Of a stretch of DNA of 64,000 bases, positions 1 through 64,000 are shown in pieces (positions within the stretch are counted from its first letter, which is position 1; every line of letters starts with the position of its first letter). The position numbers and the translations under genes are program-made. This DNA comes from Candidatus Dormiibacterota bacterium (lineage in GTDB: Bacteria; Chloroflexota; Dormibacteria; Aeolococcales; Aeolococcaceae). The stretch is from NCBI GenBank assembly GCA_963718525.1, contig OY970355.1, positions 832,001 through 896,000 on the forward strand. Reading direction: 5' to 3'. The notes beneath the pieces are model-generated. The model saw only the letters and a program-made list of their open reading frames with translations, did not search any database and was not told the origin of the DNA.

Positions 1-1
1 G

Positions 2-157
2 ACGGCGGTGTACAACCCCGACACGCGGACCGCCACGGTCACGATCCAGAACGCGCCGTCCGGGACGTTGACCCTCGACATCGCAACCACGCTTGCCGAC
101 TTCGAGGGACAGGCGCTTGCGCACAGCTTCGAGACCAAGGTCCAGGCAAACTCCTAG
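2..157 (+). CDS. 3' end of a probable secreted Ig-like (Big_5-type) domain protein, partial
   Basis: Open frame from window edge to TAG 155-157: TAVYNPDTRTATVTIQNAPSGTLTLDIATTLADFEGQALAHSFETKVQANS; beta-strand pattern ending in a D-x-x-G-x-x-L motif. Confidence 0.5.
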   Translation, partial: TAVYNPDTRTATVTIQNAPSGTLTLDIATTLADFEGQALAHSFETKVQANS

Positions 158-915
158 CCGGCTGTGCTCCCAGTGGTGCACCACAGCGTTGCCCGAACCG
201 GGATGCGCATGGTCCCATCAGCGGCCGTGCAGCGCTCCAGCGCGCGCTGACACATCGCTCGACCTTCGCGCAGGGCCGGCTCGGATGTGTCGGTCAGCTC
301 GGCGGCGATCGGCCGTTCGACCACCATCGCCGCCCAGTAGTCCGCAATACCGTCGAAGCGCACCACGTCGTTGAGCGTCACCGCCTCCCAGTGCGTTGCT
401 TGCACGGGATATGGGCCGGCGAGCGCGCTTGCCAGGAAGAGGGAGTCAATTCCAGTGACGGCGCGCAGAGCGTCGAGCAGTGCGACTTCGTGCATCGGTG
501 GTTCCGACGCGTCCCACGTGAGCACGCCGGCGCGGCCACCGGGACGCGTTGCGCGCCTCGCTGCGTCGAGCAGCAACTCGCCGTCCCAGAACCCGTAGGT
601 GCAGAGCGACGCCACGCGGTCGCATGACGCGTGGCCCAGCGGGATGCCGCCTCCAGCAGCGAGCAATGTCGATGCACCACACCCGGTGTCCGAGACATCA
701 CGCTCGGCGTCTCCGAGCAGTGCGGTCTCCGTGTCGACGAGCATGACGTGCCCGCGAGTCCCGACTGCACTGCCAAGCGCAACCCCACCAACGCCCGTGT
801 CGCAGATGAGGTCGCACGCGGCCTCACCCGCTTGCACGCCGAGCAGCGCGACCACCTGCTCGGCAAGCGGCCGAAGCACCGCGCGTGCGTACAGCCGCCC
901 GAAGCGCGGCTCCAC
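154..915 (-). CDS. Class I SAM-dependent methyltransferase-like protein (UbiE/Methyltransf_11 type), degenerate motif I
   Basis: GTG 915 just after the accC stop; ACDLICDTG (motif I-like), LVD, IPLGHASCDRVAS, TRPGGRAGVLTW. Confidence 0.7.
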   Translation of the reverse strand: MEPRFGRLYARAVLRPLAEQVVALLGVQAGEAACDLICDTGVGGVALGSAVGTRGHVMLVDTETALLGDAERDVSDTGCGASTLLAAGGGIPLGHASCDRVASLCTYGFWDGELLLDAARRATRPGGRAGVLTWDASEPPMHEVALLDALRAVTGIDSLFLASALAGPYPVQATHWEAVTLNDVVRFDGIADYWAAMVVERPIAAELTDTSEPALREGRAMCQRALERCTAADGTMRIPVRATLWCTTGSTAG

Positions 916-919
916 GCCG

Positions 920-2362
920 TCAGCCCGAGACGGCGATCGCGGCGGAGATGGCAGCGACGCGCGCCGGGTCGCGGACCACGCGCCGGAACGGCTCCTGCTG
1001 TTCCGCCCATGCGTCCGCCGCCGCAACCAGCTCCGGATGCTGCTCGATGAACGCGGTGCTGTACGTCCCGGCACGAAAGTCCGGATCAGCGATCACGGCA
1101 AGGTGGTACGCGATGTTGGTGCGTATCCCGTTGATGACGTACTCCAGCAACGCGCGGCGCATCCGATCGAGCGCCATGTCACGCGTCGGTCCATAGGTGA
1201 TCAGCTTGGCGATCATCGGGTCGTAGTTGGGGGAGACCAGCCCGGCGCTCACCAGCGAGCTGTCGACGCGCACACCCGGACCTGCGGGCTCGTGGTAGCC
1301 GGTCACCTGCCCGGGCGAGGGAAGAAAGCCCTTCGCGTAGTTCTCCGCATTGATCCGGCACTCGACGGCATGTCCGCGCGGCACCACCTCCTCCTGGGTC
1401 AGCGACAGCCGCTCCCCAGCTGCGATGCGCAGCTGTTCGGCCACGAGGTCGATGCCGTAGACGAGCTCGGTGACCGGATGCTCGACCTGCAGGCGGGTGT
1501 TCATCTCGAGGAAATAGAACTCACCCTCGCGGTAGATGAATTCGACGGTGCCGGCGTTGACATATCCGACCGCCTTTGCGGCAGTGACCGCGGCGTGTCC
1601 CATCCGCGCGCGGGTCGCCGCATCGATGACCGGTGAGGGCGCCTCCTCGACGATCTTCTGATGACGGCGCTGGACGGAGCACTCCCGCTCTCCGAGGTGG
1701 ATGACATTGCCGTGCGTGTCCGCAAGCACCTGGATCTCGATGTGGCGCGGCTCCTCGAGGTAGCGCTCGAGAAAGATCGTGTCGTTCCCGAATGCTCGCT
1801 GCGCGGTGCTCTTCGCGGTGTCGAATGACGCGCGGAGCTCGGCCTCGTCGCGGGCGACGCGCATCCCGATGCCGCCGCCACCCGCGCTCGCCTTGATCAA
1901 GACGGGGTAGCCGATCTGCGCTGCTGCGTGGACCGTCTCATCGAGATCCCCGAGCGCACCGGTCCCAGGGACGACTGGGACGCCCGATTCGCGCATGCGC
2001 TCGCGAGCCGGCACCTTCTCTCCCATCGCCGCCATGGCATCAGGCGTTGGCCCGACGAAGACGATGCCGCTCTCCTCGCACGCACGTGCGAGCTGCTGGT
2101 TCTCACTGAGAAAACCGTAGCCGGGATGAATCGCCTGAGCGCCAGTGGAGCGAGCCGCGTCGATGATCCGGTCGATGACAAGATACGACTGTGCCGCAGG
2201 CGCCGGGCCGATCTCCACCGCCTCGTCGGCGAGCAGCACGAATGCGGCGGTGCGGTCGGCATCGCTGTGCACGGCGACTGTTCGCACGCCGAGGTCGCGG
2301 CACCCGCGGAGGATCCGCAGCGCGATCTCACCACGGTTGGCGATGAGGACTTTGTCGAACAT
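920..2362 (-). CDS. accC: Biotin carboxylase subunit
   Basis: KVLIANRGEIA, GYGFLSEN, KASAGGGG, ERECSVQRRHQK, FLEMNTRLQVEHPVTE, ECRINAE all intact. Confidence 0.93.
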   Translation of the reverse strand: MFDKVLIANRGEIALRILRGCRDLGVRTVAVHSDADRTAAFVLLADEAVEIGPAPAAQSYLVIDRIIDAARSTGAQAIHPGYGFLSENQQLARACEESGIVFVGPTPDAMAAMGEKVPARERMRESGVPVVPGTGALGDLDETVHAAAQIGYPVLIKASAGGGGIGMRVARDEAELRASFDTAKSTAQRAFGNDTIFLERYLEEPRHIEIQVLADTHGNVIHLGERECSVQRRHQKIVEEAPSPVIDAATRARMGHAAVTAAKAVGYVNAGTVEFIYREGEFYFLEMNTRLQVEHPVTELVYGIDLVAEQLRIAAGERLSLTQEEVVPRGHAVECRINAENYAKGFLPSPGQVTGYHEPAGPGVRVDSSLVSAGLVSPNYDPMIAKLITYGPTRDMALDRMRRALLEYVINGIRTNIAYHLAVIADPDFRAGTYSTAFIEQHPELVAAADAWAEQQEPFRRVVRDPARVAAISAAIAVSG

Positions 2363-2384
2363 CAAGCAACCGCCCGGATGCTGG

Positions 2385-4178
2385 TCATGCGTCGATCTGT
2401 ATGAGCGGCGCCCGCGGGCTCACCACAACGCCTTCGGTCACGTACACCTCGGTGACCGTACCTGTCCGCGTCGCCGTGATGTCGTTCTGCATCTTCATCG
2501 CCTCGAGCACGCAGACGACGTCACCCAGTGCGACGCGGTCGCCAACCTTGACGTTCACCTTGAGCAGCAACCCCTGCATCGGCGATACCACCGTCCCCTC
2601 TCGCACCGCCGGCGCCGCAGGTGTCGCCGGCGCTGCGACAGCAGCACCACCGGCATCAATGCCGCCGATGATGCGCACCGCATAGCTCTGCCCGTCGACC
2701 TCCACAGTCAGCTCGCGAACCGGCAGCGCCTGTGGCTCGCCGGCCTGCGCCTCACCCGGGTCGGCAGCGACTTCGCTCGGGGGTTCTGACGTCCCCGCAA
2801 CCGGGGCGACATCCGGCTCGTCCCCGAGCCGTTCGGCGACGGCGTCGCCGCGTACGAGGTTGAGATAGGCATTCGGGAACAGCGCGTACGTGACCATCGC
2901 GGCGAGGTCGGGCTTCGCATATCCCTCGCGAACCAGCTCGCGGCGCGTCGTCTCCATGACCGGCTCGAGCAGGTCGGCGGGGCGGCAGGTGATCGGCTCT
3001 TCGCGGCCGTTCACCAGACGCCGCACCTCCGGGTCGATCGCTTCGGGAGGCTCGCCGTAGAGGCCGAGACAGTAGTCCTTGATCTCCTGGCTGATGGTCG
3101 CGTAGCGGTCACCCTCGACCACGTTGTATACGGCCTGGGTTGCCATGATCTCGGTGAGCGGGGTGATCAGCGGTGGGTAGCCGAGCTCGGCGCGGACCTG
3201 GACGACGTCGGCCTCCACCTCGGCGAGCCGTCCCAGCGCATTGCGCTCGCGCAGCTCGGCAATCGCGTGGCCCATCGCCGAGGGCGGAAGCAAACCGCGC
3301 AGCGCCGAGGTGTCGAGCCGGGCCGCCAGCGGATCGACGACATCGGTGTAATGGACGAGCTCCTGCTCGAGGACCAGCGCAGCGGCTGCGACCCGCTCGA
3401 GGTCGAGGCCGCAGTCGACTTCGGTTCCCGCGAACCCGGCAATCAACGCCTCGGCGCCTGGCATCGACGCACCGCCCGCAAGTGGGGACAGAGCGCAGTC
3501 GGCTCGGTACGCGCCGGCGAGCGCCGCGGAATGGCAGGCCAGCGCGGCCATCCCCGTTTGCGCGGAGATCGAGACCGCCACCGGCACCCCAGCGGCTTCG
3601 CGGATCACCTTGACCGCCCGTGCGGCCGCCGCAGCGCCGAGGACGCCGAGGGGATCGTGGAGGCAGATGGTCGGATACCCGGCGTCGACCAGCCTGCGAG
3701 CCACGTCCCCCAATCCTTCAAGGCCGCGACCCGGCACCACGTTGTGGACGATGACCCCTTCGGCCTGCTTGCCGGTCGCCGCGATCGCGATCGAGCATCG
3801 CTCCAGGTTGCGGACGTCGTTGAGCGGGTCGTAGCAACGGAAGATGTCGACGCCCGCCTCGGCCGACGCCTCGATGAAGGCATCCACAAGGTCGTCCGAG
3901 ACCTGGCGGTGCCCCACCAGCGACTGACCGGCGATCAGCGCCAGGAATGGCGTGATCGGTGCAGCGGCCCTGATCGCGCGCAGGCGCTCGAATGGGTCCT
4001 CAGCGAGAAATCGCAGCGATGCCTCGAAGGTCGAACCGCCGAAGACATCGAGAGCGGCAAAGCCGCAGTGATCGAGGGTCTCGGCGACCGGCAGGACGTG
4101 GCGGAGGCGCAGCCTGCTGACCATGAGCGACTGCTGCCCATGGCGGAGCGACGTCTCCACCAATTCGAGGCGGGGCAT
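2385..4178 (-). CDS. Pyruvate carboxylase subunit B / oxaloacetate decarboxylase alpha-like protein with C-terminal biotinyl domain; carboxyltransferase site degenerate
   Basis: GGSTFEASLRFLAEDPFERLR, DPLNDVRNL, VRAELGYPPLITP, GLYGEPP, ITCRPADLLEP, biotin motif EAMKMQN. Confidence 0.88.
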   Translation of the reverse strand: MPRLELVETSLRHGQQSLMVSRLRLRHVLPVAETLDHCGFAALDVFGGSTFEASLRFLAEDPFERLRAIRAAAPITPFLALIAGQSLVGHRQVSDDLVDAFIEASAEAGVDIFRCYDPLNDVRNLERCSIAIAATGKQAEGVIVHNVVPGRGLEGLGDVARRLVDAGYPTICLHDPLGVLGAAAAARAVKVIREAAGVPVAVSISAQTGMAALACHSAALAGAYRADCALSPLAGGASMPGAEALIAGFAGTEVDCGLDLERVAAAALVLEQELVHYTDVVDPLAARLDTSALRGLLPPSAMGHAIAELRERNALGRLAEVEADVVQVRAELGYPPLITPLTEIMATQAVYNVVEGDRYATISQEIKDYCLGLYGEPPEAIDPEVRRLVNGREEPITCRPADLLEPVMETTRRELVREGYAKPDLAAMVTYALFPNAYLNLVRGDAVAERLGDEPDVAPVAGTSEPPSEVAADPGEAQAGEPQALPVRELTVEVDGQSYAVRIIGGIDAGGAAVAAPATPAAPAVREGTVVSPMQGLLLKVNVKVGDRVALGDVVCVLEAMKMQNDITATRTGTVTEVYVTEGVVVSPRAPLIQIDA

Positions 4179-4214
4179 GCGGGGCAATTCTAGGGCTACG
4201 CCCGGAGCACCCTC

Positions 4215-4712
4215 CTACTCGAAGTGGAATCCTTCGGGGAGTTGCACTTTGGAGCGCATGCGGGCGCGCTCCTCCTTGATCCGAGCGGCGACGTCCGGGT
4301 CGAAGAGACCGATGATCTCGGCGGCGAGGTGCCCGGCGTTTCGCGCGCCCATCGCCCCGACCGCGACGGTTGCAACGGGGATGCCGGGCGGCATCTGCAC
4401 GATCGAGAGGAGCGAGTCGAACCCCGCGAGCGGCGTCGCGGCGAGCGGCACGCCGATCACCGGCAGCGTGGTCAGCGACGCCAGCACGCCTGGGAGGTGC
4501 GCTGCCGCTCCAGCGCCGGCGATGAGCACCCGGAGCCCGCGCTCGGGCGCGGCGAGCGCGTACGCGCGCACGACGTCACCTGCTCGGTGCGCCGACATGA
4601 CCCCGATCTCCCAGCCGATCCCGTAGCCGTCGAGCACCTCGCCGCAGGTGTTCATCACCGGAAGATCGGACTCGCTCCCGACCACGATCCCGACGCGCAC
4701 CGGCTCGCTCAC
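4215..4712 (-). CDS. purE: N5-CAIR mutase (class I PurE)
   Basis: VGSESD, SAHR, AGAAAHLPG, PVIGVP, SIVQMPPGIPVATV. Confidence 0.96.
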   Translation of the reverse strand: MSEPVRVGIVVGSESDLPVMNTCGEVLDGYGIGWEIGVMSAHRAGDVVRAYALAAPERGLRVLIAGAGAAAHLPGVLASLTTLPVIGVPLAATPLAGFDSLLSIVQMPPGIPVATVAVGAMGARNAGHLAAEIIGLFDPDVAARIKEERARMRSKVQLPEGFHFE

Positions 4713-6004
4713 GACTGCACGCCGGCGGTGACCGGTCGTCCGATGTCCGTACGCTGCTGCATGCCGTCGAAATGCACGCGCGCAAGATTGCCATACGCGC
4801 GTGCGCGGGCGGCCCCGACGTCGGCGCCGAGCGCGGTCACGCAGAGCACGCGGCCGCCTGCGGTCCGCAGCGTGCCGTCCTGGTCGCGCGTTGTTCCCGC
4901 GTGAAAACAGAGCACGTCACCGTCGAGCGCATCGGTCCCGGTGATGACGTCACCGCGACGCACGTCGCCGGGGTATCCAGCCGCCGCCGCAACCACGCCG
5001 ACCGCGGCACCGTGTGCAGCGGCGGCGATACCCGCAGTCACCTCACCGTGCGCGCATGCTGTCAGCACGTCGAGCAGGGACTCGTCAAGCAGCGGCACGA
5101 CAACCTGTGTCTCCGGGTCGCCGAAGCGAGCGTTGAACTCGAGGACGCGAACCCCGTCGCGCGTGAGCATCAGGCCCGCATAGAGACAGCCGACAAAGGG
5201 ATGTCCCTGCTCGTGGAGTGCGGCGATGCAGGGATCGAGCACTGTGCGGGTCACCTCCTCGAGGAATGCGCTCGAGGCGACGTCCGGGGGCGGCGCCACG
5301 GCACCCATGCCGCCGGTGTTGGGCCCGCGATCGCCGTCGTGGATGCGCTTGTGATCACGGGCCGGCACCAAGGTGCGCACATTGCGACCGTCGCTGAGTC
5401 CGAAAACGCTCACCTCGGGTCCATTGAGCATCTCCTCGACGACCACGTGACGGCCCGCCTGGCCGAAGCGAAGCTCGCCGAGGCATTCGTCAAGCGCGCG
5501 CTCCGCCTCCTCGAGATTGGCGCAGACCATGACCCCCTTGCCGAGCGCGAGCCCGTCGGCCTTGACCACGCATGCCCCTCCCAGCTCGCCGATGAAGGCC
5601 ACGAGCTTGGTGCGATCGTCTGCTCCACCCGCGCGCCACCGCGCCGTGGGAATCCCCGCCAACTCCATCACCTGCTTCGCAAACGTCTTGGACGACTCGA
5701 TTCGCGCGGCTGCGGCCGTCGGACCGAAGACGGACACGCCTCGCTGGATGCATGCGTCGGCCACGCCGGCCGCGGCCGCGGCATCGGGGCCGATGATCAC
5801 CAGGTCCACCGAGCGTTCCGCCGCAAGACGGGCGACCGCGGGGGCATCGGTGACATCGACGGCGACGTTCTCGGCAATCTCAGCGGTGCCCCCGTTGCCC
5901 GGCGCGACGATCACCGCCACATCGGGCGCATCGCGACGGCAGGCCCAGGCCAGCGCATGCTCGCGTCCGCCGGATCCGACGACGAGAACCCGACCTACTC
6001 CCAT
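4709..6004 (-). CDS. purD: Phosphoribosylamine--glycine ligase
   Basis: [52 protein letters not shown]. Confidence 0.96.
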
Positions 6005-7581
6005 TCGATCGTCGACGGCGGTTTGCTCGAGATGTCGTAGACGACCCGGTTGATGCCCGGGACCTCGTTGACGATGCGCCGGCTGATCAGTCCCAGCACG
6101 TCGTAGGGGACTCGCGCCCAGTCAGCGGTCATGCCATCCTCGCTCTCGACGATGCGCACCGCGACGACGTTCCCATAGGTGCGGAAGTCGCCCATCACGC
6201 CCACCGACGAGATCGGCGTCAGGATCGCAAACGACTGCCACACCTTGCGGTAGAGGCCGCTGCGTTTGATCTCGTCGATCACCACCCAGTCGGCGGCGCG
6301 GAGCGTCTCGAGGCGCTCACGGGTCACCGCCCCGATGATGCGGATGGCAAGACCGGGACCCGGAAACGGCTGGCGGAACACCATGTCCTCCGGCAGCCCG
6401 AGCGCGAGTCCGACGTTGCGCACCTCGTCCTTGAACAGGTAGCGCAGCGGCTCGACGAGCTCGAAGCGGAGATTCTCGGGGAGCCCGCCCACGTTGTGGT
6501 GCGTCTTGATCTTGTTGGCGTTGTGGGTGTCGTGTGATGTCGACTCGATGACGTCTGGGTAGAGCGTCCCCTGGGCAAGGAAATCGATCGATCCCAGTCG
6601 CGTCGCTTGCTCCTCGAAGACGCGGATGAACGTGGCCCCGATCCGGCGGCGTTTCTCCTCGGGGTCGACCACGCCGGCGAGGGCGTCGAGAAACTGGTCG
6701 GTGGCGTCGACGTGGACGAGACTGATGTGGCGCTGCGTCCGCATCACGTCGATGACGCGGTCGCCCTCGGCACGCCGGAGCAGGCCGTTGTCGACGAAGA
6801 CGCAGGTGAGCTGGTCACCGACGGCGCGATGCACGAGCGTCGCGGCCACCGCCGAGTCCACACCTCCGCTGAGCGCGCAGATCACCTTGCCGTCGCCGAT
6901 CTGACGCCGGAGCGCGCTGATCGTCATCTCGATGAACGATGCGGCCTCCCAGGTGCCTGCGCATGCGCAGACGTCAAAGAGGAAGTTGCGCAGGATGTCG
7001 CGTCCCAGGGGTGTGTGCGCGACCTCGGGATGGAACTGGATCCCGTAGCGCTTGCCAGGCCCGATGAAGGCTGCACAGGCCGAGTTGAGGGAGTGGGCAA
7101 TCGGACGGAAGCCCGGGGGGAGCGCGGTGACGACGTCACCGTGCGACATCCAGACCGCAAGCTCCGCGGGCAGCTTCGCGAACAGCCCGGCGGCCTCGTC
7201 GACAGTCACGGACGCGTGTCCATACTCCCGGCGTTCTGCGGGAGCGACCCCACCACCGAGGTCGACCGCGAGCAGATCCATCCCATAGCAGATGCCGAGA
7301 ATCGGGATGTCGAGCTCGTACACCGCCGGGTCGGGATGGGGTGCACCGGCTTCGAACACCGATGCAGGACCTCCGCTGAAGATGAGGCCGCGCGGATTGC
7401 GGCTGCGGATCTCGTCAGCGCTGATCGTGCCAGGCACCAGTTCGCAGTACACCTTGGCCTCGCGCACCCGTCGCGCGATCAGCTGCGAGTACTGGCTTCC
7501 GAAATCGAGGACGAGGACGGTGTCCTGAGCGATCTGCACAGGCGTGCGCGCCACCGCGCCTGCGTCAGTCGCGACCGTCAT
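5995..7581 (-). CDS. guaA: GMP synthase (glutamine-hydrolysing)
   Basis: [56 protein letters not shown]. Confidence 0.97.
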
Positions 7582-7603
7582 CGCTGTCCGTCCACCCCGA
7601 GCA

Positions 7604-8764
7604 CTACACCCCCATCCCGACACGCTGTTCACGCTGCTGCACCTTTCCCTCGGTCTTGATCGAGGGCGCGATCACCATCTCGGTTTCCTGGAACTCGGCG
7701 ATGTTCCGTGCGCCGCAGACACCCATCGCCGTCTTCAGCGCACCGACGAGGTTCATGCTCCCGTCGTCGACGTGGGCCGGACCGAAGAGGATCTCGCGGA
7801 GTGTTCCCTTGATACCGGTGCGAATGCGCGTTCCACGTGGCAGGTTCGGATCCGGAGTCGCCATGCCCCAATGGTTGCCATGCCCTGCGGCTTCCGCCGA
7901 CGCCGCGAAGATCGAGCCGATCATCACTGCATCCGCACCACTCGCAAAGGCCTTCGCGACGTCGCCCCCGAGCCGCATGCCGCCGTCCGTGATGATCGCG
8001 ACCCGCTCGCCACTGCGGCGGAAGTGGTCGTCGCGAGCGGCCGCGCAGTCGCTCGTGGCCGTGACCTGAGGCACGCCCACGCCGAGCACCGCACGGGTGG
8101 TGCACGCGGCACCCGGGCCGACGCCGACGAGCAGTCCTTTGATGCCCGTGTCCATCAGCTCAAGGGCAGTGGCGTAGTCGACGCAGTTGCCGGCAACCAC
8201 CGGGATGTCGACAGAGTGGGTCAGCTCCGAGAACGACAGATGCTTGTACGACTTGCTGACGTGGCGGGCTGTGAGCACGGTCCCCTGCACCACCAGCATG
8301 TGCGCTCCCGCTTCCTGGACGATCGGCGCCCGGCGCTCCGCGTGCGCAGGAACCGTGGAGACCGCGCAGGGCACCCCTGCACTGGTGATCTCCTCGATTC
8401 GCTGGCCGATGAGCCCGTCCTGCACGGGCGCTGTGTAGATCTTTTGCAGCAGTGTGTTGATCTGATCCGGCGGGGAGTCGGCGATAGCGGCCAGCACCTC
8501 GGCCGGATCCTCATACCGCGTCTGGACACCGTCGAGATTGAGCACCGCAAGCCCACCCAAACGGCCCATCTCCACCGCGAAGTGGGTGTCCACGACACCG
8601 TCCATGGCGGCGGCGAGGAAGGGAATCTCCAGCGTCGTCCCGTTCACCGCAAAGGAGACGTCGATTTCGGCCGGGTTCACGGTCACGCGACCAGGGACAA
8701 GTGCAACCTCATCGAACCCATAGGCGCGCCGGGCACGCTTGCCTCTGCCCAACTCGAACTCCAT
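7604..8764 (-). CDS. guaB: GuaB3-family IMP dehydrogenase (no CBS domains)
   Basis: [18 protein letters not shown], catalytic loop [29 protein letters not shown]. Confidence 0.9.
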
Positions 8765-8770
8765 CTGGGG

Positions 8771-8776
8771 ATTCTA
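8771..8776 (-). promoter_or_regulatory. -10 hexamer TAGAAT, probable leaderless guaB3 promoter
   Basis: TAGAAT 6 nt before ATG 8764, no SD. Confidence 0.6.
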
Positions 8777-8806
8777 CAGGAGTGATGGGTGACTCCGGCC
8801 TCGGGA

Positions 8807-8854
8807 TCGCACCATCTTGTGGAGTTCAACCAGGGCATCCACCACATCTGGTGG
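8807..8854. promoter_or_regulatory. Tandem NrdR-box-like palindromes
   Basis: tcgCaccATcTtGtgg (8807-8822) and ccaCcAcATcTgGtgg (8839-8854), offset 32 bp; NrdR consensus acaCwAtATaTwGtg. Confidence 0.62.
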
Positions 8855-8904
8855 TCACCTCTCCGTGGCCCGGCGTGAGGTGCAGACTCGACACGCCGGC
8901 GACC

Positions 8905-10161
8905 CTAGGGATAGATTCCTCGAACCTTGGTTGCCTCGGCGACCTTGGTCACCGCGATCCGAAAAGCAGCGTCGCGCAGCGTGATCCCATGAGAGAGCGC
9001 CTCACCGTGCACCTGTTGATAACTCCGGGTCATCACCTCGCGAAGGCGGGAGTTCACCTCGCCCGAGCCCCAGAAGTAGGCCTGGATGTCCTGCACCCAT
9101 TCGAAATAGGAGACGACCACGCCGCCGGCATTGGCAAGGATGTCCGGGAGGATCAGGACGCCGCGGGCATCCAGCTCCGCGTCCGCCTCATAGGTGATCG
9201 GAGCGTTCGCACCTTCCGCGATCACCTTTGCGCGCACACGGCCGGCATTTCGCTCGCCGATCTGAGCCTCGAGCGCAGCTGGGACGAGCACCTCGACGTC
9301 GAGGGTGAGCAGCTCTTCGCGGTCGATCTGTTCGGCACCACCGTAGTCGGTGAAGTGGCCGCCCTCTTCCTTCAGGTGGCGCAACGCGGTCAGATCGAGT
9401 CCGTCGGCGCGGTAGAGGCTGCACGTGCTGTCCGACACCGCGACGACCGTCATGCCCTCCGCGGAGAGCAGTTCCGCAGACACGCCGCCGACCTTGCCGA
9501 AGCCCTGGATTGCGACACGCGCACCGGACGGATCCATCCCGGCGTCACGCATCGCGAGCACGGTGACCATGGTGAGTCCGCGCCCCGGCCCGGTGAAGCG
9601 GCCTTCGGAACCACCGATCGCCTGAGGCTTGCCGGTGACCGACGCGGGTACCGAGAATCCCGCGTGCATCGACAGCGTGTCCATGATCCACGCCATCACC
9701 TGCGGCCCCGTGCCGAGGTCGGGAGCGGGAATGTCGCGATCCGGACCAACGATGAGCGAGATCTCCGTCGTGAACCGCCGTGTCAGCCGTTCCAGCTCGG
9801 TGAGGCTCAGCAGATGCGGATCGCAGACCACGCCGCCTTTCGAGCCGCCAAACGGAACGTCGACGACCGCGGTCTTCCAGGTCATGTACATCGCCAGGGC
9901 TCGGGCGTCATCGAGCGTCATCGCCGGGTGGAAACGCAGTCCGCCCTTTGCCGGTCCGCGGGCGATGTTGTGCTGTACGCGAAAGCCGGTGAAGACGCGG
10001 AATGAGCCGTCGTCCATCTCCACCGGGAAATGCACCACAAGCTCGCGTTTGACTTCGCGCAGCACCGCTCGAAGGGAGTCTTCCAACCCTACGGCGTCGG
10101 CGGTGGCGTCGAACTGCCGCTGAGCAATGCTCAGGGCGGAGCGCTCATTGGTCCCGGACAT
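8905..10161 (-). CDS. gdhA: Glu/Leu/Phe/Val dehydrogenase (glutamate dehydrogenase)
   Basis: GPAKGGLRF, MTWK, GGSKGG, DIPAPD, QGFGKVG, EGAN, PDILANAGGVVVSYFEW. Confidence 0.9.
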   Translation of the reverse strand: MSGTNERSALSIAQRQFDATADAVGLEDSLRAVLREVKRELVVHFPVEMDDGSFRVFTGFRVQHNIARGPAKGGLRFHPAMTLDDARALAMYMTWKTAVVDVPFGGSKGGVVCDPHLLSLTELERLTRRFTTEISLIVGPDRDIPAPDLGTGPQVMAWIMDTLSMHAGFSVPASVTGKPQAIGGSEGRFTGPGRGLTMVTVLAMRDAGMDPSGARVAIQGFGKVGGVSAELLSAEGMTVVAVSDSTCSLYRADGLDLTALRHLKEEGGHFTDYGGAEQIDREELLTLDVEVLVPAALEAQIGERNAGRVRAKVIAEGANAPITYEADAELDARGVLILPDILANAGGVVVSYFEWVQDIQAYFWGSGEVNSRLREVMTRSYQQVHGEALSHGITLRDAAFRIAVTKVAEATKVRGIYP

Positions 10162-10230
10162 GCGCAGGCCGCACTATACGCAACAAGCCAGCGGTTTAGG
10201 TCAGTCCGCAGCGCCCGGATTAGCACTCCG

Positions 10231-10246
10231 ACGCGACATGTAGTTG
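10231..10246. promoter_or_regulatory. Single NrdR-box-like palindrome in the gdhA / H1-like divergent region
   Basis: acgCgAcATgTaGttg matches the CnAnATnTnG core. Confidence 0.4.
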
Positions 10247-10277
10247 CCTGCCCTGGCAGCAACGCGATGCGCAATCA

Positions 10278-10306
10278 TTGACAATCGCGATCACAACCAG
10301 CATGCT
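10278..10306 (+). promoter_or_regulatory. Sigma70-type promoter for the H1-like gene
   Basis: TTGACA (10278-10283), 17 bp, CATGCT (10301-10306). Confidence 0.7.
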
Positions 10307-10370
10307 ATGCCGGAACGACTAGGAGGTTTTGGACACCTCCTGTCACAAACAACAAGGAGGCCCATAGGAT

Positions 10371-11120
10371 ATGGCCAGGACCAGACGTAGGAGAGGCGGC
10401 GTCGAGAAGGCCGTCAAACGCACCGTGAGGCGCGTAGGGACGACCGCTCGCCGTCGCGCACCCGCCGCTGGTGGCGATCTCGTGAAGGCGGTGCAGAACC
10501 TCGTGAAGGCGTTGCCCGTCGGCGAGTTGGAGAAGCAACTCGCGGGCCTTGAGAAGACCGTCGCGCGGCTCGAAGTGAGCCTGCGTGGTGCAGCCAAGCG
10601 TGCATCGACCGCGGTCCGCGGGACCAAACGCGCAACTGCCAAACGCGCAACTGCCAAACGCGCAACCGCAAAACGCGGCACCGCGAAGCGGGCGACCGCC
10701 AAGCGGGCAACCGCGAAGCGCGCAACCGCCAAGCGGGCGACCGCTAAGCGGGCCGGCGCCAAGAAGACCACGGCTCGCAAGACCACGGCTCGCAAGCCCG
10801 CAGCACGCAAGACCACGGCTCGCAAGACCACGGCTCGCAAGACCACGGCCCGCAAGCCCGCAGCGCGCAAGACCACGGCCCGTAAGACCACCGCGCGCAA
10901 GACCACGGCCCGTAAGACCACCGTGCGCAAGACCACGGCTCGCAAGCCGGCCGCTGCGCGCAAGACCACGGCCCGCAAGACCACGGCGCGTAAGACCACC
11001 GCGCGCAAGCCCGCAGCTGCTCGCAAGACCACTGCGCGCAAGCCGGTGACCCGCCGTCGCGTGGTTCGGGCAGTCGCCGCGGCGCCTGCGCCGGCACCCG
11101 CCACCACGACACCGAGCTGA
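10371..11120 (+). CDS. Histone H1-like basic repeat protein with N-terminal coiled coil
   Basis: SD AAGGAGG at 10354-10360; heptad segment LEKQLAGLEKTVARLEVSL; about 28 KRATA/RKTTA/RKPAA repeats. Confidence 0.85.
   Translation: MARTRRRRGGVEKAVKRTVRRVGTTARRRAPAAGGDLVKAVQNLVKALPVGELEKQLAGLEKTVARLEVSLRGAAKRASTAVRGTKRATAKRATAKRATAKRGTAKRATAKRATAKRATAKRATAKRAGAKKTTARKTTARKPAARKTTARKTTARKTTARKPAARKTTARKTTARKTTARKTTVRKTTARKPAAARKTTARKTTARKTTARKPAAARKTTARKPVTRRRVVRAVAAAPAPAPATTTPS
10626..11051 (+). repeat. Imperfect 15-bp coding tandem repeat array
   Basis: aaacgcgcaactgcc- and cgcaagaccacggct-type units encoding pentapeptides. Confidence 0.9.
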
Positions 11121-11161
11121 GGCGCACAGCCCCGGCAATCACGCTTTAAGTAGTTGGATGG

Positions 11162-11190
11162 GGCCCCCGGCAGGTGCCGGGGGCCTTCTT
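11162..11190 (+). terminator. Intrinsic terminator between the convergent H1-like gene and ltaE
   Basis: ggcccccggca-gg-tgccgggggcc inverted repeat followed by ttctt. Confidence 0.75.
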
Positions 11191-11234
11191 CATGTCATTC
11201 CACCTGGCTGACACGGGATCGCGCGATGATCCGC

Positions 11235-12269
11235 TCAGGTGGCGAGGACGCGAGCCAGCACGGCGGCAGCGCGCTCAGCTTGAGCAGTGTCCACGTTCAG
11301 ATGAGTCACGCAGCGGAGCGTGCGCGGGCCCATCGCGCTGACCAGCACGTTCTGCTCGCGCATCCGAGACGCAAGCTCCGCCGCGGGTGCCTGCGTGTCG
11401 AACGTGACGATGTTCGTGGGCACGGCGGGACGGCGCAGGGTCGCGCCGGGACTCCCGCCAACCGCTTCGGCGATGATCCTCGCATTCTCGTGATCCTGAG
11501 TCAGCCGCGCAAGGTTGTGATCGAGGGCGTAGAGACCGGCCGCGGCGATGATTCCCGCCTGGCGCATGCCGCCGCCGAGACGCTTGCGCCACCGTCGGAC
11601 CAACTCCATCGTGACTGTGTCGCCTGACACCACGGACCCCACCGGTGCACCGAGACCCTTGCTGATGCAGACCGTGACGGTGTCGCAGTCCTTCACAAGT
11701 GCGGCCGGTGTCACGCTCAACGCCGCGGCCGCGTTGAAGAGCCGAGCTCCATCGCAATGCACCCGGAGTCCCAGGCGGTGCGCTTCGCTCGCTGCGGCAT
11801 GAATCCGCGTCGTGTCGATGGCGCCGCCCCCGCGACGGTTGTGCGTGTTCTCGATGCAGAGGAGGGTTGAGACGGGCTGATGGACGTCCGGTGGGCGGAC
11901 CGCCGCCGCGACGGACTCGGCATCGGGGATGCCGTCGACGCTCTCCAGAACCCGGAGCTGAACGCCGGCGATAAGCGCCGCCCCACCAACCTCGTACATG
12001 AAGAGATGCGCCTCGGCATCGGCGATGACCTCATCGCCGGGGTGCGTCTGCGCAGCGACGCACGCCAGGTTGCCCATCGTGCCGCTCGGGACGAACACGC
12101 CCGCTTCCTTCCCGAGCCTGCGCGCGATGTCGTCCTCGAGGCGGCGCACAGTCGGGTCCTCGCCCCACACGTCGTCACCAACCTCGGCGTGCGCCATGGC
12201 GTAACGCATTCCCTCGTCGGGAACGGTCAGCGTGTCACTCCGTAGGTCGACGCTGTCCGGTGCCGGCAT
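11235..12269 (-). CDS. ltaE: Low-specificity L-threonine aldolase
   Basis: DLRSDT, VGDDV.GEDPT, SGTMGN, IENTHN, HCDGARLFNA, SKGLGAPVGS, RKRLGGGMRQAG. Confidence 0.93.
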   Translation of the reverse strand: MPAPDSVDLRSDTLTVPDEGMRYAMAHAEVGDDVWGEDPTVRRLEDDIARRLGKEAGVFVPSGTMGNLACVAAQTHPGDEVIADAEAHLFMYEVGGAALIAGVQLRVLESVDGIPDAESVAAAVRPPDVHQPVSTLLCIENTHNRRGGGAIDTTRIHAAASEAHRLGLRVHCDGARLFNAAAALSVTPAALVKDCDTVTVCISKGLGAPVGSVVSGDTVTMELVRRWRKRLGGGMRQAGIIAAAGLYALDHNLARLTQDHENARIIAEAVGGSPGATLRRPAVPTNIVTFDTQAPAAELASRMREQNVLVSAMGPRTLRCVTHLNVDTAQAERAAAVLARVLAT

Positions 12270-14316
12270 TGCTCTCGTTTCGGGTCACGTGTGCATCGTG
12301 ACGCAATGACGCCACGGCGCGCGACGACGAGGCGCCTCGGACGGCGGCGGCCATGCAGGTCCGATCGCGTCCCGACCGTTTCGCTTCGTAGAGCGCCTCG
12401 TCGGCGAGGCCGAACAGATCTGTCGCGCTGTCAGTATCCTCGGGATAGGCCGCCACGCCGACGCTGACGCTCAGACGCACCGGGGGACGGCCGGACAGGT
12501 GGACGTCGGTGTTGGCAACGGCGCGACGGATCTTCTCCGCAACCAGGAACGCCTCTCGTGCCGAGGTGTTCGGCATCAGCACGACGAACTCCTCGCCGCC
12601 GTAGCGCGCGCTCAGATCCGCGCGACGGACGTTGCTGACGACGGTCTCGGCGAACGTCGACAGTGCCACGTCACCCGCGTGATGGCCATGGGTGTCGTTC
12701 AGCGCTTTGAAGTGGTCGATGTCGAGCATGAGGATCGCGAGCGGTGCGCCCATCCGCTCGGCGAGCGCCGCCTGCTGGCCGAGTGAATCGATGAGGAAGC
12801 GATGGTTGTAGAGACCGGTGAGGTCATCGACACTCGCCTGGCGCTGCACCACCGCGAGAAACCGGTAGCGCTCCAGCGCCAGCGAGACCTGCTCCGCCGT
12901 CGATGCCACGAGGTCGGAGTCGCCACTGGTGAAGGCGCTGTCATGACCTGCGACTGCAAGGACCCCATACACGTGCTGCCCGAGACGGAGCGGCGCAACA
13001 CAGAACTCTCGGACGCCGAGGCTCGCCTCGGGCGCGGCCGATGTCGCCCCCAGCGTGATGGCTCCGAGACCGCGGTGGCGATATCCCTCGCCAAGTGGTC
13101 CATGACCCTCGAGGAAACCGTCCACGGTGATACGACGGCCGCCGTCACAGACCGCGAACGGATCGCTCATGTCCGATCCGTTGACCACGATCAACGCCAA
13201 ATCCACATCCATCGATCGGCGCAGCTCCGCGCAGACGTTGGCGAGCGCCGCTTCGAGCGGCTGCGCGAGGCTGAGCTCCATGGCGACCGTTGCTCGACAC
13301 GCGGTGATCCGCATGGTCGAGCGCACCTGCATGCGCATCGCTTCGAAACTGGCGCCGAGCCTGCCGATCTCATCGATGGATCCGGTGTGGACCGGCCGCT
13401 CGAAATCACCGCGTCCCAGAGCTGCCACCGCATTGTCGAGACGCTGCAGCGGGCGGCGCAGGTCGACCTGCACCACGACCACGATGAACAGCATCGCGAC
13501 CAGGATCACCACGAGCAGCAGCAGTATCGACTGCCACCCCACCGGTTGACCCGAGAATGGGGCCGCTGCAGCAAGGGTCAGCCCAGCGCCGATCGGGATC
13601 GCCGCAACGGCGAACTGGCGTGATTCGAGCGAGACGATTCCCGGTTGCGTGGGAATCGCGCCGGCGAGCGCCGGGGGCAGCGACGCCGCCCGTCCCGCGA
13701 TGGTGAGCGTCCGGCCCTCGCGGATGAGCAGGACTCCGACGGGAGCCGCGGTCGTCGCGATGTTGCGATCGATGACATCGATGAAGGCCGCCGTCAGCGG
13801 ACGGGCGACAAACGCGGTCGCTGTGGTTCCGGGGACACGCGATGCGGCAACGATCCATGGACCGCCACCCGCCGTCGTTGCGGTGGTCGCTCCCGCCAAC
13901 CCGGCGCTCGCCAGGCTCACCGCCAGCGCACCTCCGAGTCGAGTCGACCCGCGCACGGCGACAATGCCGCCGCCACCCTGGACCACGCCGAGCACATCGT
14001 CGGTGCCGATCACGGAGGTGTCCTCAACCAGCGTCGCTTCGACCGCGCTGGTGGAAGTGGTGTCGCCGCCCGCGGCGATCTGCCGCCCCACGTCGGCGAT
14101 GAAGGTCGCCAGCGACGCACGCTGGCCGTCGATGAGATTGGCGGCGATCGACACGGTCTGAGCGATGCTGGTCTCAGCCTGGGCGCGCGCACTCGCGGCG
14201 GCGAGCATCAGGGGCACCACCGCGATCGTGGCTCCGGCGACGAAAATCACCGCGGCGAATTTGAGCGAAAACGATGCACCTCGCCAGATGGCGCGAAACC
14301 AGCGAACCCCTCGCAT
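12235..14316 (-). CDS. Membrane diguanylate cyclase (TM-sensor-TM-HAMP-GAF-GGDEF)
   Basis: HAMP (PLQRL...DEIGRLGASFEAM), GAF (APLRLGQHVYGVL), DDLTGLYN, DIDHFK..ND..GH..GD, I-site RRAD, GGEEF. Confidence 0.92.
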   Translation of the reverse strand: MRGVRWFRAIWRGASFSLKFAAVIFVAGATIAVVPLMLAAASARAQAETSIAQTVSIAANLIDGQRASLATFIADVGRQIAAGGDTTSTSAVEATLVEDTSVIGTDDVLGVVQGGGGIVAVRGSTRLGGALAVSLASAGLAGATTATTAGGGPWIVAASRVPGTTATAFVARPLTAAFIDVIDRNIATTAAPVGVLLIREGRTLTIAGRAASLPPALAGAIPTQPGIVSLESRQFAVAAIPIGAGLTLAAAAPFSGQPVGWQSILLLLVVILVAMLFIVVVVQVDLRRPLQRLDNAVAALGRGDFERPVHTGSIDEIGRLGASFEAMRMQVRSTMRITACRATVAMELSLAQPLEAALANVCAELRRSMDVDLALIVVNGSDMSDPFAVCDGGRRITVDGFLEGHGPLGEGYRHRGLGAITLGATSAAPEASLGVREFCVAPLRLGQHVYGVLAVAGHDSAFTSGDSDLVASTAEQVSLALERYRFLAVVQRQASVDDLTGLYNHRFLIDSLGQQAALAERMGAPLAILMLDIDHFKALNDTHGHHAGDVALSTFAETVVSNVRRADLSARYGGEEFVVLMPNTSAREAFLVAEKIRRAVANTDVHLSGRPPVRLSVSVGVAAYPEDTDSATDLFGLADEALYEAKRSGRDRTCMAAAVRGASSSRAVASLRHDAHVTRNESNAGTGQRRPTE

Positions 14317-14325
14317 CGCCCTTCC

Positions 14326-14898
14326 TCAGTCCGAGCGACGAACCAGAACGAGGGACGCCACTGCGATGGTCGCGGCCACGAGCATCGACGACAGCGCGAT
14401 GGTGTAGACACCGCCCGGGAGCACTGCGGCTGCGCTCACCGGCGGTCCGGCGGGAGGGATGCTCAGCGCCGGCGGCGCGAGCACCGGCGGGCGCGGTCCT
14501 GCAGCCGGCTCCGGACCGCGAGACGGCGTCTGCGTCGTCAACTCAGCCGGTGGTGACGAGCCCTTGGGGTATGGAGTCGCCCCTGGAGGGCGCGCCGGCG
14601 GTGAGGGCGCCGGGGTCGCGATCGCGGCCGGCGGCGAGGGCGACGGAACGCAGCGGCGGTCATCCCCGTCCCGATCGTGGTCCCGTTCCTCGTCTCGGGC
14701 ACCATCGCGATCATCAGCCCGGCGGTCTTTGCAATCGCGATCGGAGTCACCATCTCTGTCCTGGAACACAGACAGGGTGGCATCGTGACCGTGCGACGCC
14801 GCCTCGATACCGGCTGCCGACACGTCCGTGGAAGCGAACAGGATTGAGAACAGCGACGCGCCGACCAGCAGCTTCACCAGGACGCGTCGGATCTGCAA
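14326..14898 (-). CDS. Secreted, C-terminally anchored Asp/Arg- and Pro-rich protein
   Basis: GGAGGTGA just before TTG; signal peptide; DRDGD repeats; Pro linker; C-terminal TM plus RR. Confidence 0.7.
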   Translation of the reverse strand: MQIRRVLVKLLVGASLFSILFASTDVSAAGIEAASHGHDATLSVFQDRDGDSDRDCKDRRADDRDGARDEERDHDRDGDDRRCVPSPSPPAAIATPAPSPPARPPGATPYPKGSSPPAELTTQTPSRGPEPAAGPRPPVLAPPALSIPPAGPPVSAAAVLPGGVYTIALSSMLVAATIAVASLVLVRRSD

Positions 14899-14965
14899 GT
14901 CACCTCCGCGACGATGCTACGGCTGCGTTCGGTGGGACTTGTGAACGAAATGTGACACTTTTCAG

Positions 14966-15505
14966 GTGCCCGTCATCGTCATCAATTTCATCGACGGTGA
15001 GATCGCTCTCGCTGAGACTTCGGAGATCACGTTTGATCTCGCGATCCTCGACGCGGAGCTGCGGTCGATCAACCAGAACAGCGAGCGCGGGCTCTTTCCG
15101 GTCAGCGCCATCCGGCAGATCCTCGTGGGCGACCCGGAACCGGCTCCTCCGGAGGCCGAGGTGGCCACCTGGGATCGCGCGGCATTTCATTTCATCGACG
15201 GGTTGGTGATTCGCGCGTCGATTCGGTCCGATGCGCATCTCGGCCGCTATGGCGGGGTCTGGCGGATCGTCGAGCCCGGCTCCACCGAGTTGCGCACCAT
15301 CGCAGTCCCGTACGCAGCCCTGAAAGGCGTCTACCAGATCCGCCAGTGGGACAGCCGTCCCGCCAGCGAACGCGACCCGCACGCCGAGCTCGATCAGCTC
15401 GCCCGTGTCCTCGCGGAGCGCGAGCGCACCATCGCCGGAGGCGGCACCGTACCGACCCGACGCCCGCTGCTGTCGCGGTTGAGACGCCCGCCCGGTTCCG
15501 CCTGA
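14966..15505 (+). CDS. Hypothetical protein with two tandem Sm/Hfq-like repeats
   Basis: Internal duplication INFIDGE..FPVSAIRQI and FHFIDGL..VPYAALKGV; high-GC3 codon usage. Confidence 0.7.
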   Translation: MPVIVINFIDGEIALAETSEITFDLAILDAELRSINQNSERGLFPVSAIRQILVGDPEPAPPEAEVATWDRAAFHFIDGLVIRASIRSDAHLGRYGGVWRIVEPGSTELRTIAVPYAALKGVYQIRQWDSRPASERDPHAELDQLARVLAERERTIAGGGTVPTRRPLLSRLRRPPGSA

Positions 15506-15572
15506 TCTCGGACCTGTCGCGCGTCTGTCGACATCCCTGAGCGGCCGAGGACCTCGTGCTACCGTCCCCGCT

Positions 15573-16613
15573 GTGACCACCACGCTGGTGCGTGGCGAGC
15601 CCGAGGTCAGCGACGCTCCCCCTTCGCTGACGAGCCGCCTCCTCACCCCCAAAACGATCGCGTCCCTCGGCATCGCCGTCGTCATCGTCGGCGTGGCAGT
15701 GTGGCGCGCGCCCATCGACTGGAGCGCGGCCTGGGACAACATCCGCCACGCCAATCCGTTCCTCTATCTCGGTGCGCTCGCGGTCTACTACGTATCGTTC
15801 GGGCTCCGTTCGCTCCGCTGGCACGTGCTCCTCGAGAACGCGGGGGAGAAGCGCACATCCGGATCTCTCATCGGCATCGTGATCACGTCGTTCTTCATCA
15901 ACTGCGTGGTGCCGGCGAAGATGGGCGACATCTATCGCGGCTACCTGGCCAAGCAGAAGCTCGACATCCCGGTCAGCAAGGCACTCGGCACCATCATCGC
16001 CGAGCAACTCATCGACCTCATCGTGCTCATGTCGCTGCTCCTCGCGGCGGGTGCGGTGGTCTTCCGCACCAAGGCACCGGGCATCCTCGTCCCGTACGTC
16101 GTCATCGGCGTCGTCGTCTGCCTCGCCGGTGTCGGAGTCATCCTGGTGATGCGGGCCGGCCGCGGTCAGCGAGTCCTCCGCCACCTGCCTGAAGCGGTCT
16201 TCCACAGGTACGAGAGCCTCCGCGTCGGTACCGTCGACTCATTTGCGCGGCTCCCGACGCTGCTCGTCCTCACCGTGCTGGTGTGGATGGCCGAGGGGGC
16301 GCGCCTCGGGTTGGTTGTGTTCTCACTGCACCTCGTCGGTGTCCATCTCGGCCCGTCGCAGTTCCTGCTCATCGCGCTGGTCGCTGCACTGCTCACCACC
16401 GTGCCATTCCTCCCGGGTGGCCTGGGATTGGTGGAGGCCGGCATGATCGGCGTGCTCATCACTGTCGGCGGCGTCACCAACTCCGCAGCGGCCTCGATCA
16501 CCCTGCTCGACCGGAGCATCAGCTACGGCAGCCTGATCGTCATCGGCTTCGTGATCTTCGTCCTCACCCACCTGCACGTTCCGAAGGCACACAGGGTCGC
16601 AACAGAGGGGTGA
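15573..16613 (+). CDS. Lysylphosphatidylglycerol-synthase TM-domain / flippase-like protein (UPF0104)
   Basis: RSLRW, N.VVPAKMGD..R, PFLPGGLGLVEAG, LLDR; multiple TMs. Confidence 0.85.
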   Translation: MTTTLVRGEPEVSDAPPSLTSRLLTPKTIASLGIAVVIVGVAVWRAPIDWSAAWDNIRHANPFLYLGALAVYYVSFGLRSLRWHVLLENAGEKRTSGSLIGIVITSFFINCVVPAKMGDIYRGYLAKQKLDIPVSKALGTIIAEQLIDLIVLMSLLLAAGAVVFRTKAPGILVPYVVIGVVVCLAGVGVILVMRAGRGQRVLRHLPEAVFHRYESLRVGTVDSFARLPTLLVLTVLVWMAEGARLGLVVFSLHLVGVHLGPSQFLLIALVAALLTTVPFLPGGLGLVEAGMIGVLITVGGVTNSAAASITLLDRSISYGSLIVIGFVIFVLTHLHVPKAHRVATEG

Positions 16614-17527
16614 GAGCGCTCGTCACCGGCGGGGCCGGCTTCATCGGTTCGCAGATCACCGACGCGCTGATTGGCGCCGGTCATCAGGTCACCGTCATCG
16701 ACGACCTCTCGCGTGGACGGCGTGAGCAGGTGCATCCTGGCGCGACGTTCGTCGAGCTGGACATCACCTCGCCCCGGCTCGGGAGTGCGTTTGCCGATGC
16801 ACGCGCCGACGTGGTGTTTCACGCAGCCGCACAGATCGATGTCCGCGCATCGGTGCGCGACCCACTCCACGATGCCGACGTCAACGTGGTCGGCACCGTG
16901 AACGTCCTTCGCGCGGCGGTTGACGCCGGAGCCCGGCGGGTGGTGTTCTCCTCGAGTGGCGGGGCGATCTATGGCGACGCGGACGTCATCCCGACGCCTG
17001 AGGATCAGCCGTGCCTCCCCGAGTCTCCATACGGCACCGCGAAACTGTGTGCCGAAGCATACGGCGGCACATTCAGCCGTCAGGCGGGACTCGAGTTCGT
17101 TGCCCTCCGATACGCCAACGTGTATGGGCCGCGTCAGGACCCCAACGGTGAAGCCGGTGTCGTGGGCATCTTCGCGATCGGGTTGGTGCGCGGCGAGCCG
17201 GTGGTGATCAACGGCGATGGCACGCAAACTCGTGACTACGTGCACGTCCACGACGTGGTGCGCGCCAACCTTGCGGCGGTTGACGGTCCGGCCGGCGTCT
17301 ACAACATCGGCACCGGCGTCGAGACTGACGTGAACACCCTGTACCGCATGCTTGCTGATGCAGCCGGTGTGCGCGCGGATGCCGGGCACGGTCCCGCGAA
17401 ACCCGGTGAACAGCGCCGTTCCTGCCTCGATACCACCGGCACGCGTGAGCGTCTGGGCTGGAGTGCGACCATCGGATTCGACGAAGGCGTGCGGTCCACG
17501 CTCGAGTACTTCCGAACGGCGACTTAG
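16610..17527 (+). CDS. NAD-dependent nucleotide-sugar epimerase/dehydratase (GalE-like)
   Basis: GTG overlapping upstream stop; TGGAGFIGS, SSGGAIYG, YGTAK, RYANVYGPRQ, GDGTQTRDYVHV. Confidence 0.92.
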   Translation: MRALVTGGAGFIGSQITDALIGAGHQVTVIDDLSRGRREQVHPGATFVELDITSPRLGSAFADARADVVFHAAAQIDVRASVRDPLHDADVNVVGTVNVLRAAVDAGARRVVFSSSGGAIYGDADVIPTPEDQPCLPESPYGTAKLCAEAYGGTFSRQAGLEFVALRYANVYGPRQDPNGEAGVVGIFAIGLVRGEPVVINGDGTQTRDYVHVHDVVRANLAAVDGPAGVYNIGTGVETDVNTLYRMLADAAGVRADAGHGPAKPGEQRRSCLDTTGTRERLGWSATIGFDEGVRSTLEYFRTAT

Positions 17528-17964
17528 CCGTCGAGCTGCGAGCTGGCACGCGCGAGGTGGGCTGAGCCCCTGCTGCGCAGTGCGGTCCCGGCGTCACGGA
17601 GCGCCTCATCGATCGCGTAACGGGGTGCTTCCGCCAGTCGCGCCGACCACGTCAGCTCGTCAACGCCCAGCTCGAGCGCGGCCCGAGCCTCGTCCAGGGC
17701 AGGTTCCACCGGCACCCCGGCGATTCGCTCCAGCGCCTGCGCGCACCCGTCCAGCCGCCGCCTGATGGCGTGCGGCGCGCTGGCATCGTCACCCGAACCG
17801 GGGGTGCCGTCGAGCGCCGTCGCCGCCTCGTTCGCGGTCTCGAGCACCGCCACGAGCACGGCGCGCGGGTCCTCCTCCGTGGTTGCGCCGGATCCCATCA
17901 TCCGGTAGGCCCCGAACAGGAACAGCACCACCACCAGCGCGGCGATGATGTAGATCGCCGTCAC
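17524..17964 (-). CDS. Hypothetical protein with N-terminal membrane anchor
   Basis: Hydrophobic N-terminus then helical domain; follows infA. Confidence 0.65.
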   Translation of the reverse strand: MTAIYIIAALVVVLFLFGAYRMMGSGATTEEDPRAVLVAVLETANEAATALDGTPGSGDDASAPHAIRRRLDGCAQALERIAGVPVEPALDEARAALELGVDELTWSARLAEAPRYAIDEALRDAGTALRSRGSAHLARASSQLDG

Positions 17965-17980
17965 GGCCGGTCCCCGGCGA

Positions 17981-18286
17981 CTACTTGTAGCGGAAGGTGA
18001 TCCGCCCGCGCGAGAGATCGTACGGGCTCAGCTCGACCCGAACCCGATCTCCGATGAGGATGCGGATGTAGAACTTGCGCATCTTCCCCGACGTGTAGGC
18101 GAGGACATCCTGACCCGTCTGCAAGCGCACCTTGAACATCGCGTTGGGCAACGGCTCGACAACCGTCGCATCCATCTCGATGGTCTCTTCCTTGACGTCG
18201 ACCTGGGCGGTGCCGTCGGTGACGTCCCGTCGACGGACGGGACCGCGCCGGCGGGTACCGCCGGGACGGGGTGGGCGTCGTGCCAA
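17981..18286 (-). CDS. infA: Translation initiation factor IF-1 with Arg-rich N-terminal extension
   Basis: [65 protein letters not shown]; GAGGAG SD before TTG 18286. Confidence 0.9.
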
Positions 18287-18359
18287 ACAGGGTCTCCTCG
18301 AAGCTGATCGGGCGGTTGGCGAGCGTATCACGGAGCCGTTCCCTGGTAACGTCATCTCG

Positions 18360-21300
18360 ATGGCGGCCCAAGATCGATCCCCGTTCCTTGACGCGTTGCG
18401 CGAGCGCGTGCTCGTTTTCGACGGCGCGATGGGCACCAGCCTGCAGTCGGAAAACCCGGGTATCGACGATTTCGGCGGTGCCCGGCTGGAAGGCTGGATG
18501 GACGGCCTCGTGATCCATGCGCCGCAGATCGTGGAACGCGTGCATCGCAGTTTCCTCGACGCCGGCTGCGACGTCATCGAAACCTCCACCTTCCAGGCAA
18601 CGCGCCCTCGTCTCGAGGAGTGGGGACAGGCTGACGTCACCCGGGATCTGAATGTGTCGGCCGCGCGCCTTGCCCGCAACATCGCGGACGAATATGCTGC
18701 CGACGGCCGGCCGCGCTTCGTCGCCGGGAGCATGGGTCCGACCGGGTTCCTTCCGGCGTCGAGTGATCCGGCGATGAGCCGCCTCGGGTTCGCAGACCTG
18801 GTTCCGGCGTACCAGGAGCAGGCCGAAGCACTCATCGAGGGCGGAGCGGACCTGCTGATCATCGAGACGCAGCAGGACATTCTCGAGACGAAAGCCGCCA
18901 TCTTCGGGGCGCGTGCAGCAGCGGCGGCGGCCGGTCGAGCGGTGCCGATCATGACGACGGTGTCGCTCGACGTCACCGGCCGGATGCTGCTGGGAACCGA
19001 CGCCGCGGCGGTGCTCGCAATTCTCGAGTCCCTGCAGGTCGACGTCATCGGGTTCAACTGCTCGACGGGTCCCGAGCACATGCGCGAACCCATCCGCTAC
19101 ATCACGTCGCACACCTCGCTCCCCGTCGCGTGCATTCCCAACGCGGGGTTGCCCATCAACGTCGAGGGTCGCGCGCACTATCCGCTGGAACCGAAACCGA
19201 TGGCGACGGAGCTCGCGAGCTTTGTCAGCGAGTACGGTGTCAGCGTCGTCGGCGGTTGTTGCGGATCGACACCGGACCACATTCGCGAGCTGGTCGAGCA
19301 CGTCGGCGCAGCGTCGCGAGCTCGCGTGACACCGGACCTCGAGCCGCGCCTGGCGAGCAGCATGCACGCCATCGACCTGCGCCAGCAGCCCGCCCCCTTG
19401 CTCATCGGTGAGCGGGTCAACGCTCAGGGATCGCGCGCGATCAAGCGTCTCCTCCTGGCCGACGACTACGACGGCATCCTCGGCATCGCTCGCACGCAGG
19501 TGGAAGGTGGCGCCCATGCACTCGACCTGTGCGTCGCGGTCACCGAGCGCAGCGATGAGGCCGAGCAGATGCGGACGATCGTCAGGACGCTGCAGATGAG
19601 CATCGACGCGCCCCTGGTGATCGACAGCACCGACGCCGACGTCATCAAGGCGGCCCTCGAGGTGTATCCGGGTCGCGGCATCGTCAACAGCGTCAATCTC
19701 GAGAACGGCCGGGTCCGTTGCGATGCCGTGCTGCCGTCGGTGCGCGACCACGGCGCCTGCGTGATCGCGTTGACGATCGACGAGCAGGGCATGGCGCGCA
19801 CGGCGGAACGCAAGCTCGAGGTCGCACGCCGGATTCACGACCTGGCGCGTGACGACTTTGGGCTGGCTCCGGACCAGCTGATCTTCGATGCGCTCACGTT
19901 CACCCTGGCAACCGGTGAAGCCGAATGGATCAACTCGGCGCACGAGACCATCGAGGGCATCCGCGCCATCAAACGGGAGTTGCCCGGCGTGCTCACCGTC
20001 CTGGGTGTGTCCAACGTCTCATTCGGCCTTGCGCCGCACACGCGGCCGGTGCTGAACAGCGTTTTCCTGCACCACTGCGTCCTCGCCGGACTCGACGCCG
20101 CGATCATCAACCCGACACACGTCGTCCCCTATGGAGAGATCGATCCGCAGGCTCGTCGCCTCGCCGAGGAGCTGGTCTTCAACAGGACACCGGACGCGCT
20201 GACGCGGTTCATCGCGCATTTCGATGACGGTGCTTCGACGGGTGGCGCGGGCCTCTCGGAGACCGCGGATCCCTATGAGGGAATGTCAACCGTGGAGCGC
20301 ATCCACGCGCAGATCCTCCACCGGCGCAAGGATGGCATCGAGGAGCAGATCGACCTGGCATTGCGCGAGCTCGATGCGGTCACGGTGCTCAACACCGTGC
20401 TCCTGCCGGCGATGAAGGATGTCGGTGACCGGTTCGGTTCCGGCGAGCTCATCCTGCCCTTCGTGCTGCAGAGCGCCGAAGTGATGAAGCGAGCCGTAGC
20501 GCACCTCGAACAATACCTCGAGAAGCGTGAGGGATACACCAAGGGAAAGGTCGTGCTCGCGACCGTGTATGGCGATGTGCACGACATCGGCAAGAACCTC
20601 GTCAACACCATCCTCAGCAACAACGGCTACACCGTGTTCGACCTCGGCAAACAGGTGCCTCTCAACACCATCATCGACAAGGCGCTCGAGGTCGACGCCG
20701 ACGCCATCGGACTCTCGGCGCTGCTGGTGAGCACCAGCAAGCAGATGCCCGCGTGCGTCAAGGAGCTCGACGAACGTGGCCTCAGCTATCCACTGATCAT
20801 CGGTGGTGCGGCGATCAACCGCGGATTCGGTAGGCGCATCCTCTACATTGATCAGGAGCGTGCGTACGAGCCCGGAGTCTTCTACTGCAAGGACGCATTC
20901 GAAGGTCTGGAGACCATTGATCAGCTGCTCGACCCGGACCGTCACGACGCGCTGGTGACCCGTGTCCATGACGAAGCGCGCGTGCACCGCGTGCGTGAGC
21001 GCGAAAAGCTCGACCGTCGCAACGCCGCAGCCGCCGGAGCTGCCGCTGTGCTCGAGCGAAGCACCGTCCGGCGCAACGCTCCGATTCCGACGGTGCCGTT
21101 CTGGGGCTCGCGCGTACTTCGCGACATTCCCATCTGGGACGTCTACCCGTTCATCGATCGCAACTCCCTGTACAAGATGAGCTGGCAGTTCCGCGGTGTC
21201 CACGATCCCGTCAAGTGGGACGAGCTGCTGCGCAGCGAGCTCGAGCCGCGTCTCCAGCGATCCATGGAGGAGGCGGTGCGCGATGGCTGGCTCCAGCTCG

Positions 21301-21914
21301 AAGCGGTCTATGGATACTGGCCGGCGCTCGCCGACGGCGAGACCGTGATCGTCTACGACCCGGGCGACATCGACGCCGAGCTCGGACGTTTCACATTCCC
21401 GCGCCAGTCCGAACAGCATCGGCTCTGCCTCGCGGACTACATACGGCCCGCCGAGGATGCCGCCGACGGCGAGCGCGACGTCATCGCACTCCAGGTCGTG
21501 ACCACGGGGCCAGGCGCATCGGAGCTCTCCAATCGCCTGCAGGTCGACGGCTCGTACGACGACATGCTTCGCATCCACGGCTTCGCCACCCAGATGGCGG
21601 AAGCGACGGCGGAGTACGTCCACCACCGCATCCGCCGCGAGCTGCGCCTCGGCGAGGACCAGGGGCGGCGCTACTCATGGGGCTATCCGTCCTGCCCCGA
21701 CCTCGAAGACCATGAGACCTTGATGCGAATCGTCCCGGCGTCCGAGATCGGAGTGGCACTCACCGAGGGGTATCAGTTCGTGCCCGAGCAATCAACCGGC
21801 GCCATCGTGATGCACCACCCCGAGGCGAGGTACTTCGCCGTGTACGGCGGGGCTCCCGTCGAGGAAGACGCGCCGGGGGCTCCGGAGCCCGTGCTGACAA
21901 CCGTGGGCGCCTGA
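18360..21914 (+). CDS. metH: Cobalamin-dependent methionine synthase
   Basis: [54 protein letters not shown]. Confidence 0.97.
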
Positions 21915-21937
21915 GCCGGGAACGCGCAGCCGCACCC

Positions 21938-22231
21938 CTACTCGACGTAGCGCCGGATCCGATCGTCCTCCTCACCGTGCTCCGCCTGATAGAGCCCGCA
22001 CGACTCGGGCTCGGAGACGCACGGCGGCACGGGATGACGGCCGGTGAACTTGTGAGTCCGGCGGTCGACGTGGCAGTCAGCCTTGTAGCGGGTGAGCAGA
22101 CCGAACGGCCCGGCGCTTTCCTTGATGATCTGCTCGAGATACTGGCAGCGGCGACCGCGCGGGCGAGCCGGCGCCGACTGGCGCTGCGGCTCCGGCCGGC
22201 CACGAGACGGCGGCGGTGGTTCTGCTCGCAT
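21938..22231 (-). CDS. Small Cys/His-rich hypothetical protein
   Basis: Four Cys and several His in the C-terminal ~70 aa; TACACT -10-like hexamer upstream. Confidence 0.6.
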   Translation of the reverse strand: MRAEPPPPSRGRPEPQRQSAPARPRGRRCQYLEQIIKESAGPFGLLTRYKADCHVDRRTHKFTGRHPVPPCVSEPESCGLYQAEHGEEDDRIRRYVE

Positions 22232-22254
22232 CGACCCCCCGAGTGTAGAACTCC

Positions 22255-22620
22255 TTACGGGGCGAGCATCGACTGGATGCGCGAGGCGAGTTCCTTGATC
22301 TTGAAGGGCTTCGCGAGCGTCTGGACGTTCCCGTACGCCTCGAGCTTGGGGGCGGTGGACGCGTTCACCAGAGCGCTGACCACCAGCACCTTCGGATCGC
22401 TGCCGTGATCGGAGCGGATGCGCTCAAGGACCTGGGTCCCGGAGAGGTCGCCGGGGAGCATCAGGTCCAGCAGGACGAGGTCCGGCTGGAACTCGACGAA
22501 GGCAGCAAGTCCCTCATCGCCGCTCTTCGCCACCTTCACCTCGTAGCCCTCCATCGTGCAGAGCAGGGATTCGATGTCGGCGAGCGCGTAATAGTCCTCG
22601 ATGATCAGGACTTTCTTCAT
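22255..22620 (-). CDS. Single-domain response regulator (CheY-like)
   Basis: IIEDY, LLDLMLPG, VVSA, KPF; alternative start at 22644. Confidence 0.92.
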   Translation of the reverse strand: MKKVLIIEDYYALADIESLLCTMEGYEVKVAKSGDEGLAAFVEFQPDLVLLDLMLPGDLSGTQVLERIRSDHGSDPKVLVVSALVNASTAPKLEAYGNVQTLAKPFKIKELASRIQSMLAP

Positions 22621-22759
22621 GGCGGTACTCGTCGCTGGGCTCATGTGGGGTTCCGGCCGAATATAGCATGGGCATTTCGGGCGTCCCTCGGGGGTGTGAC
22701 CAACCCGTCACCCTGCAGCGCACCAACGGCACAGCGGCGCCACAGCGGCAGGTTGGAAG

Positions 22760-23926
22760 TCAGATCGAACGGTCGATCAGCGTCCCGGTGCCGAGACCAC
22801 CCCCGCAGCACATCGTCTGCAGACCGTACCTGCCGTCGCGCCGCTCCAGCTCGTGGAGCATCGTGGTCATGAGGCGCGCGCCGCTGGCCCCGAGTGGGTG
22901 CCCCAGGGCGATGGCGCCACCGTTGACGTTGACTCGATCCATGTCCGGATGGTGCTCCTGCGCCCACGCAAGCACCACCGGCGCGAACGCCTCGTTTACC
23001 TCGAAGAGGTCGATGTCGCGGATCTTCAGACCGGACCTCTCCAGCAGCTTTGTGGTCGCCGGGATCGGTCCGGTGAGCATCGTCACGGGGTCGACGCCGA
23101 CGACGGCCTGGGCTGCGATGCGGGCGCGCGGGGTGATTCCGAGCGCCATGGCGCGCTCCAGCGACATCAGCAGAACGGCCGCTGCCCCATCGGTGATCTG
23201 CGAGCTGTTGCCGGCATGCAGGATGCCGTCCGGCTTGAACGCGGGGGGCAGGGCGGCGAGCAACTCGGCCGTGGTGTCCGGACGGATGCCCTGGTCCTGA
23301 CTGATCACCCTGCCGTCGCCGTTGGCGCCGACAACCACGGGAGCGATCTCGCGGTCGAACCGGCCGTTGGCCTGAGCCTCGCCGGCACGCTGCTGCGACC
23401 GTGCCGCGAATTCGTCGGCCTGCTCGCGGGTGATGTGCCACATCTGCGCGATCATCTCGGCGGAGAGCCCCTGGGGCACGAGGTCGTAGACCTCGAGCAG
23501 CTCGGGAGGGAAGGGCGTTCCTGGACCCTGAAGAACTGTCGTTCCCATCGGCACCCGGCTCATGCTCTCGACGCCGGCGGCGATGGTGATGTCGCACACG
23601 CCTGACTGGATGAGGTTGGCGGCAAAGAGGATCGCCTGCTGCGACGAGCCGCACTGACGGTCGACGGTGGTGGCGGGCACCTCGATGGGAAACCCTGCGG
23701 CGAGGACCGCCTGGCGCCCGATGTTCACCGCCTGCTCACCGGTCTGGCTGACACAACCAAAGATGACGTCATCGATCATCGCGGGATCGATGCCGGCGCG
23801 GCCGGTCACCTCACGAAGCACGTGCGCCGCAAGGAGCACGGGATGCACATCGCGAAGATCGCCGTTGCGCTGGTTGCCCCGGCCCATCGGGGTTCGCACC
23901 GCTTCGATGATCACAACGTCAGTCAT
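22760..23926 (-). CDS. Thiolase (acetyl-CoA C-acyltransferase)
   Basis: RTPMG, DRQCGSS, NSSQITDGAAA, NEAFA, NGGAIALGHPLGASG, MCCGGG. Confidence 0.95.
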   Translation of the reverse strand: MTDVVIIEAVRTPMGRGNQRNGDLRDVHPVLLAAHVLREVTGRAGIDPAMIDDVIFGCVSQTGEQAVNIGRQAVLAAGFPIEVPATTVDRQCGSSQQAILFAANLIQSGVCDITIAAGVESMSRVPMGTTVLQGPGTPFPPELLEVYDLVPQGLSAEMIAQMWHITREQADEFAARSQQRAGEAQANGRFDREIAPVVVGANGDGRVISQDQGIRPDTTAELLAALPPAFKPDGILHAGNSSQITDGAAAVLLMSLERAMALGITPRARIAAQAVVGVDPVTMLTGPIPATTKLLERSGLKIRDIDLFEVNEAFAPVVLAWAQEHHPDMDRVNVNGGAIALGHPLGASGARLMTTMLHELERRDGRYGLQTMCCGGGLGTGTLIDRSI

Positions 23927-23976
23927 GGTTCCACCTTCATTTGTTCGGGCCGCCAACCTTAGCAGCGGGTACCACA

Positions 23977-25569
23977 TCATCCGTCGAAGCGATACACGGC
24001 CTCGAGAACCGGCCGCGGCGCGGACGCGTCCAGCGCGTTTGCAGGCCCGCGCTCGGCGGCGACCAGCGTCCATCCGGTCGGCGGCATGGGGTCACCTTGC
24101 GTCAGCACGATCACGTCGCCCGTCGCCGGATGGCTCGCGAACACAGCGGCCGCAGCGATCTCCTGCATCCCCAGCGCAGCCAGCCCGGGAGTTGCGTCGT
24201 CGGTCTGCTCCTGGCGTGGTGGCGGCGGCAGGAGTGCGAAGAAGGCCTCGATGTACGGCTGGTCGAGGTTGTCGGAGAGATACACGCGATGCGAGCCCGC
24301 GGCCGCGTGCGCGGCGGTGATGGCTGCGACCTCGCCCGTGTCGAAGAACGGCGCGGCTCGGTACGGATACGCCGCGTAGAGGTCCACTGTGAAGAAGACC
24401 GCCTGGGCCGCCAGGCCCGCACCGAGCACGCCGGCGACGGTGCGGCCCTCGACGATGCGGCCGACGAGCGCGGTCCGGATCCGGTCGGCTCCCAGAACGG
24501 CCAGGATCACCAGCAACGGGAGCATCCCCGACGAACGCAGTGCATGCGGAGTCCCGTTGTTGGTCAGCGCTGCGGGCAGTGGAGCTAGCAGGAGGCACGC
24601 GACGACGAACCGGATATAGGGCTCGCGGCGGCGCTCCCAGCAGGCGATGATCCCCGCGATCAGCAGCGGGGCCATGGCCCAGAGCAGCATCCCGCCGATC
24701 TCGGTGTTCTGACGAGGGTTCGCGTCGCCCTGGAGGAACAGGAAGCTCGGGGTGAAGTAGGAGACGTAGTTGGCGACCAAGCGTCCGATCACCACCCCGA
24801 TGGGCGCTCCGTCCGACCAGATGCTGATCATCGAGAACCGGCCGGTGAGGGAGCCTGGGTTGAGCAGGTCGTAGATCGCGAGCACGACGTACCCCGCACC
24901 GATCGGGACGAGCGCACGCCACCAGCCCGGAGTACGCGCGATGCCCCAGGCGACCGCCAGTGCAATCGCGATCAGGAGGACCTCGAGCCTCGCGGTCGTG
25001 TATCCGTAGATGGACACCGCGAGCAACACCCCGGCGATCCCGAACTGGCGTGACGTCGGCGCCCGGCTCGACAGGCACCAGAGCGCCGCAGCAAGCAGCG
25101 CAACCCACGAGATCGTCTCGAAGCCCACCCGGCTTTCGATCACCAGCCATGGCGTGAACCCCGTCAGCGCCAGCGCGCCGAGCGTGATGAGGCGTGAACC
25201 GGTCAGCCGCCAGGCGGCTGCCGTCAGGAATCCCACCACCACGAGACCGAGGAGCGCCGCCGGGAACCGTTCCACCGCGACCGTGAGTGGCAGGAACCGC
25301 ACCAGCGCTGCCACCGCATAGACATAGATCGGGTTCTTGTATTCGCCAAACGCCTCGAAGAAGAGTGGGAGGTGGATTCCGTGTTCGTCGACGCCGTAGT
25401 GGGCGATCGTCCACGCGTTGTAGCCGATCGATGCCTCGTCGACGTAGAGCCCGGGCGGCGACGCGGAAAGATCGATGAGGTTGCGGGCAACCACGAGCAG
25501 GGCGCCGACGGCGATCGCGCCGGCCCAGAGCCGGCGGTGGAGGCGGGCTGCCTCCGGCTCAGCCTTCAC
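23977..25569 (-). CDS. ArnT/PMT-family (GT-C) glycosyltransferase
   Basis: PPGLYVDEASIGYNAW..GVDEHG..PLFFEAFGEYKNP; many TMs; FLFLQGDANPR; GTG overlapping upstream stop. Confidence 0.85.
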   Translation of the reverse strand: MKAEPEAARLHRRLWAGAIAVGALLVVARNLIDLSASPPGLYVDEASIGYNAWTIAHYGVDEHGIHLPLFFEAFGEYKNPIYVYAVAALVRFLPLTVAVERFPAALLGLVVVGFLTAAAWRLTGSRLITLGALALTGFTPWLVIESRVGFETISWVALLAAALWCLSSRAPTSRQFGIAGVLLAVSIYGYTTARLEVLLIAIALAVAWGIARTPGWWRALVPIGAGYVVLAIYDLLNPGSLTGRFSMISIWSDGAPIGVVIGRLVANYVSYFTPSFLFLQGDANPRQNTEIGGMLLWAMAPLLIAGIIACWERRREPYIRFVVACLLLAPLPAALTNNGTPHALRSSGMLPLLVILAVLGADRIRTALVGRIVEGRTVAGVLGAGLAAQAVFFTVDLYAAYPYRAAPFFDTGEVAAITAAHAAAGSHRVYLSDNLDQPYIEAFFALLPPPPRQEQTDDATPGLAALGMQEIAAAAVFASHPATGDVIVLTQGDPMPPTGWTLVAAERGPANALDASAPRPVLEAVYRFDG

Positions 25570-26288
25570 GCACGCGCGGCGGCGACGAAGTCGGAGAAGA
25601 GCCGGCGCGCCCAGTCGCGCTCGACATAGAGCTCCTCGGGGTGGCACTGGAGTCCGACGACGAATCGACGCCCCGGATGCTCGACCGCCTCGACGAGCCC
25701 ATCGTGCGCACGCGCCGTCACCACGAGGTCGCGGCCGAGGTCGCGCAGGGCCTGGTGATGCATGCTGTTCACGTCGACGAGATGGGACCCGGCAATGGAG
25801 TGCAGCCGCAACTCCGGGATCACGTCGATGTTGTGGGTGAGCTCTTGCCGCGAGCCGTCCTGGGAGTGGTTGTGCTCGGTCGCGCCCTGCGTGCCGACGT
25901 CCTGCCAGAGAGTCCCACCGAGCGCGACATTGAGCACCTGTGCCCCCCGGCAGATCGCCAGCACCGGCTTGTCGGTTTCGAGTGCCCACTGGGCGAGCAG
26001 CATCTCGGCGCGGTCGAGCTCGCTGTCCACCTCGACCGCGCAGTCCGCACGGGTCTCCTCGCCATACAGCGCCGGCTCGACATCGGGACCGCCGGGAAGG
26101 CACAGACCGTCGCAAAGGTCGAAGAGCTCGCGCAGATGCGGCTCGGACAGCGATGAGCTGATCCCCACCGGCGTCGCGCCCGCGCCCTCCAGCGCGTCGA
26201 AATACGCGCGGTTGCGCGCGAGATCCGCGGGGAGTCCCTTCTCGTGCAGCACCCGCAAGGTGATGCCGATCAGCGCTGATCGAGTCAT
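25566..26288 (-). CDS. Peptidase C26 / gamma-glutamyl-GABA hydrolase family (PuuD-like)
   Basis: GGPDVEP, AICRG, GGTLWQD, VNSMHHQ, QCHPE. Confidence 0.92.
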   Translation of the reverse strand: MTRSALIGITLRVLHEKGLPADLARNRAYFDALEGAGATPVGISSSLSEPHLRELFDLCDGLCLPGGPDVEPALYGEETRADCAVEVDSELDRAEMLLAQWALETDKPVLAICRGAQVLNVALGGTLWQDVGTQGATEHNHSQDGSRQELTHNIDVIPELRLHSIAGSHLVDVNSMHHQALRDLGRDLVVTARAHDGLVEAVEHPGRRFVVGLQCHPEELYVERDWARRLFSDFVAAARA

Positions 26289-26310
26289 GGCACGGCTCTT
26301 CCCGATGTGT

Positions 26311-27636
26311 CTAGGACGTGAAGCTGAAACGACCGATGTGCAGCCACGGTGACAGTACCCCGGATTCGCCCTCGCCGAGCTCGAGACGCCGCTCGCGGCT
26401 CACCTGGACCACATCAGCAAGCGCCTCGACGATGCTCTGCGTGAACCGGAGGTCCTTGACAGGGCGGGTGATGCTGCCATTCTCGATGAGAAATGTCCCC
26501 TCGCGGGTCATCCCTGTGATCACGGTGCGCAGCGGATGCACGTCGCGCACGTACCAGAACCTCGTGATGTAGAGGCCCCGCGATACCGAGCCGACCATGT
26601 CCTGCCACGGGGTGTCGCCGGCGTCCATGGCGACGTGACGCGGGAGCGGTCCCCACGTATTGGGTTGGGGAAGCGAATGACCCGTTGAGGCGACGCCGTC
26701 GTGCAGCGCGGTCGGGGTGTCGTAGACCACTGCAGCACACGCGCCACGGTCGATCATCGTCACCCGCTGCGTGGACACCCCCTCGTCGTCGAAGGGGAAG
26801 GGGAAGATGTCGTTCGTCGTCGCGTCGTCGGAGATGGTGATCTTCTCGCTCATGAGCTTCTTGCCGAGATGCATGAAGCTCCGATGCTCCTGCACGGCCA
26901 GGGCGCTGAATCCAACCCACGCGAGATGTTCGAGGAGATCGGTGACGGCGTACGGGGACAGCACGACCTCGTAGTCACCCGGGCCGATCGGCGTTGCGCC
27001 CTGGTCGCGTTCGCAGGTGTCCACGACCTCCGCCGCGAGACCGCCCACATCGAGCGCGTCGATGGCCGCCGAGTGCCGGGACGCATAGCCGGCGCCGTCC
27101 TCGCCACGCACGACTGACACCAGGCTAGCCTGGGTCGAGGTCGCCGACCTGCGGACCCCGGCGCTGTTGACGACCGCCGTCGTGGTGGTCGTCGTGCTCA
27201 GTGCTCCATATGCCTGCAGGTGGTGGGCGCCGGCGGCTCCGGTGATCTTCGAGACAAGTTCAGCACGATCCTGCGGCGTGGCCGCGTCGGTCGCCGGCGA
27301 ATAGGCGACGAGCTCGTCGCCGGCGCTCGCCGTGGGTCTGGGCAGTGGTGAGACGTCCAACTCGGCGGTCACACGCCGGGAATCCTCAGCTGCCGCGAAT
27401 GCCAGCGCGACGGCGCCATCGCCGTGACCGCGCACCTCTCCGACGCCGGTGCGGCCGGCCTCGATCAGCCTCACCCTGATGTGGCGGAAGCGCTCGCCGA
27501 CGCTCTGATGGATCTCGTTGCCGGCAAATCGGGTCAGCTCACTCCGCGAGTCGGTGATGACCACCTCGGCCTCGCCGCGCTCGAGCGAGGCCAGTGCCCC
27601 GTCACCGATGCCGAGCAACTCGTCACTGTCGCTCAT
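26311..27636 (-). CDS. TldE/PmbA family protein
   Basis: TRFAGNEIHQ, FDDEG, STGH, TGMTREGTFLIENG, LRFTQS; no HExxH. Confidence 0.9.
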   Translation of the reverse strand: MSDSDELLGIGDGALASLERGEAEVVITDSRSELTRFAGNEIHQSVGERFRHIRVRLIEAGRTGVGEVRGHGDGAVALAFAAAEDSRRVTAELDVSPLPRPTASAGDELVAYSPATDAATPQDRAELVSKITGAAGAHHLQAYGALSTTTTTTAVVNSAGVRRSATSTQASLVSVVRGEDGAGYASRHSAAIDALDVGGLAAEVVDTCERDQGATPIGPGDYEVVLSPYAVTDLLEHLAWVGFSALAVQEHRSFMHLGKKLMSEKITISDDATTNDIFPFPFDDEGVSTQRVTMIDRGACAAVVYDTPTALHDGVASTGHSLPQPNTWGPLPRHVAMDAGDTPWQDMVGSVSRGLYITRFWYVRDVHPLRTVITGMTREGTFLIENGSITRPVKDLRFTQSIVEALADVVQVSRERRLELGEGESGVLSPWLHIGRFSFTS

Positions 27637-29075
27637 CGCGACGGCTCCACGCGCACATTGCGGAAGCGGCATGGCGCCGCGCCGTGGCCGACGTGCATAG
27701 ACTGCGGTGGCTGGCCCTTGCCGCAGTTCACGACGCCATACATCTCCCATTCCGACGGACCCGACACCGCGTCGCACGATCCCCAGAACTCGGGCGTCTG
27801 ACCGCTGTAGATCGGGTTGCGCACCAGCCTGGTGCGCTTGCCGTTGATGATCTCCCAGCCGTTCTGAGTCCCGAACTGGAAGTTGAGGCGGCGATCGTCG
27901 ATGCTCCAGGACCGGTTGGTCTCGAGATACACCCCGTGCTCGGTGGTGGCGATCATCTCCTCGAGACTCGAGGTTCCCGGCTCCAGATTGATGTTGGTCA
28001 TGCGGATGATCGGCAGCCTCGACCACCCGTCCGCGCGCATGGCGCCGTTGCTCACCCGGCCGATCGCTGCCGCAGTCTCGCGAGAGGAGAGATAGCCGGT
28101 GAAGATGCCCTGGTCGACAAGCACCGTGCGCTGTGCGGCCACGCCCTCGTCATCCCAGCCGAAGGTGCCGAGCCCCGGCGCGCGCGTGGAGTCCGCGGTC
28201 ATGGTCACGTGCTCGCTCCCGTAGCGGAACGACCCGAGCAGGTCAGGCGTCAGGAATGACGTTCCCGCGTACGCGGCCTCGTGTCCGAGCACTCGGTCGA
28301 GCTCCGTGGGATGGCCACATGATTCGTGCACCTGAAGGGCGGCCTGGGTGGCGTCGAGGATGACCGTCATGGTCCCCGCCGGGCACTGAGCGGCGGTCAG
28401 CAGGGCCACCGCCTCCTCGGCGATCCGCCCGGCGTTCCCGGGAAGGTCGAAGGCCTCGACCGCCTCCCATCCGGCGCAGACCTGATGGCGGCCGAAGCTG
28501 TTCGGGAAGCTCCGCGTCTGCACCTCGTCATCGCTGGTGGCGGTGGCGTCGAGGCCCCCGCCGGATTCGATGATTATCTGGTCGAGCAGCGCCCCCTCCG
28601 TACCCGCGAAATGTCGCTGCTCGCGCACGAATTCGAGCGAGCACTCGCGGACGCGGATCTGGGGCAGGTGGGACATCGCCTCGTCGGTTCGGAGCAGCAG
28701 CTCCACCTTGTCGTCGAGGGAGACGCCGAATGGGTCGCGGATGACCGGCGTGCGGAACTCGCCCATGAGCGTCGGCGCGGGAGCGAGACGCACAGGGGTG
28801 CGATTGACCCGCGATGAGGCTTTGGCGATGTCAACCGCGTGTCGCGCGGCCTCCTCAATGCTCCGAGCGCTCAGATCGTCGACGCCGGCGAATCCCCACG
28901 ACCCGCCGGCGATGACCCGGATGCCGATCCCCTCGTCCTCGTAGAGCTCGACGGAAGCGACCACACCGTTCTTGACGCTGATCCGCTGGACCGTGCGATT
29001 GATAACTCGGCAATCGGCATAGGACGCGCCCGCGGCGGTCGCCGCATCGAGCGCTCGTTCGCTGAGATCACGCAC
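27633..29075 (-). CDS. tldD: TldD metalloprotease
   Basis: HESCGHPTELDR, DDEG, PIIRMTN, NCGKGQP. Confidence 0.92.
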   Translation of the reverse strand: MRDLSERALDAATAAGASYADCRVINRTVQRISVKNGVVASVELYEDEGIGIRVIAGGSWGFAGVDDLSARSIEEAARHAVDIAKASSRVNRTPVRLAPAPTLMGEFRTPVIRDPFGVSLDDKVELLLRTDEAMSHLPQIRVRECSLEFVREQRHFAGTEGALLDQIIIESGGGLDATATSDDEVQTRSFPNSFGRHQVCAGWEAVEAFDLPGNAGRIAEEAVALLTAAQCPAGTMTVILDATQAALQVHESCGHPTELDRVLGHEAAYAGTSFLTPDLLGSFRYGSEHVTMTADSTRAPGLGTFGWDDEGVAAQRTVLVDQGIFTGYLSSRETAAAIGRVSNGAMRADGWSRLPIIRMTNINLEPGTSSLEEMIATTEHGVYLETNRSWSIDDRRLNFQFGTQNGWEIINGKRTRLVRNPIYSGQTPEFWGSCDAVSGPSEWEMYGVVNCGKGQPPQSMHVGHGAAPCRFRNVRVEPSR

Positions 29076-29117
29076 GAGGCCGGAGTATACGGGCCGTCGC
29101 ACCGGCGAACGTTCGGA

Positions 29118-31094
29118 CTAGCCGGCGCAGTTTCCACCGACGCAGGACCACGCGGCGGCATTGAAATCAGGGACGAGGTCATTCTGCTGCACATCGCGCA
29201 GGCTCGTGGAGTACGTGTTCACGATGACCTGCTGATAGAGCGGGATCGCGGGCAGCAGGGCGGCGAGGCGTTGATCGGCAAGGGCGTAGTCGCTGGCGCG
29301 AGCTGTGAGGTCGGCGCTGTTGTGACCGAGATCCATGTCCTTGTCGAGCTGCGGGTCGTTGAGCCCGCTGAAGTTCATGCCAACCCCGAGGTTCGCGCTG
29401 GAAGGGATGGCATCCTCGTTGAGACAGGCCCCGCCACAGTCACCGTGCCAGATCGACGAGTACGTGTCCGGCTCGCCCGGAATGCCGAGCGCAACCGTGT
29501 AGAGCGCCATGTCGAAGGCGTGGGTCGCCAGCGGGCCGCCATCCGCGAAGGCGCCGAAGAATCGCGCCGCGGGAACGTTCGGCGTGAGGACGGCCGGCAC
29601 GTTGATGCCGATCTTGGCGAGATCACTGCGGATCAACAACTCCACCATGACCCGCACGGGGTCATCGCTGGTGGTACCGAGGTTGACGACGATGCAGGTG
29701 CCATCCCTGGCAGCGCGAAAGCTCTGCCCGTCCGGAGCGGCGCCGCACTTGGTGCTCCGCGTGTCGCCGGCGGTGTCGAGCATTGCATTCGCCGTCGCCG
29801 GGTCGAAGCCGGTGGTGGGGACGGAAGCGCTGCCGAGGTAGCTCGCGCCGAGTCTCATCCACGAGTCCGCGGGCACAGTCGTGACCCCGGGCGCGACCGC
29901 CTTGACGATCGCCTCCCTGTCGATGCCGAGCAGGATCGCCTTCCGGATCGTCGCGTCCGCGGTGTCCTCGTTCTCGGTGACCGCGGGGTTGTCGCACAGG
30001 CCGCCGTCGCCGGCGCAGAGATTGAACATGAGCACCTCGGCGCCGGATCCCAGGACCGGGTCGACGGTCAGCGGCACGGTGTGGGCACGCACGGCTGCGC
30101 TCAGTGACGCGAGCGCCGCCAGGCCGAGGTTCAGGCCAACCTGGACCGCGCCGGAGCGCACGTCCTTCTCCTCGGTGGCGAGGTCGGGTTCAATCCTGAA
30201 GATGATCTTGTCGAGATGCGCCCGACCCTCCTGATCCCAGTAGTTGGGATTGCGAACCAGCACCACCTGAGTTCCGCGGGTGTTGCTCGACATCACGAAC
30301 GGTCCGGTGCCGTCGAGCACCGTGCTCAGCGAGGCGGTGCCCTTGAACGCCGCCGGGTTGCCCGATCCCTTGGTGAGATCGAAGCTGCTCCGCGTCGCCG
30401 CCAGGTCGGCGCCGGCTGCCAGGACCGGGTCGAGCACGGCGGCCGGAAGGATTCCATCGACGCCGCTGCCGAGAGCGAGGTAGGGCCCGTACTGGGACTT
30501 GAAGTCGACGACTGCCTTGTACGGGTCCTGTTCGGTGCACTTGATCACCTGGTTCCACCCGACGGTGGAGACCTGTGGCGACGGACTGGGCTTGCCGAGC
30601 GCGCCGTAGGCGAGCCAGTGGAGCTGGAACGTGTCGCAGACGTCGTGGGACGTCAGGCTGCTGCCGTCGTCCCAGCGCACGCCCTGCCTGACGTGCCAGG
30701 TCACGCACATCGCCGCGGCCTTGTCCGCACACCCGCTCGTCTGGACCCCGCCGTTGGCCACGGTCGGGACCGAGGTGGCGAGGTCGGGGCTCCAGTAGTC
30801 GGCTTCAGACGTGGCGGTCGTGGTTGCCGTCGTCGAGCGGTACCAGAGCAGGCCTTCCTCGACGGGCGCCGCCATCGCGCCCCCAAAGTCGAGCTGACCG
30901 GTGATCCCGGCGTCGAGCAGCGTCGTGGGCGCCTGCCAGACCCCGACCGTCAGGGTGCCGCCCGCCGTTGCGGTGCCACCGGGAGCGCTGGTGGGCGATT
31001 TCGCGGGGGGCGAGGACGTGCAGCCGGCAAGCACGACGGCGAGCACGGTGACGAGCGGCGTGGCCAGACGCCACCATATGGGCCTCGAGGGCAT
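29118..31094 (-). CDS. Family 5 (peptide-type) ABC substrate-binding lipoprotein
   Basis: Lipobox LAGC; WDDG..TSHDV, GTGPF, RNPNYW, IRKAILLGIDR, PAIPLY. Confidence 0.88.
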   Translation of the reverse strand: MPSRPIWWRLATPLVTVLAVVLAGCTSSPPAKSPTSAPGGTATAGGTLTVGVWQAPTTLLDAGITGQLDFGGAMAAPVEEGLLWYRSTTATTTATSEADYWSPDLATSVPTVANGGVQTSGCADKAAAMCVTWHVRQGVRWDDGSSLTSHDVCDTFQLHWLAYGALGKPSPSPQVSTVGWNQVIKCTEQDPYKAVVDFKSQYGPYLALGSGVDGILPAAVLDPVLAAGADLAATRSSFDLTKGSGNPAAFKGTASLSTVLDGTGPFVMSSNTRGTQVVLVRNPNYWDQEGRAHLDKIIFRIEPDLATEEKDVRSGAVQVGLNLGLAALASLSAAVRAHTVPLTVDPVLGSGAEVLMFNLCAGDGGLCDNPAVTENEDTADATIRKAILLGIDREAIVKAVAPGVTTVPADSWMRLGASYLGSASVPTTGFDPATANAMLDTAGDTRSTKCGAAPDGQSFRAARDGTCIVVNLGTTSDDPVRVMVELLIRSDLAKIGINVPAVLTPNVPAARFFGAFADGGPLATHAFDMALYTVALGIPGEPDTYSSIWHGDCGGACLNEDAIPSSANLGVGMNFSGLNDPQLDKDMDLGHNSADLTARASDYALADQRLAALLPAIPLYQQVIVNTYSTSLRDVQQNDLVPDFNAAAWSCVGGNCAG

Positions 31095-31212
31095 GTGTCC
31101 GGAGCCAGCGACATACACGAGCGTGCATTGTGCCCCGCCCGTATAGTGGGACCGGAGTGGTCGATGGGCTAATGGGGATCTTCGCGGTACCGGTGGACCC
31201 TGGAGACATGCC

Positions 31213-33147
31213 ATGAGGATCGGCCGCGGGCGACACCCGCGCAGGCGCGACCCGAGGCGGCGGTTTCGCAATCGCCTGCTCGTGGGCATGGTTTGCGTCG
31301 CGCTGCTGCCACTGGTCGCCTTCGCAGTCCTCGCGGTGTTTGAGCTCGACGCGGTGGCCAAGAGCACGGCCAACGCGACCGAGGCGGCGATCCTGGCGCG
31401 TCAGCAAACGATGACGGATGCGGCGCTCGACAGTCGCGCGTTGTCGCTCGACAACAGCATGAGCACGATCGACAGCGCCATTCAGGAAGGCCTTGGAGGC
31501 GCCCTCACAAGGGCTATTGCCGCTGTCCCCAAAGGGGCGACAGCGCCGCCACTCAGGTTGGCGGCGCTCGGCCCCTCCTTCCAGTACGCCGCCACCACCG
31601 GGGCGGCGGGGAGCACGTTGATCCTGCCTGACGGACCGATCAACGACGTTCCTTTCATCCGAGCGAGCGAGAGCCCAGCCGTCGTCGCGCAGGTGACGAG
31701 CATCCTCAAGATCAACCCCGCCATCGGCACGGTGTGGCTCACGGACACCAGGACCGGGGCGATCCGCGCGTACCCAAACTTCGATCCAACCACCCAGCCC
31801 TATGACCCGCTCCTTCGAGCCAAGGTGCTCTCGGAATCCGAAGGCGGCATCCCTGCTGCGAGCGCACCCAACGTCTGGGTCCAACCAGGCGCCCCCGGGC
31901 GCAGCACCGACGGGCCGTTCTGGTCGGATCCGTACCCGCTGCTCGCGGACGGCTCAGCGGGAGTCAGCGCGTGGTACCAGGACCCCTCGTCGATACAGGT
32001 GGGAGTCGACGTGTCCGTGTCGAAACTCCTCGGATCCAGCCTGCTCGCGGCCGCAACGCCGACCGTGGATCCTCTTCTGATCAGCGCGACCGGGACAGTC
32101 CTGTACGGGGCTTCTCAGGCACACGCGGATTTTCCCAGCGCCGCGTTTGGGGCACAGTTCACCACCCCGCAGTCCGGGTTGTCGAACTCGATCCGCCACA
32201 TGTGGACCAGCGGCGCCACCTCTGACACCCCGCTGACCGCGACCTTCGCCAATGCCAGGACCGACCTCTTCACGTCGCCGGTCTTCAGTGGCCACTGGAT
32301 CATCGTCAACCCGGTGCCGGTGAACTCGCTGGAGCCCAACCTCCTCGCGCTGACGCTCGGCGTCAATGACAGCGTCCACCGCCTGTTCCCAGTGACAGTG
32401 CTTCCGGTGCTCATCCTGCTCGTGGGTCTTGCGTTCATCGCCACGACCCTGCTGTCACGCCGTATGTATCTCCCGGTACAGGCACTCACCGACCACGCGG
32501 TCCTCGAGGAGCGTACCCGCCTGGCGCGCGAGATCCACGACACGCTCGCCCAGCAGCTGACCGGCATCGTGCTGGAACTGGAGGCCGCCGACACGCTGCT
32601 GAATCGCGGCTCGGAGCGGCGCGCGAAGACGTCCGTGGAGAAGGCCCGGGAGCTTGCACGAGGGGCGTTGCAGGAGGCGCGGCGTTCGGTGTGGAACCTC
32701 CGTCCCGCCCCGCTCTCCGCCACTGGCCTGGTCGCTGCAATCGGCCACGAGGTCGAGGCCTGGGAGGAACGCACCGGTATCCCGGCGCGGTTCAGAGCGC
32801 GCACCGTGCCGCAGCACTCGCCGCTATCGCCCACTGCCGAGGTGGCGCTGCTGCGCATCGGCCAGGAGGCGCTCTCCAATGCGGCCCGGCATGGCAAGCC
32901 CGAGCATGTCGACGTCGAGCTGCGGACGCATGCCCAGGAGCTGATCCTCTCGATCCGGGACGACGGGGTCGGCTTCGATCCGTCGGCGACCGCGCCGCGC
33001 GAGGACTGTTTCGGCCTCGACGGCATGGCCGAACGGGCGCGCAATGCCGGCGGAACGCTGACCGTGGTGAGTGCCCCCGGTCAGGGGACCACCGTCACCA
33101 CCAGGCTGCCATTCACTGAGGCTGCGGTCGAAGCGGTCAGCGCATGA
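31213..33147 (+). CDS. Membrane sensor histidine kinase (HisKA_3 type) with Cache-like extracellular domain
   Basis: Two TMs, WSDPY, EERTRLAREIHDTLAQ, QEALSNAARH, DDGVGF, FGLDGM.ER. Confidence 0.93.
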   Translation: MRIGRGRHPRRRDPRRRFRNRLLVGMVCVALLPLVAFAVLAVFELDAVAKSTANATEAAILARQQTMTDAALDSRALSLDNSMSTIDSAIQEGLGGALTRAIAAVPKGATAPPLRLAALGPSFQYAATTGAAGSTLILPDGPINDVPFIRASESPAVVAQVTSILKINPAIGTVWLTDTRTGAIRAYPNFDPTTQPYDPLLRAKVLSESEGGIPAASAPNVWVQPGAPGRSTDGPFWSDPYPLLADGSAGVSAWYQDPSSIQVGVDVSVSKLLGSSLLAAATPTVDPLLISATGTVLYGASQAHADFPSAAFGAQFTTPQSGLSNSIRHMWTSGATSDTPLTATFANARTDLFTSPVFSGHWIIVNPVPVNSLEPNLLALTLGVNDSVHRLFPVTVLPVLILLVGLAFIATTLLSRRMYLPVQALTDHAVLEERTRLAREIHDTLAQQLTGIVLELEAADTLLNRGSERRAKTSVEKARELARGALQEARRSVWNLRPAPLSATGLVAAIGHEVEAWEERTGIPARFRARTVPQHSPLSPTAEVALLRIGQEALSNAARHGKPEHVDVELRTHAQELILSIRDDGVGFDPSATAPREDCFGLDGMAERARNAGGTLTVVSAPGQGTTVTTRLPFTEAAVEAVSA

Positions 33148-33746
33148 TCAGCGTGCTGGTGGCCGACGACCATCCCGTCGTCCGGGACGGTCTCTGCACG
33201 ATGCTGGAGCTCGAACCGGACATCAGGGTGGTGGGCAGAGCGTCCGACGGTGCCGAGGCTGTGGAGCAGGCGCGACGGACTCACCCCGACGTGATCCTGC
33301 TCGACGTCCAGATGCCGGTGATGGACGGCATCGAGGCGCTTCGCAAGATCCGTGCTCGCGACCCCGAAGCCCGGGTGATTGTGCTGACCACGTATCGCAA
33401 CGAGGACTACATCTTTCCCTCGCTCAAGGCCGGAGCGCTCGGTTACCTGCTCAAGGATGCAACTCGCGAGGAGCTTGCCGGCGCGATCCGAGCGGTTGCA
33501 GCCGGCGAATCACTCCTCGACCCGCAGCTGGTCAGCGCGGCGGCGGAGAAGATGCCGTCGATCACCCGGCGCGAACGCGACGTGCTCCGGCTCATGGCCG
33601 ACGGCAAGAACAACGCGGAGATCGCGGTGCTGCTCTTCCTCAGCGAGAACACGGTGAAAACCCACGTGAGCAACATCCTCGAGAAGCTCGGATGCAAGGA
33701 CCGCGCCGCCGCGGTGCTGCTCGCCTGGAGACGCCACATCATCTAG
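33144..33746 (+). CDS. NarL/LuxR-family response regulator
   Basis: DDHPVVRDG, LDVQMP, GYLLKD, LuxR HTH TVKTHVSNIL.KL. Confidence 0.95.
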   Translation: MISVLVADDHPVVRDGLCTMLELEPDIRVVGRASDGAEAVEQARRTHPDVILLDVQMPVMDGIEALRKIRARDPEARVIVLTTYRNEDYIFPSLKAGALGYLLKDATREELAGAIRAVAAGESLLDPQLVSAAAEKMPSITRRERDVLRLMADGKNNAEIAVLLFLSENTVKTHVSNILEKLGCKDRAAAVLLAWRRHII

Positions 33747-33768
33747 GCGCCCATAGACTGTCCCAGCA

Positions 33769-35040
33769 ATGGAATCTGCTGGCGTCGGCATGCTGGGGCT
33801 GGGGACGGTCGGGTCCGCTGTTGCCAGGCGGCTCATCGGGGAGTGGGAATTCCTCGGCGAACGCGCGGGTGCGACGCCGCTGCTGCGCTGCGTCGCCGTG
33901 CGCGACATCTCGAAGCCTCGTGACGTCGATCTGAAGAACGTCCGGCTCGTCGCCGGTCCTCAGGACGTCATCGCCGATCCGGGGGTTGCCATCGTCATCG
34001 AGGTGATGGGCGGCACCGACCCCGCAACCGAGCTGATCGAGTCAGCGCTGCGCGCCGGCAAGAGCGTCGTGACCGCCAACAAAGCCGTGATCGCGGCGTC
34101 GGGTCCTCGCCTGACCGCTCTCGCTGCGGAGCACGGCGCTCGCCTGTATTACGAGGCGAGTGTCGGGGCGGGCCTGCCGATCATCGCGCTGCTGCGGAGG
34201 AGCCTGCTCGCCGATCGCATCGCGTCGCTCGACGGCGTGATCAACGGCACCACCAACGTCATCCTGACCCGGATGCGCTCGCCTGGGGTGAGCTTCGCCA
34301 ACGCGCTTACCGATGCGCAGCGCCGAGGTTTCGCCGAGGCGGATCCATCACTCGACGTGGACGGCTGGGATGCGGTGCAGAAGCTCGTGATCCTTGCGTG
34401 GCTGGCCCTCGACGTCTCGATCGCCCCCGGCGCGGTGGACCGCATCGGCATCCGCAAGGTCGCCGCTGCCGACGTCGGCGCGCTCGCCCAGCTCGGCTAC
34501 CGCGTGCGCCTGCTTGCTCACGCCGAGCGCGCTTCCAGCGGCGCCGTCCATCTCCGCGTCCGACCGACCGCCGTGGGCGCCGGACACCTCCTCCACGATG
34601 TCGATGATGCTGACAATGCTGTCATCATCTCGAGCGACCTCGCGGCAACGGTGATGCTCCGCGGGCTCGGTGCGGGGGGCGATTCGACGGCGAGCGCGGT
34701 GTTGAGCGACGTCGTCACAGCCGTGCGAGAACGCGGCGCGCCGCGCGAGTTCAGCACCGCTCCGCGGGTCGATGCGCCGATGCTCGGCGATGAGGACATC
34801 GAGGTCGCCGGGTACGTCCGGGTTCGCCTCTCCACGGAAGCGGATGCGCGCGCGCTCGTCATTCAGGCGATCGAGGACCGCGGTCTCGCCGTCGACGCGG
34901 CGGTCGATCTCGCCGGCTCGGAGCTGATCGTCCTCACCGGGATGGCGCCTCGGGCCGTCCACGACGGTGCGCTGGTGACCCTCGACACGCTGACTTCCGT
35001 CGACGAGATCCTCGGCGCCCTCGACCGGGTCGAGGCGTAG
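33769..35040 (+). CDS. hom: Homoserine dehydrogenase
   Basis: GLGTVG, VVTANK, EASVGAGLP, NGTTN, GFAEADP..DVDG.D...K, GAGG..TASAV. Confidence 0.93.
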   Translation: MESAGVGMLGLGTVGSAVARRLIGEWEFLGERAGATPLLRCVAVRDISKPRDVDLKNVRLVAGPQDVIADPGVAIVIEVMGGTDPATELIESALRAGKSVVTANKAVIAASGPRLTALAAEHGARLYYEASVGAGLPIIALLRRSLLADRIASLDGVINGTTNVILTRMRSPGVSFANALTDAQRRGFAEADPSLDVDGWDAVQKLVILAWLALDVSIAPGAVDRIGIRKVAAADVGALAQLGYRVRLLAHAERASSGAVHLRVRPTAVGAGHLLHDVDDADNAVIISSDLAATVMLRGLGAGGDSTASAVLSDVVTAVRERGAPREFSTAPRVDAPMLGDEDIEVAGYVRVRLSTEADARALVIQAIEDRGLAVDAAVDLAGSELIVLTGMAPRAVHDGALVTLDTLTSVDEILGALDRVEA

Positions 35041-35049
35041 GCGGTACCG

Positions 35050-36108
35050 ATGACCGTCCGCGCTCGGGGTGTCATCGCCCGCTGGGGAGACCGGCTCGCT
35101 CTCTCGCCGCGCGCGCCGCACATCAGTCTCGGCGAAGGCGACACGCCGTGCGTCGAATCGCTGACCATCGGCCCTTCACTCGGGCTCGCCTCGCTGCACT
35201 TCAAGCTCGAGGGGCTGAATCCGACCGGTTCGTTCAAGGACCGGGGCATGGTGGTCGCGGTCGCCGCCGCGCTGCACGAGGGGAGCCGGGCGATCATCTG
35301 CGCGTCGACGGGGAATACCAGTGCTTCGGCAGCGGCGTACGGCGGGCGCTTCGGGCTGCGCACCGTCGTGGTGGTTCCCCACGGACACATCGCCTCCGGC
35401 AAGCTCGTCCAGGCGCGGGTCCATGGCGCGACGGTGGTGAGCATCAATGGCGGCTTCGACGTCGCGCTCCGGATCGTCCGCGAGCTGTGCGAACGCCACC
35501 CCGTCACCCTGGTCAACAGCGTGAACCCGAACCGGATCGAGGGTCAGAAGACGGCAGCGTTCGAGATCGTCGATGAGCTCGGTGATGCGCCCGACGTGCT
35601 GGCGCTCCCCGTGGGGAACGCGGGCAACATCACCGCGTACTGGCGCGGCTTTCGGGAGGATCACCGTGATGGACGGGCGAGCCGCCTGCCCCGGATGTTC
35701 GGAGGCCAGGCGGCGGGCGCCGCGCCCCTCGTCCTCGAACGGCCGATCGACGATCCGCAGACGGTCGCGAGCGCCATCCGGATCGGCAACCCAGCGTCAT
35801 GGCACGGAGCGGTCGAGGCACGCGACGAGTCGGAGGGGATGATCGCCGCGGTCTCGGATGACGCCATCCTCGATGCGCAACGACGGCTGGCGCGGCTCGA
35901 AGGGATCTTCTGCGAGCCTGCATCCGCGGCCTCGCTGGCCGTGCTGGAGCGCGCCATTGCCGAAGGTGCTGTGGCGCCAGGGACCCATGCGGTCTGCGTC
36001 CTCACCGGCAACGGCCTGAAGGATCCGGGCGCCGTCGAGCCCGCGCTGGCGCCGATTCTCGAGGTTCCCCCCGACGCAGGCGCGCTGGCGCTCGCGATCG
36101 AGATCTGA
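35050..36108 (+). CDS. thrC: Threonine synthase
   Basis: NPTGSFKDRG, CASTGNTSAS, PVGNAGN, AIRIGNP, LTGNGLKD. Confidence 0.96.
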   Translation: MTVRARGVIARWGDRLALSPRAPHISLGEGDTPCVESLTIGPSLGLASLHFKLEGLNPTGSFKDRGMVVAVAAALHEGSRAIICASTGNTSASAAAYGGRFGLRTVVVVPHGHIASGKLVQARVHGATVVSINGGFDVALRIVRELCERHPVTLVNSVNPNRIEGQKTAAFEIVDELGDAPDVLALPVGNAGNITAYWRGFREDHRDGRASRLPRMFGGQAAGAAPLVLERPIDDPQTVASAIRIGNPASWHGAVEARDESEGMIAAVSDDAILDAQRRLARLEGIFCEPASAASLAVLERAIAEGAVAPGTHAVCVLTGNGLKDPGAVEPALAPILEVPPDAGALALAIEI

Positions 36109-36112
36109 GCGC

Positions 36113-37009
36113 GTGCGCGTCCGCGTCGCCGTTCCCGCCAGCGTCGCCAACCTCGGGCCGGGGTTCGACATCCTCGCCATGGCGCTCCAGCTCCAGAACG
36201 ACATTCGCGCAGAGCAGCGACCCGGTGCGCTCACCATCGACGCAGGTCCCGGCGCCTCCGCCGAGCTCAACGATCCTGACCGCAACCTGGTCACCGCCGC
36301 GTACGCGCAATCCTGTGCAGCGCTCGGTGTTCCGGTCACCGGGGTTCACTTCACCTGCGTGAACCGGATTCCGATCGGGCGGGGCATGGGATCGAGCGCG
36401 GCGGCGTCGCTCTCGGGTGTCCTCGTCGCGGCGGCCCTCCACCAGGCGCCATGGGACGAGAACGCCGTGCTCGACCGCGTCAGCGCGCTCGAAGGACATC
36501 GCGACAACGCGGCGGCAGCCCTGCTCGGCGGTCTCGCCATCTGTGCACCGGGCGCACCCGCGGTGCGCCTGTCAGTCTCCGACGACCTCCGCGCAGTCCT
36601 CTTCATTCCCGATTCGCCCTTCACGACCAGCGAATCGCGCCAGGTTGTCCCCACCACGTTCAACCGCGAGGACGCGATCTTCAACGCGAGCCGCTGCGCG
36701 CTGCTGGTCCGCGCGCTTGCCCTCGGTGACCACGCCGCCCTCGGCATCGCCATGCAGGATCGCTGGCACCAGGACGCGCGCTTTGCGCTCATGAAGGGTG
36801 CGCGGGAGATCGTCGCCGCCGCCGACGCCGCCGGTGCGTCCGGCGCCGCACTTGCGGGTGCCGGCCCCTCGGTGGTCGCCCTGACGCCACTCGACCCCGA
36901 GCCCATCGCCGCGGCCATGTCCGGTGCGGCGGCGAGCGCAGGCGTGCGCGGAGAGACGATGGTCCTCTCGCCACGCAACTACGGCACCAGAGTGGACGTC
37001 TCGGCGTGA
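36113..37009 (+). CDS. thrB: Homoserine kinase
   Basis: PASVANLGPGFD, PIGRGMGSSAA, EGHRDN, AGAGP. Confidence 0.94.
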   Translation: MRVRVAVPASVANLGPGFDILAMALQLQNDIRAEQRPGALTIDAGPGASAELNDPDRNLVTAAYAQSCAALGVPVTGVHFTCVNRIPIGRGMGSSAAASLSGVLVAAALHQAPWDENAVLDRVSALEGHRDNAAAALLGGLAICAPGAPAVRLSVSDDLRAVLFIPDSPFTTSESRQVVPTTFNREDAIFNASRCALLVRALALGDHAALGIAMQDRWHQDARFALMKGAREIVAAADAAGASGAALAGAGPSVVALTPLDPEPIAAAMSGAAASAGVRGETMVLSPRNYGTRVDVSA

Positions 37010-38223
37010 CCCGCGTCGTCCAGAAGTACGGAGGATCGAGCGTTGCGACGCCGATGCGGCTGCGCCGGGTCGCTCGGCGCATCCGGGAGTCGCTTGAGGC
37101 GGGATCCGAGGTTGTCGTTGTGGTCAGTGCCATGGGCGACACCACCGATGAGCTCATCGCACTTGCGCATCGCGTGACCGGCGACCCGCCATCGCGCGAG
37201 ATGGACATGCTGCTCAGCAGCGGCGAGACCATCACCGCGCCATTGCTGGCGATGGCGCTGCATGCCGCGGGCACACCGGCGATCTCGCTCACGGGTGCGC
37301 AGGCCGGCATTCGCACCAGCAGGGCACACCGGACCGCGCGGATCGTCGACATCGTCCCGCAGCGAGTGCTCGACGAGCTCGGGCGGGGCAACGTGGTGGT
37401 GGTCGCCGGTTTCCAGGGCGCAACCGAGGATATGGACGTGACCACCCTCGGGCGCGGCGGCTCCGACACGACCGCAGTCGCGCTTGCGGTGGCGATCGGC
37501 GCCGATCACTGCGAGATCTTCACCGACGTCCCCGGTGTGCACACCGCCGATCCGCGGATCGTTCCCTCTGCGCGGGTGATCCCGTCGATCGACTACGACG
37601 AGATGCTCGAGCTCGCCTCAGCGGGAGCGCGGGTGATGCATCCGCGCGCAGTCGAGATCGGCGAGGCCTACTCGATGGAGATTCGGGTTCGATCCACGTT
37701 CGACAACGAACCGGGGACAATCATCGCGAAGCAGGACCGCATGGAAATCCGCCAGAAGGTGCGCGCCATCGCGCACGAGACCGACGTCGCAAAGGTGACG
37801 CTCCTCCGCGTCCCGGACCAGCCGGGAGTCGCCGCGTCGATCTTCGGGCCCTTCGGTGAGGCGGGCATCGACATCGACATCGTGCTCCAGAACGTCAGCC
37901 ACGACGGCACCACGGACCTGAGCTTCACCATCGCCGAGTCGCACCTGCCCAAGGCCCGCCGCATGCTCGCGTCGGTGGCGAAGAGCGTGCACGCGCAGGG
38001 GTATACCGCCACCGCCGGCGTCGCCAAGGTCACCGTCATCGGGAGTGGGCTCAGGGGAACGCCGGGCATCTACGCGAAGATCTTTCGTGCGCTCGCCGAC
38101 GCGGACATCAACATCCAGATGATCGCCACCAGCGAGATTCACGTCACCTGCATCATCGATCGTCCACGCGTCCGCGACGCCGTTCGTGCGTTGCACACCG
38201 CGTTCGAGCTGGAAAGGATTTGA
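37006..38223 (+). CDS. lysC: Aspartate kinase with two ACT domains
   Basis: VQKYGGSSV, VSAMGDTTD, TTLGRGGSDTTA, DPR, DQPG, TSEI. Confidence 0.96.
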   Translation: MTRVVQKYGGSSVATPMRLRRVARRIRESLEAGSEVVVVVSAMGDTTDELIALAHRVTGDPPSREMDMLLSSGETITAPLLAMALHAAGTPAISLTGAQAGIRTSRAHRTARIVDIVPQRVLDELGRGNVVVVAGFQGATEDMDVTTLGRGGSDTTAVALAVAIGADHCEIFTDVPGVHTADPRIVPSARVIPSIDYDEMLELASAGARVMHPRAVEIGEAYSMEIRVRSTFDNEPGTIIAKQDRMEIRQKVRAIAHETDVAKVTLLRVPDQPGVAASIFGPFGEAGIDIDIVLQNVSHDGTTDLSFTIAESHLPKARRMLASVAKSVHAQGYTATAGVAKVTVIGSGLRGTPGIYAKIFRALADADINIQMIATSEIHVTCIIDRPRVRDAVRALHTAFELERI

Positions 38224-39308
38224 GCCTCAGTGTCGGCATCGTCGGACTGCCCAACGCCGGCAAATCGACGCTGTTCAACGCCATGACTCAGGCCGGCGCT
38301 GCAGTCGGCAACTATCCCTTCACGACCATCGAGCCGAACACAGGCGTCGTCCCCGTTCCAGACGCGCGTCTCGAGCAACTCGCAGAGCTGTTCCAGCCTC
38401 CGAAGGTGATTCCGGCGACGGTCACCTTCACCGACATCGCCGAACTCGTGCGTGGCGCGAGCCGCGGCGAGGGACTGGGCAACCGCTTCCTCGGCCATAT
38501 CCGCGAGGCCGACGCGACGGCGCTGGTGGTCCGAGCATTCGAGGATCCAGACGTCACCCACATCGAGGGCGGTGTCGACCCGGTCCGCGACATCGACGTC
38601 CTGGAGCTCGAGTTGCAGCTCGCCGACCTCGAAACCGTCACCCGGCGGCTGGAGCGCACCGAGAAAACGTCTCGACTGCAGAAGGAGAAGGAGCCCGAGC
38701 TGATCGATCTGCTGCGCCGGGTCCAGCAGCATCTCGACCAGGGCAGGCCGGTTCGAACCATGCCGCTGAACCCCGAAGAGCAGTCGATGTTGCGGGAGTT
38801 CTGGTTGCTGACGGGAAAGCCGCTGATGGTTGTCGTCAACGTCGCGGAGGCCGGGGCGCAGGACCCCGTCCCCCAGGAGATCATCGAGCGAGCGGCGCTC
38901 GCCGGTGGCGACGCCATCGCCGTCTCGGCGCGCATCGAGAACGACATCGCCGAGCTCGATGCCGCCGACCGCGACGCGTTCCTGCACGACCTTGGCCTCG
39001 CGGAGCCCGGGCTGTACCGGGTTGCGCGCAGCGCGTACCGGTTGCTCCGGCTGATCACCTTCTTCACCGCGGGCGACACCGAGGTTCGCGCCTGGAACCT
39101 CCGCGAGGGCGAGACCGCGCTCGACGCGGCGGCGAGCATCCACACGGACATTGCCCGCGGGTTCATCCGCGCCGAGGTGACCGGCGCCGAGGAACTCCTC
39201 GATGCGGGCTCGTACGCCGTGCTGCGCGAGCGGGGCAAACAGCAACTCGAGGGCCGCGACTACGTGATGCGCGACGGCGACGTCATCCACGTGCGATTCA
39301 ATCTCTGA
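38220..39308 (+). CDS. ychF: Obg-like ATPase YchF
   Basis: GIVGLPNAGKSTLFN, YPFTTIEPN, GEGLGN.FL, IHTD..RGFIRAE, EGRDY...DGD. Confidence 0.95.
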   Translation: MSLSVGIVGLPNAGKSTLFNAMTQAGAAVGNYPFTTIEPNTGVVPVPDARLEQLAELFQPPKVIPATVTFTDIAELVRGASRGEGLGNRFLGHIREADATALVVRAFEDPDVTHIEGGVDPVRDIDVLELELQLADLETVTRRLERTEKTSRLQKEKEPELIDLLRRVQQHLDQGRPVRTMPLNPEEQSMLREFWLLTGKPLMVVVNVAEAGAQDPVPQEIIERAALAGGDAIAVSARIENDIAELDAADRDAFLHDLGLAEPGLYRVARSAYRLLRLITFFTAGDTEVRAWNLREGETALDAAASIHTDIARGFIRAEVTGAEELLDAGSYAVLRERGKQQLEGRDYVMRDGDVIHVRFNL

Positions 39309-39309
39309 C

Positions 39310-40029
39310 ATGGTCGCCAGCGCTGAGCGGCTCGAGCTGATCATCGATGGAGGCGCTCCCGGGCAGGAGAACATGCGTCGCGACCTGTCGCTGCTCGATG
39401 CGTGCGCGCACGGCGAGATCTCCGGCGCAGTCCGCCTCTACTGGTTCGAGCCGGCGTGCTTGAGCCTGGGCCGCATGCAACCGCTCGACGACGTGGATCT
39501 TGAGGCGTGCGCTCGCGACGGTGTCGACATTGTTCGCCGCCCGAGCGGCGGCCGCGCAGTGCTCCACGACCAGGAGGTGACCTACTCGGTGGTGTGCCGT
39601 TCGGACGATCCCATCTTCGGCGGACGCGTACTGGAGTCGTGCTCCAGGATTCACCAGGCCGTCGCGAGAGGCCTCGAGATGCTCGGGGTGCATGCCGTCC
39701 CGCGTGCGATGCCCGCAAACCTCCGACGTGACGCCCGCGATGGGGCGGCGGTCGCGGACTGCTTCGCCCGGCCGGCGGCGCACGAACTCCTCGACGACAC
39801 GGGTCGGAAGATGGTCGGCAGCGCTCAGGCGAGGCGAGCAGGTGCGCTGCTCCAGCACGGGTCGGTCCTGCTCGAGGCACCACGGGCGGCGGCGTATCTT
39901 CGCAGCGATACGGGACCGTCGTTCGGTGGCATCGGCGTGCGCGAGCTGCTTGGTCGCGAGGTGGGACGAGCGGAGCTCGTCGACGCGCTTGCTGAGGGGT
40001 TCAGCAACGCCCTCGAGCGGTCATCGTGA
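39310..40029 (+). CDS. Lipoate-protein ligase / LipM-type octanoyltransferase
   Basis: NMRRD, RRPSGGRAVLH, CF, KMVGSAQ, LQHGS. Confidence 0.88.
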   Translation: MVASAERLELIIDGGAPGQENMRRDLSLLDACAHGEISGAVRLYWFEPACLSLGRMQPLDDVDLEACARDGVDIVRRPSGGRAVLHDQEVTYSVVCRSDDPIFGGRVLESCSRIHQAVARGLEMLGVHAVPRAMPANLRRDARDGAAVADCFARPAAHELLDDTGRKMVGSAQARRAGALLQHGSVLLEAPRAAAYLRSDTGPSFGGIGVRELLGREVGRAELVDALAEGFSNALERSS

Positions 40030-40719
40030 CGCGCAGGATCGCCGCGCCACAAAGACGTACTCGCGGCTCTCGTCGGTGAGCGGCGTGCTGTCGAAGTCGC
40101 CGTAGAGCGCTTCATGGTCGAGCCCCGCGACGTCGATGAGCCCGAGCCACTCGTTCTTGGTTGCCCACCAGAGCGAGCTGGTCGCGCCGCTGTCGAGCGT
40201 CATGTCGATCCTGTTATCGCCGACTGCATAACGGTTCGTATGAGGCAACGGGGAGTCCATGTGCTCCCCGTCGAGCTTCGACGCGACCTGGTGGTCGAAC
40301 GCAAAGACGTTCCACGCAAACCGCCCGCCCGGCTGCAGTGAGGCGGCCACGCCTTCGAACGTGCGGCGCCGTTCGGCCCACGTCCGCACGTGAAGAAGCG
40401 CCCGAAACGGGCAGTAGATCAGAGCCGCCGGCTCCTCGAGCGCGAAATCCCGCATGTCGCCAAAGCGCAGGTCGAGATCCACGCCCGCATCGGCCGCGCG
40501 ATCGCGCGCCTGGGCAAGCATCGCCGGCGACGTGTCGATCCCGATGACGCGCCGTCCGGTCTCGCGCGCCACCGGGATGGCGACGCGCCCGTTTCCGACC
40601 GCCAGCTCAACGAGCGGTCCTGCCGCCTCGCGCGCGAGCCCGACGTAGAAAGGGATGTCGGCGCTCATGGCATCCGACCACTCGTCGTACCGATTCGCGA
40701 ACTCCTCGTGCCAGCTCAC
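40021..40719 (-). CDS. Class I SAM-dependent methyltransferase
   Basis: VELAVGNGR, GIDTS..ML, GDMR, LQPGG. Confidence 0.9.
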   Translation of the reverse strand: MSWHEEFANRYDEWSDAMSADIPFYVGLAREAAGPLVELAVGNGRVAIPVARETGRRVIGIDTSPAMLAQARDRAADAGVDLDLRFGDMRDFALEEPAALIYCPFRALLHVRTWAERRRTFEGVAASLQPGGRFAWNVFAFDHQVASKLDGEHMDSPLPHTNRYAVGDNRIDMTLDSGATSSLWWATKNEWLGLIDVAGLDHEALYGDFDSTPLTDESREYVFVARRSCASR

Positions 40720-40873
40720 GCGCAGATGCTACGGGTTGCGCGCGCATCGAGCGGAGCGTCCCCAACCTCAGGCGCGCCTGAACCTGCTGCGAGCGAAGGC
40801 GGCGCCTGCGGCAGCGCGCCTCTGGCCGAACGAGTCTCGAGGGGCTATCCTCGTCGCGTCTCGAGGTGGCGTG

Positions 40874-41362
40874 ATGTCGTGGGGTCGTGACTGGTCGGAG
40901 CTGAAAGCGGGACGAAGGTGTCCAATCTGTCGTGACGTCGACCGGGAGGACAACGGCTACGGGCTTCGCTACTTCCGGGGCAACTGGATGAGCGCCTTCC
41001 TGCAACGGGAGGAGGTCGTGCCCGGATACAGCGTTGCCTACTGGCACGGGCGCCATGTCTGCGAGCCGTGGGAACTGCGTGACGACGAACTCATTGGCTA
41101 TTTCGGGGAGGTGAATCTCGTCAGTCGAACGCTGTCCGACCTCTTCGGCTCGGCCAAGATGAACTACCAAATTCTCGGCAACGTCGTGCCACATCTTCAC
41201 GTCCACATCCTCCCCAGGAGCCAGTCAGACCGAAGCCCACGCGCGCCCCTCGTCTGGCCTCCGGCGGCAGATTCACCCACCGGAAGGCAAAGGGTTCCGG
41301 AGTTCGACCTGATGAGGTACGTCACTGAGCTGCGCGGCCTGCTGCCCCAACCGCCCCCATGA
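40874..41362 (+). CDS. HIT family protein
   Basis: CPIC, NYQILGN.VPHLHVHILPR histidine triad; GAGGTG upstream. Confidence 0.88.
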   Translation: MSWGRDWSELKAGRRCPICRDVDREDNGYGLRYFRGNWMSAFLQREEVVPGYSVAYWHGRHVCEPWELRDDELIGYFGEVNLVSRTLSDLFGSAKMNYQILGNVVPHLHVHILPRSQSDRSPRAPLVWPPAADSPTGRQRVPEFDLMRYVTELRGLLPQPPP

Positions 41363-41386
41363 TGACTGCGGCGGGTAAACGTCTGA

Positions 41387-41415
41387 TTGAATACCCCCGC
41401 ATGATGTGTTAGCGT
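41387..41415 (+). promoter_or_regulatory. Sigma70-type promoter
   Basis: TTGAAT, 17 bp, TAGCGT, with extended TGn. Confidence 0.65.
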
Positions 41416-41421
41416 TCGGCA

Positions 41422-41605
41422 AAGGCCACAAGATGTAGGGCTGCACCCCTTACTCCAAGGCTCGTCGGGCAGCGGGCGCCGGGCTTCACCACCGCTCAGG
41501 CCATGGCTCCCATCGTGGCCATCTCATCCGGAGGCCCGCTGCCTGCCCCGTCACCGTGGTGCGACGGCAGGCAGTGCTGCGCTGCCGGGTCGGGCGCGCA
41601 CCCCC
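41422..41605 (+). ncRNA. Candidate structured small RNA or long regulatory leader
   Basis: Follows the promoter; 10-bp and 9-bp perfect GC helices that are mutually exclusive; no convincing ORF. Confidence 0.35.
41426..41441. promoter_or_regulatory. NrdR-box-like palindrome just downstream of the predicted TSS
   Basis: ccaCaAgATgTaGggc; weaker partner cccCcgcATgatGtgt 32 bp upstream (41394-41409). Confidence 0.55.
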
Positions 41606-41626
41606 CTGATACGCTTCGATCAATTC

Positions 41627-42094
41627 ATGGCCAAGAAGACCCGAAAGCAAAAACAGCGAACCGCGACGCGACGCCCGCAGGCATCCGCCCCTGCTTCGCC
41701 CGGCACGGCGGTGCGCCAGGCCCCCGCACCGCTGCCCGCAAGCCCGCGTCCGGCGCAGGCTCAGGTGCTGCCGCAAACGTTGCTGCCGCTCCCGGGTGCT
41801 GACCTCGACATCGAGTCCGAGCCGGCCGACGAAGCGCCCGCTGAGCAGCCGGGCGCTGACACGTCGGCACGCCGGCGTGTGCAGCGGGTCAACCCCGCAG
41901 CTCAGCCTCGCGTCATCAGGGGCCAGGTGAGCGCAGCCGCTCTCTTCCAGCCGCTCGAAACTGACGACGCGGCGATCCCGTTCGACCGAGTGCCCTATGT
42001 GCCTCGGGATCTGCGGCGGGTGGCGATCATGGCCTCGCTCATGGTGGTGCTCATCCTCGTCGCGGCGATCGTGGTGACGCGCATCAATCCGTGA
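41627..42094 (+). CDS. Tail-anchored hypothetical protein
   Basis: Basic, Pro/Ala-rich N-terminus; PYVPRDLRR then a single TM ending 5 aa from the C-terminus; TGaTACGCT upstream. Confidence 0.75.
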   Translation: MAKKTRKQKQRTATRRPQASAPASPGTAVRQAPAPLPASPRPAQAQVLPQTLLPLPGADLDIESEPADEAPAEQPGADTSARRRVQRVNPAAQPRVIRGQVSAAALFQPLETDDAAIPFDRVPYVPRDLRRVAIMASLMVVLILVAAIVVTRINP

Positions 42095-42110
42095 GCAGCG
42101 AGACACGCGC

Positions 42111-43283
42111 GTGCGAGTGATCCTCTACACAGGCAAGGGTGGCGTCGGCAAGACGACCGTCGCCGCGGCAACCGCTGTCAAGTGCGCGAGCCTTGGGCTC
42201 AAAACCCTGGTGATCAGCACCGACGCGGCACACAGCCTCGGCGACAGCGTCGACCAGGAGATCGGTGACCAGCCGACCCAGCTTGCGCCGAATCTCTGGG
42301 GGCAGGAGGTCAACGCGCTCCACGAGCTCGAGGAACACTGGGACCGCATCCACATCTACCTGACGTCGCTCTTCGCGTCGCAGGGTGTCGACGACATCGT
42401 CGCCGAGGAGATGGCCTCGCCTCCGGGTATGGAGGAGGTCGCGAGCCTCATGTGGATCAAGAAGCACAAGCGCGAGGGCAAGTTCGACGTGCTCATCGTG
42501 GACTGCGCCCCCACCGGCGAGACCCTGCAACTGCTTGCGTTTCCCGACGTCGCCAAGTGGTACCTCGATCGCATCTTCCCGATCCACAGGATGATGAACA
42601 AGGTGGCACGCCCGGTCATGCAGCCGTTCATCAACATCCCGCTGCCGAGCGACGAGATCTTCAGCAACGTCAAGGACCTTCTCCTCGATCTCGAGGGGAT
42701 GAAGAAGATCCTCGGCGATCCCAAGGTGTGCACCACCCGGATCGTGCTCAACCTCGAGAAGATGGTGGTCAAGGAAGCGCAGCGAGCGTTCACGTACCTG
42801 AGCCTGTATGACTACCTCACCGATCTCATCGTCGTGAACCGCGTGCTCCCTCCGGAGGTCACCGACACGTATTTCGATTCCTGGCGCGAGGCCCAGCAGC
42901 GGTATGCGGTGTTGGTGGAGAGCGCCTTCTCACCCATCCCGACACTGCAGACCAAGCTGTTCGATCACGAGATCGTCGGTCTCGAGTCACTCACCGAGAT
43001 GGGCGAGTCGATCTACGGAGACCGTGATCCCTCGCAGATCTTCTATCACGCCGTGCCGCAGCGCATTCGCAAGGTGGGCGACACGTACGAGCTCCAGCTG
43101 CACCTTCCGTTCGTCGGCAAGGAGGACGTCGACATCAAGCACCGCGAGGGCGAGCTCTTCGTCAGTGTCGGTCCGTACAAGCGTGAGATCTCACTGCCGC
43201 GGGTGCTCAACGGCAAGCGCGTGACCAGAGGGCGCATCGAAGACGGAATGCTCTCCGTCACCTTCTCGAATCGACGCCCATGA
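42111..43283 (+). CDS. ArsA/Get3-family ATPase with C-terminal HSP20-like domain
   Basis: TGKGGVGKTT, STDAAHSLGD, PGMEE, DCAPTGETL, VNR; C-terminal LHLPFV.KEDVDI...EL.V.VG.YKR.I.LP. Confidence 0.92.
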   Translation: MRVILYTGKGGVGKTTVAAATAVKCASLGLKTLVISTDAAHSLGDSVDQEIGDQPTQLAPNLWGQEVNALHELEEHWDRIHIYLTSLFASQGVDDIVAEEMASPPGMEEVASLMWIKKHKREGKFDVLIVDCAPTGETLQLLAFPDVAKWYLDRIFPIHRMMNKVARPVMQPFINIPLPSDEIFSNVKDLLLDLEGMKKILGDPKVCTTRIVLNLEKMVVKEAQRAFTYLSLYDYLTDLIVVNRVLPPEVTDTYFDSWREAQQRYAVLVESAFSPIPTLQTKLFDHEIVGLESLTEMGESIYGDRDPSQIFYHAVPQRIRKVGDTYELQLHLPFVGKEDVDIKHREGELFVSVGPYKREISLPRVLNGKRVTRGRIEDGMLSVTFSNRRP

Positions 43284-43546
43284 CCGATGCGTGCCGCGTC
43301 TGCCCCACGCGTCTCATCGATGAGGCGTCGCGCGTCCTCGGGACATCGTTCGGAGACCTGGTTCCCCCCGAGGCACAGCGGCATCTGCTCATCGCGCAGC
43401 GCGAGCTGCTGCTTGCCCTGGCTGCGATGATCGAGCACCACACACGGCAACAGCCGGAGTCCACCGAGCATGCGACCCGTGGCCGGAGACGATCACGGAG
43501 CGGAACAGAGCGCTCGCGGCGGCCGTCGCGGGTCGAGCTCGAGTAG
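43280..43546 (+). CDS. Small hypothetical protein coupled to ArsA/Get3
   Basis: ATGA overlap; CRVC, amphipathic helix, basic tail ending RVELE. Confidence 0.7.
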   Translation: MTDACRVCPTRLIDEASRVLGTSFGDLVPPEAQRHLLIAQRELLLALAAMIEHHTRQQPESTEHATRGRRRSRSGTERSRRPSRVELE

Positions 43547-43556
43547 CCGGCACCGG

Positions 43557-44294
43557 GTGATCACTCCCGGTACCTACCTGGCGATCGTCCTCTACACGTT
43601 GCCGGGCTTCGTGTTCGGCTCGGTCATCCACGAGCTCAGCCACAACGCGGTGGCGTTGCGCGGCGGCGATCCAACCCCGCGGCGGGACGGCCGCATGACA
43701 CTCGACCCTCGTCGCAACCTTGACCCGCTGGGCTGTCTCGCTATGCTCGTTGCCGGCGTCGGCTGGGGGCGGCCGGTCAAGCTCGACCCGCTGTACCTCC
43801 GTGAGGGCCGGCAGCGCGCGGCGGTCGCGGCGGCAGGACCGCTGGCGCATCTCGTCGTCGCAGCGGTCTTCGCCGGTGCGCTGCGTGTCGAACTCCTCGA
43901 ATCGGGCATCGACGCGTCAGGTTTCGTGATCCTCGCGCAGTTCACCCTCCAGGGGATCATCCTCGGGGTGCTGCTGCAGGGATTCCTCGTCAACATCGCG
44001 CTCTTCGTCTTCAACGCGCTGCCGATTCCGGGGCTGGACGGCTACGCCGTGGTGCGCGCTCTGCTGTTCAGCGCACTGCCTCGAGTGTTCCTGTATCTCG
44101 AGCAGTACCGGCATGCGATCTACGCCCTCGTCGCGCTCGCGCTGCTGCTGCCGCCGCCGCTGACTCACGGCGCTTTCGACCTGGCCTCCGCCATGACGGT
44201 TGGCACAGCCTCGCTCACGTTCGACCATCTGATCATGCCCGGCGTGCAGCCGCTCTTCCTCGGGCTGCCGAACCTGTTTCACCTTCTGTCGTGA
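43557..44294 (+). CDS. Site-2 protease (peptidase M50)
   Basis: HELSH, GDPTP..GRMTLDP, GWGRPV, AAGP, NALPIPGLDG. Confidence 0.92.
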   Translation: MITPGTYLAIVLYTLPGFVFGSVIHELSHNAVALRGGDPTPRRDGRMTLDPRRNLDPLGCLAMLVAGVGWGRPVKLDPLYLREGRQRAAVAAAGPLAHLVVAAVFAGALRVELLESGIDASGFVILAQFTLQGIILGVLLQGFLVNIALFVFNALPIPGLDGYAVVRALLFSALPRVFLYLEQYRHAIYALVALALLLPPPLTHGAFDLASAMTVGTASLTFDHLIMPGVQPLFLGLPNLFHLLS

Positions 44295-44800
44295 GCGCCG
44301 TCATCGTCGAGGGTGTCGAGTGGCAGGTGGAAGGTGCACAGATCGCGATCGTGGAGCGGGGACGCGTCCTGCTCCAGTTCCGGCCCTGGCCTCCGGGCTG
44401 GGAACTTCCCGGCGGGCACTGCGAGGCCGGCGAGGACCCGGCGGTCACTGCCGCGCGCGAGACCGCGGAGGAGACAGGCTACGAGGTGCGCATCGCCGGC
44501 ATCGTCGGTGTGTACTCGTGGCGGGGGCTGCGGTCGGCGGGCGACGTGGTCTATCTCGGGGTGGTGATCGGGGGTGCGCCGCGGCGGAGCATCGAAGCCT
44601 GGGCACTCCGCATGGCATCTCCTGACGCGCTCCCCCGAACGGTGTTCCCGTGGATGCGCGATCGCGTGCGTGACGCGGTCGCCGCCGCCGCGGGCGGCCC
44701 CCCGGTGCATCGCGTCCAACCGGTCACCATCCGCCATGTGCTCGGGTTCGCCACCGCATGGCTGCACACGCCGATCGACAGGTTGCTGCGCCGCCGATGA
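44291..44800 (+). CDS. NUDIX hydrolase
   Basis: WELPGGHCEAGEDPAVTAARETAEETG Nudix box. Confidence 0.9.
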   Translation: MSAVIVEGVEWQVEGAQIAIVERGRVLLQFRPWPPGWELPGGHCEAGEDPAVTAARETAEETGYEVRIAGIVGVYSWRGLRSAGDVVYLGVVIGGAPRRSIEAWALRMASPDALPRTVFPWMRDRVRDAVAAAAGGPPVHRVQPVTIRHVLGFATAWLHTPIDRLLRRR

Positions 44801-45786
44801 TCACTGCGCTGCTGTTCGTCGCGAGCCTGATCCTCGTGGTGATCGCGTCCGAGCTGTTCACCAATGCCATCGAATGGGCCGGGTACATGCTCAATCTCGG
44901 CACTGGCGCGACCGGGAGCCTGCTCGCGGCGCTCGGCACCTCGTTGCCCGAGACCGTCGTACCGATCGTTGCGCTCGCAACCCATTCGCCGTCGGCGAAC
45001 GCGGTCGCCACCGGTGCCGTGTTGGGATCGCCGTTCCTGCTGCTCACGGTTGGAGCGGGTGCAACCGGCGTCGCGGTGGTGATCCGCGGTGGTGCGCGCC
45101 GGCTCACAGTCGACCCCCGCCAGGCTCGACGTGACCTCGGGGTCTTTCTCGGGGCATTCACCGTCGCAGCGCTGTCGAGCCTGCTCCCGAGTGGCGCAAG
45201 AATCGCGGTCGGAGCGCTGCTGCTGCTCGCGTATGCCGTCTACGTTGTCGCAACACTCCGCGGCAGCACGGCGGCGGGCGAGAGTCCGGAACCGCTGCAC
45301 ATCGTGCGCTGGCGCCCGGGTGAGCCCCACCCGGTGCTGGTGACCGTGCAACTCCTCGTTGCCGTCGGCCTGCTGATCGTCGGTTCGCAGCTCTTCGTCA
45401 CCGCACTCGATCGGACGGCGTCGGCGTTGCAGATCCCCGCGATGGTGCTCGCGCTCGTGATCGTGCCCGTGGCAACCGAGCTGCCCGAGACATTCAACAG
45501 CGTGCTCTGGGTGCGCACCGACGACGACATGCTCGCGTTCGGCAACGTGGCCGGGTCCGCGGCCTTTCAGTCCTGCGTCCTCGCCGCGATCGGCATCGTC
45601 TTCACGACCTGGCACCTGGGGTCGGCCGGCCTCATCAGCGTCACGCTCACGCTGATCACGGCGGCCTTCCTGCTCGTGTCGCTCTGGACCGGCCGCGCCC
45701 GCGGCTCGCTGCTGATGCTCACGCTGGTGCCGTGGGTGGCGTATGTCATCGCGCAGGTCGCGACCGGTGGACGGCTGGCGGTCTGA
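44797..45786 (+). CDS. Sodium/calcium exchanger (CaCA family)
   Basis: Alpha repeats GTSLPET..VLGSP and ATELPET..GNVAGS. Confidence 0.9.
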   Translation: MITALLFVASLILVVIASELFTNAIEWAGYMLNLGTGATGSLLAALGTSLPETVVPIVALATHSPSANAVATGAVLGSPFLLLTVGAGATGVAVVIRGGARRLTVDPRQARRDLGVFLGAFTVAALSSLLPSGARIAVGALLLLAYAVYVVATLRGSTAAGESPEPLHIVRWRPGEPHPVLVTVQLLVAVGLLIVGSQLFVTALDRTASALQIPAMVLALVIVPVATELPETFNSVLWVRTDDDMLAFGNVAGSAAFQSCVLAAIGIVFTTWHLGSAGLISVTLTLITAAFLLVSLWTGRARGSLLMLTLVPWVAYVIAQVATGGRLAV

Positions 45787-45805
45787 GCGGGACAATCGCG
45801 GACTT

Positions 45806-46675
45806 ATGCGCGTTCACGCCACCGGCGACGTGGAGGAGTATGCCGCCGCAGCGGAGACGTTCCTCCGGGCCGAGCCGTGTGCTCGCAACGTGTTGCTCAC
45901 CATCGTGGACATCGTGCGAACCGCGCCGTCGATGTACGGTGCGCCGAGCTTCTGGTGGATCACGGACGCCGGCGCAGTCGTCGGTGCGGCCAGCTGGACC
46001 CCTCCCCACCACCTGCTGGTGTCCTCGATGCCGCCGGAAGCCACGGCCGGGATCGCGGCCGCCGCTCTCGAGCGCGCGACGGGGCTCGGCATCCGTCCCG
46101 GCGGTGTGGTCGGACCCGCGTCATCAGCGCGCGCGGTTGCGGCGGCATGGACCGCCATCACGGACGACACCATCGAACTCGACCGGCCCATCCTGCTCAA
46201 CGAGCTTGGTTCGCTCACGGAGGTGACGAGACCGCCCGGCGAGCGCCGGGGCGGGGTCGACGGCGACGTGATTCTCGTCGCCGCGTGGCTCGAGGAATTC
46301 ACGGCCGAGATCGAGCACATCGCGCCGGCGGACTCCCGGGCGATGGCGCAACATCTGATCCGGTCGGAACAGCTGGACCTCTGGGTCGTCGACGGAGAGA
46401 CTGTCTGCATGGTCGGGCACCGGCACGCTGCCGGCGTCCTGCGCGTCGGTCCCGTGTACACCCCTCCGCAGCACCGCAACCACGGCTACGCGAGACGGCT
46501 CACCTACGAGGTGACCGCGATCGCACTCGAGCATCCGGACGTCAACCACGCCATGCTCTTCACCGATGCAGCCAATCCTGTCTCGAACTCGATCTATCAG
46601 CAGGCCGGCTATCAGCCGCGCGGCGAGCACGTGGAAATCGAATTCGCGAAGCGGGACGTCCAACCCGGGCATTAG
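45806..46675 (+). CDS. GNAT acetyltransferase
   Basis: RVGPVYTPPQHRNHGYA, LFTDAANPVSNSIYQQAGY. Confidence 0.9.
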   Translation: MRVHATGDVEEYAAAAETFLRAEPCARNVLLTIVDIVRTAPSMYGAPSFWWITDAGAVVGAASWTPPHHLLVSSMPPEATAGIAAAALERATGLGIRPGGVVGPASSARAVAAAWTAITDDTIELDRPILLNELGSLTEVTRPPGERRGGVDGDVILVAAWLEEFTAEIEHIAPADSRAMAQHLIRSEQLDLWVVDGETVCMVGHRHAAGVLRVGPVYTPPQHRNHGYARRLTYEVTAIALEHPDVNHAMLFTDAANPVSNSIYQQAGYQPRGEHVEIEFAKRDVQPGH

Positions 46676-46684
46676 AGTGGCGCG

Positions 46685-47590
46685 ATGAATCTCGAAGGCA
46701 AGGTCGCCGTGGTCACGGGGAGCGGCCGTGGCATCGGTCGCGCCTACGCGCTCGGGCTCGCCCAGGCGGGCTGCGCCGTCGTCGTCAACGACGTCGACGG
46801 TGATGTCGCGGAAGCCACTGCGGACGCGATCGCCAGTGCGGGTGGACGGGTCGTGGCCGAGGTGTGCGCGGTCGGATCCGCCGAGGCCTCCGAGCAGCTC
46901 GTCTCCGGTGCAGTCAAGGCCTTCGGGCATCTCGACATCATGTGCACCAACGCCGGCATCCTTCGTGACCGCGTGCTCTGGAACATGAGCGACGACGACT
47001 TCGACGTCGTGATCGAGACGCACCTTCGCGGCACGTTCACCTGCGCGCGCGCTGCGGTGCGGCAGATGCGCGAGCAGGGAACGGGGGGACGGATCGTGGT
47101 CGTCTCATCGATCGCCGGGCAGCGCGGCAACTTCGGGCAGACCAACTACGCGGCCGCAAAGGCGGGGATCGCGGCGTATGCGCGTACCTGGGCGATGGAG
47201 TGCGCGAAGCACAACATCACGGTGAATGCGATCGTGCCCAACGCGATCACCCGGATGATCTCGACGATTCCCGGCATGGCATCCCTGGTCGATGCGGCCG
47301 AACGAGGCGAGCCGCTCCCGGCGACCGTGCGCAAGCAGATGGGCATGGGAACTCCCGACGACGTCGCCCCGCTGCTGGTGTTCCTGAGCTCCGACGAGGC
47401 GGCCGGGGTCACCGGTCAGTGCATCGGCCTCGGCGGAGACAAGCTGTCGCTGTGGGCCCATCCCAAAGAGATCTCGGTCGCCTTCCGAGACGGTGGCTGG
47501 ACCGCCGACGCGATCGCGGAAGTCTGGTCGACCTCGGTCGGCTCCGAGCTCGAGACCTACGGCATCCAATTCCTCGGCGGTACCAGCTGA
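46685..47590 (+). CDS. Short-chain dehydrogenase/reductase
   Basis: TGSGRGIG, NAGILRD, GNFGQTNYAAAK. Confidence 0.94.
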   Translation: MNLEGKVAVVTGSGRGIGRAYALGLAQAGCAVVVNDVDGDVAEATADAIASAGGRVVAEVCAVGSAEASEQLVSGAVKAFGHLDIMCTNAGILRDRVLWNMSDDDFDVVIETHLRGTFTCARAAVRQMREQGTGGRIVVVSSIAGQRGNFGQTNYAAAKAGIAAYARTWAMECAKHNITVNAIVPNAITRMISTIPGMASLVDAAERGEPLPATVRKQMGMGTPDDVAPLLVFLSSDEAAGVTGQCIGLGGDKLSLWAHPKEISVAFRDGGWTADAIAEVWSTSVGSELETYGIQFLGGTS

Positions 47591-47597
47591 GCTGCGC

Positions 47598-48327
47598 CTA
47601 CGGGGGCGGTGCCAGGGGCGGCGGTTGGAGCGGTTCGGGATCTGCAACCGCAGCCGGGGCGGGGACGACGACGAGCGCCGCGGCGTTGTACACGACGACC
47701 ACTGCGAGGATCACGAGCGCGACCCAGAGCCCGATGCCAATGTTCACGTTGAAGAGCGCGGCGGGGTCGAGCCCCGGAACGCTCGATCCCTGAACTCGAG
47801 GAGATTTTGGCGAGGAGGACGTCCCGAACGTGGAACTGATCGAGTATGAGCAGCGCGCCGGCACCCGCCGCGAATACGGCGGTGACGAACGCCCGGCTCC
47901 TCGCCGCCAGCAGTCCGAGCAGACCCGCACTCGAGAACAGCAGCGCAAAGCCGATGCTGACCAGTGCGAAGAGGGCCAGCAGCTGCGGGCCGATGTTCGC
48001 CGAGGACGTGTCGGCGCCGGCGGCGTTGTTCTGGTTGCACGCGGCGGGCACCGACCCGATCACCGGGTTCTTTCCAAGGGTGAGCTGCCAGCCGCTGTAC
48101 GTGAGGATGTTCACGCCGTTCAGCGCGTCGAGGCATTCGCTCACCTGAGCTGCCTGCGCCCCGCTGAGCCCCTGGGAGGCGTCGATCGATGCGATCTCGG
48201 ATTTGGTCGTGGCCGCATTGCAGGACACGCCGGTGAACGCCAGGAAGAAGGTCAGGATCACCAGCAGAAGCAGGAACGGGCTGACCCGGCGGGCACCGGG
48301 CTCGCCGACCAGCCAGGAGAGGTTCAC
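47598..48327 (-). pseudogene. Membrane protein gene with apparent frameshift near 47796
   Basis: First frame reads sensibly to ..LLAKISS; a second frame carries VQGSSVPGLDPAALFNVNIGIGLWVAL.. (final TM) and a Pro-rich tail. Confidence 0.6.
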
Positions 48328-48440
48328 GCCGGCACGTCGGTGGGAACCTCAGCCAACCCGATCGAGCCCTTGAGTCACGCGTGGCAGTGTATCGGCACAC
48401 CTATACTCGCCCGCGACACCTGACGTTCGGAGGGAAGACC

Positions 48441-49133
48441 ATCGCGGACGCGCGCCGCCTCGCCGTGATCACGACAGCGTCGCTGCTGCTGCTCGGCGCC
48501 TGCGGCGGACCGTCACTCGATGCGAAGTCCTTGCTCAAGACGACCAAGGGAGTCATCGACAGCACCCCCTCGTTTCACTTCGTGCTCACCAGTGCAAACG
48601 TGAGCGGGTCGGGCGCGGAGCTCACCGGCGGCAGCGGTGACATGAAGAGGCCTGACAGCATGTCCGGGGTGCTCCAAGTATCCATCTTCGGCCTCGCCGT
48701 CACCGTGCCGGTCGTCTCGGTCGGGGGCACGTTCTCGGTGAAACTGCCCACGGGCTCGGGATTCTCGAGCGCGAATCCCGCCGACTATGGCTTCGCCGAC
48801 CCCACCAAACTCATCGACCCGAACACCGGGCTCTCGTCGCTCCTGCTGAAGTGTCAGTCGCCCCAGGTCCAGAGCGACGATCGCTACAACGGTGAGGCGC
48901 TGCACGAGATCGCCTGCACGCTTCCCGGGAGAGCGGTCGCCGCACTGCTCACCAGCGCCGACCCGTCAAAGACCGTCGCCGCAACCTTCGGCATCGACAC
49001 GAGCACCAGCCAGCTCCGGCGCGTCGTCCTCACCGGGCCGTTCGTCACCGCCAACGTCGACACCATCTACGCACTCGTTCTTACCAACTATGGCGAGAAC
49101 ATATCGGTGACACCGCCACCCGCCGGCGGGTGA
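48441..49133 (+). CDS. LppX/LprAFG-family lipoprotein (LprG-like)
   Basis: Lipobox LGAC; SFHFVL, G.GD..RPD, DP..LIDPNTGLSSLL, YGE...VTPP; start uncertain (ATC 48441, GTG 48381 or GTG 48465). Confidence 0.78.
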   Translation: MADARRLAVITTASLLLLGACGGPSLDAKSLLKTTKGVIDSTPSFHFVLTSANVSGSGAELTGGSGDMKRPDSMSGVLQVSIFGLAVTVPVVSVGGTFSVKLPTGSGFSSANPADYGFADPTKLIDPNTGLSSLLLKCQSPQVQSDDRYNGEALHEIACTLPGRAVAALLTSADPSKTVAATFGIDTSTSQLRRVVLTGPFVTANVDTIYALVLTNYGENISVTPPPAGG

Positions 49134-50893
49134 ACACGCGCCGGCGCTGGATCCTCGCCATCGCGGCGGCGTCGGTGCTCGTCGCCGCGATGGACACGTA
49201 CGTGATCGTGCTGGCGCTGCCCGCCATCATGGCGGACGTCGGCATCGGGGTCGACCAGCTCCAGGCGGCCACGCCGATCGTCAGTGGATTCCTGCTCGGG
49301 TACATCGTGGTGATGCCGCTGCTGGGCAGGCTCTCGGATGTCTATGGCCGCCGGCCACTGCTGATCCTCTGCCTCGCGGTCTTCGCGGCCGGGTCACTGG
49401 TGACGGCGTCCGCAACCGACCTCGGATCAGTGGTGGCGGGCCGGGCACTCCAGGGGCTCGGTGGTGGCGGGCTCGTGCCGGTGACGCTCGCGCTGGTCGC
49501 GGACCTCTGGCCACCGGAGCGGCGCGGCGTGCCCCTCGGCGTGATCGGCGGAGTCCAGGAGCTCGGGAGTGTGCTCGGCCCCCTCTACGGGGGGCTGATC
49601 CTCACGGTGGCAACCTGGCAGACGATCTTCTGGCTGAACCTCCCGATCGCGGCGGCGCTCGGCGCCGGATTGGTGGTCGCGGGCCGGCGCGGCGCAGCCG
49701 GCGCTCCGGTGGCGCTGCGACCGCGGCTGGATCGTCTGTCTGTAGCGCTCGCCGCGGTCGCGATCGCGGCAGGGTGTCTGGCGATCGCAGCGCCCGGGCC
49801 GCTCCGCAACAGCGACACGACCGGCGTTGCCTACAGCGCGCTCGGCGGCATGACGTGGCTGACCCCGATCGCGCTGGTTGCCGCGACCGCCGCCCTGGCA
49901 TTGATCCTGTGGGAGGTGCGCGGTCACCGGTCGACGCGGAATCTGATTGAGTTCGGGCGTCTTCCGAGCGTTGCTGCGACAGTCGACTGGCCCGGGGCAG
50001 CCCTCCTGGGCGTCTGCCTCTCGACGGTCATCGTGAGCTTCTCGTCCCAGGACCCATCCGAGGGTGCCGTCTCTCCCGATGCGATCTGGCTGCTGCCACT
50101 CGGCGCGGTGGCGGCAGCGGCGTTGGTGATCAGGGAACGCCAGGCCCGCTCCCCGCTGATCGCAGCGGGTGAACTGCGTTCGCCAGGCGCGTATGGGGCG
50201 TTGCTGACCAACCTCGCCGTCGGGGCGGCTCTGATGGCGGCGCTCCTCGACATCCCCGTGCTCGCCCGCGCCACCGTCGACCCGAATTCCCAGTTGGGCG
50301 CCGCCCTGGTGCTCCTCAGGCTCCTGGTCGGTGTCCCGATCGGGGCCGTGGCCGGTGGCTGGCTCTCGCAACGACTGGGCAACCGCCTGGTTGCAGCGGC
50401 AGGAATGCTGATCACCGCGGCCGCATTCCTCGCAATGACACGCTGGACGGCGACCACGCTCGGCGACCCGTTCGGACCGGGCTGGCTGCATCCGAGCGAC
50501 CCGGTGCTCTTCGCCTGCGGACTTGGCTTCGGACTGGCGATCGCCCCGGTCAACGCATCGATCCTGGCGTCGGTCCGGGATCAGATGCACGGCTTGGCGT
50601 CGGCGCTGGTCGTCGTCGCGCGCATGATCGGGATGCTCGTGGGCATCTCCATCCTCACCGCGGTCAGCCTGCACATCTTCTACGCGACCGCGTCGGGGTT
50701 TCCGTCGCCGCAGGCACTCTGTCCGGCGTCTCCGCTCAACTGCCCGGCGTATGAGCGCGACGTGACCGCGGCGATCGTCACCGAGCTGCGCGCGGTGTTC
50801 CTCGGTGCGGCGCTCGCCGCTGCGGTCGCGGCGCTGCTCGCCGCAGTGCTGCTGCGCGGCCGGCCCGCTCGGCTGGGGACCGCGGCCCCGTGA
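49130..50893 (+). CDS. MFS transporter (DHA2 / P55-like)
   Basis: DTYVIVLALP.IM, TPIVSGFLLGY, GRLSDVYGRR, GRALQGLGGG, QELGSVLGPLYG, ARMIGMLVG. Confidence 0.9.
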   Translation: MNTRRRWILAIAAASVLVAAMDTYVIVLALPAIMADVGIGVDQLQAATPIVSGFLLGYIVVMPLLGRLSDVYGRRPLLILCLAVFAAGSLVTASATDLGSVVAGRALQGLGGGGLVPVTLALVADLWPPERRGVPLGVIGGVQELGSVLGPLYGGLILTVATWQTIFWLNLPIAAALGAGLVVAGRRGAAGAPVALRPRLDRLSVALAAVAIAAGCLAIAAPGPLRNSDTTGVAYSALGGMTWLTPIALVAATAALALILWEVRGHRSTRNLIEFGRLPSVAATVDWPGAALLGVCLSTVIVSFSSQDPSEGAVSPDAIWLLPLGAVAAAALVIRERQARSPLIAAGELRSPGAYGALLTNLAVGAALMAALLDIPVLARATVDPNSQLGAALVLLRLLVGVPIGAVAGGWLSQRLGNRLVAAAGMLITAAAFLAMTRWTATTLGDPFGPGWLHPSDPVLFACGLGFGLAIAPVNASILASVRDQMHGLASALVVVARMIGMLVGISILTAVSLHIFYATASGFPSPQALCPASPLNCPAYERDVTAAIVTELRAVFLGAALAAAVAALLAAVLLRGRPARLGTAAP

Positions 50894-52287
50894 CGGCCGG
50901 CGTCCGTGTGGTGATCCCGGCATCGCCGGAGCTCGAAGACGTCCTCGAAGCGATCGCCGCAGCCGCTCGCGCCCTGGACATCGAGGTGTACCTCGTCGGT
51001 GGCTTCGTCAGGGACCGCCTCCTCGGCGGCGCGCTCAGCAAGGACATCGACCTGGTGACCGTGGGCGCCGACCCGATGCCGCTCCTGACGGCTGTGGCAT
51101 CCGGGTTCGGCTGGCATCCCCCGGAGCGCTTCGAGCGGTTCGGCACGGCCCAGATCCGAGGAGGCGCCTTCATCGTTGAGGGCGTCCGTGCGCGCGCCGA
51201 GCGCTATGACCCGGAGTCCCGCAACCCTGACGTGCGCCCCGGCACCCTCGAGGAGGATGTCTGGAGACGCGATTTCACGGTGAACTCCCTCTGCCAGAGC
51301 CTCGACGGCGAGGTCATCGACATCACCGGCCAGGGGCTAGCCGACCTCGTCGCGGGGGTGTTGCGCACCCCGCTCGACCCGGCGGAGACCTTCGCCGAGG
51401 ATCCGCTGCGGATGTTCCGGGCTGCGCGTTTTGTGGCCAGGCTGGGGTTCGAGCTTGCCCCGGGGACGATCGAGGCGATGCGCGCCCAGGCGGGACGAAT
51501 CTCGATCCTCTCCATCGAGCGGGTCAGCGACGAGATCCGCCGCATGCTTGTCGCCCCGTACCCGAGCGCCGGCATCGCGGTGCTCCGGGATGCCGGGCTC
51601 CTCGACCTCGTGCTCCCCGAACTTGTTGCCGCTGTGGGGATCGAACAGGGCGGCTATCACACCCACGACGTCTACGGGCACACGCTCGCGACGGTCGACG
51701 CTGCCCCGGCTGACCTGGTGACTCGAACCGCGGCGCTGCTCCACGACATCGCCAAGCCCCCAACTCATGCGATCGCGCCCGACGGCCGCCACACCTTCTA
51801 CGACCACCCGCAGATCGGGGCCGATATGGCCACGGCGATCCTGAGCCGCTGGCGTTTCAGCAACGACGAGATCAGTGACGTGAGCCGCCTGGTGCGGATG
51901 CACCTGCGCCCGATCCAGTACGAGCGCGAGTCGTTCAGCGATGCGGCGCTGCGGCGGCTGATCCGAGACGCCGGACCCCTGCGGGACAGGATGCTCGACC
52001 TCGCGCGAGCGGATACGACGGCATCCGCCTATCCGACTCTCGAGGAGCTCGATGAGCTCCGCGAGCGGATGGGGCGGCTCGACGCCGGAGGAGCAGTCTC
52101 GGCGATGGCCGATCCCCTGAGCGGCGACGACCTCATGACGATGGCCGGACGTGGCCCTGGTCCCTGGGTTGGCCGCGCCAAGACAGCCATCCGTGAAGCC
52201 GTGATCGAGGGGACGCTTCCGCCGGGCGACCGTGATGCGGCTCGCGAATGGGTGGAGGCACACCCGGAGGTCCTGGGTGAAGGTTGA
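50890..52287 (+). CDS. cca: CCA tRNA nucleotidyltransferase with HD domain
   Basis: VGGFVRD, DID, RRDFTVN, EDPLRMFRAARF, LHDIAKP. Confidence 0.9.
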   Translation: MTAGVRVVIPASPELEDVLEAIAAAARALDIEVYLVGGFVRDRLLGGALSKDIDLVTVGADPMPLLTAVASGFGWHPPERFERFGTAQIRGGAFIVEGVRARAERYDPESRNPDVRPGTLEEDVWRRDFTVNSLCQSLDGEVIDITGQGLADLVAGVLRTPLDPAETFAEDPLRMFRAARFVARLGFELAPGTIEAMRAQAGRISILSIERVSDEIRRMLVAPYPSAGIAVLRDAGLLDLVLPELVAAVGIEQGGYHTHDVYGHTLATVDAAPADLVTRTAALLHDIAKPPTHAIAPDGRHTFYDHPQIGADMATAILSRWRFSNDEISDVSRLVRMHLRPIQYERESFSDAALRRLIRDAGPLRDRMLDLARADTTASAYPTLEELDELRERMGRLDAGGAVSAMADPLSGDDLMTMAGRGPGPWVGRAKTAIREAVIEGTLPPGDRDAAREWVEAHPEVLGEG

Positions 52288-52368
52288 ACGTATCGCCCCG
52301 CAGCCACAGTTCGCGCCGGTGTTATCTGATCGAGAACAACGGCAACAAAGTAGAATGCGCGGTTCGAG

Positions 52369-52749
52369 ATGTTGAGCAAGCTCCGCAGTGCCAAACGCCT
52401 TTTCGTCGATCTGCCGCGCATGCTGCGGCTTGCGTACTGCCTCATGTTCGACGCGCGCGTGCCCCGTTACATGAAGCTGGCGTTCGGCGGCGGACTGGCA
52501 CTGATCGCGCTGCCGGTCGTCGATCTTCCGGAGTCGCTGCCGGTGATCGGTGAGCTCGACGTTCTCGCCCTGAGCCTGCTTGCAACCCGCGCCTTCATCG
52601 CCGCATGCCCGCGTCACGTCGTCGCCGAGCAGGAGGAATTGATCACCCAACGGCGCAGCCGCTTCGACGACGATGTCCGCAACGGAGAACGTATCGCTTT
52701 GATGATCTACCGGCGCCTGCGCCCTGAGGAGCGCGAGGCGGTCTCGTGA
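52369..52749 (+). CDS. YkvA/DUF1232-like small membrane protein
   Basis: DARVP, DLPESLPVIGELD motif. Confidence 0.75.
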   Translation: MLSKLRSAKRLFVDLPRMLRLAYCLMFDARVPRYMKLAFGGGLALIALPVVDLPESLPVIGELDVLALSLLATRAFIAACPRHVVAEQEELITQRRSRFDDDVRNGERIALMIYRRLRPEEREAVS

Positions 52750-53192
52750 AAGTTCTGTTTCTGAAGGAAGTGGCAGGAACTGCCAAGCCTGGTGACGTCC
52801 GCGAGGTGTCCCCTGGCTATGCGCGCAACTTCCTGTTTCCGAAACACCTCGCGGTGATCGCGGACCAGAACACGGTGGACCAGATTCGACGCCGCGAGGA
52901 AGCCACCCGCCGGCGGGTCGAGAAGGCGCTCATCGACGCCAAGGACACAGCGCAGCGACTTCGCAAGCTCACCGTGACGGTGTACGCCAAGGCCGGCGAG
53001 GCGGGGCGGCTCTTCGGGACCGTCACCACCGCCGACGTCGCCAAGCAACTCAAGCGGGAGGCGGGGATCGACATCGACAAGCGGAAGATCGAGATCGATC
53101 CGCCGATCCGCTCCCTCGGCCCGCACGAAGCCACCATTGAACTCCACCCGGAGGTCACGGAGACACTCAAGGTCGTCGTCGCGGCCCAATGA
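52746..53192 (+). CDS. rplI: 50S ribosomal protein L9
   Basis: MKVLFLKEV, GYARNFLFP, GRLFGTVT..D, IDKRKI. Confidence 0.97.
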   Translation: MKVLFLKEVAGTAKPGDVREVSPGYARNFLFPKHLAVIADQNTVDQIRRREEATRRRVEKALIDAKDTAQRLRKLTVTVYAKAGEAGRLFGTVTTADVAKQLKREAGIDIDKRKIEIDPPIRSLGPHEATIELHPEVTETLKVVVAAQ

Positions 53193-54562
53193 CCTCCCTC
53201 CCGCAGACCGAGTTGTTGGGACGCGGGGCGACTGCGGGGACAGGGGCGATGCGCGTCCCGCCGCACGACAACGAAGCCGAACAGGCCGTGCTCGGCGGCA
53301 TCCTCATCGACCGCGAGGCGCTGTCGATCGTGCGCGACGTGCTCGTGCCCGAGGACTTTTACGCGGAGCGCCACGCGGTGCTGTATCGCGCCGCCCTCTC
53401 GCTGGATGATCGTGGCGAGGCGATCGACACGGTGACGCTGCGCGATCAGCTCGAGCGTGGTCCCGGCATCGGCCGTGCCGGCGGCATGGACTACATCGCC
53501 GAACTCACGCTCGTCGTGCCCAGCTCCGCGAGCGTCAAGCACTACGCCGACATCGTCATCGCGCATGCGCTGCGGCGCCGCCTCATCGAGGCCGGCGCCA
53601 GGGTGAGCCGGCTGGGATTCGACAACACGACCCCGGTCAGCGACGCGATCGACCAGGCCGAGCAGGAAGTGTTCAAGATCGGTCAGGAGAGCCGCGGATC
53701 GGAGATGCGCAACATCGCGCCGGTGGTGCGCGAGTGGTGGGACGTCCTCGAGAAGCGCATCGAGCACAAGCAGCTCGTGACCGGCGTGCCCACCAACTTC
53801 TCGAAGCTCGACATGCTCACCCAGGGTCTGCAACCGGGAGAGCTGATCATCCTGGCGGCACGTCCCGCCGTCGGCAAGACGTCGTTCGCGCTCAACATCG
53901 CACGCAACGCCGCGGTCCTCGCCGGACGCCCCGTCGTCGTCTTCTCGCTGGAGATGTCGCGGCAGTCGCTCGTCCAGCGGCTCATCTGCAGCGAGGCACA
54001 CGTCAACTCCTACATGCTGCGCACCGGGCAGGCGGATTCCATGGCCTTCCAGAAGATCGCCAAGGCGATGGACACGCTCACACATGCCGACCTCTGGATC
54101 GATGACTCACCCGGCCTCGCCATCAACACGCTCCGCGCCCGCGCCCGGCGGATGAAGGCGCAGCACAAGATCGAGCTGATCGTCATCGACTACCTGCAGC
54201 TGATGCAGGGGGGCAGGCGCGATTCCCGGGTCCAGGAGGTGTCGGACATCTCCTCGGGGCTGAAGTCCATCGCCAAGGAGCTGAACGTCCCCGTGCTCGC
54301 GCTCTCGCAGCTCTCCCGAGCGGCCGAGCAACGCGAGAACAAGCGTCCGCAGCTCAGCGACCTCCGTGACAGCGGTTCGATCGAACAGGATGCGGACGTG
54401 GTGCTCTTCCTCTATCGCGAGGGCATGCACAACCGTGAGATCGACAAGGGCAAGACCGAGCTCATCGTGGCGAAGAACCGCAACGGGCCGGTCGACGACC
54501 TGCCGCTGGTGTTCATCGCCGAGCAGACGGCGTTCCGAGAGCCCTACCTGGCGGCTGAGTAA
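53189..54562 (+). CDS. dnaB: Replicative DNA helicase
   Basis: PPHDNEAEQAVLG, AARPAVGKT, FSLEM, IDYLQL, LSQLSR, DLRDSGSIEQDAD, KNRNGP; no intein. Confidence 0.97.
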   Translation: MTSLPQTELLGRGATAGTGAMRVPPHDNEAEQAVLGGILIDREALSIVRDVLVPEDFYAERHAVLYRAALSLDDRGEAIDTVTLRDQLERGPGIGRAGGMDYIAELTLVVPSSASVKHYADIVIAHALRRRLIEAGARVSRLGFDNTTPVSDAIDQAEQEVFKIGQESRGSEMRNIAPVVREWWDVLEKRIEHKQLVTGVPTNFSKLDMLTQGLQPGELIILAARPAVGKTSFALNIARNAAVLAGRPVVVFSLEMSRQSLVQRLICSEAHVNSYMLRTGQADSMAFQKIAKAMDTLTHADLWIDDSPGLAINTLRARARRMKAQHKIELIVIDYLQLMQGGRRDSRVQEVSDISSGLKSIAKELNVPVLALSQLSRAAEQRENKRPQLSDLRDSGSIEQDADVVLFLYREGMHNREIDKGKTELIVAKNRNGPVDDLPLVFIAEQTAFREPYLAAE

Positions 54563-54611
54563 CGCGCCGTCTGCGCATCGCGTTGCAGGAGCGAACGCCG
54601 TGTCACGGTAC

Positions 54612-54630
54612 GGCCCATGGCACATGGGCC
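54612..54630. other. Perfect 8-bp inverted repeat downstream of dnaB (hairpin or operator)
   Basis: ggcccatg-gca-catgggcc; no U tract. Confidence 0.35.
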
Positions 54631-54648
54631 CCGTCCAACCCTGATTCA

Positions 54649-55806
54649 ATGGTGCAGATGAAACGAGCCCTCCAGACCGCTCGCGCCGTGATCGGGTCTC
54701 CGTGGACCCGCGTGAGCGGAACGGTCGTCGGTCTCGCCATCCTCGCCCACTCCATCAACGTGCCCCAGGCCGTGGGAAGCCTGACGCATGCTGACCCGCT
54801 CTGGATCGCCGCAGCGCTCGGCCTGACGGTGCTCGCCGTGGCCGCGAGCGTGGTCGAGTGGGGAGTGCTCCTCCGCACCGCCAATGCCCCAGCCGGCGCC
54901 GGACCCGGTTCGCTGCTCAGCTGGCGCCGCCTGAGCTCCTCGTACCTTCAAGCCATGTTTTTCACGCAGATGCTTCCCGCCGGGGTTGGCGGCGACGCCA
55001 TGCGAACCGTCGAGATGGGCCGCCAGGTCGGTCACGGTAACGTCCTCGCCTCGCTCGCCGGCAGCCGCCTCGCCGGCATGCTCGGCATGACCTGCTGGGG
55101 AATCGCAGCCGCCATCCTGCTCCGCGCGCTGCTCGGTACCGGGGTTGTGATCGTGATCGCCGGTCTCGCCATGGCGGTGGTGATCATCTGGCTCCTGGCG
55201 CTCAGCGCCGACCGCCTGGTGCCGCATCGCCTGCTCGCCCGGGTGTCCGAGGCGATGAGCCGCGGCGTGCGCTCCTTCAGCGATGCGTTCGCCGGCTATC
55301 GCAACCATCCCCACGCCGTCGCCCAGTCACTCCTGGTCGGAGCCGCCGGGTGGGGATTCAATCTCCTCGCCCTGAGCGTCGCCGCCCGCGCCATCGGGGT
55401 GGATCTGAGCTGGACGGTGCTCGCGGTCTGCATCCCGATCACCCTGCTGGTCGCCCTGGCCCCCTTCAGCATCAACGGGCTCGGGCTCCGCGAAGGGGTT
55501 CTCGTGGCGCTGCTGTCCCACGCCGGTGTCTCGGTCGCGCACGCGGGAGCGATCTCCGTCCTCATCGACCTGCAGATGCTCCCCTTTGCCGTTCTCGGAG
55601 CAGTCCTCTGGTCGCGCCACCGGCGCAACAATCGTTCTCCGGTGGAGCTGGCGGTCGAGGTTGCCGCTGCAGAGGATGCCGCGCTCGCGGGATTGACGCC
55701 TGGTGCGCCTAGACTTCAGCGGCGTGACGCGGCAGTTCAGCGACTTCCTGGCAGCCCACGCGGCGCGGATCGCCGACCTGTGGGCGAGGCAGATATCACC
55801 GGCTGA
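54649..55806 (+). CDS. Second lysylphosphatidylglycerol-synthase TM-domain / flippase-like protein
   Basis: LPAGVGGDAMR, PFSINGLGLREG; multiple TMs; start approximate. Confidence 0.83.
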   Translation: MVQMKRALQTARAVIGSPWTRVSGTVVGLAILAHSINVPQAVGSLTHADPLWIAAALGLTVLAVAASVVEWGVLLRTANAPAGAGPGSLLSWRRLSSSYLQAMFFTQMLPAGVGGDAMRTVEMGRQVGHGNVLASLAGSRLAGMLGMTCWGIAAAILLRALLGTGVVIVIAGLAMAVVIIWLLALSADRLVPHRLLARVSEAMSRGVRSFSDAFAGYRNHPHAVAQSLLVGAAGWGFNLLALSVAARAIGVDLSWTVLAVCIPITLLVALAPFSINGLGLREGVLVALLSHAGVSVAHAGAISVLIDLQMLPFAVLGAVLWSRHRRNNRSPVELAVEVAAAEDAALAGLTPGAPRLQRRDAAVQRLPGSPRGADRRPVGEADITG

Positions 55807-56839
55807 TCCCGGTGCCCCTCTCGACCGCGCCCGAGGTCCGCGTCAGTTCGTCAACGCGGTGCTCGTCGCGCTGACGGCGGACGACTTCAGGCCGCTGATC
55901 GCCTACCACCATCTCGATGCCGATACCGGCATCGAGCGCCGGCTCGAGAACGCACTCGCCAACCTCACTGCGCTGCGCCAGGTGACCGCCGAGGCAGTCC
56001 GCGAGGAGCGGCTCGACCCCGAGGAGACGCTGGCCCTCGCGGCGACGACCGCCGACGACGTTGAGGCGGTCGGGCAGCGCCTCGCCGGGTCCTGCGTTGC
56101 GACCCTCGAGCATCGGCTGTCCAGCGCGACATCGGAGTCGTCAGCGCGGGGAACGTCCCTGTCGATCACCATGCACGAGCTCCGCCGCCCGCTCACGATC
56201 CTCAACAGCTACGGACAGCTGCTCAGCGCCGGGATGCTCGGGGCGCTGCCGGAGACGGCGATCGTCGCCATCGAAGGGATCACGGCCAGCACCGAGATGA
56301 TGGTTCGAATGGTGAACGCGCTCGCCGAGCTGGCACGGCTCGAGGATCCTGACGACCGTCTCGCGCTCGAGGTCATGGATGCCGAGGAGGTCGTCGCCGA
56401 AGCCATCGAGCACGTCGCCATGGAGGCGAAGCTTCGTGAGTTCCCGATCTCCAGCGAGTGCGAACATGGGCTGAGGATGAAAGGGGATCGGCGCCGGTTG
56501 ATCCTGGCGCTGACCAACCTGCTGGGCAACGCCGTCAAACACGGGCCGACCGGGTCTCCGATCGAGGTGCTGGTCGCTCGCGAGGGCGACTCGGTGCGGT
56601 TCACCGTTCGCGACCACGGCATGGGGTTTCCCATCGCCGATACGGGTCACCTGTTCGACAAGTATTTTCGATCGGTCGCCGAGCGCCAGCGCAAGGTGCC
56701 GGGGAGCGGTCTCGGCCTGTACATCGTGCGCACGGTGGCCGAGCGGCACGGCGGAACCGTTGCGGCTCGGAGCGTCCCCGGGAGCGGCGCCGAGTTCGAC
56801 ATGACGATCCCGTTGCATCGAGAGGAGGCGACCCAATGA
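55703..56839 (+). CDS. Cytoplasmic histidine kinase with helical N-terminal domain
   Basis: HELRRPL, NLLGNAVKH, DHGMG, LFDKYFR, GSGLGL. Confidence 0.9.
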   Translation: MRLDFSGVTRQFSDFLAAHAARIADLWARQISPADPGAPLDRARGPRQFVNAVLVALTADDFRPLIAYHHLDADTGIERRLENALANLTALRQVTAEAVREERLDPEETLALAATTADDVEAVGQRLAGSCVATLEHRLSSATSESSARGTSLSITMHELRRPLTILNSYGQLLSAGMLGALPETAIVAIEGITASTEMMVRMVNALAELARLEDPDDRLALEVMDAEEVVAEAIEHVAMEAKLREFPISSECEHGLRMKGDRRRLILALTNLLGNAVKHGPTGSPIEVLVAREGDSVRFTVRDHGMGFPIADTGHLFDKYFRSVAERQRKVPGSGLGLYIVRTVAERHGGTVAARSVPGSGAEFDMTIPLHREEATQ

Positions 56840-58275
56840 CGACGACGGCGACCGGCGCAACCGCGGCGACGAGGAGCGAGCGCGATTCGATGGGCGAGTT
56901 CGAGGTGCCGGCGGACGCCTATTACGGCGCAAGCACGATGCGAGCGAAGGTGAACTTCCCGATCAGCGACCTGCGCCTGCCGCGTGGCTTCATTCATGCG
57001 ATCGGGCTGATCAAGCAGCAGGCGGCGCTCGTCAACCGCGAGCTCGGGCTGCTCGACGAGAACATCGCGGGAGCCATCATTCGCGCCGCCCAGGACGTGG
57101 TGGACGGCACCCTCGACGCTGAGTTCATCGTCGACGTGTTCCAGACCGGCAGCGGCACCTCGACGAACATGAACGCCAACGAGGTGATCGCCAACCGGGC
57201 GATCGAGTTGCTCGGCGGTGTGCGCGGATCACGGACCCCGGTGCATCCCAACGATCACGTGAACCTCGGTCAGTCGAGCAACGACGTGATCCCGACGGCG
57301 ATCCAGCTCGCCGCCGCCGTGCTGATCAGCGAAGACACCATCCCCGGACTGCGAATCCTGGAGGCGTCGCTGCGGCGCAAGTCAGACGAGCTGTGGCCGG
57401 TGATCAAGACCGGCCGCACCCACCTGCAGGATGCGACGCCGATCAGGCTCGGTCAGGAGTTCCTCGGCTACGCGGGCCAGGTGGAGCGAGCGCGGCGCCA
57501 CTGCGAGGAGGCGCTTGGCGCACTTGCCGAATTGCCCCTCGGCGGCACCGCTGTCGGCACCGGCGTCGGAACCCACCCGGAGTTCCCCGCCAAGGTGATC
57601 GCGCTGCTCGCAGCGGATCTCGGCATCCCGCTTCGAGAGACCGACAACCACTTCAGCGCACAGTCGACGCTCGACGCCGTCGTCGCCGCGAGCGGAGCGC
57701 TTCGATCCACCGCCGTGGCGATGAACAAGATCGCCGGCGACATCCGGCTGCTCGGATGCGGACCGCGCGCCGGGATCGCGGAGATCGCGATTCCAGAGGT
57801 CCAGCCGGGCTCATCGATCATGCCGGGCAAGGTGAATCCGGTGATCTGCGAGTTGGTGACGATGGTTGCCGCGCAGGTGATCGGCAACGACGCGACCATC
57901 GCGTTCTGCGGCGCGGCGGGGTCGCTCCTCGAGCTCAATGTGATGATGCCGGTCGCCGCGTACGACCTCCTGCAGTCGGCGTCCTTGCTCGGCGCGGCGG
58001 CGCGCAACCTCGCCAGTCAATGCGTCGACGGCATCACCGCCACCGAGAATGGACCGGCCCTGGTGGAGCGCGGGCTGATGCTCTGCACCGCGCTCACCCC
58101 GGTGATCGGCTACGACGCCGCCGCTGCGATCGCGAAGGAGGCGTACAAGACCGGTCGCACCGTGCGCGAAGTCGCGCGCGAACGCAGCGGGCTCGACGAG
58201 GCGGAGTTGACCCGACTACTCGACCCCGAGGCGATGACCCGGCCCGGGCGCGATGCCGGACCGGCAGGAGGCTGA
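56836..58275 (+). CDS. fumC: Class II fumarate hydratase
   Basis: FQTGSGTSTNMN, HPNDHVN..QSSND, GRTHLQDA, GSSIMPGKVNP. Confidence 0.94.
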   Translation: MTTTATGATAATRSERDSMGEFEVPADAYYGASTMRAKVNFPISDLRLPRGFIHAIGLIKQQAALVNRELGLLDENIAGAIIRAAQDVVDGTLDAEFIVDVFQTGSGTSTNMNANEVIANRAIELLGGVRGSRTPVHPNDHVNLGQSSNDVIPTAIQLAAAVLISEDTIPGLRILEASLRRKSDELWPVIKTGRTHLQDATPIRLGQEFLGYAGQVERARRHCEEALGALAELPLGGTAVGTGVGTHPEFPAKVIALLAADLGIPLRETDNHFSAQSTLDAVVAASGALRSTAVAMNKIAGDIRLLGCGPRAGIAEIAIPEVQPGSSIMPGKVNPVICELVTMVAAQVIGNDATIAFCGAAGSLLELNVMMPVAAYDLLQSASLLGAAARNLASQCVDGITATENGPALVERGLMLCTALTPVIGYDAAAAIAKEAYKTGRTVREVARERSGLDEAELTRLLDPEAMTRPGRDAGPAGG

Positions 58276-58276
58276 T

Positions 58277-59140
58277 GTGTCCGACGGGAGCCTGCTCGCG
58301 GTTGTGGGTGCGGGCGCGATGGGCGGGCAGATCGCGTACCAGGCGGCGCTGCACGGGTACGACGTTCGTCTGATCAGCCGGAGCGAGGATCGGCTCCGCG
58401 CGGCCAGCGCGTCGTCGACGGCGCTGCTCCGGCGCCGCGTCGAGAAGGGCACGCTCGAAGGCGGCGCGTGCGAGGCGGCTCTTGCGCGCGTGACCCTGGG
58501 CTCCGCATTCGAGGCGATCAAGGGCGCGGCGACGATCATCGAGTTGGTCGCCGAGGACCGCGACGCCAAGCGCGAGGTGTATGCGCGGATCTGCGAGCAC
58601 GCCGATGATACTGCCATCATCGGCACAAACTCCTCGACCATGCCCTCGTCGCTGCTCGAGGACGCGGTGACGCACTCCGAGCGTTTCCTCAACATCCACT
58701 TCTTCAACCCCGCGCTGCTGATGGCGCTCGTCGAAGTGGTGCCGGGACCGCACACCGCCGAGGACACGGTCCTCCGTGCCATGGACTTCGCCCGCGCAAT
58801 CGGCAAGACGCCGGTGCGGCTCGCACGTGAGGAATACGGGTTCATCGCGAATCGCATCCTGTTCATCGCGATCCAGGAGGCGATGCGGCTCGTGGAGAAC
58901 GGGTACGTCACCATCCACGACTGCGATCTCGCGGTACGGAACGCCCTGGGATGGCCGATGGGACCGTTCCAGCTGTCGGACCTGATCGGGCTCGACGTCG
59001 TCGAGGCGATCCTCGACGAGGGCTTCCGTCAGACAGGTGATCAGCGCTGGGAACCAGTCGAGCTGCTGCGAGCTCTGGTCGCGAGCGGACGTCTCGGCAG
59101 GAAGACGGGCGAGGGGTTCTTCACCACCTCAGAGTCGTGA
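58277..59140 (+). CDS. 3-hydroxyacyl-CoA dehydrogenase
   Basis: GAGAMG, TNSST, HFFNP, GFIANR, PMGPF.L.D.IGLD, GRKTGEGF. Confidence 0.93.
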   Translation: MSDGSLLAVVGAGAMGGQIAYQAALHGYDVRLISRSEDRLRAASASSTALLRRRVEKGTLEGGACEAALARVTLGSAFEAIKGAATIIELVAEDRDAKREVYARICEHADDTAIIGTNSSTMPSSLLEDAVTHSERFLNIHFFNPALLMALVEVVPGPHTAEDTVLRAMDFARAIGKTPVRLAREEYGFIANRILFIAIQEAMRLVENGYVTIHDCDLAVRNALGWPMGPFQLSDLIGLDVVEAILDEGFRQTGDQRWEPVELLRALVASGRLGRKTGEGFFTTSES

Positions 59141-59632
59141 GAGGAATGGATACGGGTACTGGTTGACCAGCGCGCCGCGAGTGATCGTATAGACGATCCA
59201 CACCAGCGGGAAGGTGAGCCAGAGCAGGCCGTGACGGAGCCGCAACTGCCCCGATGGCGGCGTGACCAGCCAGTCGGCGAGCATCACCAGGGGCATGAGC
59301 TCGTGGACGACTGAGTTCACCCACGGTATCGCCGTGTCGACGTCGGTGTTCGACAGCAGGAGGGTGAACACGATGCCTGTGATGCTCATGTAGACCACGG
59401 CGCTCCCCCGCACCAGGTCGAGTGCCGGTGTGGCCGGGCGATCACGAAGGAGCGCTCCCGCGATCAGCACGCCGGTGGCGATGAGGTTGCTGTCGATCGT
59501 GAAGTAGCTGAAATAGTTGACCGGATTCAGCGTTCCCTTCGACGCGAGGCCGATCAGCTGCACGGCGATGGCCACCAACGTCAAGCCTGCAAAGAACAGG
59601 CGAAAGGCAGCGACCGATGACGCGCGGCTCAC
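59129..59632 (-). CDS. Pr6Pr-family membrane protein, probably C-terminally truncated
   Basis: FSYFTIDSN, ITGIV, H...P...ADW, RG....YPYPFL then immediate stop. Confidence 0.78.
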   Translation of the reverse strand: MSRASSVAAFRLFFAGLTLVAIAVQLIGLASKGTLNPVNYFSYFTIDSNLIATGVLIAGALLRDRPATPALDLVRGSAVVYMSITGIVFTLLLSNTDVDTAIPWVNSVVHELMPLVMLADWLVTPPSGQLRLRHGLLWLTFPLVWIVYTITRGALVNQYPYPFLSRL

Positions 59633-59671
59633 GCGCGGAACCTACTCCCGGCTCGCCCCCGTGGGACGCGG

Positions 59672-60532
59672 TCACCCCAGCCCGAAAGCCTCGAGCACAT
59701 CGGCGACCCCACCCTCCTCCGGGACCGCGCAGGTCGCGTCAGCGGCAGCGAGCACCTCGGGGCGTGACGACGCCACAGCGACTCCGTAGCCTGCAGCCGT
59801 CAGCAGCTCGACATCGTTGGGAGCGTCGCCGATCGCGACTGCCGCGGCGAGCGAGAAGCCGAGCCTCTTGCAGACGATCTCGCACGCAGCCGCCTTGCTG
59901 ATGTCAGCGTCGAGGATCTCGACGAACTCCGGGTTCGACCGCGTGACACGCGCGGTCCCGGCGAGCTCGCGTGTCATCACCGCGATCGCGCGATCCACCT
60001 CGCCGAGGTCTTCGATGACGCATGCGGCCTTCGTCGTCCCGTGCTCGAGCAGCGGTTCGAGGTCCGGAACGAGCCGGAACTGCACGCCGCTGATCCGGCT
60101 GTAGAGCCACGCCTCGGGGCGGTCCTGTTCGCAGAGAAGCTCGTCGTTCTGATACGCCTGGAAGTGCCAGTTCTGTGCGCGAGCCACGTCAAGCGCCTTG
60201 CGCGCCGGTGCCGGTCGGAGCGGCTGCTCGAAGATCGTCTGGCCAGGCGATCCGTCGTCCTGCGGCATCTCTCGGACCAGAGCGCCCTGATAGCAGACCA
60301 GCGGCTCGTGCACCCCGAGCTCCACGGCCCACGGCAGCGAGGACCGATACATCCGCCCGGTGGCGACGATCACCGGTACGTGCGCGGCCACGGATCGAAC
60401 CGCATCGCGGATGCGCGGGTGGAGTCGCTGCCGGTAGTCGATCGTTGTCCCGTCGAGATCGATGACCACGACCCGCGGCACGAATCCGGCAGCCAGGGGC
60501 TGCGATTCGCGGATGTCGGTGATCCGACTCAT
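59672..60532 (-). CDS. Cof-like HAD hydrolase
   Basis: DLDGT, ATGR, SKA, IGDAPND. Confidence 0.92.
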   Translation of the reverse strand: MSRITDIRESQPLAAGFVPRVVVIDLDGTTIDYRQRLHPRIRDAVRSVAAHVPVIVATGRMYRSSLPWAVELGVHEPLVCYQGALVREMPQDDGSPGQTIFEQPLRPAPARKALDVARAQNWHFQAYQNDELLCEQDRPEAWLYSRISGVQFRLVPDLEPLLEHGTTKAACVIEDLGEVDRAIAVMTRELAGTARVTRSNPEFVEILDADISKAAACEIVCKRLGFSLAAAVAIGDAPNDVELLTAAGYGVAVASSRPEVLAAADATCAVPEEGGVADVLEAFGLG

Positions 60533-60780
60533 TCGACAGCGAGCGTGGTGGCGTCGTTGCAAGGCATGAGAGGCGATCTTACGCAGGCGTCAGCGCACGA
60601 ATCCGGGGTACACGGACCGCGATGGCGCGAACCTCTGACATCACCGCGAGAGTTAGAACGCGTGAACGCGCCAATCCGGGGTATGCTCTGAAGGTCTTGC
60701 GTTCGTCTTCTCGCGCGCGGTTTGGTAGACCGCTCGCCGCAAGGCCCCGCCCGGCAGCTCCGGCGCCGGTCGATGAGGCC

Positions 60781-61947
60781 TTGAGTAATGTCATCCCCGA
60801 ACCGGTCAGCTTCGACGAGCTCGCCTTGAGCGTCGCCATGCAGCACACGGTTGCCGAGCTCGGATACACGATGGCCACGCCCATTCAGGCCGGATCGCTG
60901 CCGTTTGCGATGGCGGGGCGGGACGTCATCGGTCAGGCGCAGACCGGGAGCGGCAAGACCGCGGCGTTCGGGATTCCGATCATCGAGCGGCTCGATCCGC
61001 GTGACGGTCCCGTACAGGCGCTCGTGCTCTGTCCCACCCGAGAGCTGGCAGTCCAGGTGCACGACGAGCTGACCAGGCTGGGAAAGCGCCATGAGCTGCG
61101 CAGCGTCGCGATCTACGGCGGCGACTCGATTGGACGTCAGATGGAGGAGCTGCGCCAGGGAGCGCACATCGTCGTCGCGACCCCCGGCCGGCTGGGCGAC
61201 CACATCCAGCGGCGCTCCCTCACCCTTGCAAACGTCCGCGTCTGCGTCCTCGATGAGGCTGACCGCATGCTCGACATGGGATTCGCACCCGATGTCGAAC
61301 GGATCCTCAGGCAATGCCCGCCGCAGCGTCAGACGCTGCTCTTCAGCGCCACGATGCCGGAGTGGGTGCGCAGGCTCGCGCTGCGCCACATGCACGATCC
61401 GGAGACCGTGGAGATCAGCACGAGGCCGGAGATCCCCGCGGAGGTCCGGCAGCTCTACGTGCAGACCACCTGGGCGGACAAGACCGACGCGCTGGCGCAG
61501 ATCCTCGATCAGCCGGACGTGGTGATGGCGCTGATCTTCGTGGAGACCAAACGCACCGCCGACGTACTGCAGGCGCAGCTCGGGGGGCGCGGGTACCAGG
61601 TGGGACTTCTCCACGGCGACCTCACCCAGCGCGAGCGCGATCGCGCGATGCAGCAGTTCCGCGCCACGCACATCAAGTACCTCATCGCGACCAATGTCGC
61701 GGCCCGCGGCCTCGACATCGACGACATCTCGCACGTGATCAACTACGACGTGCCGCTCACCCCGGACGAGTACCTGCATCGCGTGGGTAGGACGGGACGT
61801 GCCGGGCGCGCAGGCGTTGCGGTCACGCTGATCACGCCCAGCGAGATCCTCAAGCTGCGCGACGTCGAGAAGCACGCGCGAACGCACATCGAGCCGGCGA
61901 CGCTCGCCGTGGATTTCCCCGCGGTGGTGGTCGCCGCCCAGGCCTGA
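60781..61947 (+). CDS. DEAD-box RNA helicase (core only)
   Basis: TPIQ, AQTGSGKT, PTRELA, TPGR, DEAD, SAT, ARGLD, HRVGRTGR; start approximate. Confidence 0.95.
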   Translation: MSNVIPEPVSFDELALSVAMQHTVAELGYTMATPIQAGSLPFAMAGRDVIGQAQTGSGKTAAFGIPIIERLDPRDGPVQALVLCPTRELAVQVHDELTRLGKRHELRSVAIYGGDSIGRQMEELRQGAHIVVATPGRLGDHIQRRSLTLANVRVCVLDEADRMLDMGFAPDVERILRQCPPQRQTLLFSATMPEWVRRLALRHMHDPETVEISTRPEIPAEVRQLYVQTTWADKTDALAQILDQPDVVMALIFVETKRTADVLQAQLGGRGYQVGLLHGDLTQRERDRAMQQFRATHIKYLIATNVAARGLDIDDISHVINYDVPLTPDEYLHRVGRTGRAGRAGVAVTLITPSEILKLRDVEKHARTHIEPATLAVDFPAVVVAAQA

Positions 61948-61963
61948 GCCCGCGAGGACCAAA

Positions 61964-62743
61964 TTGCTGCCGGCCATCCACGACACTGGAAGTGGCGAGG
62001 CGGTGCTCTTCCTGCACGCGTTCACCATGGATGCGTCGCAGTGGGATCACCAGGTCGCAGCACTTTCAGGTGAATTGCGCTGCGTACGCCTCGACCTATG
62101 GGGCTGCGGCGCCTCGCCGGCGCCTCCGACCGGAGTGCCCACGCTCGATGGTTTCGCCGCCGCTGTGCTGGCCGCGCTCAACTCGCGCAACATCGACCGC
62201 GTCGCCGTGGTCGGACTCTCGATGGGAGGCTACCTCGCGTTCGCGCTCTGGCGGCTGGCGCCCGAGCGGATCCGCGCGCTGGTGCTCTGCAACACACGCG
62301 CGACCGCCGACGCCGAAGCACCCCGAAACGACCGCCTGACCATGGCCGATCAGGTGGAACGTGAAGGGTCGGTGGAGTCGATCGTCGAGCCGATGGTTGC
62401 GCGGCTCTTGAGTCCAAGAGCGCAGGCCGAGGCCCATATCGTCGAGCCGGTGCGGGGTCGCGTCCGGCGGTGCACGCCCGCCGGGATCGCGTTCGCGCAA
62501 CGCGCGATGGCCGCCCGGCCCGACAGCAGCGCACTGCTCGCCTCCATCAACGTCCCGACCCTGGTGATCGCCGGAACCCACGACGCGATCATCCCGGTCA
62601 GCGAGGTTCAGGCCATGGCTGACAGTATCCCGGGGGCCCGATGGGTTGCCCTCGATTCCGGCCATCTGAGCAATCTCGAGCTTCCCCGTGCCGTCAACGA
62701 GCAGCTCGCGGCCTTCCTCATTCCGGCGACAATGGCGCCGTGA
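61964..62743 (+). CDS. Alpha/beta hydrolase
   Basis: LHAF, GLSMGG, G..D, GHLSNLE. Confidence 0.9.
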   Translation: MLPAIHDTGSGEAVLFLHAFTMDASQWDHQVAALSGELRCVRLDLWGCGASPAPPTGVPTLDGFAAAVLAALNSRNIDRVAVVGLSMGGYLAFALWRLAPERIRALVLCNTRATADAEAPRNDRLTMADQVEREGSVESIVEPMVARLLSPRAQAEAHIVEPVRGRVRRCTPAGIAFAQRAMAARPDSSALLASINVPTLVIAGTHDAIIPVSEVQAMADSIPGARWVALDSGHLSNLELPRAVNEQLAAFLIPATMAP

Positions 62744-62934
62744 GTCAGCTTCCCAAGGATCTCCTCGAGATCATGGCCTGTCCGCGCTGCCGGGGACCGC
62801 TGGCCGTCGAGCCGGAATCGCTTCGCTGCGACGCCTGCATGCTCCGCTACCGCGTCGACAACGGCATCCCCGTGATGCTGATCCACGAGGCCGAGCATTT
62901 CGGCCCCGACGCGCAGGCCCCGCCGGCCGGCTAG
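62740..62934 (+). CDS. Trm112/YcaR family protein
   Basis: LLEIMACPRCRGPL..C..C...Y...GIPVML..EA. Confidence 0.9.
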   Translation: MSQLPKDLLEIMACPRCRGPLAVEPESLRCDACMLRYRVDNGIPVMLIHEAEHFGPDAQAPPAG

Positions 62935-62940
62935 ATCGGG

Positions 62941-64000
<1,060 letters not shown>

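Follow-up and report, generated by a model that had tools for sequence, protein, structure and literature searches.

A gene on the reverse strand of the 64 000 nt window (the whole stretch of DNA analysed here) encodes a PycB-like protein whose carboxyltransferase active site has lost its ligand residues and whose biotin carrier is intact; judging from its sequence, we consider it probable, with modest confidence, that this protein is a pseudo-carboxyltransferase retained as a docking scaffold and biotin carrier. The host is a soil bacterium of the class Dormibacteria, and the gene was found as a single copy with an unbroken frame in 118 of the 121 class genomes searched.

Under this reading the protein would be an orthologue of the β subunit of two-subunit pyruvate carboxylase (PC) that has lost its carboxyltransferase active site and is thus a pseudoenzyme. 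It would have been retained because it docks the PycA-type biotin carboxylase encoded next door, through a BT-like element and the Ala-rich C-terminal helix of the carboxylase, and because it still bears the swinging biotin. With both properties kept, the pair would form an ATP-driven module of biotin carboxylase and carrier, whose carboxybiotin would be used in trans by AccD/AccA (malonyl-CoA) and PccB-type enzymes that have no α subunit of their own; anaplerosis would fall to phosphoenolpyruvate (PEP) carboxylase where the genome has one. Three parts of this reading are inferred: that the two proteins form a complex, that pyruvate is no longer carboxylated, and that carboxybiotin reaches the other transferases.

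Domain architecture and active-site residues

The reading frame spans positions 2385–4187 if counted from an in-frame TTG at 4187; the ATG given in Table 1 is the start both in homologues and in the gene call of the database (P0006, 597 aa), and is also where the first-pass annotation placed the end of the gene.

Table 1. Features of the PycB-like gene, its partner and the adjoining purine genes (positions in the window)
Feature	Position	Strand	Remarks
PycB-like probable pseudo-carboxyltransferase with biotin carrier	2385..4178	-	597 aa from ATG 4178; stop codon 2385-2387
TIM-barrel (HMGL-like) carboxyltransferase core	3318..4178	-	Residues 4-290; alignment to 5ks8, 2nx9, 1s3h
Codons of former ligand positions	His16 4140-4142; Ala86 3930-3932; His177 3657-3659; Ser206 3570-3572; Ser208 3564-3566	-	
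PYC_OADA domain (C-terminal part of carboxyltransferase)	2838..3317	-	Residues 291-450; PF02436 97.4 bits
Pro/Ala-rich linkers around two-strand hairpin	2604..2837	-	Hairpin VRELTVEVDGQSYAVRIIG (residues 490-507); BT-like element of two-subunit PC
Biotin carboxyl carrier domain	2388..2603	-	Residues 529-600; PF00364 61 bits; Lys565 codon 2493-2495
PycA-type biotin carboxylase	920..2365	-	481 aa from TTG 2365 (homologues start at ATG 2362); TIGR00514 accC
Ala-rich C-terminal helix of biotin carboxylase	about 923-967	-	ARVAAISAAIAV
purE (class I-like N5-CAIR mutase)	4215..4712	-	36 nt upstream of PycB-like gene; context, membership of the system not implied
purD	4709-6004	-	Upstream, same strand run; context
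guaA	5995-7632	-	Upstream, same strand run; context

Profiles, alignment and structure model all gave the domain order of a two-subunit PC β subunit: TIM-barrel carboxyltransferase (CT), PYC_OADA, BT-like hairpin and biotin carboxyl carrier (BCCP). The protein passed the NF006761 profile, ‘pyruvate carboxylase subunit B’ (486.8 bits, cut-off 402), and both NCBI and JGI use the ‘subunit B’ name, so that the mis-annotation as pyruvate carboxylase that had been predicted for automated pipelines has indeed occurred. It failed TIGR01108 oadA (440.3 bits, cut-off 756.5) and TIGR00531 BCCP (AccB) (49.6 bits, cut-off 115.2). PYC_OADA (97 bits) and Biotin_lipoyl (61 bits) exceeded the Pfam cut-offs; the HMGL-like barrel, at 26.0 bits, fell below its cut-off of 29 bits. 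The closest relative of solved structure was 5ks8_C (E 8e-106). Overall pLDDT of the model was 87.5, with the barrel above 90 throughout and the linkers below 50, and the BT-like hairpin, nearly invariant in the alignment of homologues (A1), was modelled as two strands (residues 490–497 and 500–507). The modelled barrel superimposed on that of the oxaloacetate decarboxylase subunit OadA (2nx9_B) with an rmsd of 1.6 Å over 450 columns.

In PC, OadA and transcarboxylase 5S the metal ligands are an Asp, a carbamylated Lys and two His residues. The protein was aligned residue by residue with 5ks8_C (two-subunit PC β), 2nx9 (OadA) and 1s3h (5S mutant A59T), with which 1rqb scored equally as a reference. 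All four metal-ligand positions and that of the pyruvate-binding Arg were replaced, by H, H, S, S and A. The motif RD(G/A)HQS reads RHGQQS (Asp to His16, His to Gln18), IKDMA reads LHDPL (Lys to His177, Met to Pro179), HxH reads SIS (Ser206 and Ser208) and LLRGQN reads LIAGQS (Arg to Ala86), Ala86 standing at what we take to be the position of the pyruvate-binding Arg621 of R. etli. The Thr of the VTP motif is retained (Thr342-Pro343) and is presumably the equivalent of the catalytic Thr882 of R. etli, a residue name corroborated by PDB titles alone. The biotinyl Lys565 is likewise retained, in EAMKM. The alignment thus bore out the first-pass description of a complete PycB architecture with lost ligand motifs and of an intact EAMKM.

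The same substitutions were found in 14 aligned homologues (61–88 % identical) and, across two families, at 27 loci. Contigs from the runs of two other studies (X5 and X6) match parts of the gene nearly identically, and none of the 40 differences listed, beside which there are 79 further rows, hits codons 16, 18, 86, 177, 206 or 208. No RNA run was listed for the gene; the single run first taken for RNA is marked as probably DNA. The recurrence of the substitutions in homologues and in two families, with the agreement of contigs from other studies, indicates that the substitutions are due neither to chance nor to assembly error.

The neighbouring biotin carboxylase, the motifs of which had also been described as intact, passed TIGR00514 accC (666.1 bits, cut-off 626.5) and retains GGGG-x-G, ERECSxQRRHQK, EMNTRLQVEHPVTE and ECRINAE in two alignments. 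It is the sole Biotin_carb_C match in the genome and hence its only biotin carboxylase. The Ala-rich C-terminal helix was present in all 13 PycA-type carboxylases examined in four families of the class (f1–f4) and absent from a second, MCC-type carboxylase. In the two-subunit PC of M. flagellatus such an Ala-rich tail of the α subunit is the piece buried in the BT-like domain, and its deletion abolishes the holoenzyme (PMC5059739).

Descent, variation and constraint in the Dormibacteria

The PycB proteins of the Dormibacteria formed one clade in the phylogenetic tree (support 99), within which each family was monophyletic and the canonical family f4 was sister to all others (support 96); the tree also placed the gene in direct descent from enzymes of the two-subunit PC type. 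On these sequence relationships the gene is a vertically inherited orthologue of the PC β subunit. Active sites differed by family. Canonical residues were retained in f4, the sole such family in the class. In f2 and f3 the Asp and the two His are retained and the catalytic Thr is replaced by Ala, with Lys also replaced by Glu in f2. In the host’s own family (f1) and its sister family (f46) the metal ligands are lost, and the replacement residues differ among members. As f2 and f3 are disabled differently from f1 and f46, one relaxation gave at least two outcomes.

Among 24 f1 loci, position 16 was occupied by His (14), Tyr (four), Trp (two) or Gln, Ala, Ser and Phe (one each), position 86 by Gly (10), Ala (six), Arg (four) or Ser (four), position 177 by His (18) or Tyr (six), position 206 by Ser (18), His (four) or Ala (two), and position 208 by Ser (11), Ala (six), Cys (four) or Thr (three). 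Such variation fits relaxed constraint and not a new fixed site. Positions that are invariant in all nine canonical sequences yet variable here include parts of the active site (the second ligand His, the LLRGQN strand and the residue that follows KDMAG) as well as sites in the 149–155 loop and elsewhere. Meanwhile, Thr or Ser was found at position 342 in all 27 f1 and f46 loci, and EAMKM was invariant in the 45 class loci tabulated. Seventy-four CT-domain positions (residues 4–450) are fixed in canonical and dead forms alike, including R15, Q19, Q88, D178, D230 and E246, which surround the former pocket, and 11 fixed substitutions are specific to the dead clade (e.g. D30H, Y93H and M179P).

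Within the genus, dN/dS of the barrel was 0.06–0.10, compared with 0.06–0.09 for the adjacent biotin carboxylase, 0.10–0.12 for the PYC_OADA part, 0.06–0.13 for the BT-like hairpin and 0.2–0.7 for the linkers. These values agree with the earlier proposal of a maintained protein, and the substitutions do define a clade under purifying selection, the loss being clade-wide, old and common to f1 and f46. Recent decay, for which canonical residues in close relatives would have spoken, was ruled out, since only the more distant f4 is canonical. That the gene is decaying, or an artefact of assembly, and has no function is accordingly scarcely credible: the absence of the catalytic residues would fit this, but the frame is unbroken in 118 of the 121 class genomes, overall dN/dS within the genus is 0.11–0.13 and the window is matched by the contigs from other studies.

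Possible roles of the pair

The genome encodes accD and accA adjoining fabH, together with three PccB-type transferases, all without an α subunit. In actinobacteria one α subunit is common to several acyl-CoA carboxyltransferases. A separate biotin carrier of 81 aa is also present, and the carrier role of the PycB-like protein is consequently not unique in this genome; a separate small carrier was found in 24 of 28 f1, 30 of 36 f2 and 33 of 36 f3 genomes. In all five relatives checked (G092, G146, G204, G213 and G246; 90–93 % complete) the C terminus of the PycB-like protein is the only xMKM biotinyl domain, although absences from 90 %-complete metagenome-assembled genomes are weak evidence for a carrier gene of about 240 nt. 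Each of these five has one carboxylase, accD and accA, and one or two PccB-type genes. A single carboxylase, transferases lacking a partner and, in these relatives, no second biotinyl domain together favour the suggestion, made in the first-pass annotation, that the protein may serve as a scaffold or carrier passing carboxybiotin to another acceptor.

A second carboxylase was found in all 11 f4 genomes, in four of 28 f1, two of 36 f3 and none of the 10 f46 or 36 f2 genomes; ligand loss thus travels with its absence. PEP carboxylase was present in 18 of 28 f1, two of 10 f46, 26 of 36 f2, 28 of 36 f3 and none of the 11 f4 genomes. The contrast with f4, which combines canonical residues and a second carboxylase with the absence of PEP carboxylase, fits a role as scaffold and carrier. 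Tight conservation of the protein is most likely due to its serving in this way the genome’s only biotin carboxylase, which would feed the other carboxylases. In eight of the 10 f46 genomes and 10 of the 28 f1 genomes no PEP carboxylase was found, so that a substitute for the lost pyruvate carboxylase is not visible in every case. Four genomes retain the dead pair beside a second carboxylase. In G083 this second enzyme shares an operon with a transferase of its own and the small carrier, and in G160, G172 and G255 it lies 1–4 kb from the small carrier; the pair is therefore of some use other than as the only carboxylase.

Two features sit less easily with a passive scaffold. The constraint on the barrel, like that on a working enzyme, appears to exceed a scaffold’s obvious needs, and the 11 clade-specific fixed substitutions could mark a re-shaped site. 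The barrel may instead have been repurposed to bind another ligand without metal, acting either on a new acceptor as a carboxyltransferase or as a regulatory (sensor) domain that gates the supply of carboxybiotin. We regard this as possible though rather doubtful. It would account for a dN/dS matching that of the adjacent enzyme, for the 74 shared and 11 new fixed residues, for Thr or Ser342 throughout f1 and f46 and for retention of the pair even beside a second carboxylase. However, the former ligand positions are highly variable from one genus to another, variation is also seen directly after the Thr-Pro motif (TE, IE, AQ, PE, RE and AE), constraint has been lost precisely in the active-site loops and no candidate substrate gene accompanies the pair, its neighbours being purine genes or unrelated inserts. 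The inserts seen in relatives between purE and the pair, or within the pair (an α/β hydrolase, DUF6812, NDH-2, a methyltransferase and a 3-hydroxyisobutyrate-dehydrogenase-like gene), gave no clue to a substrate. Much the same variability makes it quite improbable that the protein is still a carboxylase of pyruvate (or a 2-oxoacid), with the metal held by other residues such as His16 and His177. Two of the four replaced ligands are His in the host’s own genus and these His recur in most f1 loci, the catalytic Thr and the pyruvate contacts Arg15 and Gln19 are retained and PEP carboxylase was not found in some relatives, but other genera of the clade have Tyr, Trp, Phe, Ala, Ser or Gln at position 16, Tyr, Phe or Leu at 177 and Ser, Ala, Cys or Thr at 206 and 208. 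In addition, the Arg has been lost in 20 of the 24 f1 loci, the HMGL-like score is under its cut-off and this genome encodes a PEP carboxylase.

The neighbourhood offers a further candidate role, as a replacement for PurK. In this scheme the N5 amine of AIR would be the acceptor for carboxybiotin and the product would pass to the class I PurE encoded immediately upstream, making the carboxylase and metal-free barrel a biotin-dependent N5-CAIR synthetase in the slot between purE and purB–purC; if this were true, purine synthesis in the class would depend on biotin. The close spacing of purE (at most 300 nt upstream at 28 of the 50 loci), the placing of the pair between purE and purB–purC...purF, the resemblance of PurE to class I mutases and the likelihood that N-carboxylation needs no metal are all compatible with it. 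No purK was found by profile search in this genome, the other ATP-grasp genes of which are not purK, nor in any of 16 class genomes, and the neighbouring carboxylase failed TIGR01161 PurK (25.6 bits, cut-off 318.4). Nevertheless, purK is also missing from f4, where PycB is canonical and split from purE by unrelated genes on the opposite strand, and the pocket residues differ between genera. When purK was searched in 151 genomes of the phylum, and purE and PYC_OADA across the phylum, many families (e.g. f12, f13 and f20) proved to have PurE while lacking both purK and PYC_OADA proteins, so the absence of purK needs no such substitute. As purK absence is not tied to the PycB-like protein, this role was rejected as very unlikely. 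An apparent PurE::PycB fusion (P0104) proved to be a gene call reading through frameshifts at the end of purE.

Relation to known systems and significance

Literature searches on Dormibacterota pyruvate carboxylase and on a shared single biotin carboxylase found no reports, and one on catalytically inactive PycB or carboxyltransferase gave nothing relevant among the matches listed; in the one Dormibacter paper that was checked for carboxylase, biotin and purine, Rubisco alone was mentioned.

Among known systems, the two-subunit PC of M. flagellatus (PycA/PycB, 5ks8; PMC5059739) is the best match in both sequence and fold, sharing the order of CT barrel, PYC_OADA, BT-like strands and BCCP and a partner carboxylase with an adjacent gene and an Ala-rich C-terminal helix. 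It differs in that the active-site Asp, carbamyl-Lys, two His and Arg are replaced in the PycB-like protein and the partner is the genome’s only carboxylase. V. cholerae OadA (2nx9) and P. shermanii transcarboxylase 5S (1rqb/1rqh) share the fold (rmsd 1.6–1.7 Å, TM 0.90–0.95 relative to the target), but the PycB-like protein lacks the residues through which OadA and 5S bind Zn or Co and does not pass the oadA profile.

The proposed role resembles that of AccB/BCCP in heteromeric acetyl-CoA carboxylase (ACC) and of shared α subunits, one carboxylated carrier serving separate transferases. The Dormibacteria carrier, however, drags a dead enzyme domain of 450 residues and scores well below the AccB cut-off, and we propose that the protein works like AccB without being a member of that family. 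A catalytically disabled subunit kept in a biotin carboxylase system is also known from plants, in the BADC proteins, biotin-less BCCP look-alikes of plastid ACCase (10.1101/2023.08.31.555777). In plants it is the carrier that is disabled, and it is reported to be inhibitory, whereas in the Dormibacteria the carrier is intact and the transferase disabled.

Gaiellales proteins such as P0207, P0210 and P0248, labelled oxaloacetate decarboxylase or ACC biotin carrier depending on the source, have a similar PycB/OadA-like length and domain order, with ligands lost (RLLSQE / LLHDPAG / LYCQG) and EAMKL retained. Unlike the proteins studied here, they branch with the canonical P0147, apart from the Dormibacteria clade (support 99 on both sides), and from this separation in the tree the ligand loss in the two groups looks convergent. 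The apparently independent loss in Gaiellales hints at a route taken more than once, in which the role of AccC/AccB passes to the carboxylase and carrier of a PC.

Genome-based models of Dormibacteria metabolism would credit these organisms with a pyruvate carboxylase on the basis of a name for which the sequence gives no support. Within the one class, the canonical enzyme, two differently disabled intermediates and a ligand-less, strongly conserved form make up a natural series, which is a good system for studying how a catalytic subunit turns into a structural pseudoenzyme.

Active-site residues and constraint

The PycB-like protein scores 97 bits for the PYC_OADA domain, 61 bits for Biotin_lipoyl and 486.8 against a cut-off of 402 for NF006761, the NCBIfam domain model 'pyruvate carboxylase subunit B'. 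The HMGL-like barrel model reaches 26.0 bits, below its 29-bit cut-off, and the protein falls far under the cut-offs of the NCBIfam equivalogs for oadA, the transcarboxylase 5S subunit and single-chain pyruvate carboxylase (PC). NCBI and JGI both name the protein and its relatives (MAGs labelled Candidatus Dormibacteria or Dormibacteraeota) 'pyruvate carboxylase subunit B', which bears out the expectation of the first-pass annotation that pipelines mis-annotate it as PC.

Residues were aligned with 5ks8_C (two-subunit PC beta), 2nx9 (OadA) and 1s3h (5S, mutant A59T); 1rqb, also 5S, had an equal score (alignment unprinted). Every motif named in the first reading was found as stated. Canonical RD(G/A)HQS reads RHGQQS (Asp to His16, His to Gln18), LLRGQN reads LIAGQS (Arg to Ala86), IKDMA reads LHDPL (Lys to His177, Met to Pro179) and HxH reads SIS (Ser206, Ser208), and EAMKM is kept with Lys565. 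In the structural literature on PC, OadA and 5S, the aligned positions supply the metal ligands, among them a carbamylated Lys, and an Arg that binds pyruvate. Of the features of a working PycB, the metal site and the Arg are missing, and the architecture, the Thr, the biotinyl Lys and the partner are present. The partner carboxylase, described as intact in the first reading, passes TIGR00514 and, when aligned with solved carboxylases, retains its catalytic motifs. The glycine-rich lid is GGGGIG in 14/14 class carboxylases examined, including partners of canonical PycB, and GGGGRG in both solved carboxylases printed. Two other studies provided runs whose contigs cover parts of the PycB-like gene near-identically and show no listed difference at the six codons concerned (79 table rows not shown).

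That the protein is maintained was also upheld. Nei–Gojobori dN/dS within genus (82–90 % identity), approximate because dS of 0.6–1.0 is near saturation, was 0.06–0.10 in the barrel against 0.06–0.09 in the neighbouring carboxylase, 0.10–0.12 in the rest of the carboxyltransferase (CT) domain, 0.06–0.13 in the BT-like hairpin (the two-strand element of two-subunit PC), 0.11–0.14 in the biotin carboxyl carrier domain and 0.2–0.7 in the two linkers. An AlphaFold model (43 sequences) had a mean pLDDT of 87.5, with the barrel above 90, and superposed on OadA 2nx9_B at 1.6 Å over 450 columns. In the CT domain (residues 4–450), 74 positions are fixed in canonical and dead forms alike; 11 positions have new fixed residues in the dead form, and the relaxed positions are 84–86 and 89 (LLRGQN strand), 96, 149–155, 172, 182, 208, 259 and 329.

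Distribution and history in class Dormibacteria

GTDB assigns the own genome to a class of a large phylum, and source names identify this class as Dormibacteria. The gene is present as one copy in 118 of the 121 class genomes searched. Up to eight of the genomes counted in the class tallies are flagged as unpublished (G164, G180, G198, G214, G224, G225, G235 and G236).

The PycB-like gene and companion genes by family of class Dormibacteria (f1, own family; f46, sister family; small carrier, strong matches; motifs from 45 loci of genomes not flagged unpublished)
Family	PycB-like gene	Motif residues	Second carboxylase	PEP carboxylase	Small carrier
f4	10/11	4 loci: canonical (RDANQS, LLRGQN, IKDMAG, HTH, VTP(T/A)(S/G)Q)	11/11	0/11	11/11
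f3	36/36	9 loci: Asp, Arg, both His kept; Lys kept in 8/9; KDM to KDT; catalytic Thr to Ala	2/36	28/36	33/36
f2	35/36	5 loci (L063–L067): Asp, Arg, His-x-His kept; Lys to Glu; Thr to Ala	0/36	26/36	30/36
f46	9/10	3 loci: Asp, Lys, second His lost	0/10	2/10	1/10
f1	27/27 + own	24 loci: all four ligands gone in 20; first His retained in 4	4/28	18/28	24/28

Replacement residues in f1 vary from genus to genus: over the 24 loci, position 16 holds H (14), Y (4), W (2), Q, A, S or F (one each), position 86 G (10), A (6), R (4) or S (4), position 177 H (18) or Y (6), position 206 S (18), H (4) or A (2), and position 208 S (11), A (6), C (4) or T (3). Since the f2 Glu could replace the carbamate, the f2 form may still bind metal, with a role other than biotin-dependent transfer.

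In a quick maximum-likelihood tree (64 rows) all class sequences formed a single clade (support 99), with f4 as sister of the remaining families (96) and each family monophyletic. On this sequence evidence, the PycB-like gene is a canonical two-subunit PC beta gene that decayed in place. On the question of whether close relatives have canonical residues, these were found only in the distant family f4 and in none of the close relatives.

A Gaiellales group, named oxaloacetate decarboxylase or ACC biotin carrier in its sources, has lost the same ligands but branches apart from the class clade, together with a canonical sequence (99 on both sides). Two further proteins of PycB length, P0245 (Desulfoluna spongiiphila by source name) and P0247, have replaced ligands (TAGQES, MTLSAL, CLMDTEG, LSIVN) and keep EAMKM; the names in use for them are 'biotin/lipoyl-containing protein' and 'pyruvate carboxylase subunit B', and the tree did not resolve their position. 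Literature searches on Dormibacteria carboxylases, inactive PycB and a shared single biotin carboxylase found nothing on ligand-less PycB proteins of this kind.

Purine genes around the pair

The closely packed minus-strand run at window 1–7632 includes the pair of PycB-like and carboxylase genes, separated by about 20 nt and preceded by purE at 36 nt. With locus L111 it forms a one-strand purine super-cluster in the order guaA, purD and purE, then the pair, two unassigned ORFs, an opposite-strand gene for an Ig-like protein, purB, purC and, farther, purF.

Coordinates of the gene run and of other features (G000, own genome)
Feature	Coordinates	Strand	Remark
guaA	window 5995–7632	-	gene run
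purD	window 4709–6004	-	gene run
purE	window 4215–4712	-	gene run
PycB-like gene	window 2385–4178	-	gene run; in-frame TTG at 4187
Biotin carboxylase	window 920–2365	-	gene run
Rest of super-cluster (L111)	G000:C1:821178–828430
Small carrier, 81 aa	G000:C1:1291384–1291626 (L074:6385–6627)
Three ATP-grasp genes	G000:C1:2382987–2386932
Dehydrogenase-like genes, f3	L060:7802–8611; L061:7857–8690; L062:4881–5714

This setting, and the absence of purK, are suggestive of the pair acting in PurK's place. Across 50 loci (three ending at contig ends; three, L037, L047 and L050, from genomes flagged unpublished and left out of motif tables and trees), 28 have purE at most 300 nt upstream and six have it 0.5–4.7 kb upstream; it was not seen in 16, 13 of these with only 1.5-kb flanks. 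The carboxylase gene is at most 100 nt downstream in 35/50 and displaced in 12 (by coordinates, five within ~1 kb and seven at 5–8 kb). PurK was found neither in the own genome nor in any of 16 class genomes sampled, and the window PurE is akin to class I mutases. However, three findings weigh against it: f4 is likewise without purK, its PycB being canonical and separated from purE by unrelated genes; over the phylum, purK exceeds its cut-off in 36/151 genomes (including unpublished-flagged G145) and purE in 100/151 (including G038, so flagged); and families such as f12, f13 and f20 have purE with neither purK nor a PYC_OADA protein.

Three uncharacterised ATP-grasp genes are clustered in the own genome; their best NCBIfam matches are far below cut-offs, and none of the three is PurK or PurT. 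An inserted 3-hydroxyisobutyrate-dehydrogenase-like gene separates the PycB-like gene from the carboxylase gene in three f3 genomes. An apparent PurE::PycB fusion in P0104 (554 aa, another contig) was rejected as a gene call through frameshifts at the purE end.

Proposed assembly of the pair and supply of carboxybiotin

PMC5059739 describes, for Methylobacillus flagellatus PC, an Ala-rich hydrophobic helix at the alpha subunit C-terminus, buried in a barrel of strands from two beta subunits, deletion of which abolished the holoenzyme. The own carboxylase likewise ends in an Ala-rich helix (...ARVAAISAAIAVSG), as do 13/13 PycA-type carboxylases examined from f1–f4, and the hairpin that corresponds to it in the PycB-like protein hardly varies among aligned homologues; the pair is read as still assembling. 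The second carboxylase of genome G083 is without such a helix. It belongs to an operon with an enoyl-CoA hydratase, a transferase and, last, a small carrier, which looks like the methylcrotonyl-CoA carboxylase type.

The own genome (one contig, 3.34 Mb; marker completeness 88.9 %) keeps the small carrier alone of such a block, having lost the other three genes; it bears ELMKM and is an orphan among hypothetical genes. This ORF and the PycB-like C-terminus are its two biotinyl domains. There is one PYC_OADA protein and one Biotin_carb_C match, the gene adjoining the PycB-like gene. PEP carboxylase is present, as are accD (preceded by a fabH-like stretch in one reading frame), accA and three PccB-type transferases, with no alpha subunit near any of these.

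The barrel could be a purely passive scaffold, but its dN/dS equals that of a working enzyme, four f1 genomes retain the pair while also keeping a second carboxylase, and PEP carboxylase was not seen in many genomes with the dead form. For the pair as a whole, the likeliest reading is that the carboxylase would charge the biotin of the PycB-like protein, tethered on long Pro/Ala linkers (pLDDT < 50), and that the carboxybiotin would be spent at AccD/AccA and the PccB-type transferases. Five genomes (G092, G146, G204, G213 and G246; 90–93 % complete) with no strong small-carrier match were rechecked with the Pfam family. In all five the sole xMKM domain is the PycB-like C-terminus, the remaining matches being lipoyl or GcvH-like, and each has one carboxylase, accD and accA, and one or two PccB-type genes. 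From this gene content, the dead PycB must be the acetyl-CoA carboxylase carrier in these lineages, unless the assemblies missed a small gene.
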